From assembly GCA_030427255.1 (NCBI GenBank), contig JAUHWY010000016.1:929-64928 (forward strand): a stretch of DNA of 64,000 bases, read 5' to 3'. Of the stretch, positions 1 through 64,000 are shown piece after piece. A model generated the notes under the pieces. The model did not search any database and had not been told where the DNA came from. It saw nothing but the letters and a program-made list of their open reading frames with translations. The stretch is from Bacteroidia bacterium. GTDB taxonomy: Bacteria > Bacteroidota > Bacteroidia > CAIKAF01. The stretch's first letter is position 1, and every line of letters starts with the position of its first letter. The position numbers were made by a program, and so were the translations under genes.

Positions 1-411
1 CACCACCGCCTGATCTACATAATCCTTATTCACCGCATCGTTGGGATTCACCGGCGGCGCCAAATTCACAATATTGAAATTGCCCATGTCCAAATCGGTA
101 TTGGCAGGATTCGGCAGCATCAGCGCCCAAGTGGGATTTTGCGGCGTTCCGGCATTGTAGTAAAAACCTGCCGGAGCTAAGCTTTGTCCGGTATTGAACA
201 CCATCAAACCCGTGGCCGGGGTGCTTATGGTTTGTCCGTCCGTTGCGTTTTGCAAATTTACCCGCGGCACCAATACGCCTTTGTCGGTAGCTTCGGCATC
301 CAGCACTGCTGAGGGATCGGGATTTCCGGGTGTGGAGGAGATTTTAACGCCTTGACCTTGAAGAAGGGGACTAAAAAAGCCCAAGGCCAGCAACCAAATC
401 GTTTTTTTCAT
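1..411 (-). CDS. Secreted protein, 5' part only (runs off the window); Bacteroidota tail-fibre/adhesin-like N-terminus
   Basis: Hand translation from ATG at 411: MKKTIWLLALGFFSPLLQGQGVKISSTPGNPDPSAVLDAEATDKGVLVPRVNL...; signal peptide followed by the common 'P..SA.LD....KG.L.PRV.L' motif; open to position 1. Confidence 0.75.
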   Translation of the reverse strand, partial: MKKTIWLLALGFFSPLLQGQGVKISSTPGNPDPSAVLDAEATDKGVLVPRVNLQNATDGQTISTPATGLMVFNTGQSLAPAGFYYNAGTPQNPTWALMLPNPANTDLDMGNFNIVNLAPPVNPNDAVNKDYVDQAVV

Positions 412-533
412 GGGGTATTTTTGACCAAATTACGAAACTCTTTAGGCTAAAGGCGGCTTAAAAACGGCCAAATCAAACATCCTTAGGTTAAGCTTTTCTA
501 AACTTTGGGTGGTCTTTTTGATGAGAGAAGGAC

Positions 534-640
534 GCGAATGCGCAAAGGTTTCAGCGCAGTAGGACCAATGCGTGAAATAGATGGCGCCGTCAAACGCCCC
601 TTTGCGGCTTGGCGACTTTGCGTGAAACCCTTAGCGCGAA
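534..640. repeat. Degenerate inverted repeat built from CGCAAAG/CTTTGCG-type units
   Basis: GCGCAAAGGTTTCAGCGCAG (~540) is roughly complementary to CTTTGCGTGAAACCCTTAGCGC (~615); a further CTTTGCG at ~600. Confidence 0.5.
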
Positions 641-679
641 ATTAGGGCACGCAGAGCCGCGAGATGTTGCGTCTTTACC

Positions 680-784
680 TCATCATTCATCATTCATCAT
701 TCATCATTCACCATTCCCCATTCACCATTCACCATTCCCCATTCCCCATTCATCACTCCCCATTCATCATTCCCCATTCATCAT
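680..784. repeat. Heptamer tandem repeat, 15 x TC(A/C)(T/C)CAT
   Basis: Counted directly: TCATCAT/TCACCAT/TCCCCAT units, 105 bp. Confidence 0.95.
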
Positions 785-826
785 TCCCGGGGGAAAAGTG
801 GATCACCAAATTTGTAGCATTTTTCA

Positions 827-975
827 CGGGGCAGGGATGGAGCCGGTAGCCTACCGAAGGGCAGCGCCACAGGCCTTGGGCAACGGAGGCCTCCGATCCT
901 TCGGGGGACCCCGGATGCCTTAGGCCTGTGTGCACTGCCCAAGGGAGCTAAAGGGGACAGCCCAGTAGCCCCCCT
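827..975 (+). repeat. Dispersed structured palindromic element (REP-like / Flavo-1-like), copy 1
   Basis: Termini CGGGGCAGGGAT.GAG.CGGTAGCC and TAGCCCCCCT and core GGAGGCC...GGGGACCCCG shared with 41055-41204; long internal stem. Confidence 0.75.
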
Positions 976-1059
976 CATAAAAAAACCCCTATAAAAAAAT
1001 AGAGGCTTTTTAGGAATTTTTGAAGAATAGGCTGCCTGTGTCGACAGCCTGAAGGGCTG

Positions 1060-1920
1060 TTATCGAATGGCCACCGTGCTGATGACTTCGTAACCCAAGT
1101 ATTTTTCAAGGATGTCGTGGTAGCGTTTGGTGCTGGTGAATCCGAAGCCGCTTTCGAAGAATTCGTTGATGTAGCTTAGGATTTCGGCGTCTTTAGGCAT
1201 AATAAAGCCCAAGTGCTCGTTGCCACGGTTCAAAAAGCGGTGGATTTTAAGGTATCCGCTGCGTGCGTCTTTGATGTAGCGCCAGTAGGTAATGATGTCT
1301 ACATAGCCGAAATAATCATCGCCGCGAAGCACTTTGCGAGGGATATTGTTTTGGTCTGAAACGAACTCCACTTTTAGGTCGGACAAGTATGAGGTGCGCA
1401 GAATGTCCATGTATTTGGCATGCACAGAGCCGGCGGTAGAAACACCCCGCAGGCCTTTGAGGTACTTGCGGATGTCGGCGGTGTCGTGTACGGTGGGTAC
1501 GTTTCCGTTGGTTACCAGTACGCTCACGTTGTTGAGGTAAGGTGGAGAGAAATCCAATTCCTTTTTACGACCTTCGGTAATGGTAACGTTTCCGAATCCA
1601 AGGGTAAATGGATCGGCTTCTTTAACGGCGTTGTAAAACTCTTCGAATTCTACATGACCTTTCCAGGTAACTTGCACCGGAATTCTTTTGGTGCTGCGCA
1701 TCCATTGGTAGAATTCATTAAAAATTTCGGCTTCCAAGCCGGTAGGCATGGCATTGAGTTCTTCGTTTTGAGGAGTGGCCAAAGGAGGTCTGGCCAAGTA
1801 ATGAACGGTGAGTGCCATGGGCTCCATGCGTCCGTCCGCAGGTTTTTGGCTAAGCCGAACTTGAGCACTGAGCTGTAAGGTGCTGAAAAATAAGACAACC
1901 AGTAAAAGGATGCGTTGCAT
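1060..1920 (-). CDS. Orphan periplasmic substrate-binding protein (family 3 / PBP2 fold)
   Basis: Signal peptide; 'GLEAEI', 'NVTITEGRKKELDFSPPY' typical of SBP_bac_3; TACTTTTG promoter box at 1944-1951 (-). Confidence 0.75.
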   Translation of the reverse strand: MQRILLLVVLFFSTLQLSAQVRLSQKPADGRMEPMALTVHYLARPPLATPQNEELNAMPTGLEAEIFNEFYQWMRSTKRIPVQVTWKGHVEFEEFYNAVKEADPFTLGFGNVTITEGRKKELDFSPPYLNNVSVLVTNGNVPTVHDTADIRKYLKGLRGVSTAGSVHAKYMDILRTSYLSDLKVEFVSDQNNIPRKVLRGDDYFGYVDIITYWRYIKDARSGYLKIHRFLNRGNEHLGFIMPKDAEILSYINEFFESGFGFTSTKRYHDILEKYLGYEVISTVAIR

Positions 1921-2071
1921 ACCACTTGGGTTTAGGTGTGCTGCAAAAGTACATAAATTTAATTTTTTAAACGCCTTAATGATTTTACCTGAAATTAAAA
2001 CGCAAAGCAGCAGATGTAGAAGGTTTGCAGGACTGGCATTTTGGTTGTATTTTTGATGAAAATATCTTTAG

Positions 2072-2818
2072 ATGAAATCATTATTTACTCTGTTCTTAGC
2101 ATTTAGTACCATCTCCTTGCTTAGTGCACAATCGAGTTTTAGTCTGGCCGACAAAGGCGGTAGCAACTACACCAACAGTGCGGTGACCAAAAACGGCGAT
2201 GCTACCATAACCTTTCCGAACGATGAGCCCATCAAATGGCAAGGTTTCTTGACCAACAACAGCGCATCAACCGTTAGAACTTTGGTGAAGCGTCGCATGA
2301 TTAATGTGCCTCAGACTTCCGAAAATCAATTTTGCTGGTCTATTCAATGCTATGCGCCGGTAACCAATCAGGCAACCGATACCGTTGATATTGCAGCCGG
2401 AGAGACCGACAGCAGCTTTTATTCTTACTTTTTCCCAGGTGGAACCAACGGTATTTTTACCATACAGTATGTGTTCTTTGATGCCATGAATACCAGTGAT
2501 TCCATTTATGTAAATGTTATTTTTAATGTTACTGGTGGAACAGCAAGCATTCAAGAAGTAGGAAGCTCCGCAGCTCAGTTGAGCCAGCCTTACCCCAACC
2601 CTGCACGCAACATTACTCGTGTAGACTACGAAGTAGAGGGAGAGGCCAACTTAGCGCTGTACGATTTAAGCGGTGCCTTAGTGCGCACTTGGAGCTTGGA
2701 ATCAGGAAAAGGAACCCTCACCATGGATGTGAAAGGGCTTCGCTCCGGAATGTATTTTTACAGCATCAAAAATCAGCAAGGCGTTTTGGCTACCCGCCGC
2801 CTATTGGTTAACCCCTGA
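2072..2818 (+). CDS. T9SS type A sorting-domain secreted protein
   Basis: Signal peptide; C-terminal 'YPNPA...LYDLSG...LRSGMYFY...RRLLV'; TATTTTTG box at 2048-2055. Confidence 0.85.
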   Translation: MKSLFTLFLAFSTISLLSAQSSFSLADKGGSNYTNSAVTKNGDATITFPNDEPIKWQGFLTNNSASTVRTLVKRRMINVPQTSENQFCWSIQCYAPVTNQATDTVDIAAGETDSSFYSYFFPGGTNGIFTIQYVFFDAMNTSDSIYVNVIFNVTGGTASIQEVGSSAAQLSQPYPNPARNITRVDYEVEGEANLALYDLSGALVRTWSLESGKGTLTMDVKGLRSGMYFYSIKNQQGVLATRRLLVNP

Positions 2819-2837
2819 TTTTCAAAATAAACTAGAG

Positions 2838-2885
2838 GCAAACCCGCTTGTGCAAAGCCATTTTTACTTTGTGCAAGCGGGTTGC
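2838..2885. other. Long intergenic hairpin (~19 bp stem), possible terminator or stabiliser
   Basis: GCAAACCCGCTTGTGCAAAG ... CTTTGTGCAAGCGGGTTGC. Confidence 0.55.
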
Positions 2886-2920
2886 TTACAATATGACCCT
2901 AAAGCTTGCGTTAACCGACC

Positions 2921-3127
2921 ATGAAACGAATTGTACCGGCTTTGGCCTGTCTTGCTTTTGCATGCGGAAGCCCTAAATGCATACGCTGTACCGATGTTGA
3001 AGGTTATCCTAATGGGGTAATCTGCTCCGACAGCTTCGAGGCTATTCCGGAAGATCCCAAATTCAGTTGGGCAGAGTTTTCGGACGAAGCGCTGCAAGAT
3101 GGTTGCACCGAGGCAGAAGGAGACTGA
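2921..3127 (+). CDS. Small Cys-rich lipoprotein
   Basis: Lipobox-like AFAC then CxxC...C...C in a 68-aa acidic protein. Confidence 0.6.
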   Translation: MKRIVPALACLAFACGSPKCIRCTDVEGYPNGVICSDSFEAIPEDPKFSWAEFSDEALQDGCTEAEGD

Positions 3128-3137
3128 GGGGTTATGC

Positions 3138-3145
3138 TAACTTTG
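3138..3145 (+). promoter_or_regulatory. Bacteroidota sigma-A -7 box for the porW operon
   Basis: TAACTTTG = TAnnTTTG, 8 nt upstream of ATG 3154. Confidence 0.7.
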
Positions 3146-3153
3146 TGCGGAGA

Positions 3154-5730
3154 ATGAATACGCGTTCCATTATAGCATTTGGCCTTTTACTCCTGCTTGG
3201 CATGAGCTGGGTGGGATGTTCTACGCGCAAAAACAAACCCTTAAATCGTTTTTGGCACCGACTCAATACCCGCTACAACGGCTATTTCAACGGCAAAGAA
3301 GCCATGAAAGAAGGGGTCTTGGATTTACGCAAAAGCCGCACCGATAATTACGCCGGTATTTTGCCCGTATTCGATATCGGACATTCCGACGGCTGGTCCG
3401 ATATCAATGCCAATGCCGAAAGAGCCATTGAAAAGTCCGGGAAAATGATCAAAAAGCACTCCATGCTGATCAACGGACAGCAGCACAATAGCTGGATTGA
3501 CGACTGCTATTTGCTTATGGGCAAGGCCAATTTCTTTAAGAAAGAATTCTTTTTGGCAGCGGGTCAGTTTCGCTATGTAGCTGTAGAAAGCGAAGACGAA
3601 CTTACCAAAGAAGAAGCCAAAATATGGCTGCTTAGGGTGTACAATCAAGAAAATGAATTTGCCGAAGCCTCCGCGGCCATGCGCCAGGTACGCAAAGGCA
3701 TGCTTACCGAAGAACTAAAGGCCGATTTTCACGCCGCCGAAGCAGAATACTTTATTCTCCAAAAACGGTACGAAGAAGCGTTAGATGTGTTGGATTTGGC
3801 CATAAAAGCCGAAAAGCGAAAAAGGGTGCGGGCTAGATATACCTTCATTAAAGGACAATTATACGACGCGCTGGAAAGACCCGAAGAAGCGTATCGTGCA
3901 TTCAACGATTGCCTAGACTTACGTCCGGAATATGCCATGGAGTTTCAAGCCCGCATCCGAATGGCAAAAAATGCCGGCAACAACAATGCTGCCGACCTGC
4001 GTGCCATGTTTAAAAAGATGCTCCGGGACGACAAAAACATCGAATACCGAGATCAAATTTACTACGCCTTGGCTTTGCTCGACCTGAGTGAGAATAAGAA
4101 AGAGGACGCCATTGAGAACTTGCAGGCATCGATTAAAGAAAGCACCAACAACCAAGTACAGAAAGCCTCCTCTTTTTTGCTGCTTGCCGAACTTAACTTA
4201 GAAGTTCAAGCCTATGAGCCTGCCCAAGCGTATTACGATTCCACGGCAAGCTTGATTTCTAAAGACCACCCGCGCTACGATGAGATTCTCCGCCTTCGCG
4301 ATAACCTAACCGAGGTAGTCAATAACATTCGCACGGTGGCTTTGCAAGACTCCTTGCTCCAACTGGGAAGCATGTCTGAGAACGACTTGGCCGTTTGGTT
4401 AGACAATTATATTTTAGACTTGAGAGAGCAAGACGAAGAAGCCAAGCGCCTTATGGAGCAGCAGGCCCTTCAAGTTGGAGGCGGAGGAGGCGGTGCCGAT
4501 GGCGGTCAATGGTATTTTGTAAATGCCCAAGCCAAAAGTTTTGGAGCGCAGGAGTTCCAAAAAGTTTGGGGAAATCGACCTTTGGAAGACAACTGGAGGA
4601 GAAGTGCAGCGCTGAGCAATGGCTTTACCGATGGAGGCGATGGCCAAGACGGAGAAGCCGAAAACCCCAGGTATTTACCCGAAACCTACCTCGCCGAAAT
4701 TCCCACCTCGGATTCGGCACGTAACGCCAGTAAAAACCTGATTTACGATGCCCTCTTTGCGCTTGGGGTGGTGTATAAAGACAAAATTGAAGACCTACCC
4801 CGAAGCAACGAGGCTTTCTTGGAACTGGAACGCAGAACCGATACCAGCAAGCATTTTCCTTTGGCCTTTTATTACCTCTATTTAAACTACACCGAACAAA
4901 AAGACATCTCAAAGGCCGATTATTACCGTAAACGAATAACCGAGCAATACCCCAATAGTGAGTATGCACGAATCCTCAATAATCCCAATTACCTGAACGA
5001 AAAAGACAAACAGGCCGATGCTGCCGAACCTCTCTATAACCGAGCTTATGCGGCATTTGTCTCCGAAAACCGAGCCCAAGCCTACAATTTGGCAGCCACA
5101 GGCCTTCGCGATTACCCCAAAAGCACTCTAAGGCACCGCTTTCAACTTTTGGCCGCCCTAACCAAAGACTTCCCCGACAGCTTGGGGCAAAAAGGCCTCA
5201 TAGAAGCATTAAAAGCCGTGGTCAACGATAATCCCGAGACCGAGTCTGCCGAAACGGCTACGCGGCTTTTGGAAAAGCTAGGTGTGGAAGCGCCCAAACC
5301 GGCAGGGAAAGACACGGTACAAACTCAGATCGACAGCTTGGCGCCTAAAAAGGAATACCCATTTAAGTATACACCGGAAGTGGAGCATATGGTAGTGGTT
5401 ATTGTGCAAGACCCCGGCTTTAACCCGGAAGGGCTCAAAGGGGTGTTGAGCAATTTTAATGAAGCTTCCTACAAATCAAAACGACTTAGCGTATCCAATA
5501 CCTTACTTGGAAAAGAAAACCAGCTGCTCAATATCCGAAGGTTTACCAACGCCACCGATGCCATGAATTATATTCAGGCCCTACAGAAGCAAAAGGTTTT
5601 AGAAAAAGGAATGGAAGAAGGAGGACCAAGCCCCATTCTTGTTCCGGCCTCCATTAACAATCTGGGGCTCTTGTTCCGCACAAGAGACATAGAGGGCTAT
5701 GTGGAGTGGGTTCAACAAAATTATAAGTGA
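3154..5730 (+). CDS. porW: T9SS TPR lipoprotein PorW/SprE
   Basis: Lipobox WVGC, 'STRKN...R.WH.LNTRYNGYFNG', TPRs, 'QDSLL.L', 'WYF.N.....G..EF...WG.RPLEDNWRRS'; followed by bactofilin as in Flavobacteria; start reassigned to ATG 3154. Confidence 0.9.
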   Translation: MNTRSIIAFGLLLLLGMSWVGCSTRKNKPLNRFWHRLNTRYNGYFNGKEAMKEGVLDLRKSRTDNYAGILPVFDIGHSDGWSDINANAERAIEKSGKMIKKHSMLINGQQHNSWIDDCYLLMGKANFFKKEFFLAAGQFRYVAVESEDELTKEEAKIWLLRVYNQENEFAEASAAMRQVRKGMLTEELKADFHAAEAEYFILQKRYEEALDVLDLAIKAEKRKRVRARYTFIKGQLYDALERPEEAYRAFNDCLDLRPEYAMEFQARIRMAKNAGNNNAADLRAMFKKMLRDDKNIEYRDQIYYALALLDLSENKKEDAIENLQASIKESTNNQVQKASSFLLLAELNLEVQAYEPAQAYYDSTASLISKDHPRYDEILRLRDNLTEVVNNIRTVALQDSLLQLGSMSENDLAVWLDNYILDLREQDEEAKRLMEQQALQVGGGGGGADGGQWYFVNAQAKSFGAQEFQKVWGNRPLEDNWRRSAALSNGFTDGGDGQDGEAENPRYLPETYLAEIPTSDSARNASKNLIYDALFALGVVYKDKIEDLPRSNEAFLELERRTDTSKHFPLAFYYLYLNYTEQKDISKADYYRKRITEQYPNSEYARILNNPNYLNEKDKQADAAEPLYNRAYAAFVSENRAQAYNLAATGLRDYPKSTLRHRFQLLAALTKDFPDSLGQKGLIEALKAVVNDNPETESAETATRLLEKLGVEAPKPAGKDTVQTQIDSLAPKKEYPFKYTPEVEHMVVVIVQDPGFNPEGLKGVLSNFNEASYKSKRLSVSNTLLGKENQLLNIRRFTNATDAMNYIQALQKQKVLEKGMEEGGPSPILVPASINNLGLLFRTRDIEGYVEWVQQNYK

Positions 5731-5733
5731 TTT

Positions 5734-6093
5734 ATGGCGCGTCGAGATAAACATGTGCCCGATACCGGCTCACACAACCAAATCAATCCGGGGACCAAAA
5801 TTGAAGGGAACTTGCATGCTTCTGAGAGCATTCGCCTAGATGGGCAAATGAAAGGAGACCTGCATTGCGACGGAAAAGTAGTGGTGGGACCCGAAGGAAC
5901 CGTGCAGGGAAACATACATTGCCAGCAGTTAGATCTCTATGGACAAATAACCGGAGATGTAATTGCCAAAGAATTAGTGATGCTCCGCAATTCAGCAAAA
6001 CTCGAAGGAAGCATTCAAACGCAAGGCCTCTCCATTGAATCCGGTGCCACTTTTGAAGGCTCTTGTACCATGCAAACAAAGCATGCCTCCTGA
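5734..6093 (+). CDS. Bactofilin (polymer-forming cytoskeletal protein)
   Basis: 'I..GT.IEG.L.....IRLDG...G' beta-helix repeats, 'IESGA.FEG.C.M'. Confidence 0.92.
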   Translation: MARRDKHVPDTGSHNQINPGTKIEGNLHASESIRLDGQMKGDLHCDGKVVVGPEGTVQGNIHCQQLDLYGQITGDVIAKELVMLRNSAKLEGSIQTQGLSIESGATFEGSCTMQTKHAS

Positions 6094-6298
6094 CCCCAAC
6101 AAAAAACGCAAGAACCGCCATCAGGTTGTTGAATGGTCCGGGCTGGGATTTCAAATGCTGGCCACCATTGCTATAGCCACCTGGGGCGGCTCTAAACTTG
6201 ATGAGGCCAATGATTCCAACTGGATTAGCCCTGCATTGGCTATGCTGGGTGTTTTGCTTGCCATTGGCTTGGTCCTAAAAAAGGTGCTCAGAAAATAA
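6083..6298 (+). CDS. AtpZ/AtpI family membrane protein
   Basis: 'SGLGFQM.ATI....WGG.KLD' with two TM helices; ATG 6083 overlaps the bactofilin 3' end. Confidence 0.8.
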   Translation: MPPDPNKKRKNRHQVVEWSGLGFQMLATIAIATWGGSKLDEANDSNWISPALAMLGVLLAIGLVLKKVLRK

Positions 6299-6344
6299 AG
6301 CAAGAAGCGAAGCCCCAAGCAAATTGTATCTTTACCAAAAATTT

Positions 6345-6761
6345 ATGCAGGCTAAATCAAAATATTTCTTGGGACTCACCCTAATTGCAGTCCTTTTGAT
6401 TGCCCTCTACTTTGTGGTGCGTAATTTGCTGGGCATAGAGGGAGCGGTAGACAGTAAATTCCTCATTGTTCCGGCATTTTATTTCATTACCGGCCTTAGC
6501 CACAGCCTTTTGGTGCGCAGCATGAGCGGCGACCCGCGCAAGTTCCAAACCAGCTTCATTACGGCCATGGGGGTTAAGATGCTGGCCTACTTGGCCTTTT
6601 TAGGCGCCGTTCATTATTTGACCGCAGGCATCGACCTGGCTTTCGTTACCCTCTTCTTTATTTGCTATTTGGTGTTCACCGCTTACGAAATGTATGCCTT
6701 GCGCTGGTATAGAAAAGCCATGGATAAGGATAAAGCATCCGAAGAAAAGAAACAAGGCTAA
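6345..6761 (+). CDS. Four-TM AtpI-like membrane protein
   Basis: Four hydrophobic segments, 'F...FI....VKML', 'FFICYLVFT.YE'; position after the atpZ-like gene. Confidence 0.7.
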   Translation: MQAKSKYFLGLTLIAVLLIALYFVVRNLLGIEGAVDSKFLIVPAFYFITGLSHSLLVRSMSGDPRKFQTSFITAMGVKMLAYLAFLGAVHYLTAGIDLAFVTLFFICYLVFTAYEMYALRWYRKAMDKDKASEEKKQG

Positions 6762-6765
6762 ACCT

Positions 6766-7212
6766 TTAGCGTACGGGAATTAAATTAACCGTTCCTGCAG
6801 CCAGCAAGGAACCGGTAATGCTTTTAACTTCACAGGAAGCATTCAATATACGCGCCCCTTTGCGCACAATTTTTGCGGTCACCCGCACCTCTTCACCCAA
6901 GCGGGCAGTGCCCAAATAATCGATGTGCATGTTCACGCTTACATGAAAGGGCTCAATGCCCAAAACAAACAAATGCATGCCAATGGCATCGTCAATCATG
7001 GTGGCAATCATGCCTCCATGCAACATCCCGGCGGGATTGGTCATTTCATTCCTCACCTCAAACCCTAAGGTCAGGTGCGACTCCCTAACCTCAATAATTT
7101 TGCCGCGTAACCAATTGCTTACTGCCGAAGGAGCCGTGTCAATATATTGTCCTTCGAACGCTTTGTATTTTTCAACTCCGGGATGCATGCCCCAAAAATA
7201 CATGCTGTTCAT
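6766..7212 (-). CDS. PaaI family thioesterase (hotdog fold)
   Basis: 'N..G.LHGG.IAT.IDD..G' motif; the true start may be a downstream Met. Confidence 0.9.
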   Translation of the reverse strand: MNSMYFWGMHPGVEKYKAFEGQYIDTAPSAVSNWLRGKIIEVRESHLTLGFEVRNEMTNPAGMLHGGMIATMIDDAIGMHLFVLGIEPFHVSVNMHIDYLGTARLGEEVRVTAKIVRKGARILNASCEVKSITGSLLAAGTVNLIPVR

Positions 7213-7256
7213 TGGCCTTTGGCAAAGTTTTTGCTTAATTTTCTTAAAAACCGCTT

Positions 7257-7760
7257 ATGCAAACGCGCATTGTCCTTAGTTTCTTGGTTTTGTTGCTGTT
7301 GGCAACTTCGACCCATGCACAACGTACGCCTCGCAAGGAAAGGGCAAAGGAGCGCCGCAGCCAAATGGCGCCTCGAGAACAAGCCCAGGCAAAGCGTGTG
7401 TTGCGTCGAACCAACGTCACTATCCACCACGCCAAAAAGCAGTTGGCGGAGCACCAGAACAAAACCGGGGATTTGGCTAAAGCGGTTTCTCACCAGCGCT
7501 ACGCCATATCTTTGCTTCGAAGAGGTATGGACAAGCGGGCCATTGCTCATAGCCGGCGTGCGCGGCGCCTAGCCTTTGCTTCCATCCAGGCCAATCAGGG
7601 CAAAATTCCGGAAGGAATGCAGTTTGCCGAAGGTGAGGGGAGCGACGATGGATTCTCGGACGACCAATTGGACGCTGATTTGGATAAAGAGTTTGGTAGT
7701 CAGGTTGTTTTAGAAGACGACCGCATTTTGGAAGATGCCCTATCCGATTTGGAAGAATAG
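7257..7760 (+). CDS. Secreted helical hypothetical protein (basic N-half, acidic tail)
   Basis: Signal peptide; Arg/His-rich helices 'LRRT...AV.HQRYA...AI.HSRRAR.LA', then an Asp/Glu-rich tail. Confidence 0.7.
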   Translation: MQTRIVLSFLVLLLLATSTHAQRTPRKERAKERRSQMAPREQAQAKRVLRRTNVTIHHAKKQLAEHQNKTGDLAKAVSHQRYAISLLRRGMDKRAIAHSRRARRLAFASIQANQGKIPEGMQFAEGEGSDDGFSDDQLDADLDKEFGSQVVLEDDRILEDALSDLEE

Positions 7761-7974
7761 TTTTTGGGCGCCTTAACGGAGTCCGGCTATTACTGGCCTT
7801 GGGGTGCATGCTTTCCGGCTAAGTGCTGCATGCAGGATTCCCCGGTGAACTTAAGTTTAGGTTTTTAGAAGTCTGTTTATTGGCTTTTGGGGGCTTGCTA
7901 AAGCGCCGCCGCCAAAAGCCGTGCCGGAAATGCATGCTCCCCTGCGGCCGGTAGCCGCCTCCCTCCTGGCGCTT
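7761..7974 (-). repeat. Dispersed structured palindromic element, copy 2 (longer variant)
   Basis: Starts TTTTTGGGCGCCTTA and ends CCTGGCGCTT like 27425-27576; stem TACTGGCC..GGGGTGCATGCTTTCCGGC / GCCGGAAATGCATGCTCCCC..GGCCGGTA. Confidence 0.7.
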
Positions 7975-8347
7975 AAGCTCCGAAAAAGAGAGTTTAATAC
8001 AAATTACCAATTAGGCTAGGTGGAACCCAATACCATGGCTGGTTGATCCCTCAAATATGGCTAATGCCCCTTTCTGGGTTTGTAGCCTTAGCCCAAGCCA
8101 AACGGGACTGAAAGGTTTGGCAAGCTAAGGATGCTGCTTTACATCTGCCCCATGGGCGTAGGTGTGCCGCGTTTTCCGTTGCATTTGTAGGTGCCGGCAC
8201 AGCTCGAAAGCAATACAACAAGAAGGACCAAAAGAGCAACTCGCAAAAACATAAGTGGACCTATTTGGGGATGCTTTTATAGAACGCAGCTTGGCCACCT
8301 TTTGGTATGCAGCTTGAGAACACTTAGCTTATTTAAACGCGGCAGAA

Positions 8348-8382
8348 CAAAAAAAAGGCCGACTTTGAAGCCGGCCTTTTTT
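8348..8382. terminator. Intrinsic terminator, potentially bidirectional
   Basis: A-run, GGCCGACTT-TG-AAGCCGGCC hairpin, T-run, just after the 8400 stop. Confidence 0.8.
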
Positions 8383-8399
8383 GAGTAGTTCATGGTTTA

Positions 8400-10115
8400 T
8401 TAGTGCACCACCGATATGCGGCTGTACCACTGTTGTTTTTCGCCCTTAAGCAGCAGGAGATAGGTGCCTGCGGCTAGGTTTTGGACAGAAATGCTGCTCT
8501 CACTCTGGGGAACATCGTACTCTGCATTTCCTATCCGTTGCCCGGTGAGGCTAAAGAGTTCCCATCCATTGATGGGCAAACCTTCAATCCGCACTTGGTC
8601 GTTGCTTGGATTCGGGAAGATGTTGAAATGCTGGTTGGCATCGCTAATGCCCTGCATGGAGCTAATGGTTACGTCAATGCAGGTAGTGTCGGCGTTTCCA
8701 CAGTCGTTGTAGGCATAAATACATACCGTTTTAGGTCCAAGCGAAGTGTAAGTGTGTACGTAAGGTAAAGTGGGGTTGGTAACCACACTGCCCATACCAA
8801 AGTCAACCACAACAGAGTCGGCACCCTCAATGCTGTCAGGCACGGTTACATCCGGACCGTCTACCGAAAGGTTAACGTCAGCATCTACATCGGCGCAAAG
8901 GTCTACGGTTTCACAAATACTATCTACCACGCAGCCGTTGTCTGCTTTTAGGCAAACGCAAAAGGAGCCGCTGGAGGGGAAGGTGTGGGTATAGGGTTGT
9001 CCGCTTGCGGGAACGTAATCGCTCGGACAGAAGAGCCAAGTAGCGTTGGGGCTAGAACCGGAAGTATTGGTAACTTCCACGTCCAACTCATCGATGGTGT
9101 GAGAAAAGCTGAGGTTTAGAGCCGCAGGAGACGAAGAGGCCGTTCCGTTGGCGGAGCCTGTAGTTTGTGGATCACTAGCGTTAACACGGAAAAGGTAACC
9201 GGAACCGGGTGTCATATTAGGTAGGGTGCCGGTGATGCTGCTGCCGGTGGTAGCATTGAGCGTACCAATTACGTTTCCGGAGAAGTTGCCGTTGGCGTCG
9301 GACATTTCCAAGCTAAAGGTATTGTTGGCGTTCATTGGGCCGTTAACCAAGGTAAAGGGCACTGTAATGGACTGCCCGGAGCACAGGGTAGCCGAAGCCG
9401 GGTCGCCGGTGGTGATTCCGGGTACCACCAATGGACCGGTAATTTCGATATCATCAATGCCGAGGGCGGGGTCGCTACCTCCGGTGGCTTGGTTGTTCAC
9501 AAAGCGCCATCCAAAGCGCAGTTGCGCGCGGTTGTCAAATGCGGGGTCGGTAAGTGTGGTTTGGGTCCAACTGCTCTGGCCAACCATAGTAAAGTTGGGG
9601 TACTGAGTCCAAGTACTTCCGCCGTTTGTTGAGTAATACAACTCACCAAAGGCCTCGTTGGGACTTCCTGCACAAAGCCACCAAAAGCTCAAACTTACCC
9701 CCGTTTGCCCGGTGGTGTTGACGTCAACGGACATGTGGGTAAAATAATTTTGAGAAAAGGTACACAACCCATCTGCAGCGCGGTAGTGCGCATTGTCAAC
9801 ACCCGTGTTAAATCCATCCAAAGAGCTTAGATGAAGGTAATTTCCATTAGGGTTGGTAATGCCTCCCGGTTGTGCCGGAGTGGCAGAAATAGGAACATTA
9901 ATGGTTTGGAAACAAAAAATACTGATGTTTCCACCGTTGTAACTGTTGTTTATGGTCCAAGTGTTGTCACCGACATTGGTGGAGTTTACTGCGGTGGAGT
10001 TCAACACCATGTCGGCGCTAAACGCATTGGAAAAATCTTCAAAAAAGAGCTGTTGGGTTTGGGCACTTAAGCCAAGGCTAAGCGAACCAAAGAGTATGGT
10101 ACATAGTTTTTTCAT
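8400..10115 (-). CDS. T9SS type A secreted protein with beta-sandwich/PKD-like domains
   Basis: Start MKKLCTILF at 10115; 'FFEDF', 'IDDIEI', PKD-like 'HTF..SG...VCL'; CTD 'IFPNPS...LAAGTYLL'. Confidence 0.85.
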   Translation of the reverse strand: MKKLCTILFGSLSLGLSAQTQQLFFEDFSNAFSADMVLNSTAVNSTNVGDNTWTINNSYNGGNISIFCFQTINVPISATPAQPGGITNPNGNYLHLSSLDGFNTGVDNAHYRAADGLCTFSQNYFTHMSVDVNTTGQTGVSLSFWWLCAGSPNEAFGELYYSTNGGSTWTQYPNFTMVGQSSWTQTTLTDPAFDNRAQLRFGWRFVNNQATGGSDPALGIDDIEITGPLVVPGITTGDPASATLCSGQSITVPFTLVNGPMNANNTFSLEMSDANGNFSGNVIGTLNATTGSSITGTLPNMTPGSGYLFRVNASDPQTTGSANGTASSSPAALNLSFSHTIDELDVEVTNTSGSSPNATWLFCPSDYVPASGQPYTHTFPSSGSFCVCLKADNGCVVDSICETVDLCADVDADVNLSVDGPDVTVPDSIEGADSVVVDFGMGSVVTNPTLPYVHTYTSLGPKTVCIYAYNDCGNADTTCIDVTISSMQGISDANQHFNIFPNPSNDQVRIEGLPINGWELFSLTGQRIGNAEYDVPQSESSISVQNLAAGTYLLLLKGEKQQWYSRISVVH

Positions 10116-10231
10116 AAGGACTTCATTTTCTTTAGTAAAAATAGTGATTTGTAAGAAAAAAGCCCTTTTGTTCACAAAATTCCTGTCAAAATTTAGGGAT
10201 TAGGCCTCGCGCTAAGGTTTATTGCGGGAAT

Positions 10232-11548
10232 TTAATTGGATTGGAACGCAGCTTCTTGCCTTTCTTTCTCAAAAAAGAAGCGTTCTTCTCCAAAGGCGGG
10301 CTTAAGGTCGTCGAGCCAAATGGCTTTTTCGTCGTATTTTGCAAAGAAGGGCCGGTGCACCCATTGGGCATTTCTGCCTTGAATGAACCGAAGGGTAATG
10401 ACCTTTTCGCCGGCTACATTTGCCGGTCCCAGCACCTGTACTTTTCCCGGCCCTGCCGACATGCTTGGGCCGCGCACCGTACGACAAATACCGCTTACCC
10501 CTTGGTAGGCTTTTTGAAATATTTCCCAAGCCCTAACCAAGGGCACGGCAAAGTAGTCTTGGGCACCCGTATCTCTAGCTAAAAACATATAGTAAGGTAT
10601 GCAGCCATGCTTTACTTGCAGTTGCCACATTTCTTTCCATGCCTCGGCGCTGTCGTTAATGCCTGCCATAATGGGGGATTGGGTGCGAATCTCTGCTCCG
10701 GTAGATTTGATTTTGGCTATGGCCTCCTGCACGGCAGGCGTGCGTAGTTCGGCAGGATGATTAAAGTGCGCCATAAAGGCGAGATGTAGGCCGGAAGCGC
10801 GTACTTCTTTGAATAAGTCCAGTACATCTTCGGCATCCTTATCCGTTAAAAAGCGGTAGGGCCAATAGCCGAGAGCCTTAGTACCAATGCGGATATGCCT
10901 TAGGTTTGGCACGTTTCCATGGAGCAAGGGCTCAATGTACATGCGGAGCCTTTTGGCGGTCATTATCATGGGGTCGCCGCCGGTAAACAAGACGTCGGTG
11001 ATTTCGGGGTGGCGCTTTAGGTATTTTACCAAAAGCTCGGTTTCTTGCATGGCAAATTTTAGTTCGTCCATGCCCACAAACTGTGGCCAGCGAAAACAAA
11101 AGGTGCAATAGGCATGGCAGGTTTGGCCGTGCTGAGGAAAAAACAAGGCTGTTTGGTCGTATTTATGTTGCACCCCGGTGAGCTTTACGCCGTCAATTTC
11201 GGGTACGTTTTGCTCTTGTTGTCCGGCAGGGTGTGGATTCAATTGCAAACGAATGCGGTCTGCTATTTTTTTCAACTCCACTTTTCCTACTTCTTTACGC
11301 AAGGCTTCGGCTATGAGCTTGTAATGGGCATTGCTCAGCATTTCTTTTTGAGGAAATGTAAGCCGGAACATTGGGTCGTTGGGTACTTTTTCCCAATCGA
11401 TAAGTTGCTCCACTACATAATTGTTGACCTTAAATGGAAGTACCGACCCCACCACCTCAATGTCGAATTGCTCATCGGCAGATAAGTAGGTTTGCACTTG
11501 AGGGATTTTTCGAAAATTGGATAGGGTATATACTTTGTACTTTTCCAT
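10232..11548 (-). CDS. KamA-family radical SAM / PLP aminomutase (lysine 2,3-aminomutase-like)
   Basis: CHAYCTFC, 'LFTGGDP', 'HFNHP.EL', 'PYYMF', 'SAGPGK'; start reassigned to MEKYK because TATTTTTG lies at 11618-11625 (-). Confidence 0.88.
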   Translation of the reverse strand: MEKYKVYTLSNFRKIPQVQTYLSADEQFDIEVVGSVLPFKVNNYVVEQLIDWEKVPNDPMFRLTFPQKEMLSNAHYKLIAEALRKEVGKVELKKIADRIRLQLNPHPAGQQEQNVPEIDGVKLTGVQHKYDQTALFFPQHGQTCHAYCTFCFRWPQFVGMDELKFAMQETELLVKYLKRHPEITDVLFTGGDPMIMTAKRLRMYIEPLLHGNVPNLRHIRIGTKALGYWPYRFLTDKDAEDVLDLFKEVRASGLHLAFMAHFNHPAELRTPAVQEAIAKIKSTGAEIRTQSPIMAGINDSAEAWKEMWQLQVKHGCIPYYMFLARDTGAQDYFAVPLVRAWEIFQKAYQGVSGICRTVRGPSMSAGPGKVQVLGPANVAGEKVITLRFIQGRNAQWVHRPFFAKYDEKAIWLDDLKPAFGEERFFFEKERQEAAFQSN

Positions 11549-11657
11549 GCCGGTATTTAAGGGTATTGAAACCAAAGAACGAACTTTGGAATATTTGATA
11601 AGATGAATAGAATCTTGCAAAAATACAAAATTTGAAAATTAATAAAAAGTAACTTTT

Positions 11658-11804
11658 GCGCCAGGGGCCGAAGGAATAGCCCGGAGGCTTTGGCCCCGTG
11701 CAGCTTAGCCGAGGATGCGTAGCTTTGCGAAGCAACCGCAGGCTTAGCTGCACGTGGGCTAAAGCCGAGGACTAGCACTGAGGACCCGCCCGGGCGCCCA
11801 AAAA
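11658..11804 (+). repeat. Dispersed structured palindromic element, copy 3
   Basis: GCGCCAGGGG...TAGCCCGGA [stem GGCTTTGGCCCCGTGCAGCTTAGCC / GGCTTAGCTGCACGTGGGCTAAAGCC] GAGGACT...GGGCGCCCAAAA. Confidence 0.8.
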
Positions 11805-11832
11805 AAATCCCCCCAACACGTGGAGGGATTTT
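11801..11832 (-). terminator. Intrinsic terminator of the IgGFc/type-B-CTD gene
   Basis: AAAATCCCCCCA-ACACG-TGGAGGGATTTT hairpin with A-run on +. Confidence 0.65.
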
Positions 11833-11839
11833 AATCGAA

Positions 11840-14800
11840 TTACCGAATCAGGTTTACTTTGCCTTGAAGCGGGCTGTCGTCGAAGGGGAAAGGGCTGTCG
11901 ACTTGATATTCAATGCGGTAATTATAAATGCCTACCGGAACTTCTTGGTTGAGGTGCGTGCCGTCCCAACCGTGTTCCAGCTTGTTGCTGGTGAAGATTT
12001 CGTCGCCCCAGCGGTTGAATATCCGCAAAGTGTAGGACTTGATTCGTGTGCCGTAGGCTCGGAAAATTTCGTTGTCGCCGTCGCCGTTGGGGGTAAAGGT
12101 GTTGGGTACGAACAGCGTGGGACGGCAGCCATCGCGCAGGTGAATGCTGTCGCGGATTTCGCAGCCGTAAGGATCTATGGTAAAGGCATGGTACCAGCCG
12201 GTGTCGCTTACTGCTATTTTGTGCCCTTGCTCGCCGTGTTGCCATTGCCAGTCGTAATCGGGGTCAAGCCAAAGGGTTATGCTTTGATCGCAAACGAAAG
12301 TATCTTCCGGAGTTCGATCTATGGGTTCGGGAGCTTCGGAGACCAAAAAGGTCCAAATGGAGTCGCAACCCGCTAAGCTTTGGTAGCGCCTTTCAAAGAT
12401 TCCGGCATGGTGGAAGGTCTGTTGACCAAAGGTTGCCGGCTGGCCTTGGCATAGGCTTAGGTTTACTAAGCTGTCCAACACAGGGGCCACCCGAATTTCT
12501 GTAATGTAAATGGAGTCGCAGCCAAACTGAGATTGGAGGGAATCTATATAGGTTCCTGCCTGGTTTTGGTTGCCGGTTGCCGTGGGCCAGCTTTCTCCTT
12601 CGCAGAGCTGAATGGTCTCGTTTTGAGTGGTTACCGGGTCTAGGCTTACCTGATACACAAATACCGAATCACAGCCCCTAATGGTTTGATATGCCTGAGT
12701 ATATACTCCTCCTTGATGCACCACTTGACCGTTGGGTAGGCTGAGGCTGCTTCCATCGCATAGCCTGAAGTTTTGAGTGAAACTATGGCTTGGCCAAACC
12801 GTAAGTTGCGTGTTTAGCGTCGAGTCACAACCTTGGGTTGTACTTAAGGTTAGGCTGTGTATGCCCGGTGTTTGTACCTGCAAGCCGTTGGCTAGGGTAT
12901 GCACGTCCCCTTGGCATATAAAGGCACTGTCGTTTTGGGTGTAGCTCGGTTGTTGGCTAATCGTTATTAAAAAGGTAGAATCGCAGCCATGTATGGTTGA
13001 CAAAGTCAGGTTGAAGCTGCCCGGATTTTGGGTCCAACTTTGGTCGGGCAGCATTAGGCTGTCTCCTTGGCAAAAGTCGGCCTGCCAAGCGATTTGATAG
13101 CTAGGCCAAACCTGCACTTGATGCAGGATGGTGGAGTCGCAGCCTGCCATGCTTTGCAGGTTGGTGGTATATAGGCCTATTTGCTGAACATGGCTGCCGT
13201 TGCTGAGTTGTACCGAGTCGCCTTGACAAATGCTGCTTTGCAGGTTGGTTTGAAAGGTGTCGGCGACGCTAAGGAAGGTGGTGAACAGGCTGTCGCAGCC
13301 TTGAATGGAGCTTAATTGGCTTATATAAGTTCCGCTTTGCTGAACCGTTTGCCCATCGGGAAGGCTGTGGCTTTGGCCTTCACAAATGGTGACCCAAAGG
13401 CTGTCGTGGTACACCGGCCATAATTGCAGTTGGGTCTCCATTATGGAGTCGCATCCCAAGCTGCTGCTTAGGGTGTCAAGGTAGGTCCCGGCCGATTGAA
13501 CGGTTTGTCCGGAGGGCAGCGTGTAGTTTTGGCCTTGACAAATAAAAGCTTGCTGTTGGATATGGTGCACCGGATTCACTTGTAGGTGTATGGTTACGGT
13601 GGAATCGCAGCCTGCTGTGGTTTGCAGGGGAAAGCTGTAGGTGCCGCTTTGGCTTTGATAGCTTTGGTTGGGCATGGCCAAAGAGTCGCCTTGGCAAATG
13701 TGCACCTGAATTTGGGTCCAAAAGGTGTCGTGCACCGTCAATTGGGTTTGGATGATGGAATCGCAACCCCAAAGGCTTTGCAGGGAGCTGGTATAGGTTC
13801 CGGTTTGTTGCACTTGCTGCCCGTCCGGCAGGCTGTAGCTTTGTCCTCGGCAAATGTCGGCGGTTTGGTTTTGGTTAAATATGGGGTCAACAAAGAGCGT
13901 GGTTACCCTAATGGAATCGCAGCCAAAGGTCGTGGCAAGGTGGTCGGTGTATACTCCGCTTTGGTGCTGCCAGGCGTTTTGAAGCCATGCCGAGTCGCCT
14001 TGGCAAATGCGTGTGGTTACAGAGTCAAGGTATACCGGGTGTACCTGAACCATAATATGGGCGGTGTCCGAAGCGCAAAGGCTGTCGGAGGCTACCAGAC
14101 TATAATTGCCGGCCTGTATTGCCTGAGCGCTTGGAATGCTCGGGTTTTGGATGCTGCTTATAAATCCTGAAGGGCCTGTCCACTGGTATTGCAAGCCTGT
14201 AGCTACTTGGGCTTGCAGCTGTAGGGTGTCGGATTGACACAAAGGCGCATTGTAGCTGAGTTGTGGGGTGGCAGGAGGGGTGTGGATCCTAAGCTCAAAG
14301 GTGTCCGGAATAATAGGGCAAACGCCTACATTACCTTGGATCACAAATTGCCCTTGGTGGCCCTGCACAGAGGGTTGAACGGCTACCGAATCTCCTGTGG
14401 CCGAAAAATTATTCGGGCCGGACCATTGATAGGTAGCGCCATTGATTCGGTCCACCTGAAGCAAAAAGCCATCGCCAAGGCAAACCGTATCTTGGGGATC
14501 CGGTATTTGGAATTCAAAGGCATTGTAGTCGGAGAAATAACCATAGCGGCAACCGGATGTGCCACCCCCATTTACCACTCCCATATGAAAGAGGTGGCTG
14601 CTGTTGGTGAGCCTGGAAGCCTGACCTGTAGGAACCTGATTGCTAAGGTTGATTTGGGCATACATCCATGCACCATTGGAGCCGGGTACCGGTTGAAAGG
14701 CATTGGCCGAGACCCAGCCGGTGTTGCCGTTGAGGTTGAAGTTTCCTTCGCCTCCGGTTTGAACAATCACGTTCATGGCAAAAAACTCGTTGGTAGAGCG

Positions 14801-15829
14801 GGTAAAGCTCACCGAAGAGGAGCCTGTACATTCTATGGTAGGGAGCAGCGCACCGCCCACCTCGCAGCCAAAGCCGGTGGCGTGCAGCACATAGCTTGGG
14901 GAGCTGGTTTGAATGTAGGCCACTGGGTTGGCCAAGGTATGGGCATAGGTTTCACCTGCTTGAAGCGTCGCCACGGTAGTACCATCAACTTGCACCGTGG
15001 TGCCGTTTTGGCTAGCCAATACAAATACTTTATCCGGACCGTTTAAGTAGCCTTTTACCACAATATATTCATCGCCAATAACAGGAATTGGTACAATTTG
15101 GTCCCCCATAATGTCCATGCACCCGCCATAGGGAGCTCCTCTCATGGAATCGTCGTTGATGGTAATGGCAATGGGCTTATCCGAAACTACGGAGGTTCCT
15201 TCCAAATGCTGGTTGGCTGCTGTGCTTACCGCTCGGCCGTTCCAGGTTTCGCCTTGATTAAGCTGAATTGTGAAGCTTTGTCCTCCGGGGTGCCCCACAA
15301 TATCTTGAGTGGGGGTTATGGTAATGGTGGTGTTGTTTTGAGTGGCCACAATATCAAAACCGGATCGTGCATAATTTATATTGGAAAAAAAGTTTTGAAA
15401 GGGCAACAGGAATTGAGTTCCCAAAGCATTTTTACCTTTCAAGGTAAAGATGTCGGGGTTGCAGCCACAGCCGGGGTTTATTTCGTAATAGGCGGTAATC
15501 GGTGCCGAGGATCGAATTCTAAACCCCTTAGTTAGTACTGCATTGGGCGGGTCATTTTCTATCATGGTAATCCATTGAGTCAGGTCAATGGACTGTGCGC
15601 TGTTTGGCCCTAGGGTTAAGGTTTGGACCGGGAAGTTGGGGTTTGCCGGTTGTTCTATACGAATGGTGGCCGCCTGATTAAAGGTGGCGAATCGGAAAAG
15701 GATGGGCCGATCCCCATGATTTTGAGCTGCCTCAGGGGCAACGAACCAAAATAGGGTGTCTTTTTGTGCTTTGGCATTTAGAAAAAGCAAGCACAGGCAT
15801 GCCGTTAAGAGGGTAAGACGTGTTTTCAT
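11840..15829 (-). CDS. Large secreted adhesin: IgGFc-binding N-terminal domain, ~52-aa GCDS repeats, T9SS type B (gliding-motility-associated) CTD
   Basis: 'LGTQF', 'LNQGET', 'V.SDKPIA', 'DQIVP'; 11 GCDS repeats at ~156-bp spacing; C-terminus 'VPNTFTPNGDGDN..F...IFNRWG...WDGT...G.Y.Y...G.V.LIR'. Confidence 0.9.
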   Translation of the reverse strand: MKTRLTLLTACLCLLFLNAKAQKDTLFWFVAPEAAQNHGDRPILFRFATFNQAATIRIEQPANPNFPVQTLTLGPNSAQSIDLTQWITMIENDPPNAVLTKGFRIRSSAPITAYYEINPGCGCNPDIFTLKGKNALGTQFLLPFQNFFSNINYARSGFDIVATQNNTTITITPTQDIVGHPGGQSFTIQLNQGETWNGRAVSTAANQHLEGTSVVSDKPIAITINDDSMRGAPYGGCMDIMGDQIVPIPVIGDEYIVVKGYLNGPDKVFVLASQNGTTVQVDGTTVATLQAGETYAHTLANPVAYIQTSSPSYVLHATGFGCEVGGALLPTIECTGSSSVSFTRSTNEFFAMNVIVQTGGEGNFNLNGNTGWVSANAFQPVPGSNGAWMYAQINLSNQVPTGQASRLTNSSHLFHMGVVNGGGTSGCRYGYFSDYNAFEFQIPDPQDTVCLGDGFLLQVDRINGATYQWSGPNNFSATGDSVAVQPSVQGHQGQFVIQGNVGVCPIIPDTFELRIHTPPATPQLSYNAPLCQSDTLQLQAQVATGLQYQWTGPSGFISSIQNPSIPSAQAIQAGNYSLVASDSLCASDTAHIMVQVHPVYLDSVTTRICQGDSAWLQNAWQHQSGVYTDHLATTFGCDSIRVTTLFVDPIFNQNQTADICRGQSYSLPDGQQVQQTGTYTSSLQSLWGCDSIIQTQLTVHDTFWTQIQVHICQGDSLAMPNQSYQSQSGTYSFPLQTTAGCDSTVTIHLQVNPVHHIQQQAFICQGQNYTLPSGQTVQSAGTYLDTLSSSLGCDSIMETQLQLWPVYHDSLWVTICEGQSHSLPDGQTVQQSGTYISQLSSIQGCDSLFTTFLSVADTFQTNLQSSICQGDSVQLSNGSHVQQIGLYTTNLQSMAGCDSTILHQVQVWPSYQIAWQADFCQGDSLMLPDQSWTQNPGSFNLTLSTIHGCDSTFLITISQQPSYTQNDSAFICQGDVHTLANGLQVQTPGIHSLTLSTTQGCDSTLNTQLTVWPSHSFTQNFRLCDGSSLSLPNGQVVHQGGVYTQAYQTIRGCDSVFVYQVSLDPVTTQNETIQLCEGESWPTATGNQNQAGTYIDSLQSQFGCDSIYITEIRVAPVLDSLVNLSLCQGQPATFGQQTFHHAGIFERRYQSLAGCDSIWTFLVSEAPEPIDRTPEDTFVCDQSITLWLDPDYDWQWQHGEQGHKIAVSDTGWYHAFTIDPYGCEIRDSIHLRDGCRPTLFVPNTFTPNGDGDNEIFRAYGTRIKSYTLRIFNRWGDEIFTSNKLEHGWDGTHLNQEVPVGIYNYRIEYQVDSPFPFDDSPLQGKVNLIR

Positions 15830-15834
15830 AGGTG

Positions 15835-16048
15835 AAAATTGTGGGAGTAAAAAAGAACGCTTGGTTCTTAGTAAGCAACAACCTCCCTTACCCAGACACG
15901 CCGGGACGAAAAAAAACCCTTTTCGCAGCTAACCCTTGATTGGGCTTAGCAGAAAAGAGTTGGTTTAAAAAATGCCCTTAAGGGCAGATTTCTTACCTGG
16001 TTTTTTCCGGTGGGAGGCGGTGAAACCAAGAAATCTGAAATAAATTTA
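15835..16048 (-). promoter_or_regulatory. Candidate structured 5' leader with two terminator-like hairpins
   Basis: 10-bp perfect IR 15985-15994/16028-16037; palindrome 15973-15986 + U6; hairpin 15915-15961 + U-run; near-consensus TAAATTTA at 16041-16048 (-). Confidence 0.5.
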
Positions 16049-16161
16049 CAATGGCTTGTTCATAAATCAAAGGCCGTTACAAGGATTTAATACAGAAAAA
16101 ACAGGAGCGAAATCTTACTTGTTTAGAAATGAGGTTTTTGTATGAATAGGCTAGGGGTGGA

Positions 16162-16315
16162 TTTTTTGGGCCGCCATTTCCGGCCCTTACTTTTACTCCG
16201 CAGGGGAACAAGGCTTCAGCCAAACCCATGCAGGGAGCTTGCATGCGCGCCGCTCCTGCACGGGTGGCTTCAGACCTTGTTCCCCTTTGCGGGGTAATCG
16301 TGCGGTCCGGGGCGG
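16162..16315 (-). repeat. Dispersed structured palindromic element, copy 4
   Basis: GCCATTTCCGGCCCT ... CGGTCCGGGGCG termini shared with 45321-45468; stem AGGGGAACAAGG / CCTTGTTCCCCT. Confidence 0.75.
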
Positions 16316-16494
16316 TAAATCTGTGTGGTGCGTGTTCCTAAAGGTAGATTACTGTACCTACTTATATAAAATCTCTTTGGGACATTATTCAGCTTTCTGG
16401 CATCTCTTTTTGGGCCATTATTTTCAACCTTTTTTTCTCTGGACTTAGGCGTTAAATGTTAAAAAAGCTTCATAAAAGCCCTTAAAATAAGGGG

Positions 16495-16602
16495 TTTCCT
16501 AAAAATGGAAACGGTAAGCTTTTGTTTTTCCAACAAATGGAAATTAACTCCAATATGACTACGAAAATGTCTTGATGGAGCTAAGTTGATGGCCTAGGTT
16601 TG
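16495..16602 (+). promoter_or_regulatory. Promoter region with two TTTCC-N7-GGAAA palindromes and a -7 box
   Basis: Palindromes at 16495-16511 and 16527-16543; TAGGTTTG at 16595-16602. Confidence 0.65.
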
Positions 16603-16697
16603 TATCGTCATAAAAGACATAGCAAAATAATAAGCTTGGGCCGGAGGCTTTCATCTCAAGAAAAATAAGCCGAGGCCGGGGTTAAAAAACAGGAATT

Positions 16698-19600
16698 ATG
16701 CAACGTATATTTTTGGTTGCTCTGGCAATGCTTTGCATGCGGGCTGACCTCCTCATGTCTCAAACTACCTTCGACGAATCGGCCTCTACTTGGGGTGTTT
16801 CCAATAATCGGGATAAGGATGGCGGCATTGCTTTCGGCGACTTTGACCGGGATGGAGATGACGATGTGCTGGTAAATACTTCTTCAAGTAGCTCCTCCAA
16901 TGGATATACTAGATTGTATCGAAACGATGGAACCCACTTTACGGATGTTACCGATGCCTTAGCAGAAGAGTTGGAGGATGAAGTTCGAGACCGGCAAGCG
17001 CTTTTTGCCGATTTTAACAACGATGGGTATTTAGACATACTAAGGTCTCTTGGTACTTCCGGTTCAGGAAGTGACCGCCTTCAACTTTTTTTATTCAACA
17101 ACAACACCGGTGGACCTTACAACAACACCTTTGGCGATGGGTTCGGGGATGATGATCCCATAGGCATTGGTGAGGGCGGTGGCGTAGACATTTCTGTGGA
17201 TGACGCCAATTTTGAAGGCGTAAATGCTTTTGACATGGATGGGGACGGCGATTTGGATATCCTTATCGAAAACCACTCTTACGGCATTGACATTCTTCGT
17301 AATAACCTTATTGATCATATTACAGGAAATAAAACAGTAGTTACTCCCTCCACTCATTTTACGCATATTACCCCCGGAAGCGGCACTTCCTTAGGGTTGC
17401 AACAATCGGGTGGAGGCTTAGAAGGAGACTACAGCGCAGTGGGCGATTTGGACAACGACGGTTGGGTCGACTTGGTTGCCCGCAAACGCAATGGAAACGA
17501 TGTTTACTTTTCTACCGGAAACGGCTTTACAGGGGGAATTGACCTCCAAAACGCAGACAACAACGACAAAGGAGGTATTGGCCTTTACGACTTGGACAAC
17601 GACGGCGATTTGGATATTGTTTGGACTTCAGACCCCGGGAATTACATTTACAGGAACAATGGCGACCGCACATTTACTCTAATGAACAATGCTTTGGGAG
17701 GTTCTTTCCAAGGCAATGGCGGCGTAGACGGCGTGGCTGGTGGCGATGTGGACAACGATGGGGACATCGATTTGTTTTTTACAGACAATAATGGCTCTGT
17801 CTTGTTTATCAATAACTTGTTAGGCCCGGGATCAAACGGCGCCTTCTCCTTTACCGACCACAATTTTGTCAATTCCGGAACAAATACCCACAATGGGGAG
17901 GGGGTGGCCATGGCGGATGTGGACGGAGACGGTGACTTAGACATTTTTGAAATCAAAGATGGTAACAACAGCTCCAGCCGTAGCGACAGGTTGTGGATCA
18001 ATCGCTTGTATGACGGAGCAACACCACAGGGGGCTAAGGCTTACCTCACCGTTGATGTTAAAGAAATACGCACCCATCGCATGTCCGGCGGTCTAGATCG
18101 CCCGGCAAATGGGGCCATGGTGGTACTTAAGGATTGCAATGGAAATATTCTTTCCGGTGTGCGCATGGTGGACGGAGGCTCAGGTCATGGAAGTCAAAAT
18201 AGCCAACGGCTTCATTTTGGTTTGCCTAATGGCCCCAACCATCTATACACGGTAGAAGTTCGGTACCCCAATGAGCAAACCTATCCGGGCTTGGTGCAGC
18301 CTGTGGTTTCCAAAGCGATAAATCCGGCGCTTGCAGGAACAAACCATTTAGAGGTTCTTCCCCACGAACCCAATGTGGCTTGCGAGGGCTACTTAGATAA
18401 CGATCGCGACGGAATAATTAACCTTACCGATCTTGACGACGATAACGACGGGATCCTAGACGTGGAAGAAGTGTGTGGAGCAGGTGCCGCTAACTATAGT
18501 TGCCTTAGCACCTTGATTTTTGATTCCGGAAATAATGCCGTAAACCCTTCCGGTGACCTTGATGGTGACGGAGTGCCCAATGCTTTGGATTCCAGAGACC
18601 CGAACTTTACAAACACCTGTGCCGATTTGAACTTGGATGGTCGTTGCGATGCTTTAGATGCAAGGTTGGATGCAGATGGGGACGGCATTCCTAACTTTTT
18701 TGACCTCGACACCGATGGCGACGGACTTACTGACCTCTTAGAGGCGGGTGGTTTAGATTCTTTGGGGGCAGGAACCATAATGGGAAACTTTGTAGACAAC
18801 AATGGAAACGGTTTGCACGACACCTACGATGCAAATAATGGAGGCTTCAGTTTGGCTTTGACCGATACCGATCAAGACAATATCCCCGACTTTTTAGATT
18901 TAGACAGCGATAACGATGGCATTGCCGATGTGTTGGAAAGCAATGGAACAGATGCCGATGGAGACGGGCGGGTAGACGGAACCGCGGATGCTGATAGAGA
19001 TGGCTTAATTGACGCAGTAGACGCCGACACAAACAACGATGGAATTGTCGACAATGCGGCAGGGGTGCTTTTGCGCACAGGGCTGGATTCGAACAACGAC
19101 GGCGCTCCGGATGCTTGGCCCTTTTCCGACAACGATCAGGACTTCCTACCCGCTTTTCGCGACTTAGACAGCGACAACGACGGTTTGGCTGATTTGGCCG
19201 AAGCCGGTGGAGTGGACACCAATGGAGATGGCAGAGTAGATCTTTTTGCAGATGCGGATGAAGACGGATTAGTGGATACCTACGACTTGGATCAAGGCGG
19301 AAATCCATTGCAAAACCCGGATCAGGATGGAGATTTGATTCCGGACAGCAGAGACCTAGACAGCGATAACGATGGTTTGGCCGATATTTTGGAAGCCGGC
19401 GGAGAGGATTTGAATAATGACGGAATGATCGATGGCCTTTTTGCCGATGCCGACGCAGATGGCTTTTCTGACTTGGTTGACGGAGATGCCGACAACGACG
19501 GAACCCCAGAAAATACAGCTTCCGTTCTAGTCCTTACACAAAGTGATGTAAATAATGACGGCCGGCCGGAAGGCTATGTAAGCGGAGATTTTGACCTGGA

Positions 19601-20804
19601 TGGTATGTTGAATAGTGCCGACTTAGACAGCGACAACGATGGAATTCTAGATGCGCGCGAAAATGAATTCGACGATGGGGATTTCAATGGCACCGTGGAT
19701 GGAGCGCCAACCGCCGGTGCTAAAGCCAACGGATGGAGCAACTTGTTTGACGGTTTAGTTGGCGGCAATACTCCGGCACGTCCCAATACCGATGGAGATG
19801 CCCTTCCTAATTTCCTGGATATTGACACCGATGGCGATGGTATTGTAGACTTGGTTGAGGGCCAATCCACGGCAGGTTTTGTGGCCCCCCAGCGTGTAGA
19901 CAGCGACAGAGATGGTATTGACAATGCCTTTGACAACGACAATGCCGCTTTTGCAGGGGGCGCAAACAATGGAATTACACCGGTCAATACCGATGGCCCC
20001 GGCTCCTACCCAGATTTTATAGATACCGATTCAGACAACGACAATATCCCGGATGCTGTTGAGGCTTGGGATGCCAATGGCGATGGTGTGATTAGTGGTT
20101 CAGAACCCCAAGTGGTCAGCCCTGCAGATGCCGATAACGATGGCTTGGACGATGTGTTTGACCAAATCAACAGAAACGGCAACCCCGGATTTAATCCTTT
20201 GAATAACAGCAATCCAATTGGCTTTCCCGACAACCAAGCTCCCGGAGGAGACCGCGACTGGAGAGACTCAGGGCCAATTACACCGCTTCCTTTGGTATGG
20301 GGTGATTTTGAAGCTGTTTGGAGCGGAATGGATGCACAACTCAACTGGAGTACCCTAACTGAAATCAACACCAGTCATTTTGAAATTCAGCATAGCTCGG
20401 ATATGGTGCATTGGCAGGTCATCGGAGAAACCGACGCTGCCGGCTATTCCGCAACAACACTAAGCTATGCCTTTACCCACAAAAACCCCGGAACCGGCGT
20501 GCATTACTACCGATTGCGTCAGATTGATTTCGATGGGGCTTTTGACTTTTCTGAAATCCGAAGCCTTAGTTCGGACGAAAATTCAGGAGCCCAATGGTGG
20601 CTGGTTTATCCCAATCCGGTAAAAAGTGTAGTTCAAATCAACGACTTTTCCGGGACATATAAGGTGGTGGATTTGAGCGGTAAAGTCATCAAAATTGGAC
20701 AAACGGGTCAATCTTTAAACCTTTCGGACTTGTCAAAAGGTGTTTATATTTTGGAATTAGAGCAAAATGGACTGGTTCAGTACAGCCGAATTTTGAAAAA
20801 TTAA
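16698..20804 (+). CDS. T9SS adhesin: FG-GAP/VCBS propeller + ASPIC/UnbV + thrombospondin-type-3-like DxDxDG repeats + type A CTD
   Basis: Repeated 'D.D.DGD.D', 'GGSGHGSQ....LHFGL', many 'DLDSDNDG', 'PLPLVW..F', 'YYRLRQIDFDG..S', 'VYPNP'. Confidence 0.9.
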   Translation: MQRIFLVALAMLCMRADLLMSQTTFDESASTWGVSNNRDKDGGIAFGDFDRDGDDDVLVNTSSSSSSNGYTRLYRNDGTHFTDVTDALAEELEDEVRDRQALFADFNNDGYLDILRSLGTSGSGSDRLQLFLFNNNTGGPYNNTFGDGFGDDDPIGIGEGGGVDISVDDANFEGVNAFDMDGDGDLDILIENHSYGIDILRNNLIDHITGNKTVVTPSTHFTHITPGSGTSLGLQQSGGGLEGDYSAVGDLDNDGWVDLVARKRNGNDVYFSTGNGFTGGIDLQNADNNDKGGIGLYDLDNDGDLDIVWTSDPGNYIYRNNGDRTFTLMNNALGGSFQGNGGVDGVAGGDVDNDGDIDLFFTDNNGSVLFINNLLGPGSNGAFSFTDHNFVNSGTNTHNGEGVAMADVDGDGDLDIFEIKDGNNSSSRSDRLWINRLYDGATPQGAKAYLTVDVKEIRTHRMSGGLDRPANGAMVVLKDCNGNILSGVRMVDGGSGHGSQNSQRLHFGLPNGPNHLYTVEVRYPNEQTYPGLVQPVVSKAINPALAGTNHLEVLPHEPNVACEGYLDNDRDGIINLTDLDDDNDGILDVEEVCGAGAANYSCLSTLIFDSGNNAVNPSGDLDGDGVPNALDSRDPNFTNTCADLNLDGRCDALDARLDADGDGIPNFFDLDTDGDGLTDLLEAGGLDSLGAGTIMGNFVDNNGNGLHDTYDANNGGFSLALTDTDQDNIPDFLDLDSDNDGIADVLESNGTDADGDGRVDGTADADRDGLIDAVDADTNNDGIVDNAAGVLLRTGLDSNNDGAPDAWPFSDNDQDFLPAFRDLDSDNDGLADLAEAGGVDTNGDGRVDLFADADEDGLVDTYDLDQGGNPLQNPDQDGDLIPDSRDLDSDNDGLADILEAGGEDLNNDGMIDGLFADADADGFSDLVDGDADNDGTPENTASVLVLTQSDVNNDGRPEGYVSGDFDLDGMLNSADLDSDNDGILDARENEFDDGDFNGTVDGAPTAGAKANGWSNLFDGLVGGNTPARPNTDGDALPNFLDIDTDGDGIVDLVEGQSTAGFVAPQRVDSDRDGIDNAFDNDNAAFAGGANNGITPVNTDGPGSYPDFIDTDSDNDNIPDAVEAWDANGDGVISGSEPQVVSPADADNDGLDDVFDQINRNGNPGFNPLNNSNPIGFPDNQAPGGDRDWRDSGPITPLPLVWGDFEAVWSGMDAQLNWSTLTEINTSHFEIQHSSDMVHWQVIGETDAAGYSATTLSYAFTHKNPGTGVHYYRLRQIDFDGAFDFSEIRSLSSDENSGAQWWLVYPNPVKSVVQINDFSGTYKVVDLSGKVIKIGQTGQSLNLSDLSKGVYILELEQNGLVQYSRILKN

Positions 20805-20830
20805 GGATTATATAGCTCTAATACCGCCCG

Positions 20831-20917
20831 TTTTGGATTATTTTCCAAAAAATGGAAATATATTCCAAATGTAAAACACCGAAGGTTTACTATCGCACAA
20901 TTGCGGAGATATATTTG
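20831..20917 (+). promoter_or_regulatory. Promoter region with TTTCC-N7-GGAAA palindrome and a -7 box
   Basis: Palindrome at 20842-20858; TATATTTG at 20910-20917. Confidence 0.65.
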
Positions 20918-21004
20918 GGAAACAAGTAAACCAACCCGAAGAGTGAGGATGCGTGCTATCCCAAAAAGATATTTCTCGCTCGTCGGCCTAGAACCCAAAT
21001 AGTT

Positions 21005-24000
21005 ATGCAACGATATTCGATGCGTTGGCTCTATGCCTTAATGTTCATTTGCCTTGCCACTTCAAGTTTCGGCCAAACAACCAACCAATTCAGCGAAAGT
21101 GCAGCGTCTTGGAATGTAGATATTGGAGGAAACAAAGACGGTGGGGTGGCCTTCGGAGACTATGACGACGATGGCGATCCTGACATTTTTCTAAACACCA
21201 ACAACGGAACCGGCGACTCCCGAGTTTACCGAAACGACGGAACTTCTTATACCGATGTAACCACCACCGTGGCAAATGGTTTGTTAAGCCAAACCATGGA
21301 ACGTCAGGCGGTCTGGGCAGATTTTAATAACGACGGCCGCAAAGACTTTGCCCGTTCCTTAGGGTCATCCGGAGGTTCCGACAAAATCCAAATATGGCTC
21401 AGTAACCCGGGCCCTACCTTTGGAGATGGTGCAGGGGGAACTACTCCCATTACCGTTCGTGCTTCCGGTGGCATCATTAACATTGGCGCAAACAACATCG
21501 AAGGTTTGGGAGCCATTGACTTCGATGGCGATGGAGACCTTGACATCATGATTGAAAACCATAACTATGGTATCGATTTGTTGAGGAACAACCGCATCAA
21601 CCATACCACAGGAGCCTTGGTTGCGGTTACTCCGGCCACGCATTTTACCATCATTACCACAGGTTGTGGAGACCCCTGCTACGGCCTAGATCAATCCGCC
21701 ACCGATGGTGACTATTCTGCGGTGGGCGATATGGACAACGACGGCTGGGTGGACATTGTGGCTAGAAAGCACGATGGAGACGATGTGTACTACAATACAG
21801 GAACCAGTTTTGGTTTTGCCACCAACTTAGATGATGCAGCAAATGGGGACAAAGGAGGCATTGGCCTATACGACCTCGATAACGACGGAGATTTGGATAT
21901 TGTTTGGACATCTGCTCCAGGCAACCGAATTTACCGAAACAACGGAGACCGCACCTGGACCGATATGACCACCGCCTTTGATGCGAGCTTTAGAACAAAT
22001 ACAGCTGTGGATGGAGTAACCGGTGGAGATATAGACAACGACGGCGATATTGACTTGTTCTTTACAGACAATGGCTCCAGCTTTATGTTCATAAACCAAC
22101 TGAACGACCCGGTTGCCGGGCCAAATACCGGAAGTACTTTTGACTTTAACAATTACAGTTTTGTTGCTTCCGGAACCAACAACGGCGACGGCGAAGGTTG
22201 TGCCATGGCCGATGTAGACGGCGATGGCGATTTGGACATTTATGTGAACATTAATGGCTCAGCCAATAAGCTTTGGATAAATAACCTCTACAATGGAGCT
22301 ACTCCATTTGCCAACAAAAACTACATCGAAGTAGATATTTCTGAAATTCGTCCCAACTTAATGACCGGCGGAAACAATCGCCCATACATTGGTGCAACCG
22401 CCGTGTTGAAGGATTGCTCAGGCAACATCATTGGTCCGCTCCAAAGCGTAGATGGTGGATCCGGGCATGGAAGCCAAAACGAGGCTACCTTGCACTTTGG
22501 CTTACCCAACGGAAACAATGCCCTCTATTTTGTGGAGATTGCCTTCCCGAACGAATTGACCTATTCTACACCTTCCACAAGGCGCTTGATTGTTTCCAAA
22601 GCAATAAATCCTACCATTGCAGGTACGGCCCAAATGGAAGTGCTTCCCCATGAGCCGGATATTTCATGCGACAATTACTTCGACAACGACGGCGATGGCG
22701 TTTACAACCCCGATGATTTAGACGACGATAACGATGGAATTCCTGATTACATTGAAATTTGCGGCCCTTCTGCAACCGATTTCTCTTGCCTTGCCGGAAT
22801 CTTAACGGATGGCGTAAATCCCTTGGATCCCTCCGGTGACGAAGATGGCGATGGAATTCCCAATTACATAGATGCCCGTGACCCCGGTGTGGTTCATGCC
22901 GCTTGCGTTGATGCTAACCTTGATGGGTACTGCGATGCCATTAATCCTGCTTTGGATGCGGATCAAGACAGCATTCCCGATTTCTTTGACCTCGATACCG
23001 ACAACGATGGAGTGGCCGATATTATTGAAGCCGGTGGCGTGGATACCGACGGCGACGGCCGCGTAGACGGTGCATTTGCCGATGGCGATAACGATGGCCT
23101 CCACAACACCTACGATACCGACAACGGAGGAGATGACATTGCTTTCCTTGATTCCGATGGCGACGGTATTTACAATTTTGAAGATTTGGACTCCGACAAC
23201 GACGGTATTCCTGATGTCATTGAAATGGGAGGTACCGATGCAAATGACGATGGCCGTCAAGACGAAACCGCCGATAGCGACCGGGACGGTTTGGACGATG
23301 CCATTGATGGCGATGTGGGCAACGACGGAACCGCAGAAAATACGGCAGCAGCTCTTGTGCTTACAGGCACGGATACAGATGCCGATGGACGACCAAACTC
23401 AATTACCCGCGGGGATGTGGATGGCGACGGATACCCTAGCTTTATTGACCTGGATTCCGACAACGATGGAAAACAAGACATCATTGAAGCAGGTGGAGTT
23501 GATGCCAACGATGATGGCGTAGTAGATGGGGCCTTCTCCGACCCGGATGGGGACGGATTACACACCACCTACGATGCCAACGATGGGGGAACTTCTATCG
23601 ACAACACAGATTCCGACAACGATGGCATTCCCGATGCCCTTTCTTTGGATTCCGATGGCGATGGTATTCCGGATATTATTGAAATGGACGGAATCGATAC
23701 CGACGGAAACGGTATGGTAGATGGCGCTTATACCGACACAGATACCGATGGTTGGCATGACTTCTACGATCCCAATAATGGAGGTTTCGCCATTTCGGAT
23801 CCCGATACCGATGGCGATGGAATTCGTGACGTAATTGACTTGGATACCGACAACGACGGAATTCCGGACGTAATTGAAGTGGGAGGTACCGACGCCAACG
23901 ACGATGGCCGCCTTGATGCGACTGCTGATACCGATAACGACGGCTTGGACGATTCCGTGGATTCCGATATAGGCAACGACAATACCGCAGAGAACACCTC

Positions 24001-27000
24001 TTTGGCCCTTCGTTTAACCGGAGGCGATGGAACTACCGTAGACGGAGCCCCGGATACCTATGTGAATGGCGATACCGATGGCGACGGCCAGCAAGACGAA
24101 CATGACTTAGATTCCGATGGCGATGGAATCCCTGATATTATTGAAGCCGGTGGCATCGATACCGATGGAAATGGTACCGTAGATGGTGCATTTGCCGATG
24201 GCGATGGCGACGGTTTGCACAGCACCTATGACCCCGACGACGGTGGACATGCCATCGAAAACCGCGACTCCGACGGAGACGGGGTGCTTAACTTCAAAGA
24301 CCTCGATTCGGACAACGACGGCATTACCGACGTAACTGAAGCAGGGGGTACCGATGGCAATCAAGACGGCATTCTAGATCCAACAGGCGATGCAGACAAC
24401 GATGGCCTTGACGATGCCGTTGACCCGGATGCCGATGGAAACGGCTCCCTCGAAAGTCCTAACGCTCCATTGTTTACCACAGGGGGCGATGGCACAACCG
24501 TAGATGGTGCGCCGGAAAGCTACGTTACCATTACCGGCAAACAAAACCCCAATCCCGATGGAGACCTATTTGCCAATCCTTACGATAAGGACTCCGACGG
24601 CGATGGCCTTACCGACCTTGCAGAGGCCGGAGGCGTGGACACCAATGGCGACGGTACTGTAGACGGCGCATTTTCCGATTCGGACGAGGATGGTCTCCAT
24701 GATACCTACGACGTGAACGACGGCGGCGACCATTTGATCCCTGTTAATTCTGATGCAGATCTTTTAGTAGACTACCTTGACCTAGATTCGGACAACGACG
24801 GAATTACTGATGTAGCCGAGTCTGGAGGAACCGATGCCGACGACAATGGCATTCAGGATGGGGCAGCAGATACCGACAACGACGGACTACAAGATGCTGT
24901 AGACGGTGATGTTGGAAATGATGGCGTGGCAGAGAATACGGCAGCTGCCCTTATTCTTACAGGTACCGATACCGACAGCGATGGCATTCCCAACAGCTTG
25001 ACCCGTGGAGACCTTGATGGCGACAACCGTTTCAATTTCCGAGATCTTGATGCCGACAACGATGGAGTTCAAGATATACTCGAAGCCGGTGGCGTAGATG
25101 CCAACAACGACGGAATTGTAGACGGAGCTTTTGCCGACCCCGACAACGACGGCCTACACACTACCTACGATGCCAACAATGGGGGTACAGCTATTGATAA
25201 TACCGATACCGATGGAGACAATATTCCCAACGCCAGGTCTTTGGATAGCGACGGCGACGGTATTCCCGACCTTATCGAATACGGCGGAATCGATACCGAT
25301 GGCAATGGACTCATTGATGGAGCCATGGCAGATGGAGATACCGACGGTTGGCACGATCTCTACGACGTAAACGATGGAGGTTTTGCTATTCCTCAAACCG
25401 ACTTTGACGGCGATGGTATTCTTGACGCCCTTGATTTAGATTCCGACAACGACGGCATTCCGGATGTACTTGAGGCCGGTGGCCTGGATGCTAATGACGA
25501 TGGTATATTGGACGCTACAGCAGATACCGATAACGATGGCTTAGACGATTCCAAAGACTCCGATATTGGCAACGACAATACCGCTGAAAACACCGCTATT
25601 GCAGCTCGTCTTACCGGAGGGGATGGAGTCTCCGTAGATGGACGACCCGAAAGCTTTACCCGCGGCGATGGCGATGGCGACAACCTACGGAGCGAAAACG
25701 ACCTCGACAGCGATAACGACGGAATTACCGACCTTATTGAGGCGCGCGGAGTAGATACCAATGGAGATGGTATTGTGGATGGCCTCTTTTCGGATGGCGA
25801 TAGCGATGGCTTGCACGACACCTACGATGCCAACGACGGTGGAGACGCAATAAACTTCCCCGATTCCGACAACGACGACATACCGAATACACAAGACCTG
25901 GACAGCGACAACGATGGATACCCGGATATTCTTGAAGTTGGAGGTACCGATGCAGACAACGACGGCATGGTGGATGCTGTTGGCGATATCGACAACGACG
26001 GCTTAATCGATGCGCTTGACGGCGATGTAGGCAACGATGGTACAACCGAAAATACGGCCGGTGCAAGTGTAATTTCAGGTGTGGATGGCGATTTCGATGG
26101 TATTCCTGACAATTACATCCGAGGCGACTTCGACTTAGATGGTTTCTTGAACAGCCAAGACTTGGATTCCGACAACGACGGCATCTTGGATGTAAGAGAA
26201 AACAACTTTGCCGATTCCAATTACGATGGCATTGCAGATGGGGCCCCAACAGGAGGTGCTAAGGCCAATGGTTGGAGCGATGCCTTTGATGGAAATGCGG
26301 GCGGTTCTTTCCCCAATCCCCTAAATAACGACTTAAATACTGCCGGTGCCAATGGCGATGCCAACCTGAATTACTTGGATATTGATTCGGACAACGATGG
26401 TATCCCTGACATCATTGAAGGACAATCTACCGCCGGTTTTATTGCCCCTGCCGGAGCTGATGCCGATGGTGACGGTATTGACGACGCCTTTGACAACAAC
26501 GACGCTGAGTTTGGCGGAGATCCCAACAATGGCATTGCGCCTGTAAACACCGAAGGACCCGGATCTATTCCCGATTACATTGACTTTGACTCCGACAACG
26601 ACGGCATCTACGACGATTTGGAAGGGTGGGATGCCAATGCCAATGGAGTGTTGGATGGCCCTGAGCCTTATTGGTCCGGCGTGGATTCGGACGGCGACGG
26701 TTTAGACGATGTCTATGATGCCATTGTGCGAGGTTCTGACCCGGGAAATAATCCCCTGAATAGCGCTACCCCCATCGGCTTCCCCGACAACCAAGCTCCG
26801 GGCGGTGACCGCGACTGGAGAGATCCGGGCCCAATTACCCCTCTTCCTTTGGTTTGGGGAGCCTTCACCGCAGAGTGGATGGGACAACAAGGCTTGTTGC
26901 AATGGACCACCCTTTCCGAAATAAACACCAGTCACTTCGAAATATGGCACAGTACAGATTTAGAAAACTGGAATTTGTTAGGCGAAACCCAAGCCGCCGG

Positions 27001-27361
27001 ATTCTCCTCTGTAGAGCTTAGTTACCAATTCATGCATGTGAATCCGGACATGAAGATGAACTACTATCGCATCCGTCAACTGGATTTGGATGGCGCATGG
27101 GAATACTCCGAAATTCGAACCTTGCAGGGAGCCGGTCAAGAGGGCAACCACTGGCAAGTGTATCCTAATCCTATACAAAACCAAGCCTTTATTCCCGGAT
27201 TCAAAGGCGAGTTCATCCTTATGAATTTGAGTGGACAAGTTCTTATGCAAGGCAACGCCCACGACCAAATTCAGGGACTGGAACAATTACCCGCCGGCAT
27301 GTATGTGCTACAACTCAACATGGAAGGCATTCAGCAGCACATTCGCTTGCTGAAAAACTGA
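21005..27361 (+). CDS. T9SS adhesin paralog with an expanded DxDxDG repeat region
   Basis: Same architecture as 16698-20804; near-identical segments such as 'DGAPT.GAKANGWS' and 'PIGFPDNQAPGGDRDWRD.GPITPLPLVWG'; 750 aa longer. Confidence 0.9.
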   Translation: MQRYSMRWLYALMFICLATSSFGQTTNQFSESAASWNVDIGGNKDGGVAFGDYDDDGDPDIFLNTNNGTGDSRVYRNDGTSYTDVTTTVANGLLSQTMERQAVWADFNNDGRKDFARSLGSSGGSDKIQIWLSNPGPTFGDGAGGTTPITVRASGGIINIGANNIEGLGAIDFDGDGDLDIMIENHNYGIDLLRNNRINHTTGALVAVTPATHFTIITTGCGDPCYGLDQSATDGDYSAVGDMDNDGWVDIVARKHDGDDVYYNTGTSFGFATNLDDAANGDKGGIGLYDLDNDGDLDIVWTSAPGNRIYRNNGDRTWTDMTTAFDASFRTNTAVDGVTGGDIDNDGDIDLFFTDNGSSFMFINQLNDPVAGPNTGSTFDFNNYSFVASGTNNGDGEGCAMADVDGDGDLDIYVNINGSANKLWINNLYNGATPFANKNYIEVDISEIRPNLMTGGNNRPYIGATAVLKDCSGNIIGPLQSVDGGSGHGSQNEATLHFGLPNGNNALYFVEIAFPNELTYSTPSTRRLIVSKAINPTIAGTAQMEVLPHEPDISCDNYFDNDGDGVYNPDDLDDDNDGIPDYIEICGPSATDFSCLAGILTDGVNPLDPSGDEDGDGIPNYIDARDPGVVHAACVDANLDGYCDAINPALDADQDSIPDFFDLDTDNDGVADIIEAGGVDTDGDGRVDGAFADGDNDGLHNTYDTDNGGDDIAFLDSDGDGIYNFEDLDSDNDGIPDVIEMGGTDANDDGRQDETADSDRDGLDDAIDGDVGNDGTAENTAAALVLTGTDTDADGRPNSITRGDVDGDGYPSFIDLDSDNDGKQDIIEAGGVDANDDGVVDGAFSDPDGDGLHTTYDANDGGTSIDNTDSDNDGIPDALSLDSDGDGIPDIIEMDGIDTDGNGMVDGAYTDTDTDGWHDFYDPNNGGFAISDPDTDGDGIRDVIDLDTDNDGIPDVIEVGGTDANDDGRLDATADTDNDGLDDSVDSDIGNDNTAENTSLALRLTGGDGTTVDGAPDTYVNGDTDGDGQQDEHDLDSDGDGIPDIIEAGGIDTDGNGTVDGAFADGDGDGLHSTYDPDDGGHAIENRDSDGDGVLNFKDLDSDNDGITDVTEAGGTDGNQDGILDPTGDADNDGLDDAVDPDADGNGSLESPNAPLFTTGGDGTTVDGAPESYVTITGKQNPNPDGDLFANPYDKDSDGDGLTDLAEAGGVDTNGDGTVDGAFSDSDEDGLHDTYDVNDGGDHLIPVNSDADLLVDYLDLDSDNDGITDVAESGGTDADDNGIQDGAADTDNDGLQDAVDGDVGNDGVAENTAAALILTGTDTDSDGIPNSLTRGDLDGDNRFNFRDLDADNDGVQDILEAGGVDANNDGIVDGAFADPDNDGLHTTYDANNGGTAIDNTDTDGDNIPNARSLDSDGDGIPDLIEYGGIDTDGNGLIDGAMADGDTDGWHDLYDVNDGGFAIPQTDFDGDGILDALDLDSDNDGIPDVLEAGGLDANDDGILDATADTDNDGLDDSKDSDIGNDNTAENTAIAARLTGGDGVSVDGRPESFTRGDGDGDNLRSENDLDSDNDGITDLIEARGVDTNGDGIVDGLFSDGDSDGLHDTYDANDGGDAINFPDSDNDDIPNTQDLDSDNDGYPDILEVGGTDADNDGMVDAVGDIDNDGLIDALDGDVGNDGTTENTAGASVISGVDGDFDGIPDNYIRGDFDLDGFLNSQDLDSDNDGILDVRENNFADSNYDGIADGAPTGGAKANGWSDAFDGNAGGSFPNPLNNDLNTAGANGDANLNYLDIDSDNDGIPDIIEGQSTAGFIAPAGADADGDGIDDAFDNNDAEFGGDPNNGIAPVNTEGPGSIPDYIDFDSDNDGIYDDLEGWDANANGVLDGPEPYWSGVDSDGDGLDDVYDAIVRGSDPGNNPLNSATPIGFPDNQAPGGDRDWRDPGPITPLPLVWGAFTAEWMGQQGLLQWTTLSEINTSHFEIWHSTDLENWNLLGETQAAGFSSVELSYQFMHVNPDMKMNYYRIRQLDLDGAWEYSEIRTLQGAGQEGNHWQVYPNPIQNQAFIPGFKGEFILMNLSGQVLMQGNAHDQIQGLEQLPAGMYVLQLNMEGIQQHIRLLKN

Positions 27362-27381
27362 GCACGCAACCTCTGGTTGGC

Positions 27382-27417
27382 AAGGCCTGTTCCTTCGGGA
27401 ACGGGCTTTGTTTTTTT
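27382..27417 (+). terminator. Intrinsic terminator
   Basis: AAGGCCTGTTCC-TTCG-GGAACGGGCTTT followed by a T-run. Confidence 0.85.
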
Positions 27418-27424
27418 ATGTTGG

Positions 27425-27576
27425 TTTTGGGCGCCTTATCCGTCTCCGTTTCCAAGTCCTCCGCTTTGGCCCAAGGCAGGCTAAGCGGTACGGGGTCCCA
27501 AAAGAATTTGGGCCTCCGCCCGCCAAGCCTGCCTAGAACCAAAGCGTCCGGGCTTTACAACTCCGCCGGGGCGCTT
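27425..27576 (-). repeat. Dispersed structured palindromic element, copy 5
   Basis: Reverse complement reads AGCCCGGA...GGCGGAGGCCC...GGGACCCCGTAC...GAGGACT...GGCGCCCAAAA, the same motifs as 41055-41204. Confidence 0.8.
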
Positions 27577-27733
27577 GTTTCTTCCAATGGGAATGGTTTA
27601 ATTAAGAGAAAAGTTTTCTCTTTGATTTGCATACCCTTAAGTAGCATTTTTGTATAAAATTTGGGGTCAAGGAGCCGTTTTTATTAGAAAGTACTACTTT
27701 TACGACCTGTTTTATTCATCTCAAACCATCCAC

Positions 27734-29245
27734 ATGCAAAAAAACGTATGCTTGTTGGCCCTTGCTTTGTTCCTGTTTAGCGTGGGAAGAAGTCAATCCA
27801 AAGAGGTCTCTATTGTTCCCTTTACAAAAGGAGTAGGAAAATTCGATGACTATATTGGACATAATGGCCAATATGCGTTTTGGGATTATGGAGGAGGAAG
27901 TAGTACCAAAGCCCAAATACGGCAAGTTAATGTCGAAACAGGACAAGAAGAACGGGTCTTTGCTATAAAACTCCCCAAAAAGCCTAAGGGCATACGTTCA
28001 ATGACCTTTGCAGGTTTATATCCTTTTCTTATTAAAGAGCAGTCGCTTTTTGCCTTCATAACCGCTTCGGATGCTAAGTACAGCTTTTATGAGGTGTTTG
28101 TGCAGGCCTATGACTTGGAAGGGAACTTAGATGGCCCATTGGTTTCGCTATTTAAGATTACCGGGGATTTCATTGGTTTGTCGGTAAATTGGAAGTATAT
28201 TTTCTCACCGGATGGGTCCAAGGTCGCGGTAAGGTTTTCGCCCAAAAGCTCCCTATATACGAAGTACACTGCACATGGGTATGGAGTAATTCTAGACTTA
28301 GTCAAACGAAAAGCAGTAAGCACCAGGTTGTGGATTGCAAGTGAAGAAGATTATTTTCCTTGGCCGCAGGAGTTTTTGGTTGACAATGATGGAGGGCGCT
28401 ACTTCCTTAGATTTTCTAGGGACAAGGAGCATTTCGCTAAAACTCAAGAGTCGATTTGGGCCTTTAATCTGCTCTACATAAGTCCGGGGGCCCCAATCTC
28501 TCAAGCCCAAACCTATACGGTAGACTTCGGTAATAAGCACATCATTTCTTCGAGGGTTCAATGGGATGGAGAGCATATTCTCTTTTCCGGCTGCTTTGAA
28601 GATAGGCCCGGCCAAGGGGCACAGGGAATCTACATGCATAAAGTTCACAAAGACTCTATTTCTTTTCATGGAGTTCAAACCCTAAGGTTCCCGGACTCTT
28701 TACAAACGATGCTTGGGCTCAATAGCAATCCACACTTAAATAAAACAGTTTTTGACTCCAGCAATCATCAGGACAGGGTTGTTGTTAAGCACATTTCGAG
28801 AATGCCTAATGAGGGGTACTTTGTTATAGCCCAGCGAGTGATTAGCTATGAGGTTACCCGGAAGGATCATTTAGGGACATATCCGGAGGCTAGAACTCAG
28901 TTGGGTGATTTAATTCTAATGCGAATTAGCCCTGAAGGAAAGTTCGTCTCTTTAGATATTCAAGATGTAGGAGGCGATGGTTACTCCATTAATAGAATCT
29001 ATGTGTCTCATAAACCAAATGGGGTCACTGGAATACTTGCCCAGAGAAAAGCCATGGATAGTTATTTGTCATTGGTATGGCTAGGGCGTTATGCTCCGGG
29101 AGAAGCCCCGGAGTTCCTTTCCCCAGTTTCATTTCCCGTTCGAGGTAAATCGTTCGTAATCGAAGATAACCCATTGATTATTAATGATGAAATGTACTTT
29201 CCTTATTCAGGATACAATCAAGGTTGGGCAAAATACGTGTATTAA
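27734..29245 (+). CDS. Secreted hypothetical protein (likely beta-propeller), paralog 1 of 3
   Basis: Signal peptide from ATG 27734; 'FSPDGSKV', 'GDLILMRISPEG'. Confidence 0.7.
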   Translation: MQKNVCLLALALFLFSVGRSQSKEVSIVPFTKGVGKFDDYIGHNGQYAFWDYGGGSSTKAQIRQVNVETGQEERVFAIKLPKKPKGIRSMTFAGLYPFLIKEQSLFAFITASDAKYSFYEVFVQAYDLEGNLDGPLVSLFKITGDFIGLSVNWKYIFSPDGSKVAVRFSPKSSLYTKYTAHGYGVILDLVKRKAVSTRLWIASEEDYFPWPQEFLVDNDGGRYFLRFSRDKEHFAKTQESIWAFNLLYISPGAPISQAQTYTVDFGNKHIISSRVQWDGEHILFSGCFEDRPGQGAQGIYMHKVHKDSISFHGVQTLRFPDSLQTMLGLNSNPHLNKTVFDSSNHQDRVVVKHISRMPNEGYFVIAQRVISYEVTRKDHLGTYPEARTQLGDLILMRISPEGKFVSLDIQDVGGDGYSINRIYVSHKPNGVTGILAQRKAMDSYLSLVWLGRYAPGEAPEFLSPVSFPVRGKSFVIEDNPLIINDEMYFPYSGYNQGWAKYVY

Positions 29246-29300
29246 CAGGTGCATTTTCTCATACCATACATTAGAACAATTTTTTAACAACGCAAACCCT

Positions 29301-30902
29301 ATGAGAGTGCTCTTTAGTAAACCAGTAGGAAACTTCGGTTTCGGAATACCAAGGCTTTTTTTCTTCTTCTTATTTCTGTCGTCCTTTTTTATTGTCAATG
29401 GACAAAGTGAGTCCGTTAGCCTAAAGTTGTTGAATCCTGACCTTGGAAAAGGAGACGGCTATATTGGCCAAAACAGCCAAGGCTTTTATTGGGAACATCA
29501 GAAAAAGTACATGTATAAAATTGATATTCTTAGGGTGGATCCGCAAACCGGGAAAAAGACCGACCGAATTGTTTTAAAGAACCCTAAAAAGCCGGATGGA
29601 TTTAAGTATTTTGATTATGCTCAGGGATATCAATACCTTGTGACCGAACAAAACATTTTAGCGTTTTTTTACGGGTCAAACACTAGGGGGAATTCGCGTT
29701 ATATCTATCTCCAAGCCTTTGATTTTAGCGGAAAAACGGTAGGTGATTTAGTGCCTATCTATAAGTATAGTTCTGCCGATGGGGGCCATGGCATATATAA
29801 TAGGAAGTATTTCTCCCCCGATGGAACAAAAGTTGGCATCTTCTTGTATTCCGCTTCCGATTTCTACAATGAAGAGGATGATGTGAACTTTTGGATAGTT
29901 TTTGACTTGGAGGAAATGAAGGTGTTGAGCACAACAAGGTTGGCAGAAGAGAATGAAACCTATTTTAACATACCGGACAATTTTCTGGTGGAGAATAATG
30001 GCGATAGCTATTATATCTCATCCACCCGAGACGATCAAAAGTTTGTCCAAGAAGGCATTCAGTATTGGACCATTGCTTTGCAACACGTCAAAGCCGGCTC
30101 AAAATCCGAAAACATTACCTCTTTTCCCATAGAAGTTGGGATAAAGCACACGACTTATGCTCGCTTGGAAAGAGACGGAGAACATTTCCTATTGACCGGA
30201 ACTTATACCGACAATCCCGGAGAAGGGGCTACCGGACTGTTTTGGCAACGCATGCATAAGGACACGCTGTCTTTAAGAGGCGCCAAGGAAATTCCCTTTT
30301 CTGCAGAAATACAAGAGCAATATGCTGCCGATAAGAATACCTTGTGGAAAGATAAAGTGCTAAAGCCCGCCCATTTATCAGATAGGGTGGAGATTCCCCA
30401 CATTTCTGTTATGCCAAACGGCAACTACTTTTTGATTGCCCAGCGGGCAACAATGTTTGAAAAGTTATTTAAGGATTTGGACAAGGGGGGTAAAATATTT
30501 TCGTCTCCACGGATTCAAGATGGGGATATTGTGTTGCTGAGGATAAGTCCCAAGGGTGACTTGATTTCTATGGACCTTCATATCAAAACTTCCCAAGGGA
30601 ATAGTGGCGGAAGTGTTTTGGTGGTGCATGGTACGGATGGATCTACGGCTCTTTTTTCTAACCTTTACAGCACCGTTAGCAATGGTTATACCACACTAAC
30701 GAACAACATGGTGGAAGTATGCCAATACAAAGCCGGTGAATCCCCGGTCTTTAACATTCAAAGTAAATACAACGATCTTGGATTGGGCTCCAATTTAATT
30801 CATTGGAATGGGGAAGTGTATTTCGAGTACAGTAGTTTCACCACCGGCCTTACCGGGGAACGGTTGTATAACTATGGATTGGGGAAGTTTGAATTTAAGT
30901 AA
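29301..30902 (+). CDS. Secreted hypothetical protein (likely beta-propeller), paralog 2 of 3
   Basis: Start at ATG 29301; 'YIGQN', 'FSPDGTKV', 'GDIVLLRISPKG' align with paralog 1. Confidence 0.7.
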   Translation: MRVLFSKPVGNFGFGIPRLFFFFLFLSSFFIVNGQSESVSLKLLNPDLGKGDGYIGQNSQGFYWEHQKKYMYKIDILRVDPQTGKKTDRIVLKNPKKPDGFKYFDYAQGYQYLVTEQNILAFFYGSNTRGNSRYIYLQAFDFSGKTVGDLVPIYKYSSADGGHGIYNRKYFSPDGTKVGIFLYSASDFYNEEDDVNFWIVFDLEEMKVLSTTRLAEENETYFNIPDNFLVENNGDSYYISSTRDDQKFVQEGIQYWTIALQHVKAGSKSENITSFPIEVGIKHTTYARLERDGEHFLLTGTYTDNPGEGATGLFWQRMHKDTLSLRGAKEIPFSAEIQEQYAADKNTLWKDKVLKPAHLSDRVEIPHISVMPNGNYFLIAQRATMFEKLFKDLDKGGKIFSSPRIQDGDIVLLRISPKGDLISMDLHIKTSQGNSGGSVLVVHGTDGSTALFSNLYSTVSNGYTTLTNNMVEVCQYKAGESPVFNIQSKYNDLGLGSNLIHWNGEVYFEYSSFTTGLTGERLYNYGLGKFEFK

Positions 30903-31175
30903 GGCTTAAGCCTTGCGTAGTTTGGCAAAGTATTGGTCTTAAAAAGTCATTCGGGAAGATGCTTTATTTTTTTTAGTCCCCAAACATTGCAGCGCAAAAG
31001 TTTGAACTGGTAAATGTGTTTTGTTCCATTAGGGACTCTTTTAAGCAGTTGGAAATAAGGGTTTTGGTATGCGTTTCCCTTGTCGGCGTTACAATAGCAC
31101 TTGGAATATACTTACAAAGTTGTTAGTTTAGCTCCTCAATTTTAAACATTATTAACTCAATCATCCGTATTTCTT

Positions 31176-32843
31176 ATGATTCGATGGATTAGGACTGGAA
31201 TTGCACTTCGTGCAAATTTCCTCGGATTGCTCTTGTTTGCTTCTGCACTTTTGTGGCATACAGGTTTAAGCCTAAACGCACAGGGCCCAAAGTATAAGGT
31301 GGAAATGGGCACTAGGGTGAAGTACAAGAAAAAGCACGGTCAATATCCGGCCGCTATTATTGGAGCTAATGCTTCGGGCGTTTATATGATGCGCGCCAAG
31401 TATACCATTATTCCATTGCCCTACTACACCATTGTAATTAAAAAAGATATCCTGGCCAAGTTGGATCGGAATAGCTACGAAGTGATTTGGAGCAAAGAGG
31501 TCTTCGATAAAAAGTACAGCTCAAAAGGGAAAGTACTATGGTATCTTGGACCTTATTTGATAAAGGGCAAGTTGCATGCCTTCCCAATGGTCTACGAAAA
31601 GAAGAATAAGAGGGTGTATTTGTACCACCAAGAGTTTGATGATTTTGGCGAGTATGTGGGCAAGCCGCAATTGCTGCATAAGGAAACTGTGAAATCCAAA
31701 AAGAAAGCCCCGGATTTTTCCCTTCGGTTTTCTCAAGATAGTTCTAAGGTCTGTTTAAAGGTGGAGCCGGATAAGGGTAAAAAAAGTAAAGGCTCGTATT
31801 CTTTTGTTGTTTACGACCTGGGAAAAAGTGAGATGGTCGAAACCTATGAACCCCGATTTAAAGCAAATCTGGAGGATATTCAACTGGAAGACTATGAAGT
31901 AGGCAACGACGGAAGCCTAATGATTGCCCATGGAGAAAGGGACAAGGGCGCCAAAAAGCGCAAGGTGGACGATACCTGGGAGTTCTTTCTTAGCTATTAT
32001 ACCCCGGAAGGCAGGGATCGTCCTGTGGCAGAAACTGCTGTTGAGATTTCCGGCAAATATATTTCCGGTTTAACCTTAGCCCAGTCCGGAGACCTGATTG
32101 CTTGTTCCGGTTTTTACAGCGACAAAAGCTCTTCGAGCGTAACCGGAGCATTTCATCAATTGTTTGATGTTAAGGAAAAGGCGTTTATTTCTCAGAATAA
32201 CCAAGACCTTGAGGCAAAAATCATTCGCGAGTTTGATACCACCAAAAAGAAGCGGAAGACCAAAGGGAAAAAGGCCGAAGAAAACGGAGTGGAAAACATT
32301 CAAGTGCGCGAAGTTTTGCTCACCCAAGATGGAAATACCATTTTGATTGGAGAGAAGTTTAGTTGGGAAGTCCATTGCGTAACCACCCAAAGCGGTAGAC
32401 GTTGTTATAATGTATATAATTATGGTGACTTGCTTGTAACTACGATTTCTCCGGAAGGTGAGATTTTACAAACCCGTCGTGTGGTTAAATTAAAAACGAC
32501 CAATGCTCCCCTTGGAAAAGGGTACAACAGCGTCTTGCATGCCGATGGAACCCTTTCTTTGTTTTTTGATGCCGATAAAAAAGACCTAAACAAAACTTCC
32601 TCAGGCAAAGCCACTTCAGGAGGAAAAATAAAACATATGACGCTTAAGCTTCTGAATATTTTGCCCGATGGCGAGATGACTACCCAGTCGGTTATTGACT
32701 ACAGCCAGCATAAAAAGATTTTTGTTTGGATGGTGAGAAGTTTGGATTCCGAGACCATCGTTTTCCTGTATGGAAGAACGGGTCTATTTGCCGGTAGGAA
32801 ACAAGGCATGGGGATGCTGCACTTACAAAAGGGAAGAAGTTAG
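31176..32843 (+). CDS. Secreted hypothetical protein (likely beta-propeller), paralog 3 of 3, Lys-rich
   Basis: 'FSQDSSKV', 'CSGFYSD', 'LIGE', 'YGDLLVTTISPEG'. Confidence 0.7.
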   Translation: MIRWIRTGIALRANFLGLLLFASALLWHTGLSLNAQGPKYKVEMGTRVKYKKKHGQYPAAIIGANASGVYMMRAKYTIIPLPYYTIVIKKDILAKLDRNSYEVIWSKEVFDKKYSSKGKVLWYLGPYLIKGKLHAFPMVYEKKNKRVYLYHQEFDDFGEYVGKPQLLHKETVKSKKKAPDFSLRFSQDSSKVCLKVEPDKGKKSKGSYSFVVYDLGKSEMVETYEPRFKANLEDIQLEDYEVGNDGSLMIAHGERDKGAKKRKVDDTWEFFLSYYTPEGRDRPVAETAVEISGKYISGLTLAQSGDLIACSGFYSDKSSSSVTGAFHQLFDVKEKAFISQNNQDLEAKIIREFDTTKKKRKTKGKKAEENGVENIQVREVLLTQDGNTILIGEKFSWEVHCVTTQSGRRCYNVYNYGDLLVTTISPEGEILQTRRVVKLKTTNAPLGKGYNSVLHADGTLSLFFDADKKDLNKTSSGKATSGGKIKHMTLKLLNILPDGEMTTQSVIDYSQHKKIFVWMVRSLDSETIVFLYGRTGLFAGRKQGMGMLHLQKGRS

Positions 32844-32896
32844 GCTATTTCTGACTTAGATTCCTGCTCCCCAAAGTACTTCCGTATTTTTGTTCC

Positions 32897-33370
32897 ATGA
32901 ATACTCATGAAGCATTTATGCGGGAGGCCATTCGCCTCTCCCGTGAATATATGGAAAAGGGCCTTGGTGGTCCCTTTGGCTGCGTAGTGGTAAAAGACGG
33001 CGAAATCGTTGGACGGGGCTGGAATAAAGTTACCTCTTCCAACGACCCTACCGCCCATGCCGAGGTGAGTGCCATACGAGATGCTTGTGCCAATTTAGGG
33101 AGTTTTCAACTCAGCGGCTGCACGGTGTATACCAGCTGTGAACCCTGCCCCATGTGTCTTGGAGCCTTGTATTGGGCACGTCCGGACAAGGTGTACTACG
33201 GCAACAGCAAAACAGATGCCGCTGCCATTGGCTTTGACGATTCCTTTATTTATGAAGAATTGCAATTGCCTTTGCCCAAACGCAGCATGCCCTTGGAGCC
33301 CCTTTTGGCTAAAGAAGCAAAATTGGTGTTCGACGCTTGGGCCGCAAAGGAGGACAAAATAGAATACTGA
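32897..33370 (+). CDS. guaD: Nucleoside deaminase, guanine deaminase-like (cytidine deaminase fold)
   Basis: 'GGPFG', 'DPTAHAE', 'SCEPCPMC', 'GFDDSFIY'; TATTTTTG at 32885-32892. Confidence 0.85.
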   Translation: MNTHEAFMREAIRLSREYMEKGLGGPFGCVVVKDGEIVGRGWNKVTSSNDPTAHAEVSAIRDACANLGSFQLSGCTVYTSCEPCPMCLGALYWARPDKVYYGNSKTDAAAIGFDDSFIYEELQLPLPKRSMPLEPLLAKEAKLVFDAWAAKEDKIEY

Positions 33371-33420
33371 CCATTTTCTAAGTTAAGGCTTAGGATAATG
33401 GTTTTAGGAAATGGAGCCTC

Positions 33421-33550
33421 CCGGCCCTAAGTGAGGACCCTCCGAAGCCCATGCGCGTCTATTGGGGAGCCGGACATGGCTTGCCTAAGCAAGACCCTGT
33501 GCGGCCACCCAATAGGCGCATGGGCAAGGAAGGCCGAACCCGGTGGCCGG
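33421..33550. repeat. Long GC-rich hairpin between convergent genes, probable divergent member of the dispersed element family
   Basis: CCGGCC/GGCCGG termini; GCCCATGCGC.TCTATTGGG / CCCAATAGGCGCATGGGC stem. Confidence 0.55.
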
Positions 33551-33607
33551 ATAGAATAGTAGCATTGCCTACGAAGCAAAGGCCCAAATCCTAAGAATGC
33601 TTTGCTT

Positions 33608-34876
33608 TTAGCGGTCCCTGTCGGTGCGGGAATTGAGCTCGGTGTAGCCAACCAGTCGGTGGGCAATGTCTCCAACGCCGCGCACATAGACCAAAATGGT
33701 GTACTTGTTTTCGGTTTCGGAGTGGCTGCCTTCGATGGGGCTGAGGTCGGCGCTGTTGCTGCCGTTTGCTTTGAAGCCGTACATATAATTGTACAAGCCT
33801 TGTTTCATGGGCACGGACAGGTAGTAAATGTTGTTTGCCTCGTCAAATCGGAGTCGGAACCGGTCGTCGAGTTGGCCGTTGCTTAGGGCGCCGATGAGGT
33901 ACACCTCGCCATCGGGGTAGCGTTGGCCGGCGTCGAGCAAGAAATGGACCTGAATATAGTCTTCGTCCATGGTTTGGGTGTAGTTTTCTTGCAAATGGTA
34001 AATGCATGCGCCGTTGATGTCGGGTTGGTCTGAGTAGGCGCGTTGGACGCGCGGCAGTTCGGGCCGGAGCCGTGCATGGAATTGTCCATCGATGGTTTGA
34101 AAAGCCATTACCGGATCGCGCATAACCATGAGGGACTTTAAATCGAGCAGGCGGTATTGGTTGCCTCCGGGGAACGCATTGTCGCCGTTTACGTGGTCGT
34201 AGTGCAATACATTTGCTTCGGCGTAGCGCGGTTTAAGGTCCATGATGGCGTTGTCCCACCGGTCGTTTTGAAGAATAGCGACAAAAATATCTTCGTGTTG
34301 GTCCTGAATGTTTAGGAATTCCAGGTTTAGGTCAAATACCACTTCTTGGTGGCTAAGTCGTTGGCGGGTAGAGCTGGCGCTTCGAACCATGGCGTTTATG
34401 CCAAGGGAGGGGTCTACGACCAGCAATCGCCTTTGAAAAACCGTTTCTTCGGGGTGGTCGGTAGGGAACACCTGCACCAAATAATTGCCTCCCATAAGCG
34501 GCTTCATCATGTCGTTGGGAAAGCGGAACCAATAGTGTGTAAATGGCCTTGTGGCGCTGTTTGAGAAGCCAAAGTCGAGGATTTCGAAGCTTTCAAAGCC
34601 GTTCATATACTGCATAAAATTGAGGTCGGAGGCTTGCCAGTCGGGTGTGCAGTGAATGACCCGGTAGCTGTAGCTTTTGCTGTCGAAATTGAGGTCATCA
34701 AACCCGATTTCGAGCACCTGATTGGAGTTTAGCTCAATAACGGGAGGCAGCAGAGGTTCACCCGGCGGGTGAATTTCGGTAGAGAAAATATTGGGTAAAA
34801 AGACGGCGTCTTTAAGTTCTTGGCCGCTAAGATTTAGCGAAAAAGAAACGGCAAAAAGCAAGAGAAAAAGGCGCAT
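33608..34876 (-). CDS. T9SS Plug protein (DUF5103)
   Basis: 'L...FDDL......Y.Y...HC..DW..SDL', 'ILQN.RW', 'F.GGN.YR', 'DING', 'KQG.YNY.Y', 'EG.H..TEN.Y.ILVY'. Confidence 0.8.
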   Translation of the reverse strand: MRLFLLLFAVSFSLNLSGQELKDAVFLPNIFSTEIHPPGEPLLPPVIELNSNQVLEIGFDDLNFDSKSYSYRVIHCTPDWQASDLNFMQYMNGFESFEILDFGFSNSATRPFTHYWFRFPNDMMKPLMGGNYLVQVFPTDHPEETVFQRRLLVVDPSLGINAMVRSASSTRQRLSHQEVVFDLNLEFLNIQDQHEDIFVAILQNDRWDNAIMDLKPRYAEANVLHYDHVNGDNAFPGGNQYRLLDLKSLMVMRDPVMAFQTIDGQFHARLRPELPRVQRAYSDQPDINGACIYHLQENYTQTMDEDYIQVHFLLDAGQRYPDGEVYLIGALSNGQLDDRFRLRFDEANNIYYLSVPMKQGLYNYMYGFKANGSNSADLSPIEGSHSETENKYTILVYVRGVGDIAHRLVGYTELNSRTDRDR

Positions 34877-34990
34877 TTGGGAACCAATTGGAGTAATCAT
34901 GTGTTACAAAATACAAATGCATGTTAAAAATATCATAGCTCAATCTGAGGAAAAACCGAAACATCCCCTGTTTGGGTTAGGGTTTTTCTA

Positions 34991-34998
34991 TAAATTTG
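34991..34998 (+). promoter_or_regulatory. -7 box of the nqr operon
   Basis: TAAATTTG 24 nt upstream of the nqrA ATG. Confidence 0.7.
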
Positions 34999-35022
34999 CA
35001 CCCATTCATTAAGTGAACCGGC

Positions 35023-36408
35023 ATGGGAAACACCATCAACATACGGAAAGGGCTTGACATTCGTTTGGTAGGCGAAGCCGATAAAGTGATTGTACAAGGC
35101 CAAATGCCCGAGATTGTGGCCATAAAACCAACCGATTTTGTAGGCACCAGGCCAAAAGCCTTGGTTAATGTAGGCGACGAAGTTTTGGCCGGTACTCCGG
35201 TTTTGATGGACAAGCATAATCCTGCATATCAAGTGGTTTCACCGGTAAGCGGTGAGGTTGTAGAACTGGTACGCGGAGCTAAACGCAAATTGCTTGCCAT
35301 AAAAATTTTGGCCGACAAGGAAACCCGTTATTTGGATGCTCCTGTGGTGGACTGGAAAGCCGCCAGCCAAGAAGAGCTGTGCAGTTTTTTAGGAGATCGT
35401 GGCGCATGGGCTTTTATTCGCACCAAGCCTTACGATGCGGTGGCCTTTCCCGACATTAAGCCCAAAGCAGTTTTTGTAAGCGCATTTGATACAGCGCCTT
35501 TAGCTGCAGATGTGGAGTTCTTAATGCAAGGGAAAGAAAAAGATTTTGCCCTTGGTCTTGAGGTTTTAGCGAAGGTTTCCGGAGCAAAGGTGCATTTGAA
35601 TTTGCATGACAAACTCAATACCAATAAGGTGTTTACCGAAGCTCAAGGGGTAGAGAAGCATGTCTTTTCAGGAAAGCACCCGGCCAGCTCTGTGAGCGTG
35701 CAGGCGCATCATATTGACCCAATTAACCGAGGTGAGTTTATTTGGTATGTGCATCCCGTAGATGTTGCTTTAATTGGTAAGCTGTGCACCACAGGCCAAT
35801 TTGATGCAACGCGTTTGGTGGCCGTTGCCGGCCCTAAAGTAAAAAAGGGGAAATACATTCGCACGGTGCTGGGAGCGCAGCTCAAGCATATTGCCACCGA
35901 CGACAATTTAGAGGATTCCACTTTTGGAAATCGCTATATTTCGGGTAATGTGCTCACCGGCGATAAGGAAGGGCCGGAAGGTTATTTGGGCATGTTCCAT
36001 CACCAAGTAACGGTATTGGCTGAGGGAAAACATAAGGAGTTTTTGGGCTGGGCGGCGCCCGGTCTCAATAAGTTCAGTGTTTCCAGAACCTTCTTTTCTT
36101 GGTTGATGCCCGGGAAGAAATATGCGCTTACCACCAATAAGAATGGTGAGGAACGCGCCTTTGTAGTCACCGGTGAGTACGATAAGGTATTCCCTATGGA
36201 TATTTATCCGGTGCAATTGCTTAAAGCTATACACACCGGCGATATAGAATTGCAAGAGCAATTGGGTATTTATGAAGTTTCGCCCGAGGACTTTGCTCTG
36301 TGTGAGTTTGTTTGCACTTCCAAAATCGAAAGCCAACAAATGGTGCGCCAAGCCCATGAGGTGCTTTATGGAGAGTTGGTGCAAAGTATGAAAGAACCTG
36401 TTCACTAA
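35023..36408 (+). CDS. nqrA: Na+-translocating NADH:quinone reductase subunit A
   Basis: 'I.KGLDI.L.G', 'SPVSG.V', 'ISG.VL.G', 'EDFALCEFVC.SK'; first gene of a six-gene operon. Confidence 0.97.
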   Translation: MGNTINIRKGLDIRLVGEADKVIVQGQMPEIVAIKPTDFVGTRPKALVNVGDEVLAGTPVLMDKHNPAYQVVSPVSGEVVELVRGAKRKLLAIKILADKETRYLDAPVVDWKAASQEELCSFLGDRGAWAFIRTKPYDAVAFPDIKPKAVFVSAFDTAPLAADVEFLMQGKEKDFALGLEVLAKVSGAKVHLNLHDKLNTNKVFTEAQGVEKHVFSGKHPASSVSVQAHHIDPINRGEFIWYVHPVDVALIGKLCTTGQFDATRLVAVAGPKVKKGKYIRTVLGAQLKHIATDDNLEDSTFGNRYISGNVLTGDKEGPEGYLGMFHHQVTVLAEGKHKEFLGWAAPGLNKFSVSRTFFSWLMPGKKYALTTNKNGEERAFVVTGEYDKVFPMDIYPVQLLKAIHTGDIELQEQLGIYEVSPEDFALCEFVCTSKIESQQMVRQAHEVLYGELVQSMKEPVH

Positions 36409-36426
36409 ACGATTATACGAGGATAG

Positions 36427-37650
36427 ATGAAGCCATTGAGAAATTTAATGGACAAACTCGAGCCCAATTTTCAAGAGGGCGGTAAGTGGCACAAGTATTG
36501 GCCACTTTACGATGGGTTTGCCACGTTTTTGTTTACTCCCGGTCATGCGACGGGAAAGGGGGCACACATTCGCGACTCCATTGACCTAAAGCGTACCATG
36601 GCCATGGTTATTTTAGCCATGGTTCCCGCTATGTTGATTGGAATGTACAATGTGGGGTTCCAGCACTTCCGCGCTTTAGGCGAGGAGGCAGCCTTTATGG
36701 ATACCTTTTTGTACGGCGCCTTAAAGGTGTTGCCACTCATTATCGTTTCCTACGGGGTTGGTCTTGGAGTTGAATTTTTGTTCTGCATTATAAAAGGACA
36801 CCAAATCAACGAAGGTTTTTTGGTTTCGGGCATGCTTATTCCATTGGTTTGTCCACCGGACCTTCCCTTGTGGATGCTGGCCGTGGCCGTAATCTTTGCC
36901 GTAGTTATTGGAAAGGAAGTTTTTGGAGGAACGGGCATGAACGTGTTGAACGTGGCCTTGACCGCACGTGCCTTTTTGTTCTTTGCCTACCCTGCGGATA
37001 TTTCCGGAGACAAGGTATGGATTAGCGGCAACCTAGTAGCCGCCGGCGAGAATGCCAATGTGGTAGATGGATATACCGGAGAAACGGCGCTTGCTCAGTT
37101 TGCCAAAGTAGGTGGCGAAGTAAGTCATTTGGGCGGTGTAGCCTACGACGGCATCAGCGACTTTTTAATGGCCGGTTTTATCGGCTTGGTACCCGGATCT
37201 GTTGGTGAAACCAGTGCCCTTGGCATTTTGTTGGGAGCACTTATTTTAATTGCCACAGGAATTGGTAGTTGGAGAATTATGCTTTCTGTAGTTGCCGGTG
37301 GTTTGGCCATGGGTTATTTGCTGAATGGCGTAGCCGGCATGTTCCCCGACAATCCTTATTTGGCTATTCCTCCATTTTATCATTTGATTTTTGGTGGCTT
37401 TGCCTTTGGGGCTGTGTTTATGGCCACAGACCCTGTTACTGCCTCTCAGACCCCAACGGGTAAATACATTTACGGCTTTTTGATAGGTGTTCTTGCCGTA
37501 ATTATTCGGGTATTGAACCCGGCTTATCCGGAAGGTATGATGCTGGCCATATTGTTTATGAATGTAATGGCCCCATTGATTGATCACTACGTTATTCAGT
37601 CCAATATCAAACGTCGCCTTAAGCGCACCAAAGCTTTAGCCCATGCCTAA
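36427..37650 (+). CDS. nqrB: Na+-NQR subunit B
   Basis: 'HIRDSIDLKRTM', 'KEVFGGTG', 'VDGYTGETAL', 'FMATDPV', 'PAYPEG'. Confidence 0.97.
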   Translation: MKPLRNLMDKLEPNFQEGGKWHKYWPLYDGFATFLFTPGHATGKGAHIRDSIDLKRTMAMVILAMVPAMLIGMYNVGFQHFRALGEEAAFMDTFLYGALKVLPLIIVSYGVGLGVEFLFCIIKGHQINEGFLVSGMLIPLVCPPDLPLWMLAVAVIFAVVIGKEVFGGTGMNVLNVALTARAFLFFAYPADISGDKVWISGNLVAAGENANVVDGYTGETALAQFAKVGGEVSHLGGVAYDGISDFLMAGFIGLVPGSVGETSALGILLGALILIATGIGSWRIMLSVVAGGLAMGYLLNGVAGMFPDNPYLAIPPFYHLIFGGFAFGAVFMATDPVTASQTPTGKYIYGFLIGVLAVIIRVLNPAYPEGMMLAILFMNVMAPLIDHYVIQSNIKRRLKRTKALAHA

Positions 37651-38413
37651 TACAGAAAGTAACAGCTACACCATCCTTTTTTCTGCCATCTTGGTAGTGG
37701 CAGTGGGTGTTTTGCTCACTCTGGTATTTTCTTGGACCAATCCAAGTTACCTTAAGAGTGTGGAATTAGAAAAGCGGCAAAATATTTTGTCTGCTGCTCT
37801 AGGGAAATCGGTTGACCGCGAGCAAGCGGAAAGCATGTTTGACCAATACATCACGGATATGGCTATGTATACCGCCGATGGTGCCTTGGTAGAAGATGGC
37901 AGCGAAACCGCCTTTACCTTAAACCAAGCCAAGGAAGTAAAAAAGGGAGCCGACGAAGAGCGCTTCCCCATGTTTAAGTTCCAAAACGGCGATACCGTAC
38001 GCTATGTGTTGGGCATGCGTGGAACCGGCCTTTGGGGTCCGGTTTGGGGATTTATTGCCATTGAGTCGGATTTGAACACGGTATTTAACGCCAATTTTGA
38101 CCATAAGTCGGAAACTCCGGGTTTGGGTGCCGAAATCAAAACCGACATGTTCGAAGGACAATTCCGACCTAAAGATGGCAACGCCAAAGAATTGTACGGC
38201 GACGACGGAAGCTTTAAGGGCATCCGTGTGGAAAAGACCGGTAAAGTGCCACAGTCCAGTCCCGAATACCAACATGTGGTGGACGGGATTTCCGGAGGTA
38301 CCATTACTTCGAATGGCGTGAGCGATATGCTGCAAAAATATTTGCAAGCCTTTACCAATTATGCTGAGAAAAACGGACTCAAAACCCAAGGCCAAGCTTT
38401 GTTGGTTGATTAA
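37643..38413 (+). CDS. nqrC: Na+-NQR subunit C
   Basis: 'G.GLWG', 'H.SETPGLG', 'VDGISGGTITS.GV'. Confidence 0.96.
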   Translation: MPNTESNSYTILFSAILVVAVGVLLTLVFSWTNPSYLKSVELEKRQNILSAALGKSVDREQAESMFDQYITDMAMYTADGALVEDGSETAFTLNQAKEVKKGADEERFPMFKFQNGDTVRYVLGMRGTGLWGPVWGFIAIESDLNTVFNANFDHKSETPGLGAEIKTDMFEGQFRPKDGNAKELYGDDGSFKGIRVEKTGKVPQSSPEYQHVVDGISGGTITSNGVSDMLQKYLQAFTNYAEKNGLKTQGQALLVD

Positions 38414-38431
38414 CGATTAATATTCCTTACC

Positions 38432-39112
38432 ATGAGCACAGAAACTACTGTACAGGAAAAAGCCCCCAAGGCGCCGGCAAAGCCCTTGTTTACGGCCAAG
38501 GATAGAAAACTTATTACCGATCCGCTGGACGACGACAACCCCATTACCGTGCAGGTATTGGGCATTTGCTCTGCGCTTGCGGTTACCGTTCAACTAAAGC
38601 CCGCACTTTTTCTGTGTATGGGAGTGTTGTTTGTAATGGTGTTTGGAAGTGCCACCATTTCTTTGCTGAGAAATTTGGTGCCTTCGCGGGTGCGGATTAT
38701 TGTGCAATTGGTGGTAGTTGCCGCCTTGGTTACCGTGGTAGACTTAGCTCTGAAGGCTTTGGCTTACGATGTGTCTAAGGAACTCTCCGTTTTTGTTGGG
38801 CTTATCATTACCAACTGCATTGTAATGGGACGTTTAGAGGCCTTTGCATTGGCGAATAAACCAGGTCCTTCTATTTTGGATGCCTTTGGAAATGCTTTAG
38901 GTTATTCGGTGATTCTAATTATTGTGGCCATTTTCCGTGAGTTTTTTGGATCGGGAAGCATCATGGGATTCAACTTGATTCCCCAAGGTTTTTACGACAT
39001 GGGCTACGTAAACAACGGTTTGTTTATTTTGCCGCCCATGGCCCTGATTTTGGTGGGCATCATTATTTGGGTGCAACGCAGCCGCAACAAAAAACTCATT
39101 GAAGCCAACTAA
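38432..39112 (+). CDS. nqrD: Na+-NQR subunit D
   Basis: 'NPI.VQVLGICSALAVT', 'LSVFVGLIITNCIVMGR.EAFA'. Confidence 0.97.
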   Translation: MSTETTVQEKAPKAPAKPLFTAKDRKLITDPLDDDNPITVQVLGICSALAVTVQLKPALFLCMGVLFVMVFGSATISLLRNLVPSRVRIIVQLVVVAALVTVVDLALKALAYDVSKELSVFVGLIITNCIVMGRLEAFALANKPGPSILDAFGNALGYSVILIIVAIFREFFGSGSIMGFNLIPQGFYDMGYVNNGLFILPPMALILVGIIIWVQRSRNKKLIEAN

Positions 39113-39128
39113 GTAAACGCTAGAACGC

Positions 39129-39743
39129 ATGGAACTGGTAAACATATTTGTGAAGTCCATTTTTGTGGACAATATGATTTTCGCCTATTTCTTAGGGATG
39201 TGCTCCTATTTGGCCGTCTCAAAGAAGGTGAATACTGCGGTTGGCTTAGGTCTTGCCGTGGTGTTTGTACTTGGCATTACGGTGCCTATTAACTATCTCT
39301 TGGAGAACTACCTACTCAAGCCGGGAGCCTTATCTTGGATGGGAGCTGAAATGGCCGGTATTGACTTGAGCTTTCTTTCCTTTATTATGTTCATTGCCGT
39401 AATTGCGGCAACCGTTCAGATTGTGGAGATGGCCGTAGAGAAGTTTAGCCCTTCTTTGTATTCGGCTTTGGGGATTTTCTTGCCTCTTATTGCGGTAAAC
39501 TGCTCTATCCTTGGTGGCGCACTATTTATGCAAGAGCGTGATTACGCCAATATTGCTCAGGCTACCGTTTTTGGACTTGGCTCCGGAGTGGGTTGGTTCA
39601 TTGCCATTGTAGCCATTGCGGCTATTCGCGAAAAAATTCGCTATTCCAATATTCCGGGTCCTGTGCGCGGCTTAGGAATGGCTTTTATCATCACCGGGCT
39701 TATGGGCATTGCCTTCTTAAGCTTTAGTGGCATCAAACTCTAG
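39129..39743 (+). CDS. nqrE: Na+-NQR subunit E
   Basis: 'FLGMC..LAVSKK', '[11 protein letters not shown]'. Confidence 0.97.
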
Positions 39744-39752
39744 ACTAAGATT

Positions 39753-41051
39753 ATGGACATTACCTTGATTTTATCGGCAGTAGCGGTTTTCCTGGTCATC
39801 ATCTTGTTATTAGTGGCACTTCTGCTCTTTGCCAAAAGCAAATTGACCCAATCGGGTCCGGTTAAAATTACCATCAATGGACAAGAGCCAATTGAGGTTT
39901 CTGCGGGTGGCACCTTGCTATCCACCTTGAGCAATGCCAAAATATTCTTGCCCTCGGCTTGCGGTGGCGGCGGAACATGCGCCATGTGTCGCTGTCAGGT
40001 GAACTCGGGCGGAGGTGATATTTTGCCAACAGAAGCGCCTTACTTTTCCCGAAAAGAAATTCAGGAGAATTGGCGTTTGGGTTGCCAGGTAAAGGTGCGC
40101 CAAGACATGGACATCCAAATCCCGGAGGAGATTTTCGGAATCAAAAAATGGGAATGCGAAGTCGTATCCAACTACAATGTGGCCACTTTCATTAAGGAGT
40201 TTGTGGTGCGTCTTCCCGAAGGCGAAACCCTTGATTTCCAAAGCGGAGGCTATATTCAGATTGACGTTCCCGTATTTAGCACCAAATTCAGCGATTTCGA
40301 TATCGCTCCCAATCCGGACGATCTGGCGGGTGCCGACAAATACAAAGAGGACTGGGATAAGTTCAATATGTGGGACTTAAAATTGGACAACAAGGAGCCG
40401 ATTTTCCGGGCATATTCTATGGCCAACCACCCTGCGGAAGGCAACATCATTATGCTCAACATCCGTATTGCCACGCCGCCATGGGATCGTGCCAACAACC
40501 GTTGGATGGACGTGCCTCCCGGAATCTGTTCCTCTTATGTATTTAGCCGCAAACCCGGCGATAAGGTTACCATTTCCGGCCCTTACGGCGAGTTCTTCAT
40601 TAAGAATACCGACAAAGAAATGGTATACATTGGTGGTGGAGCCGGTATGGCGCCTTTGCGTTCCCATATTTTCCACCTGTTCCATACCCTCAGAACCAAC
40701 CGTAAGGTCTCTTATTGGTATGGAGGACGCTCCAAGCGCGAACTGTTCTACATTGACCATTTTCGCAAGATCGAAAAGGAGTTTCCGAACTTTAAATTCC
40801 ACATTGTTCTTTCGGAGCCTTTGCCTGAAGATAACTGGCAAGCCAAGGAAGACATTGATGCGGAGGGCGATGGTTTCCTAGGATTTGTACACCAAGCCTT
40901 TATTGACCACTACCTGAGCAAGCATCCGGAACCCGAAGAAATAGAATTCTACTTCTGTGGCCCTCCTATGATGAACAACGCCGTCGTTAAAATGTGCGAC
41001 GAGTGGGGTGTTCCTGAAGAGAATGTAAGCTTCGACGACTTCGGAGGATAA
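39753..41051 (+). CDS. nqrF: Na+-NQR subunit F
   Basis: '[12 protein letters not shown]', 'RAYSMAN', 'GGGAGMAP', 'CGPP', ends 'DDFGG'. Confidence 0.98.
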
Positions 41052-41054
41052 TTC

Positions 41055-41204
41055 CGGGGCAGGGATAGAGGCGGTAGCCCGGAATCCAAAATAATGCAGG
41101 CTGTTGGCAGGCGGAGGCCCCTGAGCATTCAGGGGACCCCGTACTGCTTACAGCCTGCTTATTTTGGACGAGGACTAAAGCCGAAAGCCCGGTTTAGCCC
41201 CCCT
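41055..41204 (+). repeat. Dispersed structured palindromic element, copy 6 (Flavo-1-like termini)
   Basis: GGGATAGAGGCGGTAGCCCGGA...GAGGACTAAAGCCGAAAGCCCGG; 150 bp, colinear with 827-975. Confidence 0.8.
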
Positions 41205-41219
41205 CCCAAAAGAACCATT

Positions 41220-41693
41220 TTAAGGAACAACCGTAAATTCCAAAACGCTAATCCCGTAAAGCCCATTGCCCGGTGCTAGAGTGGTGCCCGCAGGGAACCA
41301 CAAGGCTCCGCTAAGCAATACCTGGCTGCTGGACATGGCTGCCGACATTGGGCGGGTGCCGTTACCTGCGCTGCTGCCGCCTCTATCGCTAATGTTAACA
41401 ATGGCCCCCGAATACTGGGCGTGCGAACTACCCAAATACACCGTGTTGCCGTTGACGCTAATGGTTTGCTCGGTGCTGCTGCTTTGGCCTGAGCTGGTGC
41501 CGCCTGCGCTGCTGGTGATGGGTGTGGAGGGCAGCATATTGGTTACTTTCCAAACTTTTCCCGCCGGAACACTTTGAGATTGAGTAAGCAAAATGGCCTG
41601 ACTAAATTGAAGGGTTTGGGCTTGTAGGGCTGCGCCTGTAAGCCCCAAGCTAATGCCCAAAACCCTAAGGCTTGAAAGGATTGTACGTTTCAT
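41220..41693 (-). CDS. Small secreted hypothetical protein
   Basis: Signal peptide; 'LQFSQ...VPAGKVWKV' and 'W.PAGT....SVLEF.VVP'. Confidence 0.7.
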   Translation of the reverse strand: MKRTILSSLRVLGISLGLTGAALQAQTLQFSQAILLTQSQSVPAGKVWKVTNMLPSTPITSSAGGTSSGQSSSTEQTISVNGNTVYLGSSHAQYSGAIVNISDRGGSSAGNGTRPMSAAMSSSQVLLSGALWFPAGTTLAPGNGLYGISVLEFTVVP

Positions 41694-41751
41694 GGTAAAT
41701 TATTTCCACCAAAAATAGTCCAAAAATGCGCCTATTCGGATTAAGCCGGGA

Positions 41752-42720
41752 TTAGGCTTCCTTTAAGGCCGTTTTGAGGCTGTTTCCCAATAGATTAAAC
41801 GCCAATACCACCGTCACAATAGCCAATCCCGGTAGCCAAACCAAATGGGCGTTCCCCGATAGTAAATAATGCCGGTGGGCTTCAATCATGCTTCCCCAAG
41901 TCGGCGTAGGCGGTTGAACGCCCAAACCTAAAAAGCTAAGACCGCTTTCAATAAGGATAGCACCGGCAAAATTGGCCGTGGAAACAACCAAAAGTGGACC
42001 GGTAAGGGCCGGTAGCATGTGCTTTATGAGCAATCGGGTGTCCGAAAAGCCCAATGACCGACCGGCCATAACGTAGTCCAGTTGCGCTAAACTTCTGATT
42101 TCCGCACGTGTAATGCGCGCAATTTCTACCCAAGTAGACAGGCCCACGGCCAGAAAAACCGGAAATAAACCTTTCCCTAACACCAAGGTTATGCTCATCA
42201 CCATCAATAAGGTGGGTATAGACCAGGTTAGGTTGGTTAAAAAGCTTAGCATGCGGTCTGTCCAGCCTCCAAACCAGCCGGCCAAACTTCCCACCAACAG
42301 CCCGGTACAAAGTGCTACCAATACCGACATCCATCCAATGCCTAAGGAAATACGTGCCCCTAAGGCCAATCTGCTCAAAAAATCGCGCCCCAGCGCATCC
42401 GTACCAAAAACGAATGTAAAGTTTCTACTTGCTCTTTCCCCACTTGTATTTTCCCTTTCGTCAATCGGCTCCCAAGTATAAGAGGCCTCCAAGCCTTGAT
42501 CCAAAGAAAGGTTTTGGAAGGCCTCAACTTGGCTACCCGGAGCCAGCAAACGCTTGCTTAGCCATTGGCGGTCTGCATCCGGGCTGGAGTCGGTGCCTAA
42601 GCGTCCACCTGCAATAGCTACTCCAAGCGCAAAAAGTAGCCAAAGCATAGATGCCCAAGCCCAAGGGTCTTGGCTTAGTCGACGCAAAACGCGTGTAGCC
42701 GGATGGGTCGCTTGACTCAT
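41752..42720 (-). CDS. ABC transporter permease, OppC/DppC type
   Basis: 'FGTD.LGRD.LSRL..GARISL', EAA-like loop 'YV.A.RSLG', 'ESGLSFLGLG..PP..WG'. Confidence 0.9.
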   Translation of the reverse strand: MSQATHPATRVLRRLSQDPWAWASMLWLLFALGVAIAGGRLGTDSSPDADRQWLSKRLLAPGSQVEAFQNLSLDQGLEASYTWEPIDERENTSGERASRNFTFVFGTDALGRDFLSRLALGARISLGIGWMSVLVALCTGLLVGSLAGWFGGWTDRMLSFLTNLTWSIPTLLMVMSITLVLGKGLFPVFLAVGLSTWVEIARITRAEIRSLAQLDYVMAGRSLGFSDTRLLIKHMLPALTGPLLVVSTANFAGAILIESGLSFLGLGVQPPTPTWGSMIEAHRHYLLSGNAHLVWLPGLAIVTVVLAFNLLGNSLKTALKEA

Positions 42721-42734
42721 GGATGCAATGTTAG

Positions 42735-43775
42735 CTAATTATCGCCAAAAGCCTTGGCTTTGTGCCAAGAGGCTTTACTCAGCCAACCCATCAATGGAAT
42801 CCAAGGCAAGTAAAGCCAATACACCAGGGATAGGGCCACTGTTCCCAAGGAAAACTCTTTAGCCCACCCAAAAAAAAGAAAATCCAGGCATGCTTTGGCA
42901 GCAACAAAAACCAACAAAGCCCACCATCCGTTGGACGCCCAAACCGCGACCGGGGCGAAAGCATGAAACAACCAAATCCAAAGCGAAATGGACTGAGCCG
43001 CATGGTTTTGGTAATGCTTTGATTTGGAAACCCAGCGTATGCGTTGCCGCCATATGGCCAACCACCGATCCTTACCATGGGTCTTCAGCTCCGGACAGTC
43101 AAAGACCGCCACCGACTTGGGGCCATAATTTGCAACCACGGCATGCAAAAGGAATACATCGTCCCCGCTATTGCTTGGCCCTAGGGCAGCACCCAAGTCG
43201 GTTATTGCCGCACGGGCTACACAAAGGGCAGCCCCCGATGCCAAAAAAGGTAGCCTAAGTCCGGTTGCGGCTTGGGCATGCAAGCCCATGGCCGAAAAGT
43301 CTAGGGCATCTGCCCATTTTCCTTGAACTTGAGGCCATAGGCTACACAACCTAAGTTCAGGAATGGCGGCAAAAGAGTCGTTTAATTGCTGCCAAGCTTT
43401 TGGCGTCCAAAGCACATCAGCATCGGTATGCACTAAAAAAGGCCTTTGGCTGTGCTTCCAACCGGTGCGGAGTGCCGCTTTTTTTCCTTTCCCCTCATTT
43501 TTTATGCAAGTGAAGCCCTCCTTTTTCAACCAGACTGCTGAATCGTCTTCGGAGTGGTCGTCAATAAACAACAGCTCTATTTGCTTTTGGCTTTTCCAAA
43601 AGTTTAGAAAGGCAGGTAGCACTTCTCGTTCGTTGCGTATGGGCACCAATACCGTGCATTGGTTTTCAAGAACAAATGAGCTGCCCTTTCCGGTGCTCTT
43701 TTTGGAGCGGTACAAACCATAGCCAAGCAGCAGCAGCCATAGGAGCCAAGCCAGAGCCAGCAAAAGAGCGGTCAT
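42735..43775 (-). CDS. GT2 glycosyltransferase, membrane-bound
   Basis: 'VP.RNE', 'DDHSED', 'TDAD', 'SGDD', 'QRIRW'; ATGA overlap with the upstream gene. Confidence 0.88.
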   Translation of the reverse strand: MTALLLALAWLLWLLLLGYGLYRSKKSTGKGSSFVLENQCTVLVPIRNEREVLPAFLNFWKSQKQIELLFIDDHSEDDSAVWLKKEGFTCIKNEGKGKKAALRTGWKHSQRPFLVHTDADVLWTPKAWQQLNDSFAAIPELRLCSLWPQVQGKWADALDFSAMGLHAQAATGLRLPFLASGAALCVARAAITDLGAALGPSNSGDDVFLLHAVVANYGPKSVAVFDCPELKTHGKDRWLAIWRQRIRWVSKSKHYQNHAAQSISLWIWLFHAFAPVAVWASNGWWALLVFVAAKACLDFLFFGWAKEFSLGTVALSLVYWLYLPWIPLMGWLSKASWHKAKAFGDN

Positions 43776-44698
43776 GCCTTCGAGTTTTGGGTGGAACTTC
43801 GCCACAACCAAAGCGCTCCCGGCAAGGCCGGTAGTGCCAAATTAATGGCCCACAGCCACAATGAAGCTTGGAGGCCATAATCGGCACCCAACAAGTATAC
43901 CGATAGTGATCCACGGGTAAAAATTTCGGCAAAAGCCTGACTTGGGATAACGGTATTCCAAAAGAACACCAAGCTGAGCTTTGGTAGCGTGGCCCAAAGT
44001 TCCGTTTGCGGCGCAAAGGCCCAAACGCATGCCAAAAACTGTGCTGTAAATACCAGGTAGCGCAATAGGGAAAATCCCAAAGCCAGAGCCATGTGCTTGG
44101 GGCGTATTCTAAGGCTTGCCTTTACCAGCCTTTTGGCCAATTTGAGCTTAGACTGACGGAGCAAATAGCGCAGCCATACCGGCGCCAACCAGAGCGCCAA
44201 AAGCACCGGTAGCCCAAACCAAAGCACAATCCACCAAGCAAAAGGCGCGGTAAGCGCAAACGATGTGCTGGTTTGGTAGGCCAAAGCCAATCCGCCAACA
44301 AATAGGGTAGTTCCCAGTTGGGCAAAGCTACCCATGACCGATGCCATACCTGCCGACCAGCGGTAACGAGGCGGTAGACCCCAAACCCTGCCGGCAAACT
44401 CGCCAATGCGGTTGGGAGTAAATACCGACAAACTAACCCCACTCAGCAAAGGACCAATAAAGCGTGAAAAAGGAAGCGGAACTGCCGCGCCGCAAAGCAT
44501 GCGCCATTTTACCAATTCCAACCACCAATTTAAGGGGCACAGCAAAAAGGCCGGTACAAGCCAAAGCGGAGACAGGGGCCGTACGTCGCCCAAGGGACGC
44601 GTGCTTAGCATATAGACCAAATAAGCCACCGAAACCAAGGCCAAAATCCATTTGAGCCATGGCGTCCATCGGGAAAGCGTATCTTTGAAGGTCTTCAT
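43772..44698 (-). CDS. Lysylphosphatidylglycerol-synthase TM / flippase-like membrane protein
   Basis: 'NW.LE..KW', 'TPNR.GE..GR', 'RY.VF..QF', 'W.INL..P'. Confidence 0.8.
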   Translation of the reverse strand: MKTFKDTLSRWTPWLKWILALVSVAYLVYMLSTRPLGDVRPLSPLWLVPAFLLCPLNWWLELVKWRMLCGAAVPLPFSRFIGPLLSGVSLSVFTPNRIGEFAGRVWGLPPRYRWSAGMASVMGSFAQLGTTLFVGGLALAYQTSTSFALTAPFAWWIVLWFGLPVLLALWLAPVWLRYLLRQSKLKLAKRLVKASLRIRPKHMALALGFSLLRYLVFTAQFLACVWAFAPQTELWATLPKLSLVFFWNTVIPSQAFAEIFTRGSLSVYLLGADYGLQASLWLWAINLALPALPGALWLWRSSTQNSKA

Positions 44699-44717
44699 TC
44701 GACGCCTAAATTAGCCA

Positions 44718-45320
44718 ATGCCCACAGACGAAGCATACAATATCCTGGGAATTGATCCGGGAACCACCGCCTTAGGCTTTGCCATACTGCAGGTTAAGGG
44801 AAAAAAAATTGTGCACGTACACGATGTAGGTCACCTCACTTTAGACCCTAAACGCAGCCATTTTGAACGTTTGGGCGACATTCATCAATTTGTGTTGAAC
44901 CAACTCTTTCAGCACAGGCCCAAGGAGTTGGCCATAGAAGCACCGTTTTTTGGCAAAAACGTCCAGAGCATGCTCAAGCTGGGGCGTGCCCAAGGCGTTG
45001 TTATTGCCACCGCCATGAGCCAAGGCATGTCTGTTGCAGAATATGCTCCCCGCGAAATCAAACAAGCCCTCACCGGCCGAGGCAACAGCAGCAAAGAGCA
45101 AGTGGCAGCCATGGCCCGTAGCATATGCGGCCCCCTTCCTGAAGCACTCAGCGCCGACGCCACCGATGCCCTCGGCGTGGCCATTTGCCACTTTTTCAGG
45201 CTCGGCAACGCCACCCAACGCCCCAACGCAAATGCAAGTCTTCGACAAATGGGCGGTTCAGCAAAAGGAAAGAACCAATGGTCCGATTTCCTCAAAGCCA
45301 ACCCGGACCGTTTAAAATGA
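44718..45320 (+). CDS. ruvC: Holliday junction resolvase RuvC
   Basis: 'ILGIDPG', 'AIEAPF', 'KLGRAQG', 'TG.G...KEQV', 'DATDAL.VA.CH'. Confidence 0.96.
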   Translation: MPTDEAYNILGIDPGTTALGFAILQVKGKKIVHVHDVGHLTLDPKRSHFERLGDIHQFVLNQLFQHRPKELAIEAPFFGKNVQSMLKLGRAQGVVIATAMSQGMSVAEYAPREIKQALTGRGNSSKEQVAAMARSICGPLPEALSADATDALGVAICHFFRLGNATQRPNANASLRQMGGSAKGKNQWSDFLKANPDRLK

Positions 45321-45468
45321 GGGGCGCCATTTCCGGCCCTCCCTCCAAGTCCTCAAATCCAAAGCACGCAGCGCTAGGCGGTGCGGGGGCTTCCACAAAG
45401 TTTCAGCCTCCACCCGCCAAGCGCTGCGGCTTTCCATTTTCCGGGCTTTCCGTGCCGGTCCGGGGCGC
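45321..45468 (-). repeat. Dispersed structured palindromic element, copy 7
   Basis: Starts immediately after the ruvC stop; reverse complement has AAAGCCCGGA...GAGGACTTGG; termini shared with 16162-16315. Confidence 0.75.
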
Positions 45469-45617
45469 GTATTTCTTCCAAAACAAAAACCATGCAAAAC
45501 CATGCTTGTTATCTCCTTGAACTATGGGTCAGAAGATGTTTACCGACAAATCCCCTTTTTTGTAATTGTTAAGGCCATACATTCCTTTTAACTTTGATTA
45601 AGAAATTTGCAGAAGTC

Positions 45618-46031
45618 ATGGAACAATGGATTTTTTACTTGCTGATTGCCGTTTTAGGTATTGCCAGCAGTGCATATAAAGAGTGGAACAAAAGCCAACA
45701 AAAAAAGAACTCCAATGCCCCCCAAGGGCAAAAGACGGCCAGACAACGCGCCGAAGAACTGCTCAAGGAGGCGCGCGAAATGGCCCAACGCAACCAAGAG
45801 CAAGGGCGAAATGCACAGCCTAAGGCTCCCGAAGGCTCTCTGGAAACGCTGTGGAGTGAAGAGTACGAGGGTTTTGAACAAAGCATGCCCGGGCAAACCA
45901 TCCAACCGGCAAAAGTGGACCCAATACCCGACAACTCGTTGAAAACAGAAGAAAATGGCATAAATTTTAATGCGGATGAAGCTAGGAAAGCTATTATTTA
46001 TCAGGCTATTATGGAAAGGCCATACGCTTGA
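45618..46031 (+). CDS. Membrane-anchored hypothetical protein
   Basis: N-terminal TM helix, low-complexity linker, C-terminal 'RKAIIYQAIMERPY'; TAACTTTG at 45589-45596. Confidence 0.7.
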   Translation: MEQWIFYLLIAVLGIASSAYKEWNKSQQKKNSNAPQGQKTARQRAEELLKEAREMAQRNQEQGRNAQPKAPEGSLETLWSEEYEGFEQSMPGQTIQPAKVDPIPDNSLKTEENGINFNADEARKAIIYQAIMERPYA

Positions 46032-46146
46032 TGGTGCTTTTTGCAAGCAACCATATGATGCTCTTGCTTGTTAAAACACCTTAAATATCTACTTTTACGA
46101 ATTCAAAATTAACGGTAGCATCATACACCCTTAAATCCTCACGGAT

Positions 46147-49100
46147 ATGATGAAGAAGATACTAAACTTAGCAATGGCACTCTTGGTTTTGCACGGCAGC
46201 CTACTCGCACAGGGTGCAATGGGCGAACTCAAGGGAACCGTCACCGACGACAAAGGAGAACCGGTGCCCTTTGCTAACGTGGTGCTTATGAAAGACGGCG
46301 TTCAGGTACGCGGAGAAAGCACCAATTTCGAAGGTCAATATTGGATGAAAGCCGTGCCGGCAGGAGATTATGAGCTCTTAATTACTTCCGTTGGATTGGC
46401 CAAACAAAAGAGAGTAATTAGAGTTGAATCCGGTGGTAATATCACCTTCGTAAATGCTCAATTGAAACAGGAGTCGGTTTTGATTGGAGAGTTCGATGTC
46501 ATAGTTGACCTCGATCCTCTAATTAAGAAGGACGAAACCATGGTGCGTACCACCATTTCTCGTGAGGATATTCTTAAGCTGCCCAGCCGGAGTCCTTTGT
46601 CTGCGGTAACCACCGTTGGTGGTGTGTTTAGCCGCGATGGCGAGGTTGGCAATATCCGCGGTGCCCGTTCCGGTGCAACCGTGTTTATTGACGGAGTAAA
46701 AATTCGTGGTGGTTCCGGCTCGCTTCCTCAGCAAGCAGTCGAAGAAACACAAGTGATTTTGGGTGGTGTACCCGCCATGTATGGCGATGCCACAGGAGGT
46801 ATCATTTTGCTTACTACACGCGGTATTTCTCCCAAATGGTTCGGAAACATCGAAGGCCGTACCTCTAAATTTTTAGACAACTGGGACGATGCCCTGTTTA
46901 GCGCTGCGGTTGGTGGTCCACTAATCAAGCGCACCGCCCCCGGTACCAACAATAAAGTGCCTATGGTAGGCTTTTTAGGTACCGTAGAGGGTAATTACCG
47001 CGGCGACCCGGCTCCGGTTTCCGGAGATATCTGGAGGGTGCGTGAGGATGTGTTGCGCGACCTGCGTGAAAACCCCATCCGCCTTTCCGAAACCGGAACA
47101 GGTAGTAGGCTCAATGCAGAATACCTGCGTAGGGATGCCTTCGAAACCATTCCACAGCGTCTCAACGTAGCCAGCTCCACACTGAACTTCCAAGCTAAAT
47201 TTGATGTGCTTGCCAGCGATTATACTACCATTTCTGCCGGTGGTTTCGTGAACTTATCCCGCCAACGCGGTGGCCGAGACGGTACTACCTACAACTATTC
47301 CTTGTTTAACTGGGAAAACAACGCCGAGTCTACAAACTTCACCTGGAATGTTTGGGGACGTGTGGTACACCGATTCAAAGACGAAGCACCCGACTCTACT
47401 AAGAAAGGTGGCCTGAGAAATGCCGTTGTTTCTTTGCAAGTCGATTACCTCAAAGGTCTTGGATCTACCCAAGATGCCACGCATAAAGACAACTTCTTCA
47501 ATTACGGTTACGTAGGTCGTTTCGACATCCTTCGCCGTCCGGTGTATCCAAGCTTTGGTTTGGATCCCAAAACCAATATGTCCGGATGGTTGTATGGTGG
47601 TATGCAAGATACCTTGGTTACTTTCCAACCCGGGGATATGAATCCTACTTCCTCTGCCATTACCAACCAGTACTTTACTTTGTTCGACGACCCCATCGGA
47701 GTATACGATCAATTGCCCAACATCATCAACGGTGGTGGTTTGCTTAACGGTCAAAACCCTCGCTCGGTATACAATTTGTGGTCTCATCCCGGTACTCAGT
47801 TCAATGGCTATTCTTTGAGCGACAACAACCAATTCCGTGTGGTGGGTCAAGGTTCCGCCAGCATTGGCGACCACGACTTTCAAATTGGATTTGAGTTTGA
47901 GCAACGCAACGACGCCTTCTATAACTTAGCTCCTGTAGGACTTTGGAGAACAGGTTGGCAGTTGGCCAATGCCCACTTGGGTGTAATCGACACTTCTGCT
48001 CCCATGCCTGTTTACGATCCCGAAACCGGCGTTTTCCAAGATACCATCAACTACCCTGCACTTTATCGGGAAGACGAAGAGCGCACGGCTGAAACCGGTT
48101 ATAAATTTGGCGTTGGTCAGTCCTTCTTTGACTGGAACCTGCGTCGTAGCCTAGGTTTGTCTGAAGATGGTTTGGAAACCGTAGATGTGGACGCATTGGA
48201 TCCGGATCAACTTGACATCAGCATGTTCAGCGCCAATGAATTGTTGAACCAAGGAAACAACTTAGTTACCTATTACGGTTACGATGTGTACGGAAACCGT
48301 TCCACCGGAAACATCACTTTCGACGACTTCTTCACCGCCCGCGATGAGTTTGGCAACTTTACCCGACCCATCGGAAGTTTCCAGCCGATCTATTTGGCCG
48401 GTTACATTCAAGACAAATTCTCCTTTAAAGACATCATCTTTAACGTAGGGGTGCGTATCGACCGATTCGATGCCAACCAGCAAGTATTGAGTGATCCTTA
48501 CTCATTGTATCAAACCCGCAGTGCCGGTGAGGTTTCAGACTTGGGGGGCAACAGCGTTACCCACCCGGGCAACATCGGAAACGATTATGTGGTGTACGTA
48601 AACGACCGGAACAACCCAACCGATATCTTGGGTTACCGAAATGGCAACGTATGGTACAATGCCGAAGGTCAGGTAATTAATGACCCGGCCTTGCTCCGCA
48701 CCGCCAACGGTAGGGTTCAGCCTTTAATGGTTAACCCCGACGACGATGTACAAAGCCAAGGCTTTACGCCAAGCGGAGCTTTTGAAGACTACACCCCTCA
48801 GGTGAACGTTATGCCTCGGGTATCTTTCAGCTTCCCCATCTCAGACAACGTTGGCTTTACCGCTTACTACGATGTGCTTACACAACGTCCATCCGGTGCG
48901 GTGCGCTTAAATCCTTTGGATTATTTCTTCTGGGATAATGCAGCCTACAACAACTTTGGCACCTTCTTCAACAATCCAAGCCTGCGTCCGGAGCGAACTA
49001 CCGACTTCTCGCTTGGTTTCCGTCAAAAGTTAACCGAAAACTCAGCTTTGAAAATCTCGGCCTTTTATCGTGAGCTTCGCGATATGATTGCCTTGGTGCG

Positions 49101-49911
49101 CATCAACGAGGCCTTCCCTCGTTCGTATGGAAGCTGGGACAACATTGACTTTGGTACCGTTAAGGGCATTACCTTTGAATACGAAACACGCCAGATTGGT
49201 AATATGAAAATGACCGCTACCTATACTCTTCAGTTTGCTGATGGTACAGGTTCTGACAATACCAGCCAGTTAAACCTGGTAAACTCAGGTCAGCCCAACT
49301 TGCGTACTACAGTGCCTACCAACTACGACCGTAGGCACTTGTTCACAGCCTTCTTGATTTACCGTTTTGGCGGTGACGGGAATGGCGGAAGAGGCCACAA
49401 GTACAATGGCCCGGCAGCGCTTAAGCCACTGTTGCAAAACTTTGGCTGGAGTGCCACCCTTCGTGGAGGATCCGGAGTACCTTACAGTGGACAAAGCAAC
49501 GTAACCGGAACCCAATTGTTGGGTGGTGGTGGACAGCCTTCCTTGGAAGGATCCATCAACGGAAACCGCTTGCCTTGGGAGTTCAACATCGACCTAATGG
49601 TGGACAAAGACATCAACATCTTCTGGGGTAAGAAAAAAGACGGCGGCGACAACGACAACCGCAAGAAGTCTACCTTGAACATTTACTTGCAGGTATTGAA
49701 TGTATTTGATATTCAAAACACCATTGCAGTATATGCTGCTACCGGAAACCCCGACGATGATGGCTACCTAACTGCACCTCAGTTCCAGCCCTTCATCAAC
49801 GGTCAAATTGACCCGCTCGCTTTCCAAGACATGTATTCCTTGAAGGTGAATGACCCACGCAACTTGAGTCTACCTCGCAGAATTCGCCTGGGTGCTATAC
49901 TATCCTTTTAA
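46147..49911 (+). CDS. TonB-dependent outer membrane receptor with N-terminal carboxypeptidase-regulatory-like domain
   Basis: 'G.V.D..GEP.PFANV', plug 'IRGAR.....FIDG', 'GG.PA.YG...GG.I', barrel 'PR..FSFPI', 'NP.L.PE', C-terminal Phe. Confidence 0.9.
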   Translation: MMKKILNLAMALLVLHGSLLAQGAMGELKGTVTDDKGEPVPFANVVLMKDGVQVRGESTNFEGQYWMKAVPAGDYELLITSVGLAKQKRVIRVESGGNITFVNAQLKQESVLIGEFDVIVDLDPLIKKDETMVRTTISREDILKLPSRSPLSAVTTVGGVFSRDGEVGNIRGARSGATVFIDGVKIRGGSGSLPQQAVEETQVILGGVPAMYGDATGGIILLTTRGISPKWFGNIEGRTSKFLDNWDDALFSAAVGGPLIKRTAPGTNNKVPMVGFLGTVEGNYRGDPAPVSGDIWRVREDVLRDLRENPIRLSETGTGSRLNAEYLRRDAFETIPQRLNVASSTLNFQAKFDVLASDYTTISAGGFVNLSRQRGGRDGTTYNYSLFNWENNAESTNFTWNVWGRVVHRFKDEAPDSTKKGGLRNAVVSLQVDYLKGLGSTQDATHKDNFFNYGYVGRFDILRRPVYPSFGLDPKTNMSGWLYGGMQDTLVTFQPGDMNPTSSAITNQYFTLFDDPIGVYDQLPNIINGGGLLNGQNPRSVYNLWSHPGTQFNGYSLSDNNQFRVVGQGSASIGDHDFQIGFEFEQRNDAFYNLAPVGLWRTGWQLANAHLGVIDTSAPMPVYDPETGVFQDTINYPALYREDEERTAETGYKFGVGQSFFDWNLRRSLGLSEDGLETVDVDALDPDQLDISMFSANELLNQGNNLVTYYGYDVYGNRSTGNITFDDFFTARDEFGNFTRPIGSFQPIYLAGYIQDKFSFKDIIFNVGVRIDRFDANQQVLSDPYSLYQTRSAGEVSDLGGNSVTHPGNIGNDYVVYVNDRNNPTDILGYRNGNVWYNAEGQVINDPALLRTANGRVQPLMVNPDDDVQSQGFTPSGAFEDYTPQVNVMPRVSFSFPISDNVGFTAYYDVLTQRPSGAVRLNPLDYFFWDNAAYNNFGTFFNNPSLRPERTTDFSLGFRQKLTENSALKISAFYRELRDMIALVRINEAFPRSYGSWDNIDFGTVKGITFEYETRQIGNMKMTATYTLQFADGTGSDNTSQLNLVNSGQPNLRTTVPTNYDRRHLFTAFLIYRFGGDGNGGRGHKYNGPAALKPLLQNFGWSATLRGGSGVPYSGQSNVTGTQLLGGGGQPSLEGSINGNRLPWEFNIDLMVDKDINIFWGKKKDGGDNDNRKKSTLNIYLQVLNVFDIQNTIAVYAATGNPDDDGYLTAPQFQPFINGQIDPLAFQDMYSLKVNDPRNLSLPRRIRLGAILSF

Positions 49912-49953
49912 TTGACACAAACGTTCCTAACGACTACCGAAGCAACAAGACAT

Positions 49954-52900
49954 ATGAAGCAGTTCCGAATGTATCTGGTCTTTGCGGTCATGCTTACCGC
50001 CAGCCAAACCGGTTACGCCTACAAAAGAGGCGGAGATAAATCGGGTGGTTCAGGCACCAATCCCGATAAAGCCTTGGCAGCAGATTGTTTGCCTCCATCT
50101 ACTTCAGCCGAATTGAATGTAAACAACGTACGTGCGTTGATTCACTCTGGCGGCGATATGTGGTGGGACTTGATTGCCAACGCCCGTTATGAGGTTCCCC
50201 AAGGTTCCGGGAGACACTCCTTGTATGTGGGTACCCTCTGGATTGGAGGTCGCGATCAAAACACCCAAACGCTAAAATTGGCGGCCCAACGTTACCGCAG
50301 CAGTGGGGTTGACTACTTCACAGGACCCTTAGATCGTCTAGGTACTGCCGAAGTTGATCCGGAAACCTGCGATTTGTACGACCAAATTTGGGCCATTACG
50401 CGTCAAGAAGTAGAGCAATTCCGTCTGTGTAATTGTATCGCTCCCGATGATCCCAGTTGCGATGGATATACCGTTCCGGAATCCATCCGTGAGTGGCCCG
50501 GAAACCCTATCGTTCAAGCCAATGGGCAACATTTGGATATGCAGCCTCTTTTGGCGCCCTTCTTCGATGCCAACGACGATGGTGTATACCGCTGGGAAGA
50601 TTGTGATTACCCCTTCTATGATCTAGACAACAACATCGATTGTGCATCGGATCGTTCCGCCTTTGTTTATGGTGACTTTACCCTCTGGTGGGTATTTAAC
50701 GATAAAGGAAACATTCATGGAGAGTCTCAAGGCGATCCCATTGGTATGGAAATCCGGGCACAAGCCTTTGGTTTTAATACCAACGATGAGATCAACAACA
50801 TGACCTTCTACAACTACGAGCTTATCAATAGGGGAACTACCACCTTGGCAGAATGCTATTTTGGTGTGAACACCGATGCAGATATTGGTGGCGCCATTGA
50901 CGACTACACCGGTTGTGATGTACAGCGTGGTTTTGGCTTTATGTATAATGGCGACGCCTTTGACGATAACTTTTCCGGTCAATTGGGCTATGGAGAAAAC
51001 CCTCCTGCCATCGGAATTGACTTTTTCGAAGGTCCTTACCTTGACTCCAATGGAATTGCTGAAACCTTTTCTCCTTTGGATATTTCCAACCTTCGCGATA
51101 CCAGCCGGTGGAGTGGTGCTTTTGGTATCAACGGCTTAGGCTTTGACGATACCATTGCAGATAACGAGCGTTTCGGAATGCGCCGCTTTGTATATTACAA
51201 CAACCCGGGAACCGGTCCTACTGCCGACCCAAGCACAGCGCCCGGTTACTACAACTATTTGAGAGGTATTTGGCTTGACAATACCCGTATGGTTTACGGT
51301 GGTGACGGATACCCTGCTCCGGGTAACGGTTCTACCAATATCGTAGCCGACTTTATGTTCCCTGGCGATTCGGACCCCCTCAACTGGGGAACCAAGGGAA
51401 TTGACCCCGGCTTTGACTGGCGTGAGCAAAATACGGGCGCTGCCCCCAACACACCCGGCGACCGTCGTTTTGTACAATCCGCAGGACCGTTTACCTTACG
51501 TCCCGGCTATGTGAACGACATTACCACCGGAGTAGTTTGGGCACGTACCGCTAGTGGTGATCCCTTTGAATCTGTAATTCGAGTGTTACGGGCCGACCAA
51601 AAAGCTCAATCCCTGTTCGAGAACTGTTTCCGTGTATTGAACGGACCTGACGCCCCGGACTTAAACATTCAAGAGCTCGATCGGGAACTTATTTTGTATT
51701 TGACCAACCGTCCTACCAGCAACAACTATTTGGAAGAGTACGAAGAGCTCAACTATTTCATCCCTGAGTTCTCCTTGAATACGACTACGGAAACGCGAGA
51801 TACCGTAATCTTTGTTCCTGCTTGGACCCGAATCGATACTACCTCGAGCGGAGACACCATGTACGTTTATGGACAGCAATTTATCAATGGCAATACTGCC
51901 GATTCCACCTTGGTATTCTTCGATACCACAAACACTCCCATTGATTCTTTGTACGGATTCTTCTCAAATCCTAGCCAGCCGGTATTGACTACCATTAACC
52001 TGGGAACTACCACTGACTCGACGATATACGATCGAATGATTCGTTTCCAAGGGTACATGATTTATCAGCTCCGTGATGAGACGGTTACAGCTACCGATAT
52101 CTTTGGAGAAGATGGCAATAGTGTGGCTCGACTGGTAGCTCAGTGCGACATCCGCGATTTTGATGAAGTAGGAAACCCAATAGGAACCATTACCAATTTT
52201 GAATTCGATGAAGACCTTGGTTTCTCTGTTCCTAAAGTAATGGTGAATGGTGCCAACGAAGGTATTGTACACTCTTTCCGAATAACCGAAGACCAATTTG
52301 CTTTGGAAGACAAGCGTTTGGTTAACCACAAGACCTATTACTTTATGGCCTTGGCCTATGGCTACAACAACTTTAAGAATTTCGATCCTGATGACCCAAA
52401 CCAGCTGGATGGTCAAAAGGAGCCTTTTTTCTTGGGTCGTCGTAACATACGCGCCTATTCTGCCATTCCACACATTCCTGCTCCGGAACTCAATGGAACC
52501 CTGTTGAACTCCTTGTACGGAAGTGGTCCTCAGATTACCCGGATTGAAGGATATGGAAATGGAGGAAACAATGTGCGTTTGACCAAAGAAACCGAAGACC
52601 GAATCTTGAACTCTCCGGAAAATCGAGCAGATACCTTGGTTTACGAACTTGGCTTTGGTCCTGTAAACATTAAGGTGATTGACCCGCTTAAGGTGCGTGG
52701 AGGATCTTACCAACTTAAAATTTCGGATCCCAATCCATCTCCTGACGGTACCTTGAGCCCTGAAGCTCGTTGGGTGCTCCTTGAACCGGGAAGCCCGGCA
52801 GGAGACACGGTAGCCGTTTCCGAAAAGGATTTGTCTACTTCTTACGAGCAAATCATGTTCGACCGAAGGGACATTCCTGATACAGATCCATTCCTAGGTT

Positions 52901-54480
52901 TCTCCATTACCATCCGTCAGGTTCAAAACCCCGGACCGGTGTATGAAATAATCAATGCCAATATTCGTCAAGATAGAGAGTTGGAGAATGGCTTTATTGC
53001 TGCTGATATTGAGTACGGCAATATTCAAAACCAATGGATAGGCTTTTTCCCGGATCAGAATACGGGATCTCCTTCAAACTATGTGCGTTCAGGAACTACC
53101 GAAAGTCAGCAAGACCCGCAGTGGAACTCTAACTTTATTGAGGTTACTGCAGGCGGCATTGACCAGGCACTTTATGTAGACCCTGATGCAAGCTTTGAGC
53201 GCAACATCTCTTTCTTTGGAGGTGGTGGAATTGTGCCGTACATGTTGACAGGCTCCTCTATCACTTACTTAGACGATGCGAACAATACGCGTCCCGCACA
53301 CCAGCTTGGCTCTAATGCTGTAATTGGTGCGAATGGTCGAATTGCTTCCAGCGTTCGCTTTGAGCGCTTGATGCCTTCGGTAGACATTGTACTTACCCCG
53401 GATCGTTCGCTATGGACTCGTTGCCCGGTATTCGAAACCCAAGATATTGTTGACTTGGCTTACCGTCACCCGGCATTGAGCAGCCGTCCTGAAAAACTCT
53501 CCATGCGTCATAGTCCTTCTGTGGACAAGGATGGAAATCCGGCGACTCCCGGTTCCGGCGTTAGTACCGATCCAAACGATCCGAACTATATTTCCGAATG
53601 GGGCTTTAGTTGGTTCCCCGGATATGCCATTGACGTGGAAACCGGACAAAGGCTAAATATGGCCTTTGGAGAGGACTCCTATTTGGTGGGTAACAATGGA
53701 CGCGATATGCTCTTTAATCCTTCCGTGGCCGACTTGACCACAGGAGAAGGGGTGTTCTCTCCGTTAGGTGACCTTTTGGCAGCCGGTAAACACTTTATTT
53801 ATGTGTTTGGCTCCAACAGAAACGATGGCCCATACAACACTTTCCCTTCTTACGACGCCGGTGAACAATTAGCGGAGTATTTGAATTTGCCCAACGGTGA
53901 GCCTAGAAGTTCTATTTCTCCATCCATCTCTAGAAATATTTGGAGAAACTGTGCTTGGGCTGGGGTACCTTTCCACCCCAAAGGCACCGATTGGTTGCGT
54001 GAGGAAGTACGCATTAGCATGCGGGTGGTACGACGTTACCGCTCAGGGTATACGGCAAATGACGTTTCGGACACCCCCGAGAACAACAACCAGCCCATGT
54101 ATAATTTCTCCATGGACAATCTTACGCCCACCGTGGGTAACAACGATGCAGCTCGTGCTGCGCTTGATCTGATTCAAGTCGTACCCAACCCATATTACTC
54201 TGCAAGCGGTTATGAAACCAGTCAAGTAGATAGCCGAGTTAAAATAGTGAACCTCCCTGATGAATGTACCGTAAGTATTTACGCACTTAACGGAACGTTG
54301 ATTCGTCGTCTGGAGAAATCCACCAGCTCCATAACTTCTTTGGACTGGGATTTGAAAAACTATGCCAACATCCCTATTGCTAGTGGACTATACATTATGC
54401 ATATCCAAGCTCCGGATATTGGCGAACGAATCATTAAATGGTTTGGCGTTATGCGCCCAATCGATCTAGACTCCTTCTAA
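49954..54480 (+). CDS. Large secreted protein with an atypical T9SS CTD
   Basis: Signal peptide from ATG 49954; CTD 'I.VVPNPYY...NLP..C...IY..NG.LIR...WDLKN....IASGLY..H'; ends 'RPIDLDSF'. Confidence 0.85.
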   Translation: MKQFRMYLVFAVMLTASQTGYAYKRGGDKSGGSGTNPDKALAADCLPPSTSAELNVNNVRALIHSGGDMWWDLIANARYEVPQGSGRHSLYVGTLWIGGRDQNTQTLKLAAQRYRSSGVDYFTGPLDRLGTAEVDPETCDLYDQIWAITRQEVEQFRLCNCIAPDDPSCDGYTVPESIREWPGNPIVQANGQHLDMQPLLAPFFDANDDGVYRWEDCDYPFYDLDNNIDCASDRSAFVYGDFTLWWVFNDKGNIHGESQGDPIGMEIRAQAFGFNTNDEINNMTFYNYELINRGTTTLAECYFGVNTDADIGGAIDDYTGCDVQRGFGFMYNGDAFDDNFSGQLGYGENPPAIGIDFFEGPYLDSNGIAETFSPLDISNLRDTSRWSGAFGINGLGFDDTIADNERFGMRRFVYYNNPGTGPTADPSTAPGYYNYLRGIWLDNTRMVYGGDGYPAPGNGSTNIVADFMFPGDSDPLNWGTKGIDPGFDWREQNTGAAPNTPGDRRFVQSAGPFTLRPGYVNDITTGVVWARTASGDPFESVIRVLRADQKAQSLFENCFRVLNGPDAPDLNIQELDRELILYLTNRPTSNNYLEEYEELNYFIPEFSLNTTTETRDTVIFVPAWTRIDTTSSGDTMYVYGQQFINGNTADSTLVFFDTTNTPIDSLYGFFSNPSQPVLTTINLGTTTDSTIYDRMIRFQGYMIYQLRDETVTATDIFGEDGNSVARLVAQCDIRDFDEVGNPIGTITNFEFDEDLGFSVPKVMVNGANEGIVHSFRITEDQFALEDKRLVNHKTYYFMALAYGYNNFKNFDPDDPNQLDGQKEPFFLGRRNIRAYSAIPHIPAPELNGTLLNSLYGSGPQITRIEGYGNGGNNVRLTKETEDRILNSPENRADTLVYELGFGPVNIKVIDPLKVRGGSYQLKISDPNPSPDGTLSPEARWVLLEPGSPAGDTVAVSEKDLSTSYEQIMFDRRDIPDTDPFLGFSITIRQVQNPGPVYEIINANIRQDRELENGFIAADIEYGNIQNQWIGFFPDQNTGSPSNYVRSGTTESQQDPQWNSNFIEVTAGGIDQALYVDPDASFERNISFFGGGGIVPYMLTGSSITYLDDANNTRPAHQLGSNAVIGANGRIASSVRFERLMPSVDIVLTPDRSLWTRCPVFETQDIVDLAYRHPALSSRPEKLSMRHSPSVDKDGNPATPGSGVSTDPNDPNYISEWGFSWFPGYAIDVETGQRLNMAFGEDSYLVGNNGRDMLFNPSVADLTTGEGVFSPLGDLLAAGKHFIYVFGSNRNDGPYNTFPSYDAGEQLAEYLNLPNGEPRSSISPSISRNIWRNCAWAGVPFHPKGTDWLREEVRISMRVVRRYRSGYTANDVSDTPENNNQPMYNFSMDNLTPTVGNNDAARAALDLIQVVPNPYYSASGYETSQVDSRVKIVNLPDECTVSIYALNGTLIRRLEKSTSSITSLDWDLKNYANIPIASGLYIMHIQAPDIGERIIKWFGVMRPIDLDSF

Positions 54481-54501
54481 GCACCGGAAAAGAAAGAAGT
54501 T

Positions 54502-55611
54502 ATGAAGCATTTAACATACATTACCCGCAAAGGCCTTTTGGCCGGAATGCTCGCCGGAGCTTTAATGCAACCGGTTGTGGCGGGAAACGAAGACCGCGCA
54601 GGTTCTGCAGGAAGTACCGACTTGCTAATAAACCCTTGGGCTCAGAGCTCTGGGTGGGCAGGTGCTAATACGGCCATTGGTCGTGGCTTGGAATCTCAAT
54701 TCCTTAACATTGCAGGCATGGCCTTTACGGAGCGTACCGAGCTTTTGTTCACCCACACCCGATGGCTGGCTGGTACCGATATTGGAATTAATGCCTTTGG
54801 CTTTTCTCAGAATTTGGGTAAAAGCCGCGGTGTTCTTGGATTGAGCGTTATGAGCCTAGGTTCCGGCGATATCCAAGAAACCACCGTAGAGCAGCCCGAA
54901 GGTACCGGTTCAACCTACACGGTTAACAACCTAAATCTGGGACTCTCTTATGCGCGCTCTTTCTCGGATCGCATTCATGGTGGTGTTACTGTTCGCTTGG
55001 TTAACCAGGCAATTTCTAACGTTTCTGCGAGTGGATTTGCTGTGGATGCAGGTATTATATACAAAACAACCATAGGCAAACCTAAGGAATACGAAGGAAT
55101 TGACTCAGATAACCTGCATTTTGGGATTACCCTTAGAAATATCGGACCAAGAATGATGGCTACAGGAGATGGCTTAACCGTTAAGAATATTTCTCCGGTA
55201 TTTGGTGCCCCTGTTTCGCAGCAACAACGTTCTGCAGAGTATGAAATGCCTGCGCTAATGAACATTGGTATTGCTTATGTTCAACGTTTCTCCGAAGCCC
55301 ATAGAATTACAGGCGCCTTTAACTTCACCACCAATAGCTTTACTAAAGATCAATTTCAATTGGGGCTAGAATATGGCTTCAAGGACTTTTTAATGATTCG
55401 CGGTGGCTATTTGTTCGAAACCGGAATATTCGGTGAGCGTGAGGGCGTAGAGGCCGACTTGTTGAATGCCTTTACCGGGCCCTCTGCCGGGTTTACTTTC
55501 CGTGCACCCCTTAAAAAAGGCGGGCGCACCAAAATTGGCATTGATTACAGCTACAGAGCTACCTTTAATTTTAATGGTGTACACACCTTTGGAGCACACT
55601 TGCTGCTTTAA
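54502..55611 (+). CDS. PorV/PorQ-family outer membrane beta-barrel
   Basis: PorV-like N-terminus 'G.AG...LLINPWA.S.G', 'N.AG.A', alternating beta-strands, 'G.EY', 'DYSY'. Confidence 0.8.
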   Translation: MKHLTYITRKGLLAGMLAGALMQPVVAGNEDRAGSAGSTDLLINPWAQSSGWAGANTAIGRGLESQFLNIAGMAFTERTELLFTHTRWLAGTDIGINAFGFSQNLGKSRGVLGLSVMSLGSGDIQETTVEQPEGTGSTYTVNNLNLGLSYARSFSDRIHGGVTVRLVNQAISNVSASGFAVDAGIIYKTTIGKPKEYEGIDSDNLHFGITLRNIGPRMMATGDGLTVKNISPVFGAPVSQQQRSAEYEMPALMNIGIAYVQRFSEAHRITGAFNFTTNSFTKDQFQLGLEYGFKDFLMIRGGYLFETGIFGEREGVEADLLNAFTGPSAGFTFRAPLKKGGRTKIGIDYSYRATFNFNGVHTFGAHLLL

Positions 55612-55635
55612 TTAAGAAATAGTTTTTTAAATTTG

Positions 55636-55672
55636 AGAAACAGAAGGCTTCCGGGCTTTCTGTTTCTTTTTT
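55636..55672 (+). terminator. Intrinsic terminator overlapping the greA promoter/leader
   Basis: 14-bp stem AGAAACAGAAGGCT / GGCTTTCTGTTTCT + T-run; TAAATTTG at 55628-55635 directly upstream. Confidence 0.8.
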
Positions 55673-55688
55673 GTTAATACTACAGTAT

Positions 55689-56162
55689 ATGTCTAAAGTT
55701 ACCTATTTGACCCAAGAGGGCTACGATAAGTTACGTGCAGAATTAGATCACCTCATTTCCGTAGAACGCCCTAGTATTTCCGCACAAATTGCCGAAGCCA
55801 GAGATAAAGGCGATTTGTCCGAAAACGCCGAATACGACGCAGCGAAAGATGCTCAAGGCCTTTTGGAGCTTAAAATATCTAAGCTTCAAGAAACCGTGCG
55901 CAATGCCCGTGTACTTAGCGAGGATCAGTTGGATAACTCTAAAGTGTACCTGCTTAGCCGTGTCAAAATCAAAAACCTTAAGAACAATATGGAAATGACC
56001 TACCAAATTGTCTCTGAGAATGAAGCAGATTTAAAGGCGGCCCGAATTTCCGTTGAAAGCCCAATTGGTAAAGGCTTGCTAGGAAAAAAGCCCGGCGATA
56101 TTGCAGAAATTCAAACCCCGGGTGGCTTGATTTCTTTTGAGATTTTATCCATTAACGCCTAA
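55689..56162 (+). CDS. greA: Transcription elongation factor GreA
   Basis: 'T.EG...L..EL', 'AR..GDLSENAEY.AAK', 'IS..SPIG..L.G'. Confidence 0.97.
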   Translation: MSKVTYLTQEGYDKLRAELDHLISVERPSISAQIAEARDKGDLSENAEYDAAKDAQGLLELKISKLQETVRNARVLSEDQLDNSKVYLLSRVKIKNLKNNMEMTYQIVSENEADLKAARISVESPIGKGLLGKKPGDIAEIQTPGGLISFEILSINA

Positions 56163-56557
56163 TGGCTTCTGTTTTTTCTAAAATATTCGCTGGAGAAATC
56201 CCTTGTTTTGAGGTTTACCGCTCTCAAAACGTACTTGTCTTTATGGATATTAAACCATTGACGCAAGGCCACTGTTTGGTGGTGCCAAAAAATGAGGTGG
56301 ATCACTACCATCACTTACCTCATGAAATTGCGGCAGAGGTGCATCAAACCGCCTTAAAGGTGGCAAAAGCACTGCAGTTGGTGACCGATGCAGAGCGCAT
56401 TGGTTGGGTAATTGCCGGTTTTGAAGTAGCGCATGCTCATTTACACCTGATTCCCTGCAATACCATGGAAGAAATGAGTTTTGAAAGGGATCGGCTGGAG
56501 CCGGATCCTAGCGAACTCAGAGAAATGGCCCAACAAATAGCAGCAGCATTAACCTGA
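56162..56557 (+). CDS. HIT family nucleotide hydrolase
   Basis: 'F.KI..GEIP', 'GH.LVVPK', HxHxH 'HAHLH'; TAATG coupling to greA. Confidence 0.93.
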   Translation: MASVFSKIFAGEIPCFEVYRSQNVLVFMDIKPLTQGHCLVVPKNEVDHYHHLPHEIAAEVHQTALKVAKALQLVTDAERIGWVIAGFEVAHAHLHLIPCNTMEEMSFERDRLEPDPSELREMAQQIAAALT

Positions 56558-57670
56558 AACTTTGGCCGTTTCCTTTTCGCCCCGCTCCATTACGCGAGCC
56601 TGTACCTGAATTCCCTCTTGGTGTAAAGCCATCCAAAACTTATGGATAAAAGCAGGGTCAAGACCAAGTTCTTTAGCACGCCGCGTGCGGCTGCCTAAAA
56701 TTTCATTCCAACGCTCCAGTTGAAAAATGGTAACGTTGTGCTCCTGCTTGTAACGTCCAATCTCCTCGGTGACCCTGAGCCTCCGCTCCAATAAGTTAAG
56801 CATGTCCTCATCCAAACTGTCAATAAGCAAACGCAATTGGTGCAGACGATCAAGAAAAACCTGCTCCTCACTTTTGTTTTCCCGATGATTTAAAGCACTT
56901 AAAAACGCTTCTAAATCTTCCTGTTTTATTTGCTGTTCTGCATCACTCCAAGCCACCTCCGGCTTGGGGTGACTTTCAATCATAAGGCCATCAAAAGCTA
57001 AATCCAAGGCGCGTTGAGCCACATCTTTGAGCAAATTACGTTTGCCTGCAATATGGGAAGGGTCACAAATGACGGGTAAATGAGGCACCATCCCTTTGAG
57101 TTGGAGGGCTATTTCCCAACGTGGTGCATTGCGGTAGGGATGTGCATCGTAGCTGGTAAACCCACGGTGCACGGCTCCTAATTTTCGAATGCCTGCCGAA
57201 TGAATACGTTCAAGAGCGCCAAGCCACAAATTCAAGTCGGGACTAATAGGATTTTTGACCAAAACAGGTACATCTACTCCGGAGAGCGCATCCGATATTT
57301 CTTGAACCGAAAAAGGGTTTACCGTTGTTCTTGCGCCCACCCAAAGCAAGGAAATGCCTGCTTTTAATGCTGCCTCTACATGTTCCCCATTGGCTACTTC
57401 TATGGCTGTTTTAAGACCGGTTTCTTCCATGGCTTCTTGCAACCATTCGAGAGCAGGTAGCCCATGTCCCTCAAAGCTGTTGGGTCGGGTTCTGGGTTTC
57501 CAAACACCTGCACGGAGGTAATCAAGCTCCTTGATTTGGCTCAGCTGACGCGCCGATTGAAGTATTTGCTTGCGGCTTTCTGCCGAACATGGACCGGAAA
57601 TAAGCAGGGAAGGGTTTCCTTTGGGAGACCAAGCATGTAGAGGTACTAAATCAGACAGCAAGCTATTCAT
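56549..57670 (-). CDS. Bifunctional DAHP synthase / chorismate mutase
   Basis: 'ISGPCSAES', 'RAG.WKPRTRP.SFEG', 'W.GART', 'DPSH', 'GL.IE.H'; C-terminal AroQ 'LR..ID..D......L..R'. Confidence 0.93.
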   Translation of the reverse strand: MNSLLSDLVPLHAWSPKGNPSLLISGPCSAESRKQILQSARQLSQIKELDYLRAGVWKPRTRPNSFEGHGLPALEWLQEAMEETGLKTAIEVANGEHVEAALKAGISLLWVGARTTVNPFSVQEISDALSGVDVPVLVKNPISPDLNLWLGALERIHSAGIRKLGAVHRGFTSYDAHPYRNAPRWEIALQLKGMVPHLPVICDPSHIAGKRNLLKDVAQRALDLAFDGLMIESHPKPEVAWSDAEQQIKQEDLEAFLSALNHRENKSEEQVFLDRLHQLRLLIDSLDEDMLNLLERRLRVTEEIGRYKQEHNVTIFQLERWNEILGSRTRRAKELGLDPAFIHKFWMALHQEGIQVQARVMERGEKETAKVSG

Positions 57671-57781
57671 GTATTCATAAAACAGTCGACCATGGCAATT
57701 GGTTGCCAAAGCGAATATCCGTTATTTGAAACAGCCGCCCAAAAAAAACGTATATAAGAGCAAATAATCGGCGTATCCTGC

Positions 57782-57789
57782 TAATTTTG
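57782..57789 (+). promoter_or_regulatory. -7 box for tmRNA
   Basis: TAATTTTG 20 nt upstream of the mature 5' end. Confidence 0.7.
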
Positions 57790-57809
57790 CGCCCTTGTTC
57801 TTTTTATTT

Positions 57810-58175
57810 GGGGCTGACTGGTTTTGACAGCATGTGATATCGGTCAGTAAGCATGTCGAGGATTGCTGCTTGCCTCGTTAATCAAAAGCTTCGACACGTT
57901 AAGTGCCGACAACCACGACTACGCTCTGGCTGCCTAATCAAAGTTGATTACGCAGTGAGCTGCTCCACCTAAAGCCTGCCTGTTGCTTTAGGACCGGAGT
58001 ATCAGTCAAATCAGGCTGCTGCCAAGGAAGTTCCGAACTTGGTTTAAGCTAAGGAACTAAGGGTAGATTAGGCCGTCATCAGCCGTTTTCTGCCCCGACA
58101 ATTAAGCGGTGACTAAGCATGTAGAAAGCTGGTTGATGCCATGTTTGGACGCGGGTTCGATTCCCGCCAGCTCCA
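57810..58175 (+). ncRNA. ssrA: tmRNA; tag (A)DNHDYALAA*
   Basis: 5' GGGGCTGACTGGTTTTGACAG; tag ORF GCC GAC AAC CAC GAC TAC GCT CTG GCT GCC TAA at 57905-57937; T-arm GCGGGTTCGATTCCCGC; acceptor CAGCTCC-A; CCA not fully encoded. Confidence 0.97.
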
Positions 58176-58180
58176 CTTTT

Positions 58181-58560
58181 GAGTGTAGAGCAACAGTATT
58201 GAGTGTGGAGGGGGAAGGGAGTTTAGAGCAACAGTATTGAGTGTGGAGGGTGTTTTTGGGAGTGATGTATTTCATTATGAGAATCTTGGTGCTCCCTTTT
58301 GCTCTCAACTCAGGAGGGAGGTATAGAGCAACAGTATTGAGTGTGGAGGGGGAGGGAAGTATAGAGCAACAGTATTGAGTGTGGAGGGTGTTTTTGGGAA
58401 ATGGTGTATTTATTGTTTGTTGTGAATATCTTGCTTCTTCTTGCTTTCGCTCCTCCCTGTTGCTCTTCCTCCCCCCTGTTGCTGTTGCTCCTCCCTGTTG
58501 CTCTTCCTCCTCCCTCTTGCTGTTGCTCCTCCCTCTTGCTCCATTCCCCTCTCTTTTTCT
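58181..58560 (+). repeat. Left compound repeat block: 4 x GAGCAACAGTATTGAGTGTGGAGG core + ~5 x 19-bp pyrimidine-rich units
   Basis: Cores at 58188, 58226, 58326, 58364 (spacing 38/100/38); then CTCCTCCCTGTTGCTGTTG-like units. Confidence 0.92.
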
Positions 58561-58583
58561 TTCGTTCAATCAAATAAACCAAA

Positions 58584-58928
58584 ATGTTTGATTTTGAGAA
58601 ACTAGTCGTTTACAGCAAAGCAAAGCGATTCAACAAGAAAGTCCATACATTCCTTACATGTATTACGCTAGACCGTACCACAACCTACCAATTGAGGCGG
58701 GCATCATTAAGCATTATGCTGAATGTTGCGGAAGGTGCCGGCAGAATTTCCAAACGAGATAAAAGACATTTTTATGTAATCGCTCGTGGTTCAACATTTG
58801 AATGCGTAGCCATTTTCGATTTTCTTAAAGAAATCCAAATGATCGACCAATCTCAGTTCGAATCGTTTTACCATGATTTGGAAGAGCTTTCAAAGCTGCT
58901 ATTTTCGTTGATTAAGAGCATGGAATAG
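58584..58928 (+). CDS. Four helix bundle protein (23S rRNA-IVP / bAvd-like family)
   Basis: 'F.FEKL.VY', 'QLRRA.LSI.LN.AEG.GR', 'F..IARGS..EC', 'SK.L..LI'. Confidence 0.92.
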   Translation: MFDFEKLVVYSKAKRFNKKVHTFLTCITLDRTTTYQLRRASLSIMLNVAEGAGRISKRDKRHFYVIARGSTFECVAIFDFLKEIQMIDQSQFESFYHDLEELSKLLFSLIKSME

Positions 58929-58930
58929 GT

Positions 58931-59518
58931 ATGGGGAGGGGAGTTTGGAGCAACAGTGCCGAGCATACAGGGGGAAGGGAGTCTAGAGCAACAGTATTGA
59001 TTGTGGAGGGTGTTTTTGGGAGTGATGTATTTCATTGTGAAAATCTTGGTGCTCCCTCTTGCTCCTTCCTCTTGCTCTCAACTCAGGAAGGGAGTTTGGA
59101 GCAACAGTATTGAGTGTGGAGGATGTTTTTGGGAGTGGTGTATTTCATTATGAAAATTTTGGTGCTCCCTCTTGCTCCTTCCTCTTGCTCTCAACTCAGG
59201 AGGGAAGTATAGAGCAACAATATTGAGTGTGGAGGATGTTTTTGGGAGTGATGTATTTCATTATGAAAATCTTGGTGCTCCCTCTTGCTCCTTCCTCTTG
59301 CTCTCAACTCAGGAGGGAAGTATAGAGCAACAATATTGAGTGTGGAGGATGTTTTTGGGAGTGGTGTATTTCATTATGAAAATCTTGGTGCTCCCTCTTG
59401 CTCCTTCCTCTTGCTCTCAACTCAGGAAGGGAGTTTGGAGCAACAGTATTGAGTGTGGAGGATGTTTTTGGGAAATGGCGTATTTTTTTTTGTTGTGAAG
59501 ATCTTGCTTCTTCTTGCT
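58931..59518 (+). repeat. Right block: 113-bp tandem repeat, 4 full units plus flanking partial units
   Basis: Core GAGCAACA at 58948, 58986, 59099, 59212, 59325, 59438 (spacing 38, 113, 113, 113, 113); units near-identical. Confidence 0.95.
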
Positions 59519-59809
59519 CTTGCTCCTCCCTGTTGCTGTTGCTCCTCCCTGTTGCTGTTGCTCCTCCCTGTTGCTGTTGCTCCTCCCTGTTGCTGTTGCT
59601 CCTCCCTGTTGCTGTTGCTCCTCCCTGTTGCTGTTGCTCCTCCCTCTTGCTCTTGCTCCTCCCTCTTGCTCTTGCTCCCCCCCTGTTGCTCTTCCTCCTC
59701 CCTGTTGCTCTTCCTCCCCCCTCTTGCTCTTCCTCCTCCCTCTTGCTCTTCCTCCTCCCTCTTGCCTCTTCCTCCTTCCTCTTGCTCCTCCCTCTTCCTC
59801 CTCCCTCCC
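59519..59809 (+). repeat. 19-bp pyrimidine-rich tandem repeat (TGCTCCTCCCTGTTGCTGT), degenerating 3'
   Basis: Period 19 seen at 59521/59540/59559...; about 15 units. Confidence 0.92.
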
Positions 59810-61234
59810 TTATTCTTTGGCAAAGAGCTCTGCTTTTTTGAGCAACCATGAAATGGATGCCACTTGGGAAGCATCTCTGATTTCGGACAGAAGTCCCTGG
59901 CTGGCCCGGTTGTCGCCCAGACGGGCGCGCATGAGTCGTTTCACGTATTTTACAAAATTGAGGCAAATGGTTTTTTGGTAGGCCGAAATGAGTTCGTTGC
60001 GCCTCAAGTACACGTAAAAGCTATCGCAAAGCGAGAAAAAGGCATCTACATCCTCCAGCTCAAAATAGGTTTTGAGCAGTAAAATTTTTGAATCGAGGAT
60101 ATAATATACGTCCATATACTCCACGTGGCTGAGCAGCCGAAGGGTTTTGCGGTACTCTTCTTTAAAAAAGTGCAGCCAAGCCAGGTTGTAGGTGAAGGCA
60201 TTTTCGCGGTACTTGGGTGCCAGTTTGTTTTTGTATGTATAAATGAAGTTTTCGACCCAATCGTATTCCTCCAACCGTAAGCCCACCGTTACAATGTTTT
60301 TAAACGAAGAGGGAAGGATGAATCCGTTTTCGTAAACCAAGTCCTTTTCCAGGAGTAACTTAGATAGGTTGAAATAGTCCCGTAGGTACTTTCGATGGCC
60401 TTGGTTTATTTTTTTTGTACAATAGTTTTGGGCTAAGAAATACAGGTCGCGCAGCTCTTCCGGACCAAAGAATTTCGGGTATTCATTGAGCCGTTGAATC
60501 AGTTTTTTAAAATGGGTTTCGTTTTGCTCCTCAACCAAGGTGAGCAGCACCAAATGGTATATTTCAATGGCCGGGTGGTCGCTGTAGTCAGAGTCTCTTA
60601 AATGGACCATTATTTCCTCCCTGAGCCGTGTGGTGTATTCGGAATTCAAAAAATTTTGTCGGGTGAGCATTTCGCAAAGCAGCTTTAGCTTTTTGCTCAG
60701 GTAATACAAATCCAGGTGGTCGGCAGTATCTTGAAGGACCTGGTCGAGGGATTTGTCGCGCTTTGCCGATGAGTAGGAATAATGCTGCTCTTCTATAAGG
60801 TAGTTTCGGAAATAGAACTCCGAGTCCCGGGTTGGGTTTTTTTGGAGGAATTTTTGGGAATCATCAAAGATTTGGTTAAAGTATTTTTCAATGTCTTTGG
60901 TGCTGTAGTATTCCAATAATAGCTGATTGTGCCGCAGTTTGTTTTTGTCCAGCTCACGAATGGCAATAAAACGTTCCAGCAGCTTGGCTAAGTCGGAAAA
61001 AGCATAGCGCAGCTTGGCTTCGTCAAAGGCTGCTTTACCAAAGGTCTTTTGCCAAACTTTTTCTCGGTCTATGGCCGGCCCTTCTAAGTTTTGCTGCTCT
61101 TTTTTCAGATAAGTAAACAGCGTTATGAGCGATTCGTTTTTGTTGAAAAATGGCGACCGAATAAACTTGTCAAACTCTCGCCACTCTTGGGCATCAAAGC
61201 TTTGTAGGATACGTATGGGTTTGCTTTTTTGCAT
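59810..61234 (-). CDS. Cytoplasmic all-helical/TPR-like hypothetical protein, possible regulator
   Basis: No signal peptide; 'E...F.KF..SPFFN' N-terminus; TPR-like helices 'NLAWLHF..EEY..TL.LL'. Confidence 0.75.
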   Translation of the reverse strand: MQKSKPIRILQSFDAQEWREFDKFIRSPFFNKNESLITLFTYLKKEQQNLEGPAIDREKVWQKTFGKAAFDEAKLRYAFSDLAKLLERFIAIRELDKNKLRHNQLLLEYYSTKDIEKYFNQIFDDSQKFLQKNPTRDSEFYFRNYLIEEQHYSYSSAKRDKSLDQVLQDTADHLDLYYLSKKLKLLCEMLTRQNFLNSEYTTRLREEIMVHLRDSDYSDHPAIEIYHLVLLTLVEEQNETHFKKLIQRLNEYPKFFGPEELRDLYFLAQNYCTKKINQGHRKYLRDYFNLSKLLLEKDLVYENGFILPSSFKNIVTVGLRLEEYDWVENFIYTYKNKLAPKYRENAFTYNLAWLHFFKEEYRKTLRLLSHVEYMDVYYILDSKILLLKTYFELEDVDAFFSLCDSFYVYLRRNELISAYQKTICLNFVKYVKRLMRARLGDNRASQGLLSEIRDASQVASISWLLKKAELFAKE

Positions 61235-61474
61235 AAGGATGTGGTCTCTGTCTCTACGAACTTAACGGAAATTTGACACAAATGATGCGTTTTTTTCGGC
61301 ACTTGTTGCCCGTAAGTTGCCGATAAAAAATATTTTAAATCATTGAAATACAGTGTATTTTAGTTTAAATTAGTCGAAAAATGACCGACAAACCTAGTAA
61401 AGCATCTGTACACCACTTTGAATTTTAAATAAGAAATGGTAAATTTGGTATTAAGCAGTCCAAACCGTGCGCCT

Positions 61475-62221
61475 ATGAAAACTTTAATTTACTCCCTCCT
61501 AATTTTTGGCCTTCTATCAGGCAATTCTCTTTACGCTACCAATGGCCCGGGCAATGGCAAGCAATCGGTAATGGTGCGCGGTGAGGTCTCCGGAAACCAA
61601 ATGGTAGTGCATATTCCTTCCGATACTCCCGAAGACGTACGTTTGGAGTTTCCTTCGCATTCCGAATGGAATTTAGTAGCCACGCAAATCGTTCCCGGTG
61701 GGGTTACCATCGTTCTCGAATTTGATGGCGTAATTCCTTCCAGCGGAAAGGTAATCGTAGACGAACCCTGGGTTATTGTTGGTATTGATAATATAACCGG
61801 AGTGCGCTCCGAAGGGAACAACAACGACGATGTCACCTTTACCCAACGTTTCGCAGCCAATAATAACGGCATTGATGGGGGCGGATCCGGATCCGACAAC
61901 GGCAACGACAATTCCGGAACGTCTACAGAATCCGAAGACGAAGCGCCTTCGAACCCGGTCGGCAATTCGGGCAATACTACCATCTCCGAGATTGGTATTT
62001 ACCCCAATCCGGTAGCCTCCAAAGCAACAGTGGTGACTGTAGGCGAAATTCTGCTCCGCAGCGTTCAAGTGTATGACCTTTCAGGACGCATCGTAGGCGA
62101 GGTTCAAGCCAATAATAATGTAGCCGAATTCGACCTTAGCGGCTACAACAATGGTGTCTACATGGTTATGGTACATACCAATGAGGGAACCAAAATCCAC
62201 AAGATTTATAAGGTTCAATAA
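61475..62221 (+). CDS. T9SS type A secreted protein with a Gly/Asn/Ser-rich linker
   Basis: Signal peptide from ATG 61475; CTD 'IYPNPV...VYDLSGR...GVY.V'; TAAATTTG at 61440-61447. Confidence 0.85.
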   Translation: MKTLIYSLLIFGLLSGNSLYATNGPGNGKQSVMVRGEVSGNQMVVHIPSDTPEDVRLEFPSHSEWNLVATQIVPGGVTIVLEFDGVIPSSGKVIVDEPWVIVGIDNITGVRSEGNNNDDVTFTQRFAANNNGIDGGGSGSDNGNDNSGTSTESEDEAPSNPVGNSGNTTISEIGIYPNPVASKATVVTVGEILLRSVQVYDLSGRIVGEVQANNNVAEFDLSGYNNGVYMVMVHTNEGTKIHKIYKVQ

Positions 62222-62243
62222 AACCACTCATTACAAAATTTGT

Positions 62244-62272
62244 AAAGGAGGCTGCATGGCCTCCTTTTTTTT
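62244..62272 (+). terminator. Intrinsic terminator
   Basis: AAAGGAGGCT-GCAT-GGCCTCCTTT + T-run. Confidence 0.85.
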
Positions 62273-62335
62273 GCCTTGGCTCCATCTCGGCAGCGAAATC
62301 TAATACACCTTCTGAATGCGTACATTTGTACCCTC

Positions 62336-63844
62336 ATGAGAGCGCTACTAGGCAAATTAATGTTGCTTTTTCTACCCCTTTCCATTTGGGGGCAAATGCA
62401 CTTGGGGCAGCTTTCGGTGTCGCCACAAGGCAGCTTGTGGAGTAAAGCCGATAGCATCATCTCTTCCGGCATGGAATTTATAGGTCGAAAGTACCGATCT
62501 CCAAGGCCCGATGGCGGTATTTTTGATTGTAGTGGTTTTTTACAATACATCTATAGAAGACACCAGATTTTGTTGCCACGTACCTCCTCTGCCATGGGCC
62601 AGGAGGTGGAGGCCATTCCCTTAAGTGAGGTAAAACCCGGTGATTTGCTTTTCTTTAAGGGTAGAGACAAGCGAAGCGCACGTATTGGCCACGTAGGCAT
62701 GGTGGCCTCCTGCGGGCCCAACGGCATACGTATGATGCACAGTTGCAGCAGAGGAATCCGCGTCGATAGCCTCAGCATGCCTTACTACAAAGACCGGTTT
62801 TTATTCGCCGGAAGAATCCTTTTTGGAACCAAAACCGCAAGCTCCTTAGCGCTAAACGCGGAACCGGAACAGGATACCCTTTGGGTGCTTGGGGTAGGCG
62901 ATATGATGCTGGGCACCCATTTTCCCAAGCGCTCTTACCTCCCTCCACAGGACGGAAAAACCTTACTGGAACCTGTCGATAGCATGCTTAGGTCGGCAGA
63001 CTTTACAACCGGAAATTTGGAAGGAGTCCTTCTCTCTGCCCAAGGAAAGGTAAAAAGCTGCCGCGATACCCAATATTGCTATGCCTTTAAAATGCCCGAC
63101 CATTACGGCAGTTATTTTAAAGACGCGGGTTTTGATGCGCTTAGCTTGGCCAACAACCACACCAACGATTTTGGAGCAGAGGGTAAAGCCAACACCCGGA
63201 GGATTTTAGACAGCTTAAGCATTGCCTATGCCGGCCTTACCGAAACGCCTTATGCACTTATTGAATTGGATTCGGTGAAATATGGCTTCTGCGCCTTTTC
63301 TCCCAACCGCGGCACCTGTTCCATTACTGATACGGCAGAGGCACAAGCCATTGTACAACACCTCGACAGCCTAGCGGATGTGGTGATTGTTTCTTTCCAT
63401 GGCGGCGGCGAAGGCTTTGATTTTCAAAACATAACCGATGAAACCGAGACCTATTTAGGCGAAAACCGCGGCAATCCATACCGTTTTGCCCGTGTTGTGA
63501 TTGATGCCGGTGCAGACTTGGTTTTTGGCCATGGTCCGCATTTGCCACGTGCCGTGGACCTGTACAAAGACCGTTTCATTGCTTATAGTCTGGGGAATTT
63601 TGCCACTTACGCACGGTTCAGCCTTCAGGGTGCCAAAGGATACGCACCCATGGCCATGATTGCCGTAAACAAGCAAGGACGATTTCTGGAGGGGCGCATC
63701 GTTTCTGCACTTCAACGCGGCGAAGGGGGCCCAAAGCCCGATCCTGAGCAGCGCGCCTATAAGGAAATTCGTCGCCTTACCGAAGCCGATTTTCCCAACG
63801 GACCAATCCGCTTTGAAGAAGATGGTCGCTTTTTTGCTAAATGA
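62336..63844 (+). CDS. NlpC/P60 cysteine peptidase fused to a CapA (PGA_cap) metallophosphatase-like domain
   Basis: 'FDCSG', 'PGDLLFF', 'GHVG', 'MHS'; then 'VGD.MLG', 'GNLEG', 'SLANNH..DFG', 'H.G.E', 'GH.PH', 'YSLGNF'; TACATTTG at 62321-62328. Confidence 0.88.
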   Translation: MRALLGKLMLLFLPLSIWGQMHLGQLSVSPQGSLWSKADSIISSGMEFIGRKYRSPRPDGGIFDCSGFLQYIYRRHQILLPRTSSAMGQEVEAIPLSEVKPGDLLFFKGRDKRSARIGHVGMVASCGPNGIRMMHSCSRGIRVDSLSMPYYKDRFLFAGRILFGTKTASSLALNAEPEQDTLWVLGVGDMMLGTHFPKRSYLPPQDGKTLLEPVDSMLRSADFTTGNLEGVLLSAQGKVKSCRDTQYCYAFKMPDHYGSYFKDAGFDALSLANNHTNDFGAEGKANTRRILDSLSIAYAGLTETPYALIELDSVKYGFCAFSPNRGTCSITDTAEAQAIVQHLDSLADVVIVSFHGGGEGFDFQNITDETETYLGENRGNPYRFARVVIDAGADLVFGHGPHLPRAVDLYKDRFIAYSLGNFATYARFSLQGAKGYAPMAMIAVNKQGRFLEGRIVSALQRGEGGPKPDPEQRAYKEIRRLTEADFPNGPIRFEEDGRFFAK

Positions 63845-64000
63845 AGCTTGGCGCCCCCGCCCTTTTTTTCCAAAAGACAAAACCTGTTTACCTCCCAATC
63901 CTACGCCAATTAAAACCTTCGATGGGCGGCCGGGCCCTTTTTTCTGCTCCCTAAGCCCTAAAGCTGCAGCAGCATCTCATCTGCACCCATTGCTTTAAGC

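What the first reader, a model, noticed from the sequence alone, without database searches (positions are those of the whole stretch)
58176..59809. IVS-like element after tmRNA: four-helix-bundle (IVP/bAvd-like) ORF enclosed in an RNA stem and flanked by homologous compound repeat blocks
Seen: (1) the element starts right at the tmRNA 3' end with no obvious terminator between. (2) 58533-58553 (CTCTTGCTCCATTCCCCTCTC) pairs with 58934-58956 (GGGAGGGGAGTTTGGAGCAACAG) at 20 of 21 positions with a 2-nt bulge, and 58495-58504 pairs perfectly with 58985-58994, so the ORF lies in the loop of a long stem. (3) Both sides have the same order: GAGCAACAGTATTGAGTGTGGAGG cores, a shared ~55-bp linker (58391-58445 ~ 59465-59518), then 19-bp pyrimidine units. 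Established: this protein family was first found inside RNase III-excised 23S rRNA intervening sequences and is structurally related to the DGR RNA-binding accessory protein bAvd. Inference: a self-contained RNA-level module (excisable stem-loop + RNA-binding protein + repeated binding sites), possibly mobile, with no integrase, transposase or RT in cis. Best candidate for an undescribed system in this window.
Basis: partly seen in the sequence, partly recalled or inferred. Interest (0 to 1): 0.82.

Follow-up and report, generated by a model that had tools for sequence, protein, structure and literature searches.

The report
Four-helix-bundle gene cassette trailing tmRNA
A small, conserved gene of the family first found inside ribosomal-RNA "intervening sequences" sits directly behind the tmRNA gene, wrapped in amplified hairpin-forming repeats, and belongs to a widespread Bacteroidota cassette that rides behind tRNA and tmRNA genes and that I did not find described in print.

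Summary
The repeats, the ORF and the complementarities are real. The ORF (58584-58928) is an intact PF05635/TIGR02436 four-helix-bundle protein. Each flank folds on itself into a long hairpin.

The locus is an expanded member of a cassette family. In 57 of 80 loci of this protein clade a same-strand tRNA or tmRNA (13 tmRNA) ends 77-424 nt upstream. Chance in this genome is 0.27%. The leaders share a purine-arm/pyrimidine-arm motif with covarying pairs, absent from Rfam. They lack the Bacteroidota -7 promoter motif: 4 of 55, against 38 of 57 upstream of the stable-RNA gene. The leader is repeated right after the stop codon in 25 of 75 loci.

The locus is polymorphic. One metagenome contig joins 58500 to 59792 and lacks the ORF. 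The closest syntenic genome has other DNA there.

Most likely the gene is promoter-less, read from the tmRNA promoter and released by stable-RNA processing. That is inferred, not shown. This scan found the same cassette class before on other DNA (e1-2127626 and others).

The parts
57782..57789 (+). TAATTTTG, the only match to the Bacteroidota -7 promoter motif TAnnTTTG on the + strand of 57600-59900; presumed tmRNA promoter
   Evidence: pattern search; the consensus itself is recalled, not from a call
57810..58176 (+). tmRNA gene (tag ADNHDYALAA); 3' CCA not encoded
58177..58435 (+). upstream purine-rich block: two compound units (about 58181-58318 and 58319-58442) carrying the cores GAGCAACAGTATTGAGTGTGGAGG
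   Evidence: G 35%, C 8%
58258..58312 (+). small hairpin GGGAGTG...GCTCCC, then TTTT (58297-58300) and the short pyrimidine word GCTCTCAACTCA; weak terminator-like element inside the first unit
   Evidence: not listed by the simple scan
58436..58556 (+). upstream pyrimidine array (19-nt units, about 5 copies), unstructured alone (-3.2 kcal/mol), pairs with 58177-58435 (mean probability 0.685)
58557..58583 (+). 27-nt A/T-rich unstructured stretch before the ATG; no -7 promoter motif
58584..58928 (+). four-helix-bundle protein gene (114 aa, pI 9.17), PF05635 / TIGR02436
58931..59504 (+). downstream hairpin units (one degenerate copy, then the 113-nt unit x4.5); each unit folds alone (-36 kcal/mol, z -2.4)
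59465..59518 (+). linker homologous to 58391-58445 (50 of 55 columns identical)
59505..59809 (+). downstream pyrimidine array (19-nt units x14.3 plus degenerate tail), ends at the stop codon of the convergent gene; copy number unverified
58501..59791 (.). segment absent from a related strain: one 4943-nt contig of run X3 joins 58500 to 59792 (16 nt fit either side), removing the ORF and the downstream units
   Evidence: tables 5 and 8
59810..61234 (-). convergent 474-aa gene (no Pfam or NCBIfam family) that bounds the element on the right; 97% identical over 362 aligned residues in genome G005

Best explanation
58177-59809 is a tmRNA-trailing copy of a Bacteroidota gene cassette. The cassette is a promoter-less four-helix-bundle (PF05635) gene whose leader starts at the 3' end of a tRNA or tmRNA gene. 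The leader has a purine-rich arm of GAG-NNN hexamer words and a complementary pyrimidine arm just upstream of the ATG.

In this genome the leader module has been tandemly amplified on both sides of the ORF. Upstream lie 2 units plus about 5 pyrimidine units. Downstream lie about 5 units plus about 14 pyrimidine units. Each flank therefore folds into its own long hairpin, and no stem encloses the ORF.

Proposed working (inferred): transcription from the tmRNA promoter runs into the cassette. Host stable-RNA processing then separates tmRNA from the mRNA, either by RNase Z-type cleavage after the discriminator of a CCA-less precursor, or by RNase III on the long purine:pyrimidine duplex, or both. 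The flanking hairpins protect or terminate the released message. This would make it a functional analogue of ORF-bearing rRNA intervening sequences placed in a stable-RNA trailer.

The cassette turns over through recombination or slippage between its direct flanking repeats. What the basic protein does is unknown. Binding to its own repeated words is a reasonable guess.
For: SHOWN
- Family and fold.
- The clade is conserved at 60-82% identity, with 37 invariant columns in 34 sequences.
- 57 of 80 clade loci have a same-strand tRNA/tmRNA 77-424 nt upstream: 20 Leu, 14 Arg, 13 tmRNA, 10 others. That compares with 0.27% of strand positions in this genome and 1 of 29 loci of other PF05635 clades.
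- In the own genome 2 of 3 full-length genes follow tmRNA or tRNA-Leu.
- The leader motif is conserved across orders. The proposed purine:pyrimidine pairs hold in 70% of cells against 32-49% when slid. There are 60 cells with changes on both sides against 40.0 +/- 4.6 in shuffles (0 of 500), with GTG/CAC switching to CAA/TTG.
- Leaders fold at z <= -2 in 10 of 12.
- TAnnTTTG occurs in 4 of 55 leaders (5 sites, 3.5 expected) against 38 of 57 regions upstream of the stable-RNA gene. In the window the only + strand site is at 57782.
- The leader is repeated directly after the stop in 25 of 75 loci (54-144 nt at 88-100% identity for most; shorter or less alike in a few), against 3 of 75 cross-locus controls. 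Tandem [leader-ORF] arrays and truncated second ORFs are frequent.
- Leader modules are amplified up to 9-fold in other genomes (L101, L149).
- An ORF-less variant has its junction inside the two pyrimidine arrays.
- The genome has RNase III and an RNase Z homologue (E 1.2e-81). 36 of 38 stable-RNA genes lack an encoded CCA.
- In RNA run X15 two small contigs cross the tmRNA 3' end to 58203 and 58241 at depth 8-10, against 1555-2115 on tmRNA.

INFERRED: co-transcription, the processing enzymes, the protective role of the hairpins, and the protein's target.
Against: - No RNA contig covers the ORF (58510-58914 depth 0 in X15). The read-through contigs carry mismatches, may come from a related strain or from DNA in the library, and contigs cannot show ends or levels.
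- In relatives a terminator-like hairpin (A-run, stem, T-run) lies between the stable RNA and the ORF in 30 of 56 leaders, and a T-run in 45 of 56. Simple read-through would therefore be inefficient or regulated.
- The window's units match the clade's leader profile only weakly. nhmmer gives E 0.071 on the + strand and about 1e-3 on the - strand. The covariance model R1 finds no hit at this locus at E <= 0.01.
- GAG/CTC positions are near-invariant beyond what pairing needs, which points to sequence-specific recognition and not only dsRNA.
- For the Coxiella IVS the abstract of PMC4990558 says results suggest the protein is not synthesised in vivo.
Confidence: 0.55

Rival explanations
1. One reading: the ORF sits in the loop of one long stem formed by its two flanks, is excised as a stem-loop by RNase III like a 23S rRNA IVS, and forms a self-contained RNA-level module.
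For: The complementarities exist. The upstream pyrimidine array can pair about as well with the downstream purine units (-119.0 kcal/mol) as with the upstream block (-123.1). The window ranks 0 of 88 in the upstream x downstream duplex test, and enclosing arms are common in other PF05635 clades (14 of 26 loci at rank <=5 of 88).
Against: Pair probability of both proposed stems is 0.000, and the MFE has two local hairpins. The upstream partner is transcribed first. In the same protein clade 1 of 17 loci reaches rank <=5 of 88 and 1 of 75 has an inverted match of 40 bits or more.
Confidence: 0.07
2. The repeated words are mainly binding sites (on DNA or RNA) for the four-helix-bundle protein itself, for example an autoregulatory operator or antitermination site. 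Hairpin formation is secondary.
For: GAG-N3 hexamer periodicity, with near-invariant GAG on the purine arm and CTC on the pyrimidine arm while the triplet between them varies. The word type follows the protein clade: hexamer GAG words here, 7/14/21-nt units in other clades. The protein is basic (pI 9.17) and has the fold of the nucleic-acid-binding bAvd. In many leaders the purine arm has two alternative partners, a proximal terminator arm and a distal pyrimidine arm.
Against: No binding data exist. Conservation of the words could reflect common descent of the whole cassette. Covariation of the middle triplet argues that pairing itself is selected.
Confidence: 0.15
3. A DNA-level mobile or selfish cassette. 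The leader copies that flank the ORF are recombination sites (excision and re-insertion by homologous or site-specific recombination, possibly with an integrase acting in trans). Expression behind stable-RNA genes is incidental.
For: The ORF-less variant has its junction in the direct repeats. Near-identical leader copies flank the ORF in 25 of 75 loci. Solo leaders and ORF remnants lie behind tRNAs (L175, L181, L171, L173) and behind tmRNA in G027 (L064). The cassette is not found at the ssrA site of any of the 25 relatives with readable downstream sequence. The host stable RNA changes at least twice inside one well-supported protein clade (Arg x6, tmRNA x1, Met x1).
Against: No recombinase in cis. 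No duplicated tmRNA 3' end in the window. The direct repeats are equally explained by tandem duplication and slippage (L119, L105). Stable-RNA identity is clustered on the protein tree (22 changes against 36.6 +/- 2.0 in shuffles), so moves are not frequent, and the tree is poorly resolved (5 of 76 branches starred). The 13-14-nt tmRNA end fragments before some leaders are more simply attR remnants of islands integrated in ssrA (my inference).
Confidence: 0.13
4. Neutral debris: slippage-prone simple repeats that accumulate in a fast-evolving intergenic region, with no function for the arrays.
For: The arrays are hugely expanded here compared with the 77-160-nt leaders of most relatives. The same intergenic region in G005 holds unrelated REP and GC-rich hairpins. 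Orphan arrays of similar words occur at two other own-genome sites.
Against: Motif and pairing are conserved across orders. The layout recurs in 80 loci. The ORF is intact and conserved.
Confidence: 0.07
5. Assembly artefact: the repeat blocks are produced by mis-assembly.
For: Short contigs break in the downstream arrays. Word depth at 59644-59724 is about 1250 against about 13 for flanking single-copy DNA.
Against: Contigs of X1/X2 tile 57700-59031 exactly, including a 662-nt contig across the upstream array, the ORF and the first downstream unit. A contig from a different study (X3) carries the upstream block and the end of the downstream array. The same design is seen in many independent assemblies.
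Confidence: 0.02

Closest known systems
ORF-bearing 23S rRNA intervening sequences (e.g. the Coxiella burnetii helix-45 IVS encoding S23p; PMC4990558, abstract and outline seen; also in CPR rRNA genes, PMC11270868, passages seen)
   Same: Same protein family (PF05635). A small ORF without a promoter of its own, embedded in a stable-RNA transcription unit and flanked by complementary sequence. The element is patchily distributed among relatives.
   Different: It lies in the 3' trailer of tmRNA (tRNAs in relatives), not inside an rRNA helix. The ORF is not enclosed by the favoured fold. The arms are tandemly amplified word arrays. RNase III excision is shown for Coxiella and is only inferred here.
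bAvd, accessory protein of diversity-generating retroelements (PDB 4DWL, 8UB7; PF05635 likened to Avd in PMC10053308, passages seen)
   Same: Four-helix-bundle fold, TM 0.77-0.80. Basic protein.
   Different: 13% identity. No RT or template/variable repeat pair at the locus. The genome's single RT is retron-type and elsewhere.
The tRNA/tmRNA-trailing hairpin cassette with a four-helix-bundle gene noted earlier in this scan (e1-2127626), and the general 'four-helix-bundle gene between inverted repeat arrays' notes (e1-5098101, e1-824442, e1-854623 and others)
   Same: Same protein family, same position directly behind tRNA/tmRNA genes, hairpin repeats, tandem duplication. I re-derived this from 80 loci of my own.
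   Different: This copy is unusually expanded (about 1.3 kb of repeats). Its units are diverged from the canonical leader. It comes with a natural ORF-less variant.
mRNAs co-transcribed behind tRNA genes, such as the tRNA-tufB operon (recalled, not from a call)
   Same: A protein-coding message downstream of stable-RNA genes that is released by tRNA processing.
   Different: Those are fixed housekeeping operons without repeat arms or gain and loss.
REP/BIME- and Flavo-1-type intergenic hairpin repeats (earlier notes on this genome: e1-1505289, e1-1505291)
   Same: Hairpin-forming, tandemly amplifiable intergenic repeats. Such elements fill the equivalent site in G005.
   Different: The repeats here are locus-specific (the core 24-mer occurs only here) and tied to one gene family. 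No Rfam family matches.

Membership tests
PF05635 / TIGR02436 four-helix-bundle (23S rRNA IVS protein) family | Sequence match above the curated cut-offs | tested here: met
   PF05635 89.5 bits (cut-off 33.8); TIGR02436 85.8 bits (cut-off 24)
PF05635 / TIGR02436 four-helix-bundle (23S rRNA IVS protein) family | Four-helix-bundle fold like 2RLD / 2GSC | tested here: met
   AF2 model pLDDT 92.7 with four helices; Foldseek TM 0.85-0.89 to 2rld and 2gsc
ORF-bearing rRNA intervening sequence (IVS) | Inserted in a helix of 23S or 16S rRNA | tested here: not met
   Lies after tmRNA; Rfam finds only tmRNA in 57000-60500
ORF-bearing rRNA intervening sequence (IVS) | Flanks pair with each other so that the ORF lies in the loop | tested here: not met
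   Pair probability 0.000; local flank hairpins in the MFE
ORF-bearing rRNA intervening sequence (IVS) | Excised from the precursor by RNase III | not testable with these tools
   An RNase III gene is present; contig-level RNA data cannot show ends
DGR accessory protein (Avd) | Encoded next to a DGR reverse transcriptase with template/variable repeats | tested here: not met
   Only one RT in the genome, retron-type by PADLOC, on contig C13 between Mrr, WYL and YhcG genes
DGR accessory protein (Avd) | bAvd-like fold | tested here: met
   TM 0.80 (8ub7_C) and 0.77 (4dwl_C), 13% identity
Bacteroidota tRNA/tmRNA-trailing four-helix-bundle cassette (class defined in this scan, not in print) | Protein of the 114-aa MFDFEKL... 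clade | tested here: met
   60-82% identity to 33 aligned relatives; groups with tmRNA-trailing copies on the tree, unresolved
Bacteroidota tRNA/tmRNA-trailing four-helix-bundle cassette (class defined in this scan, not in print) | Element begins at the 3' end of a same-strand tRNA/tmRNA gene | tested here: met
   Repeats start at 58177, one base after the tmRNA end; 57 of 80 relatives
Bacteroidota tRNA/tmRNA-trailing four-helix-bundle cassette (class defined in this scan, not in print) | Canonical leader motif (AAAACAG, purine words, T-run, CCTCAATACTCACACTC...) | tested here: inconclusive
   Shares words such as TTTTGAGTGT and CAGTATTGAGTGTG by eye. nhmmer E 0.071 on the + strand and about 1e-3 on the - strand. 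CM R1 has no hit here at E <= 0.01
Bacteroidota tRNA/tmRNA-trailing four-helix-bundle cassette (class defined in this scan, not in print) | No -7 promoter motif between the stable RNA and the ATG | tested here: met
   No TAnnTTTG in 58177-58583; 51 of 55 relatives' leaders also lack it
Bacteroidota tRNA/tmRNA-trailing four-helix-bundle cassette (class defined in this scan, not in print) | Leader module repeated directly after the stop codon | tested here: met
   Downstream units start 3 nt after the stop; 124-nt unit 89% identical between 58181-58304 and 58941-59064; 25 of 75 relatives
Integrase-borne island in ssrA | Integrase gene and a duplicated tmRNA 3' end (att) at the far border | tested here: not met
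   No second copy of the last 23 nt of tmRNA in the window at up to 3 mismatches. Inside 58177-59809 the only ORF of 40 aa or more that is not repeat-derived is the four-helix-bundle gene

The most novel reading that the evidence does not exclude
PF05635 genes are the cargo of a promoter-less cassette type that parasitises stable-RNA genes in general: rRNA helices (classical IVS), tRNA trailers and tmRNA trailers. The cassette would use the host's own tRNA/rRNA processing nucleases to be cut out as a hairpin-capped mRNA. It would spread and amplify through its repeat arms, and the Avd-like protein would bind those hexamer or heptamer words to control its own release or copying. That would give one mechanism for IVS proteins, for this cassette family and for the unexplained short tandem word arrays of many bacterial genomes.
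Probability: 0.2. Interest if true: 0.85.

Novelty: new variant of a known kind. Interest (0 to 1): 0.65.

Why it matters
The IVS protein family has had no function since it was found in rRNA intervening sequences; a 2024 paper still calls it functionally uncharacterised (PMC11270868, passage seen). Here one clade of it is tied to tRNA and tmRNA 3' ends. It has a conserved, covarying leader, no promoter motif and flanking repeats of its own leader. That links the family to stable-RNA transcription units in general.

It also gives concrete, cheap experiments in cultured, harmless Bacteroidota: transcript-end mapping, nuclease depletion, and protein binding to defined 6-nt-periodic words. It warns annotators that the long repeat arrays next to tmRNA/tRNA genes, where assemblies often break, belong to a gene cassette.

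I found no description of this arrangement in the searched library.

Tried and rejected
- Genome-wide dispersed repeat: the 24-nt core is confined to this locus. blastn hits elsewhere are a poly-Gln/Glu coding tract (C22:62121-62275) and two orphan purine-word arrays.
- Known RNA family: Rfam finds only tmRNA/tRNA in the window region and in 10 relatives' loci.
- DGR: rejected.
- Defence-system protein: no PADLOC match.
- Expression: RNA runs hold only about the tmRNA share of the words (0.14-0.15). In X15 nothing covers the ORF, and one RNA contig joins 58209 to 58933 (side 36 nt, depth 7.5). That is too weak, and too likely a repeat or strain artefact, to read as an RNA-level joint.
- tRNA/tmRNA 3'-end fragments before leaders at sites without a full gene (L092, L096, L101, L105, L114, L135) were first taken as a sign that the cassette moves with a piece of the stable RNA. 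I now rate them as probable attR remnants of islands inserted into the stable-RNA gene (inference, untested).
- Covariance model R1 does not recover the window's own units.
- A 150 x 150-nt duplex test has a high background (cross-locus mean -42 kcal/mol), so only ranks were used.
Full report
WHAT IS THERE

The window is contig C38 (929-64928) of a 3.2-Mb, 57-contig Bacteroidota genome. A tmRNA gene ends at 58176. A convergent 474-aa gene of no known family ends at 59810. The 1633 nt between them hold one real gene, 58584-58928 (+), 114 aa. It matches PF05635 (E 2e-25) and TIGR02436 'four helix bundle protein' (E 2.2e-24).

Its AF2 model is a confident four-helix bundle (pLDDT 92.7). The nearest solved structures are 2rld and 2gsc (TM 0.85-0.89). 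bAvd chains follow at TM 0.77-0.80 and 13% identity. The protein is basic (pI 9.17).

Everything else is repeats:
- An upstream purine-rich block (58177-58435) of two compound units.
- An upstream pyrimidine array (58436-58556, 19-nt units).
- Downstream hairpin units (58931-59504, 113 nt x4.5).
- A downstream pyrimidine array (59505-59809, x14).

The exact core 24-mer occurs nowhere else in the genome.

THE FOLD

It does not in the favoured fold.

- The MFE of 58150-59860 (-579 kcal/mol) has two separate super-hairpins: upstream purine block with upstream pyrimidine array, and downstream units with downstream array.
- In the partition function the two proposed enclosing stems have probability 0.000. 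The upstream array pairs with the upstream block at 0.685.
- Both flanks beat dinucleotide shuffles (z -6.5 and -5.8).
- A single 113-nt unit is a hairpin of its own (-36 kcal/mol, z -2.4). The pyrimidine array alone is unstructured.
- Duplex energies show that the enclosing alternative is thermodynamically possible (-119.0 against -123.1 kcal/mol). It needs the later-made partner.

IS THE ASSEMBLY SOUND?

Contigs of DNA runs X1 and X2 have identical lengths and are probably one data set. They match 57700-59031 exactly, including a 662-nt contig across the upstream array, the ORF and the first downstream unit. They break inside the downstream arrays, so copy numbers are unverified.

The simple-repeat words reach a word depth of about 1250 against about 13 for flanking DNA. 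Either they are much more abundant in that sample, or the arrays are longer than assembled.

THE FAMILY PATTERN

The genome has three full PF05635 genes.
- One follows tRNA-Leu after a 94-nt hairpin leader (C43).
- One (C18) lies between a (GGTGAATGATGAAT)n array and complementary arrays.

I oriented 47 PF05635 loci from 31 related genomes and from public contigs. Left out were L004 and L049 (weak hits), L013 (duplicate of L012), and L020 and L023-L029 (partial matches or cut flanks).

- Loci of other clades carry 7/14/21/28-nt-period arrays at both ORF ends, the downstream one complementary to the upstream one.
- For 14 of 26 such loci, upstream-150 x downstream-150 duplexes rank <=5 of 88 against cross-locus pairs (45 of the 47 loci had usable flanks).
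- For the window's own clade this holds for only 1 of 17 (L021).
- Instead, 13 of 18 loci in that clade have a same-strand tRNA/tmRNA just upstream, against 1 of 29 in the others.

A LARGER SAMPLE OF THE WINDOW'S CLADE

The clade is large: 859 proteins at E <= 1e-10, with the best non-self hits at 82% and 80% identity. With an alignment of 34 members I fetched 80 loci; 495 relatives were found and the best 80 kept.

- 57 of 80 have a same-strand tRNA or tmRNA ending 77-424 nt before the ATG: Leu 20, Arg 14, tmRNA 13, Met 3, Lys 2, Phe 2, Ala, Val and Glu 1 each.
- Four of the 23 others had under 450 nt of upstream sequence.
- Three more have the stable RNA further up, behind tandem leader or cassette copies (L097, L119, L149).
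- Several others show a stable-RNA 3' end or a 13-14-nt fragment of one right before the first leader.
- In this genome only 0.27% of strand positions lie within 450 nt downstream of one of its 38 stable-RNA genes.

THE LEADER

The leaders begin at the stable RNA's last base and share a motif across orders. Its order is:
1. An A-run and CAG.
2. A purine arm of GAG-NNN words (GAGTGTGAGTATTGAGCAAGAGCGA).
3. A variable loop.
4. A T-run.
5. A pyrimidine arm (CCTCAATACTCACACTCCAACTCAAACTG) close to the ATG.

I aligned the first 95 nt or less of 37 compact leaders (all those of 77-165 nt, minus L158, which holds N). On that alignment:
- The purine:pyrimidine pairing holds in 70% of cells, against 32-49% when slid.
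- There are 60 cells with changes on both sides, against 40.0 +/- 4.6 in shuffles (0 of 500).
- The middle triplet switches GTG/CAC to CAA/TTG.
- GAG and CTC themselves are almost invariant, which pairing alone does not need.

Further properties:
- Leaders fold at z <= -2 in 10 of 12.
- No Rfam family matches.
- 30 of 56 leaders also form a terminator-like hairpin closed by their first and last 12 nt before the T-run. The purine arm therefore has two alternative partners.
- The Bacteroidota -7 motif TAnnTTTG (consensus recalled) is found in 38 of 57 regions upstream of the stable-RNA gene, but in 4 of 55 leaders (5 sites, 3.5 expected).
- In the window its only + strand occurrence is at 57782, before tmRNA.

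DIRECT REPEATS AND TURNOVER

- In 25 of 75 loci the leader is repeated immediately after the stop codon: 54-144 nt at 88-100% identity in most, shorter or less alike in a few. The cross-locus control gives 3 of 75. Inverted matches of 40 bits or more occur in 1 of 75.
- Inspection shows tandem [leader-ORF] arrays (L119 with several copies, L105), truncated second ORFs (L137, L121) and leader-ORF-leader forms (L138, L162, L145).
- Leader modules are amplified up to 9-fold before the ORF in L101 and L149. The window's layout is an extreme case of the same thing.
- A covariance model of the leader found leaders in 5 of 31 related genomes. These include solo leaders behind tRNAs (L175, L181) and ORF stumps (L171, L173).
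- G027 has an ORF-less leader-like module behind its tmRNA (L064).

THE LOCUS IS NOT FIXED

- Of 27 relatives with a tmRNA hit over the cut-off, 25 have 188 nt or more of downstream sequence. None has this gene there. G004's contig ends at the tmRNA end, and G011's 23 nt later.
- G005 keeps the synteny (DAHP synthase 94%, 474-aa protein 97% identical). It fills the gap with about 410 nt of REP and GC-rich hairpins, and carries tandem cassettes of this clade behind a tRNA-Leu elsewhere.
- A 4943-nt contig of run X3, from another study, follows the window from 58170 to 58500 (23 mismatches, 25 gap letters). It then joins to 59792 and continues to 60100 with 4 differences. This is a natural variant without the ORF, whose junction lies in the two direct pyrimidine arrays (16 nt fit either side).
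- On a protein tree of 80 rows (L152 left out as truncated; quick method, only 5 of 76 branches starred) the stable-RNA type is clustered: 22 changes against 36.6 +/- 2.0 in 200 shuffles. It still changes inside a starred clade (Arg x6, tmRNA x1, Met x1).
- The window's nearest rows by path are all tmRNA-trailing (L089, L093, L095, L092, L090).

HOW IT PROBABLY WORKS

Shown:
- Position at the stable-RNA end.
- No promoter motif.
- Conserved and covarying arms.
- Hairpins on both sides.
- Direct repeats and an ORF-less variant.
- An RNase III gene.
- An RNase Z homologue (274 bits, E 1.2e-81, just under the curated cut-off).
- 36 of 38 stable-RNA genes without an encoded CCA.

Inferred: the ORF is transcribed from the tmRNA promoter. 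The precursor is cut after the discriminator (the expected route for CCA-less precursors; recalled), or in the long purine:pyrimidine duplex, or both. The hairpins cap or terminate the released message.

The only RNA evidence is weak. In run X15 tmRNA is covered at depth 1555-2115. Two small contigs cross its 3' end to 58203 and 58241 at depth 8-10, and nothing covers the ORF.

Against simple read-through stands the terminator-like hairpin in most relatives. For the Coxiella IVS the abstract says results suggest the protein is not synthesised in vivo (PMC4990558).

COMPARISON WITH WHAT IS KNOWN

The closest described thing is the ORF-bearing rRNA IVS (PMC4990558, abstract and outline; PMC11270868, passages).
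- Same: the protein family and the stable-RNA host.
- Different: the host site, no favoured enclosing stem, and amplified word arrays.

It is not a DGR, although PF05635 resembles Avd (PMC10053308, passages).

Five searches of the paper library found no description of four-helix-bundle genes behind tRNA/tmRNA genes or between word arrays. One hit only lists such a gene in a table (PMC5524665, passages). Supplements were closed and many journals are not held.

This scan has noted the class before on other DNA. I treated those notes as leads and re-tested the claims on my own loci.

VERDICT

This is a real feature. The IVS analogy is sound in spirit. The locus is an amplified tmRNA-trailing member of a widespread cassette that I could not find described.

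Noticed in passing
own genome G000:C18:2540-4000 (locus L001); also L046 (G004): A third four-helix-bundle gene (C18:3165-3473) lies between a long (GGTGAATGATGAAT)n array upstream and complementary ATTCATCATTCACC-type arrays with interleaved small hairpins downstream. The same cassette occurs in the same-genus genome G004, where the assembly has a run of N inside the array.
   Followed up: partly
own genome G000:C43:35067-35595 and C43:37626-37700: A tRNA-Leu is followed by a 94-nt hairpin leader and a paralogous four-helix-bundle gene. About 2 kb further, after a hipB/hipA-like gene pair (read by eye), lies an ORF-less leader-like motif (nhmmer E 0.0024).
   Followed up: partly
own genome G000:C22:113250-113400 and C30:87100-87480: Orphan arrays of the same kind of purine words (GAGCAAGAG, GAGCAACAG, GGGAGG) without any four-helix-bundle gene. 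They are interleaved with REP-type palindromes and lie near contig ends.
   Followed up: no
L172 and L176 (G005:C14:29985-35632): The closest syntenic relative lacks the cassette at ssrA. It has a tandem array of at least three to four cassettes of this clade, some truncated, behind a tRNA-Leu.
   Followed up: partly
L101:789-1435 and L149:669-1496: Nine tandem copies of the leader module precede the ORF in a Saccharicrinis genome and in a Bacteroidales MAG. These amplifications are comparable to the window's.
   Followed up: partly
L092, L096, L101, L105 (just upstream of the first leader): Where no full tmRNA gene is found, a 13-14-nt fragment identical in type to the tmRNA 3' end (…CAGCTCCAC) still abuts the leader, with A/T-rich DNA before it. 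These are probably attR-like remnants of islands integrated into ssrA. The same holds for tRNA 3' fragments in G027 (L177, L178, L180).
   Followed up: partly
window 59644-59724: Word depth of about 1250 (single contigs about 3100) in DNA runs X1/X2, against about 13 for flanking single-copy sequence. The CTCTTGCTC-type words are either far more numerous than assembled or shared with many other organisms in the sample.
   Followed up: no
window 59810-61234 (-): A 474-aa protein with no Pfam or NCBIfam match, 97% identical over 362 aligned residues in G005 at the same position.
   Followed up: no
own genome G000:C13:128500-135500 (L169): A defence-island-like cluster: Mrr-type restriction endonuclease, WYL/WCX regulator, a retron-type reverse transcriptase (best PADLOC models RT-Protease_XI / RT-TIR_XII) with a 295-aa partner of no family, and a YhcG/DUF1016 nuclease.
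   Followed up: partly
own genome G000:C48:35698-36200: A tRNA-Thr, Tyr, Gly, Thr cluster is followed directly by an ORF whose start reads like elongation factor Tu (by eye, recalled). This is an ordinary example in this genome of an mRNA placed behind tRNA genes.
   Followed up: no
L117 and L158: Two cassette loci sit on contigs of MAGs labelled Comamonadaceae and Akkermansia, although the cassette and its relatives are otherwise Bacteroidota. Mis-binning seems more likely than transfer.
   Followed up: no
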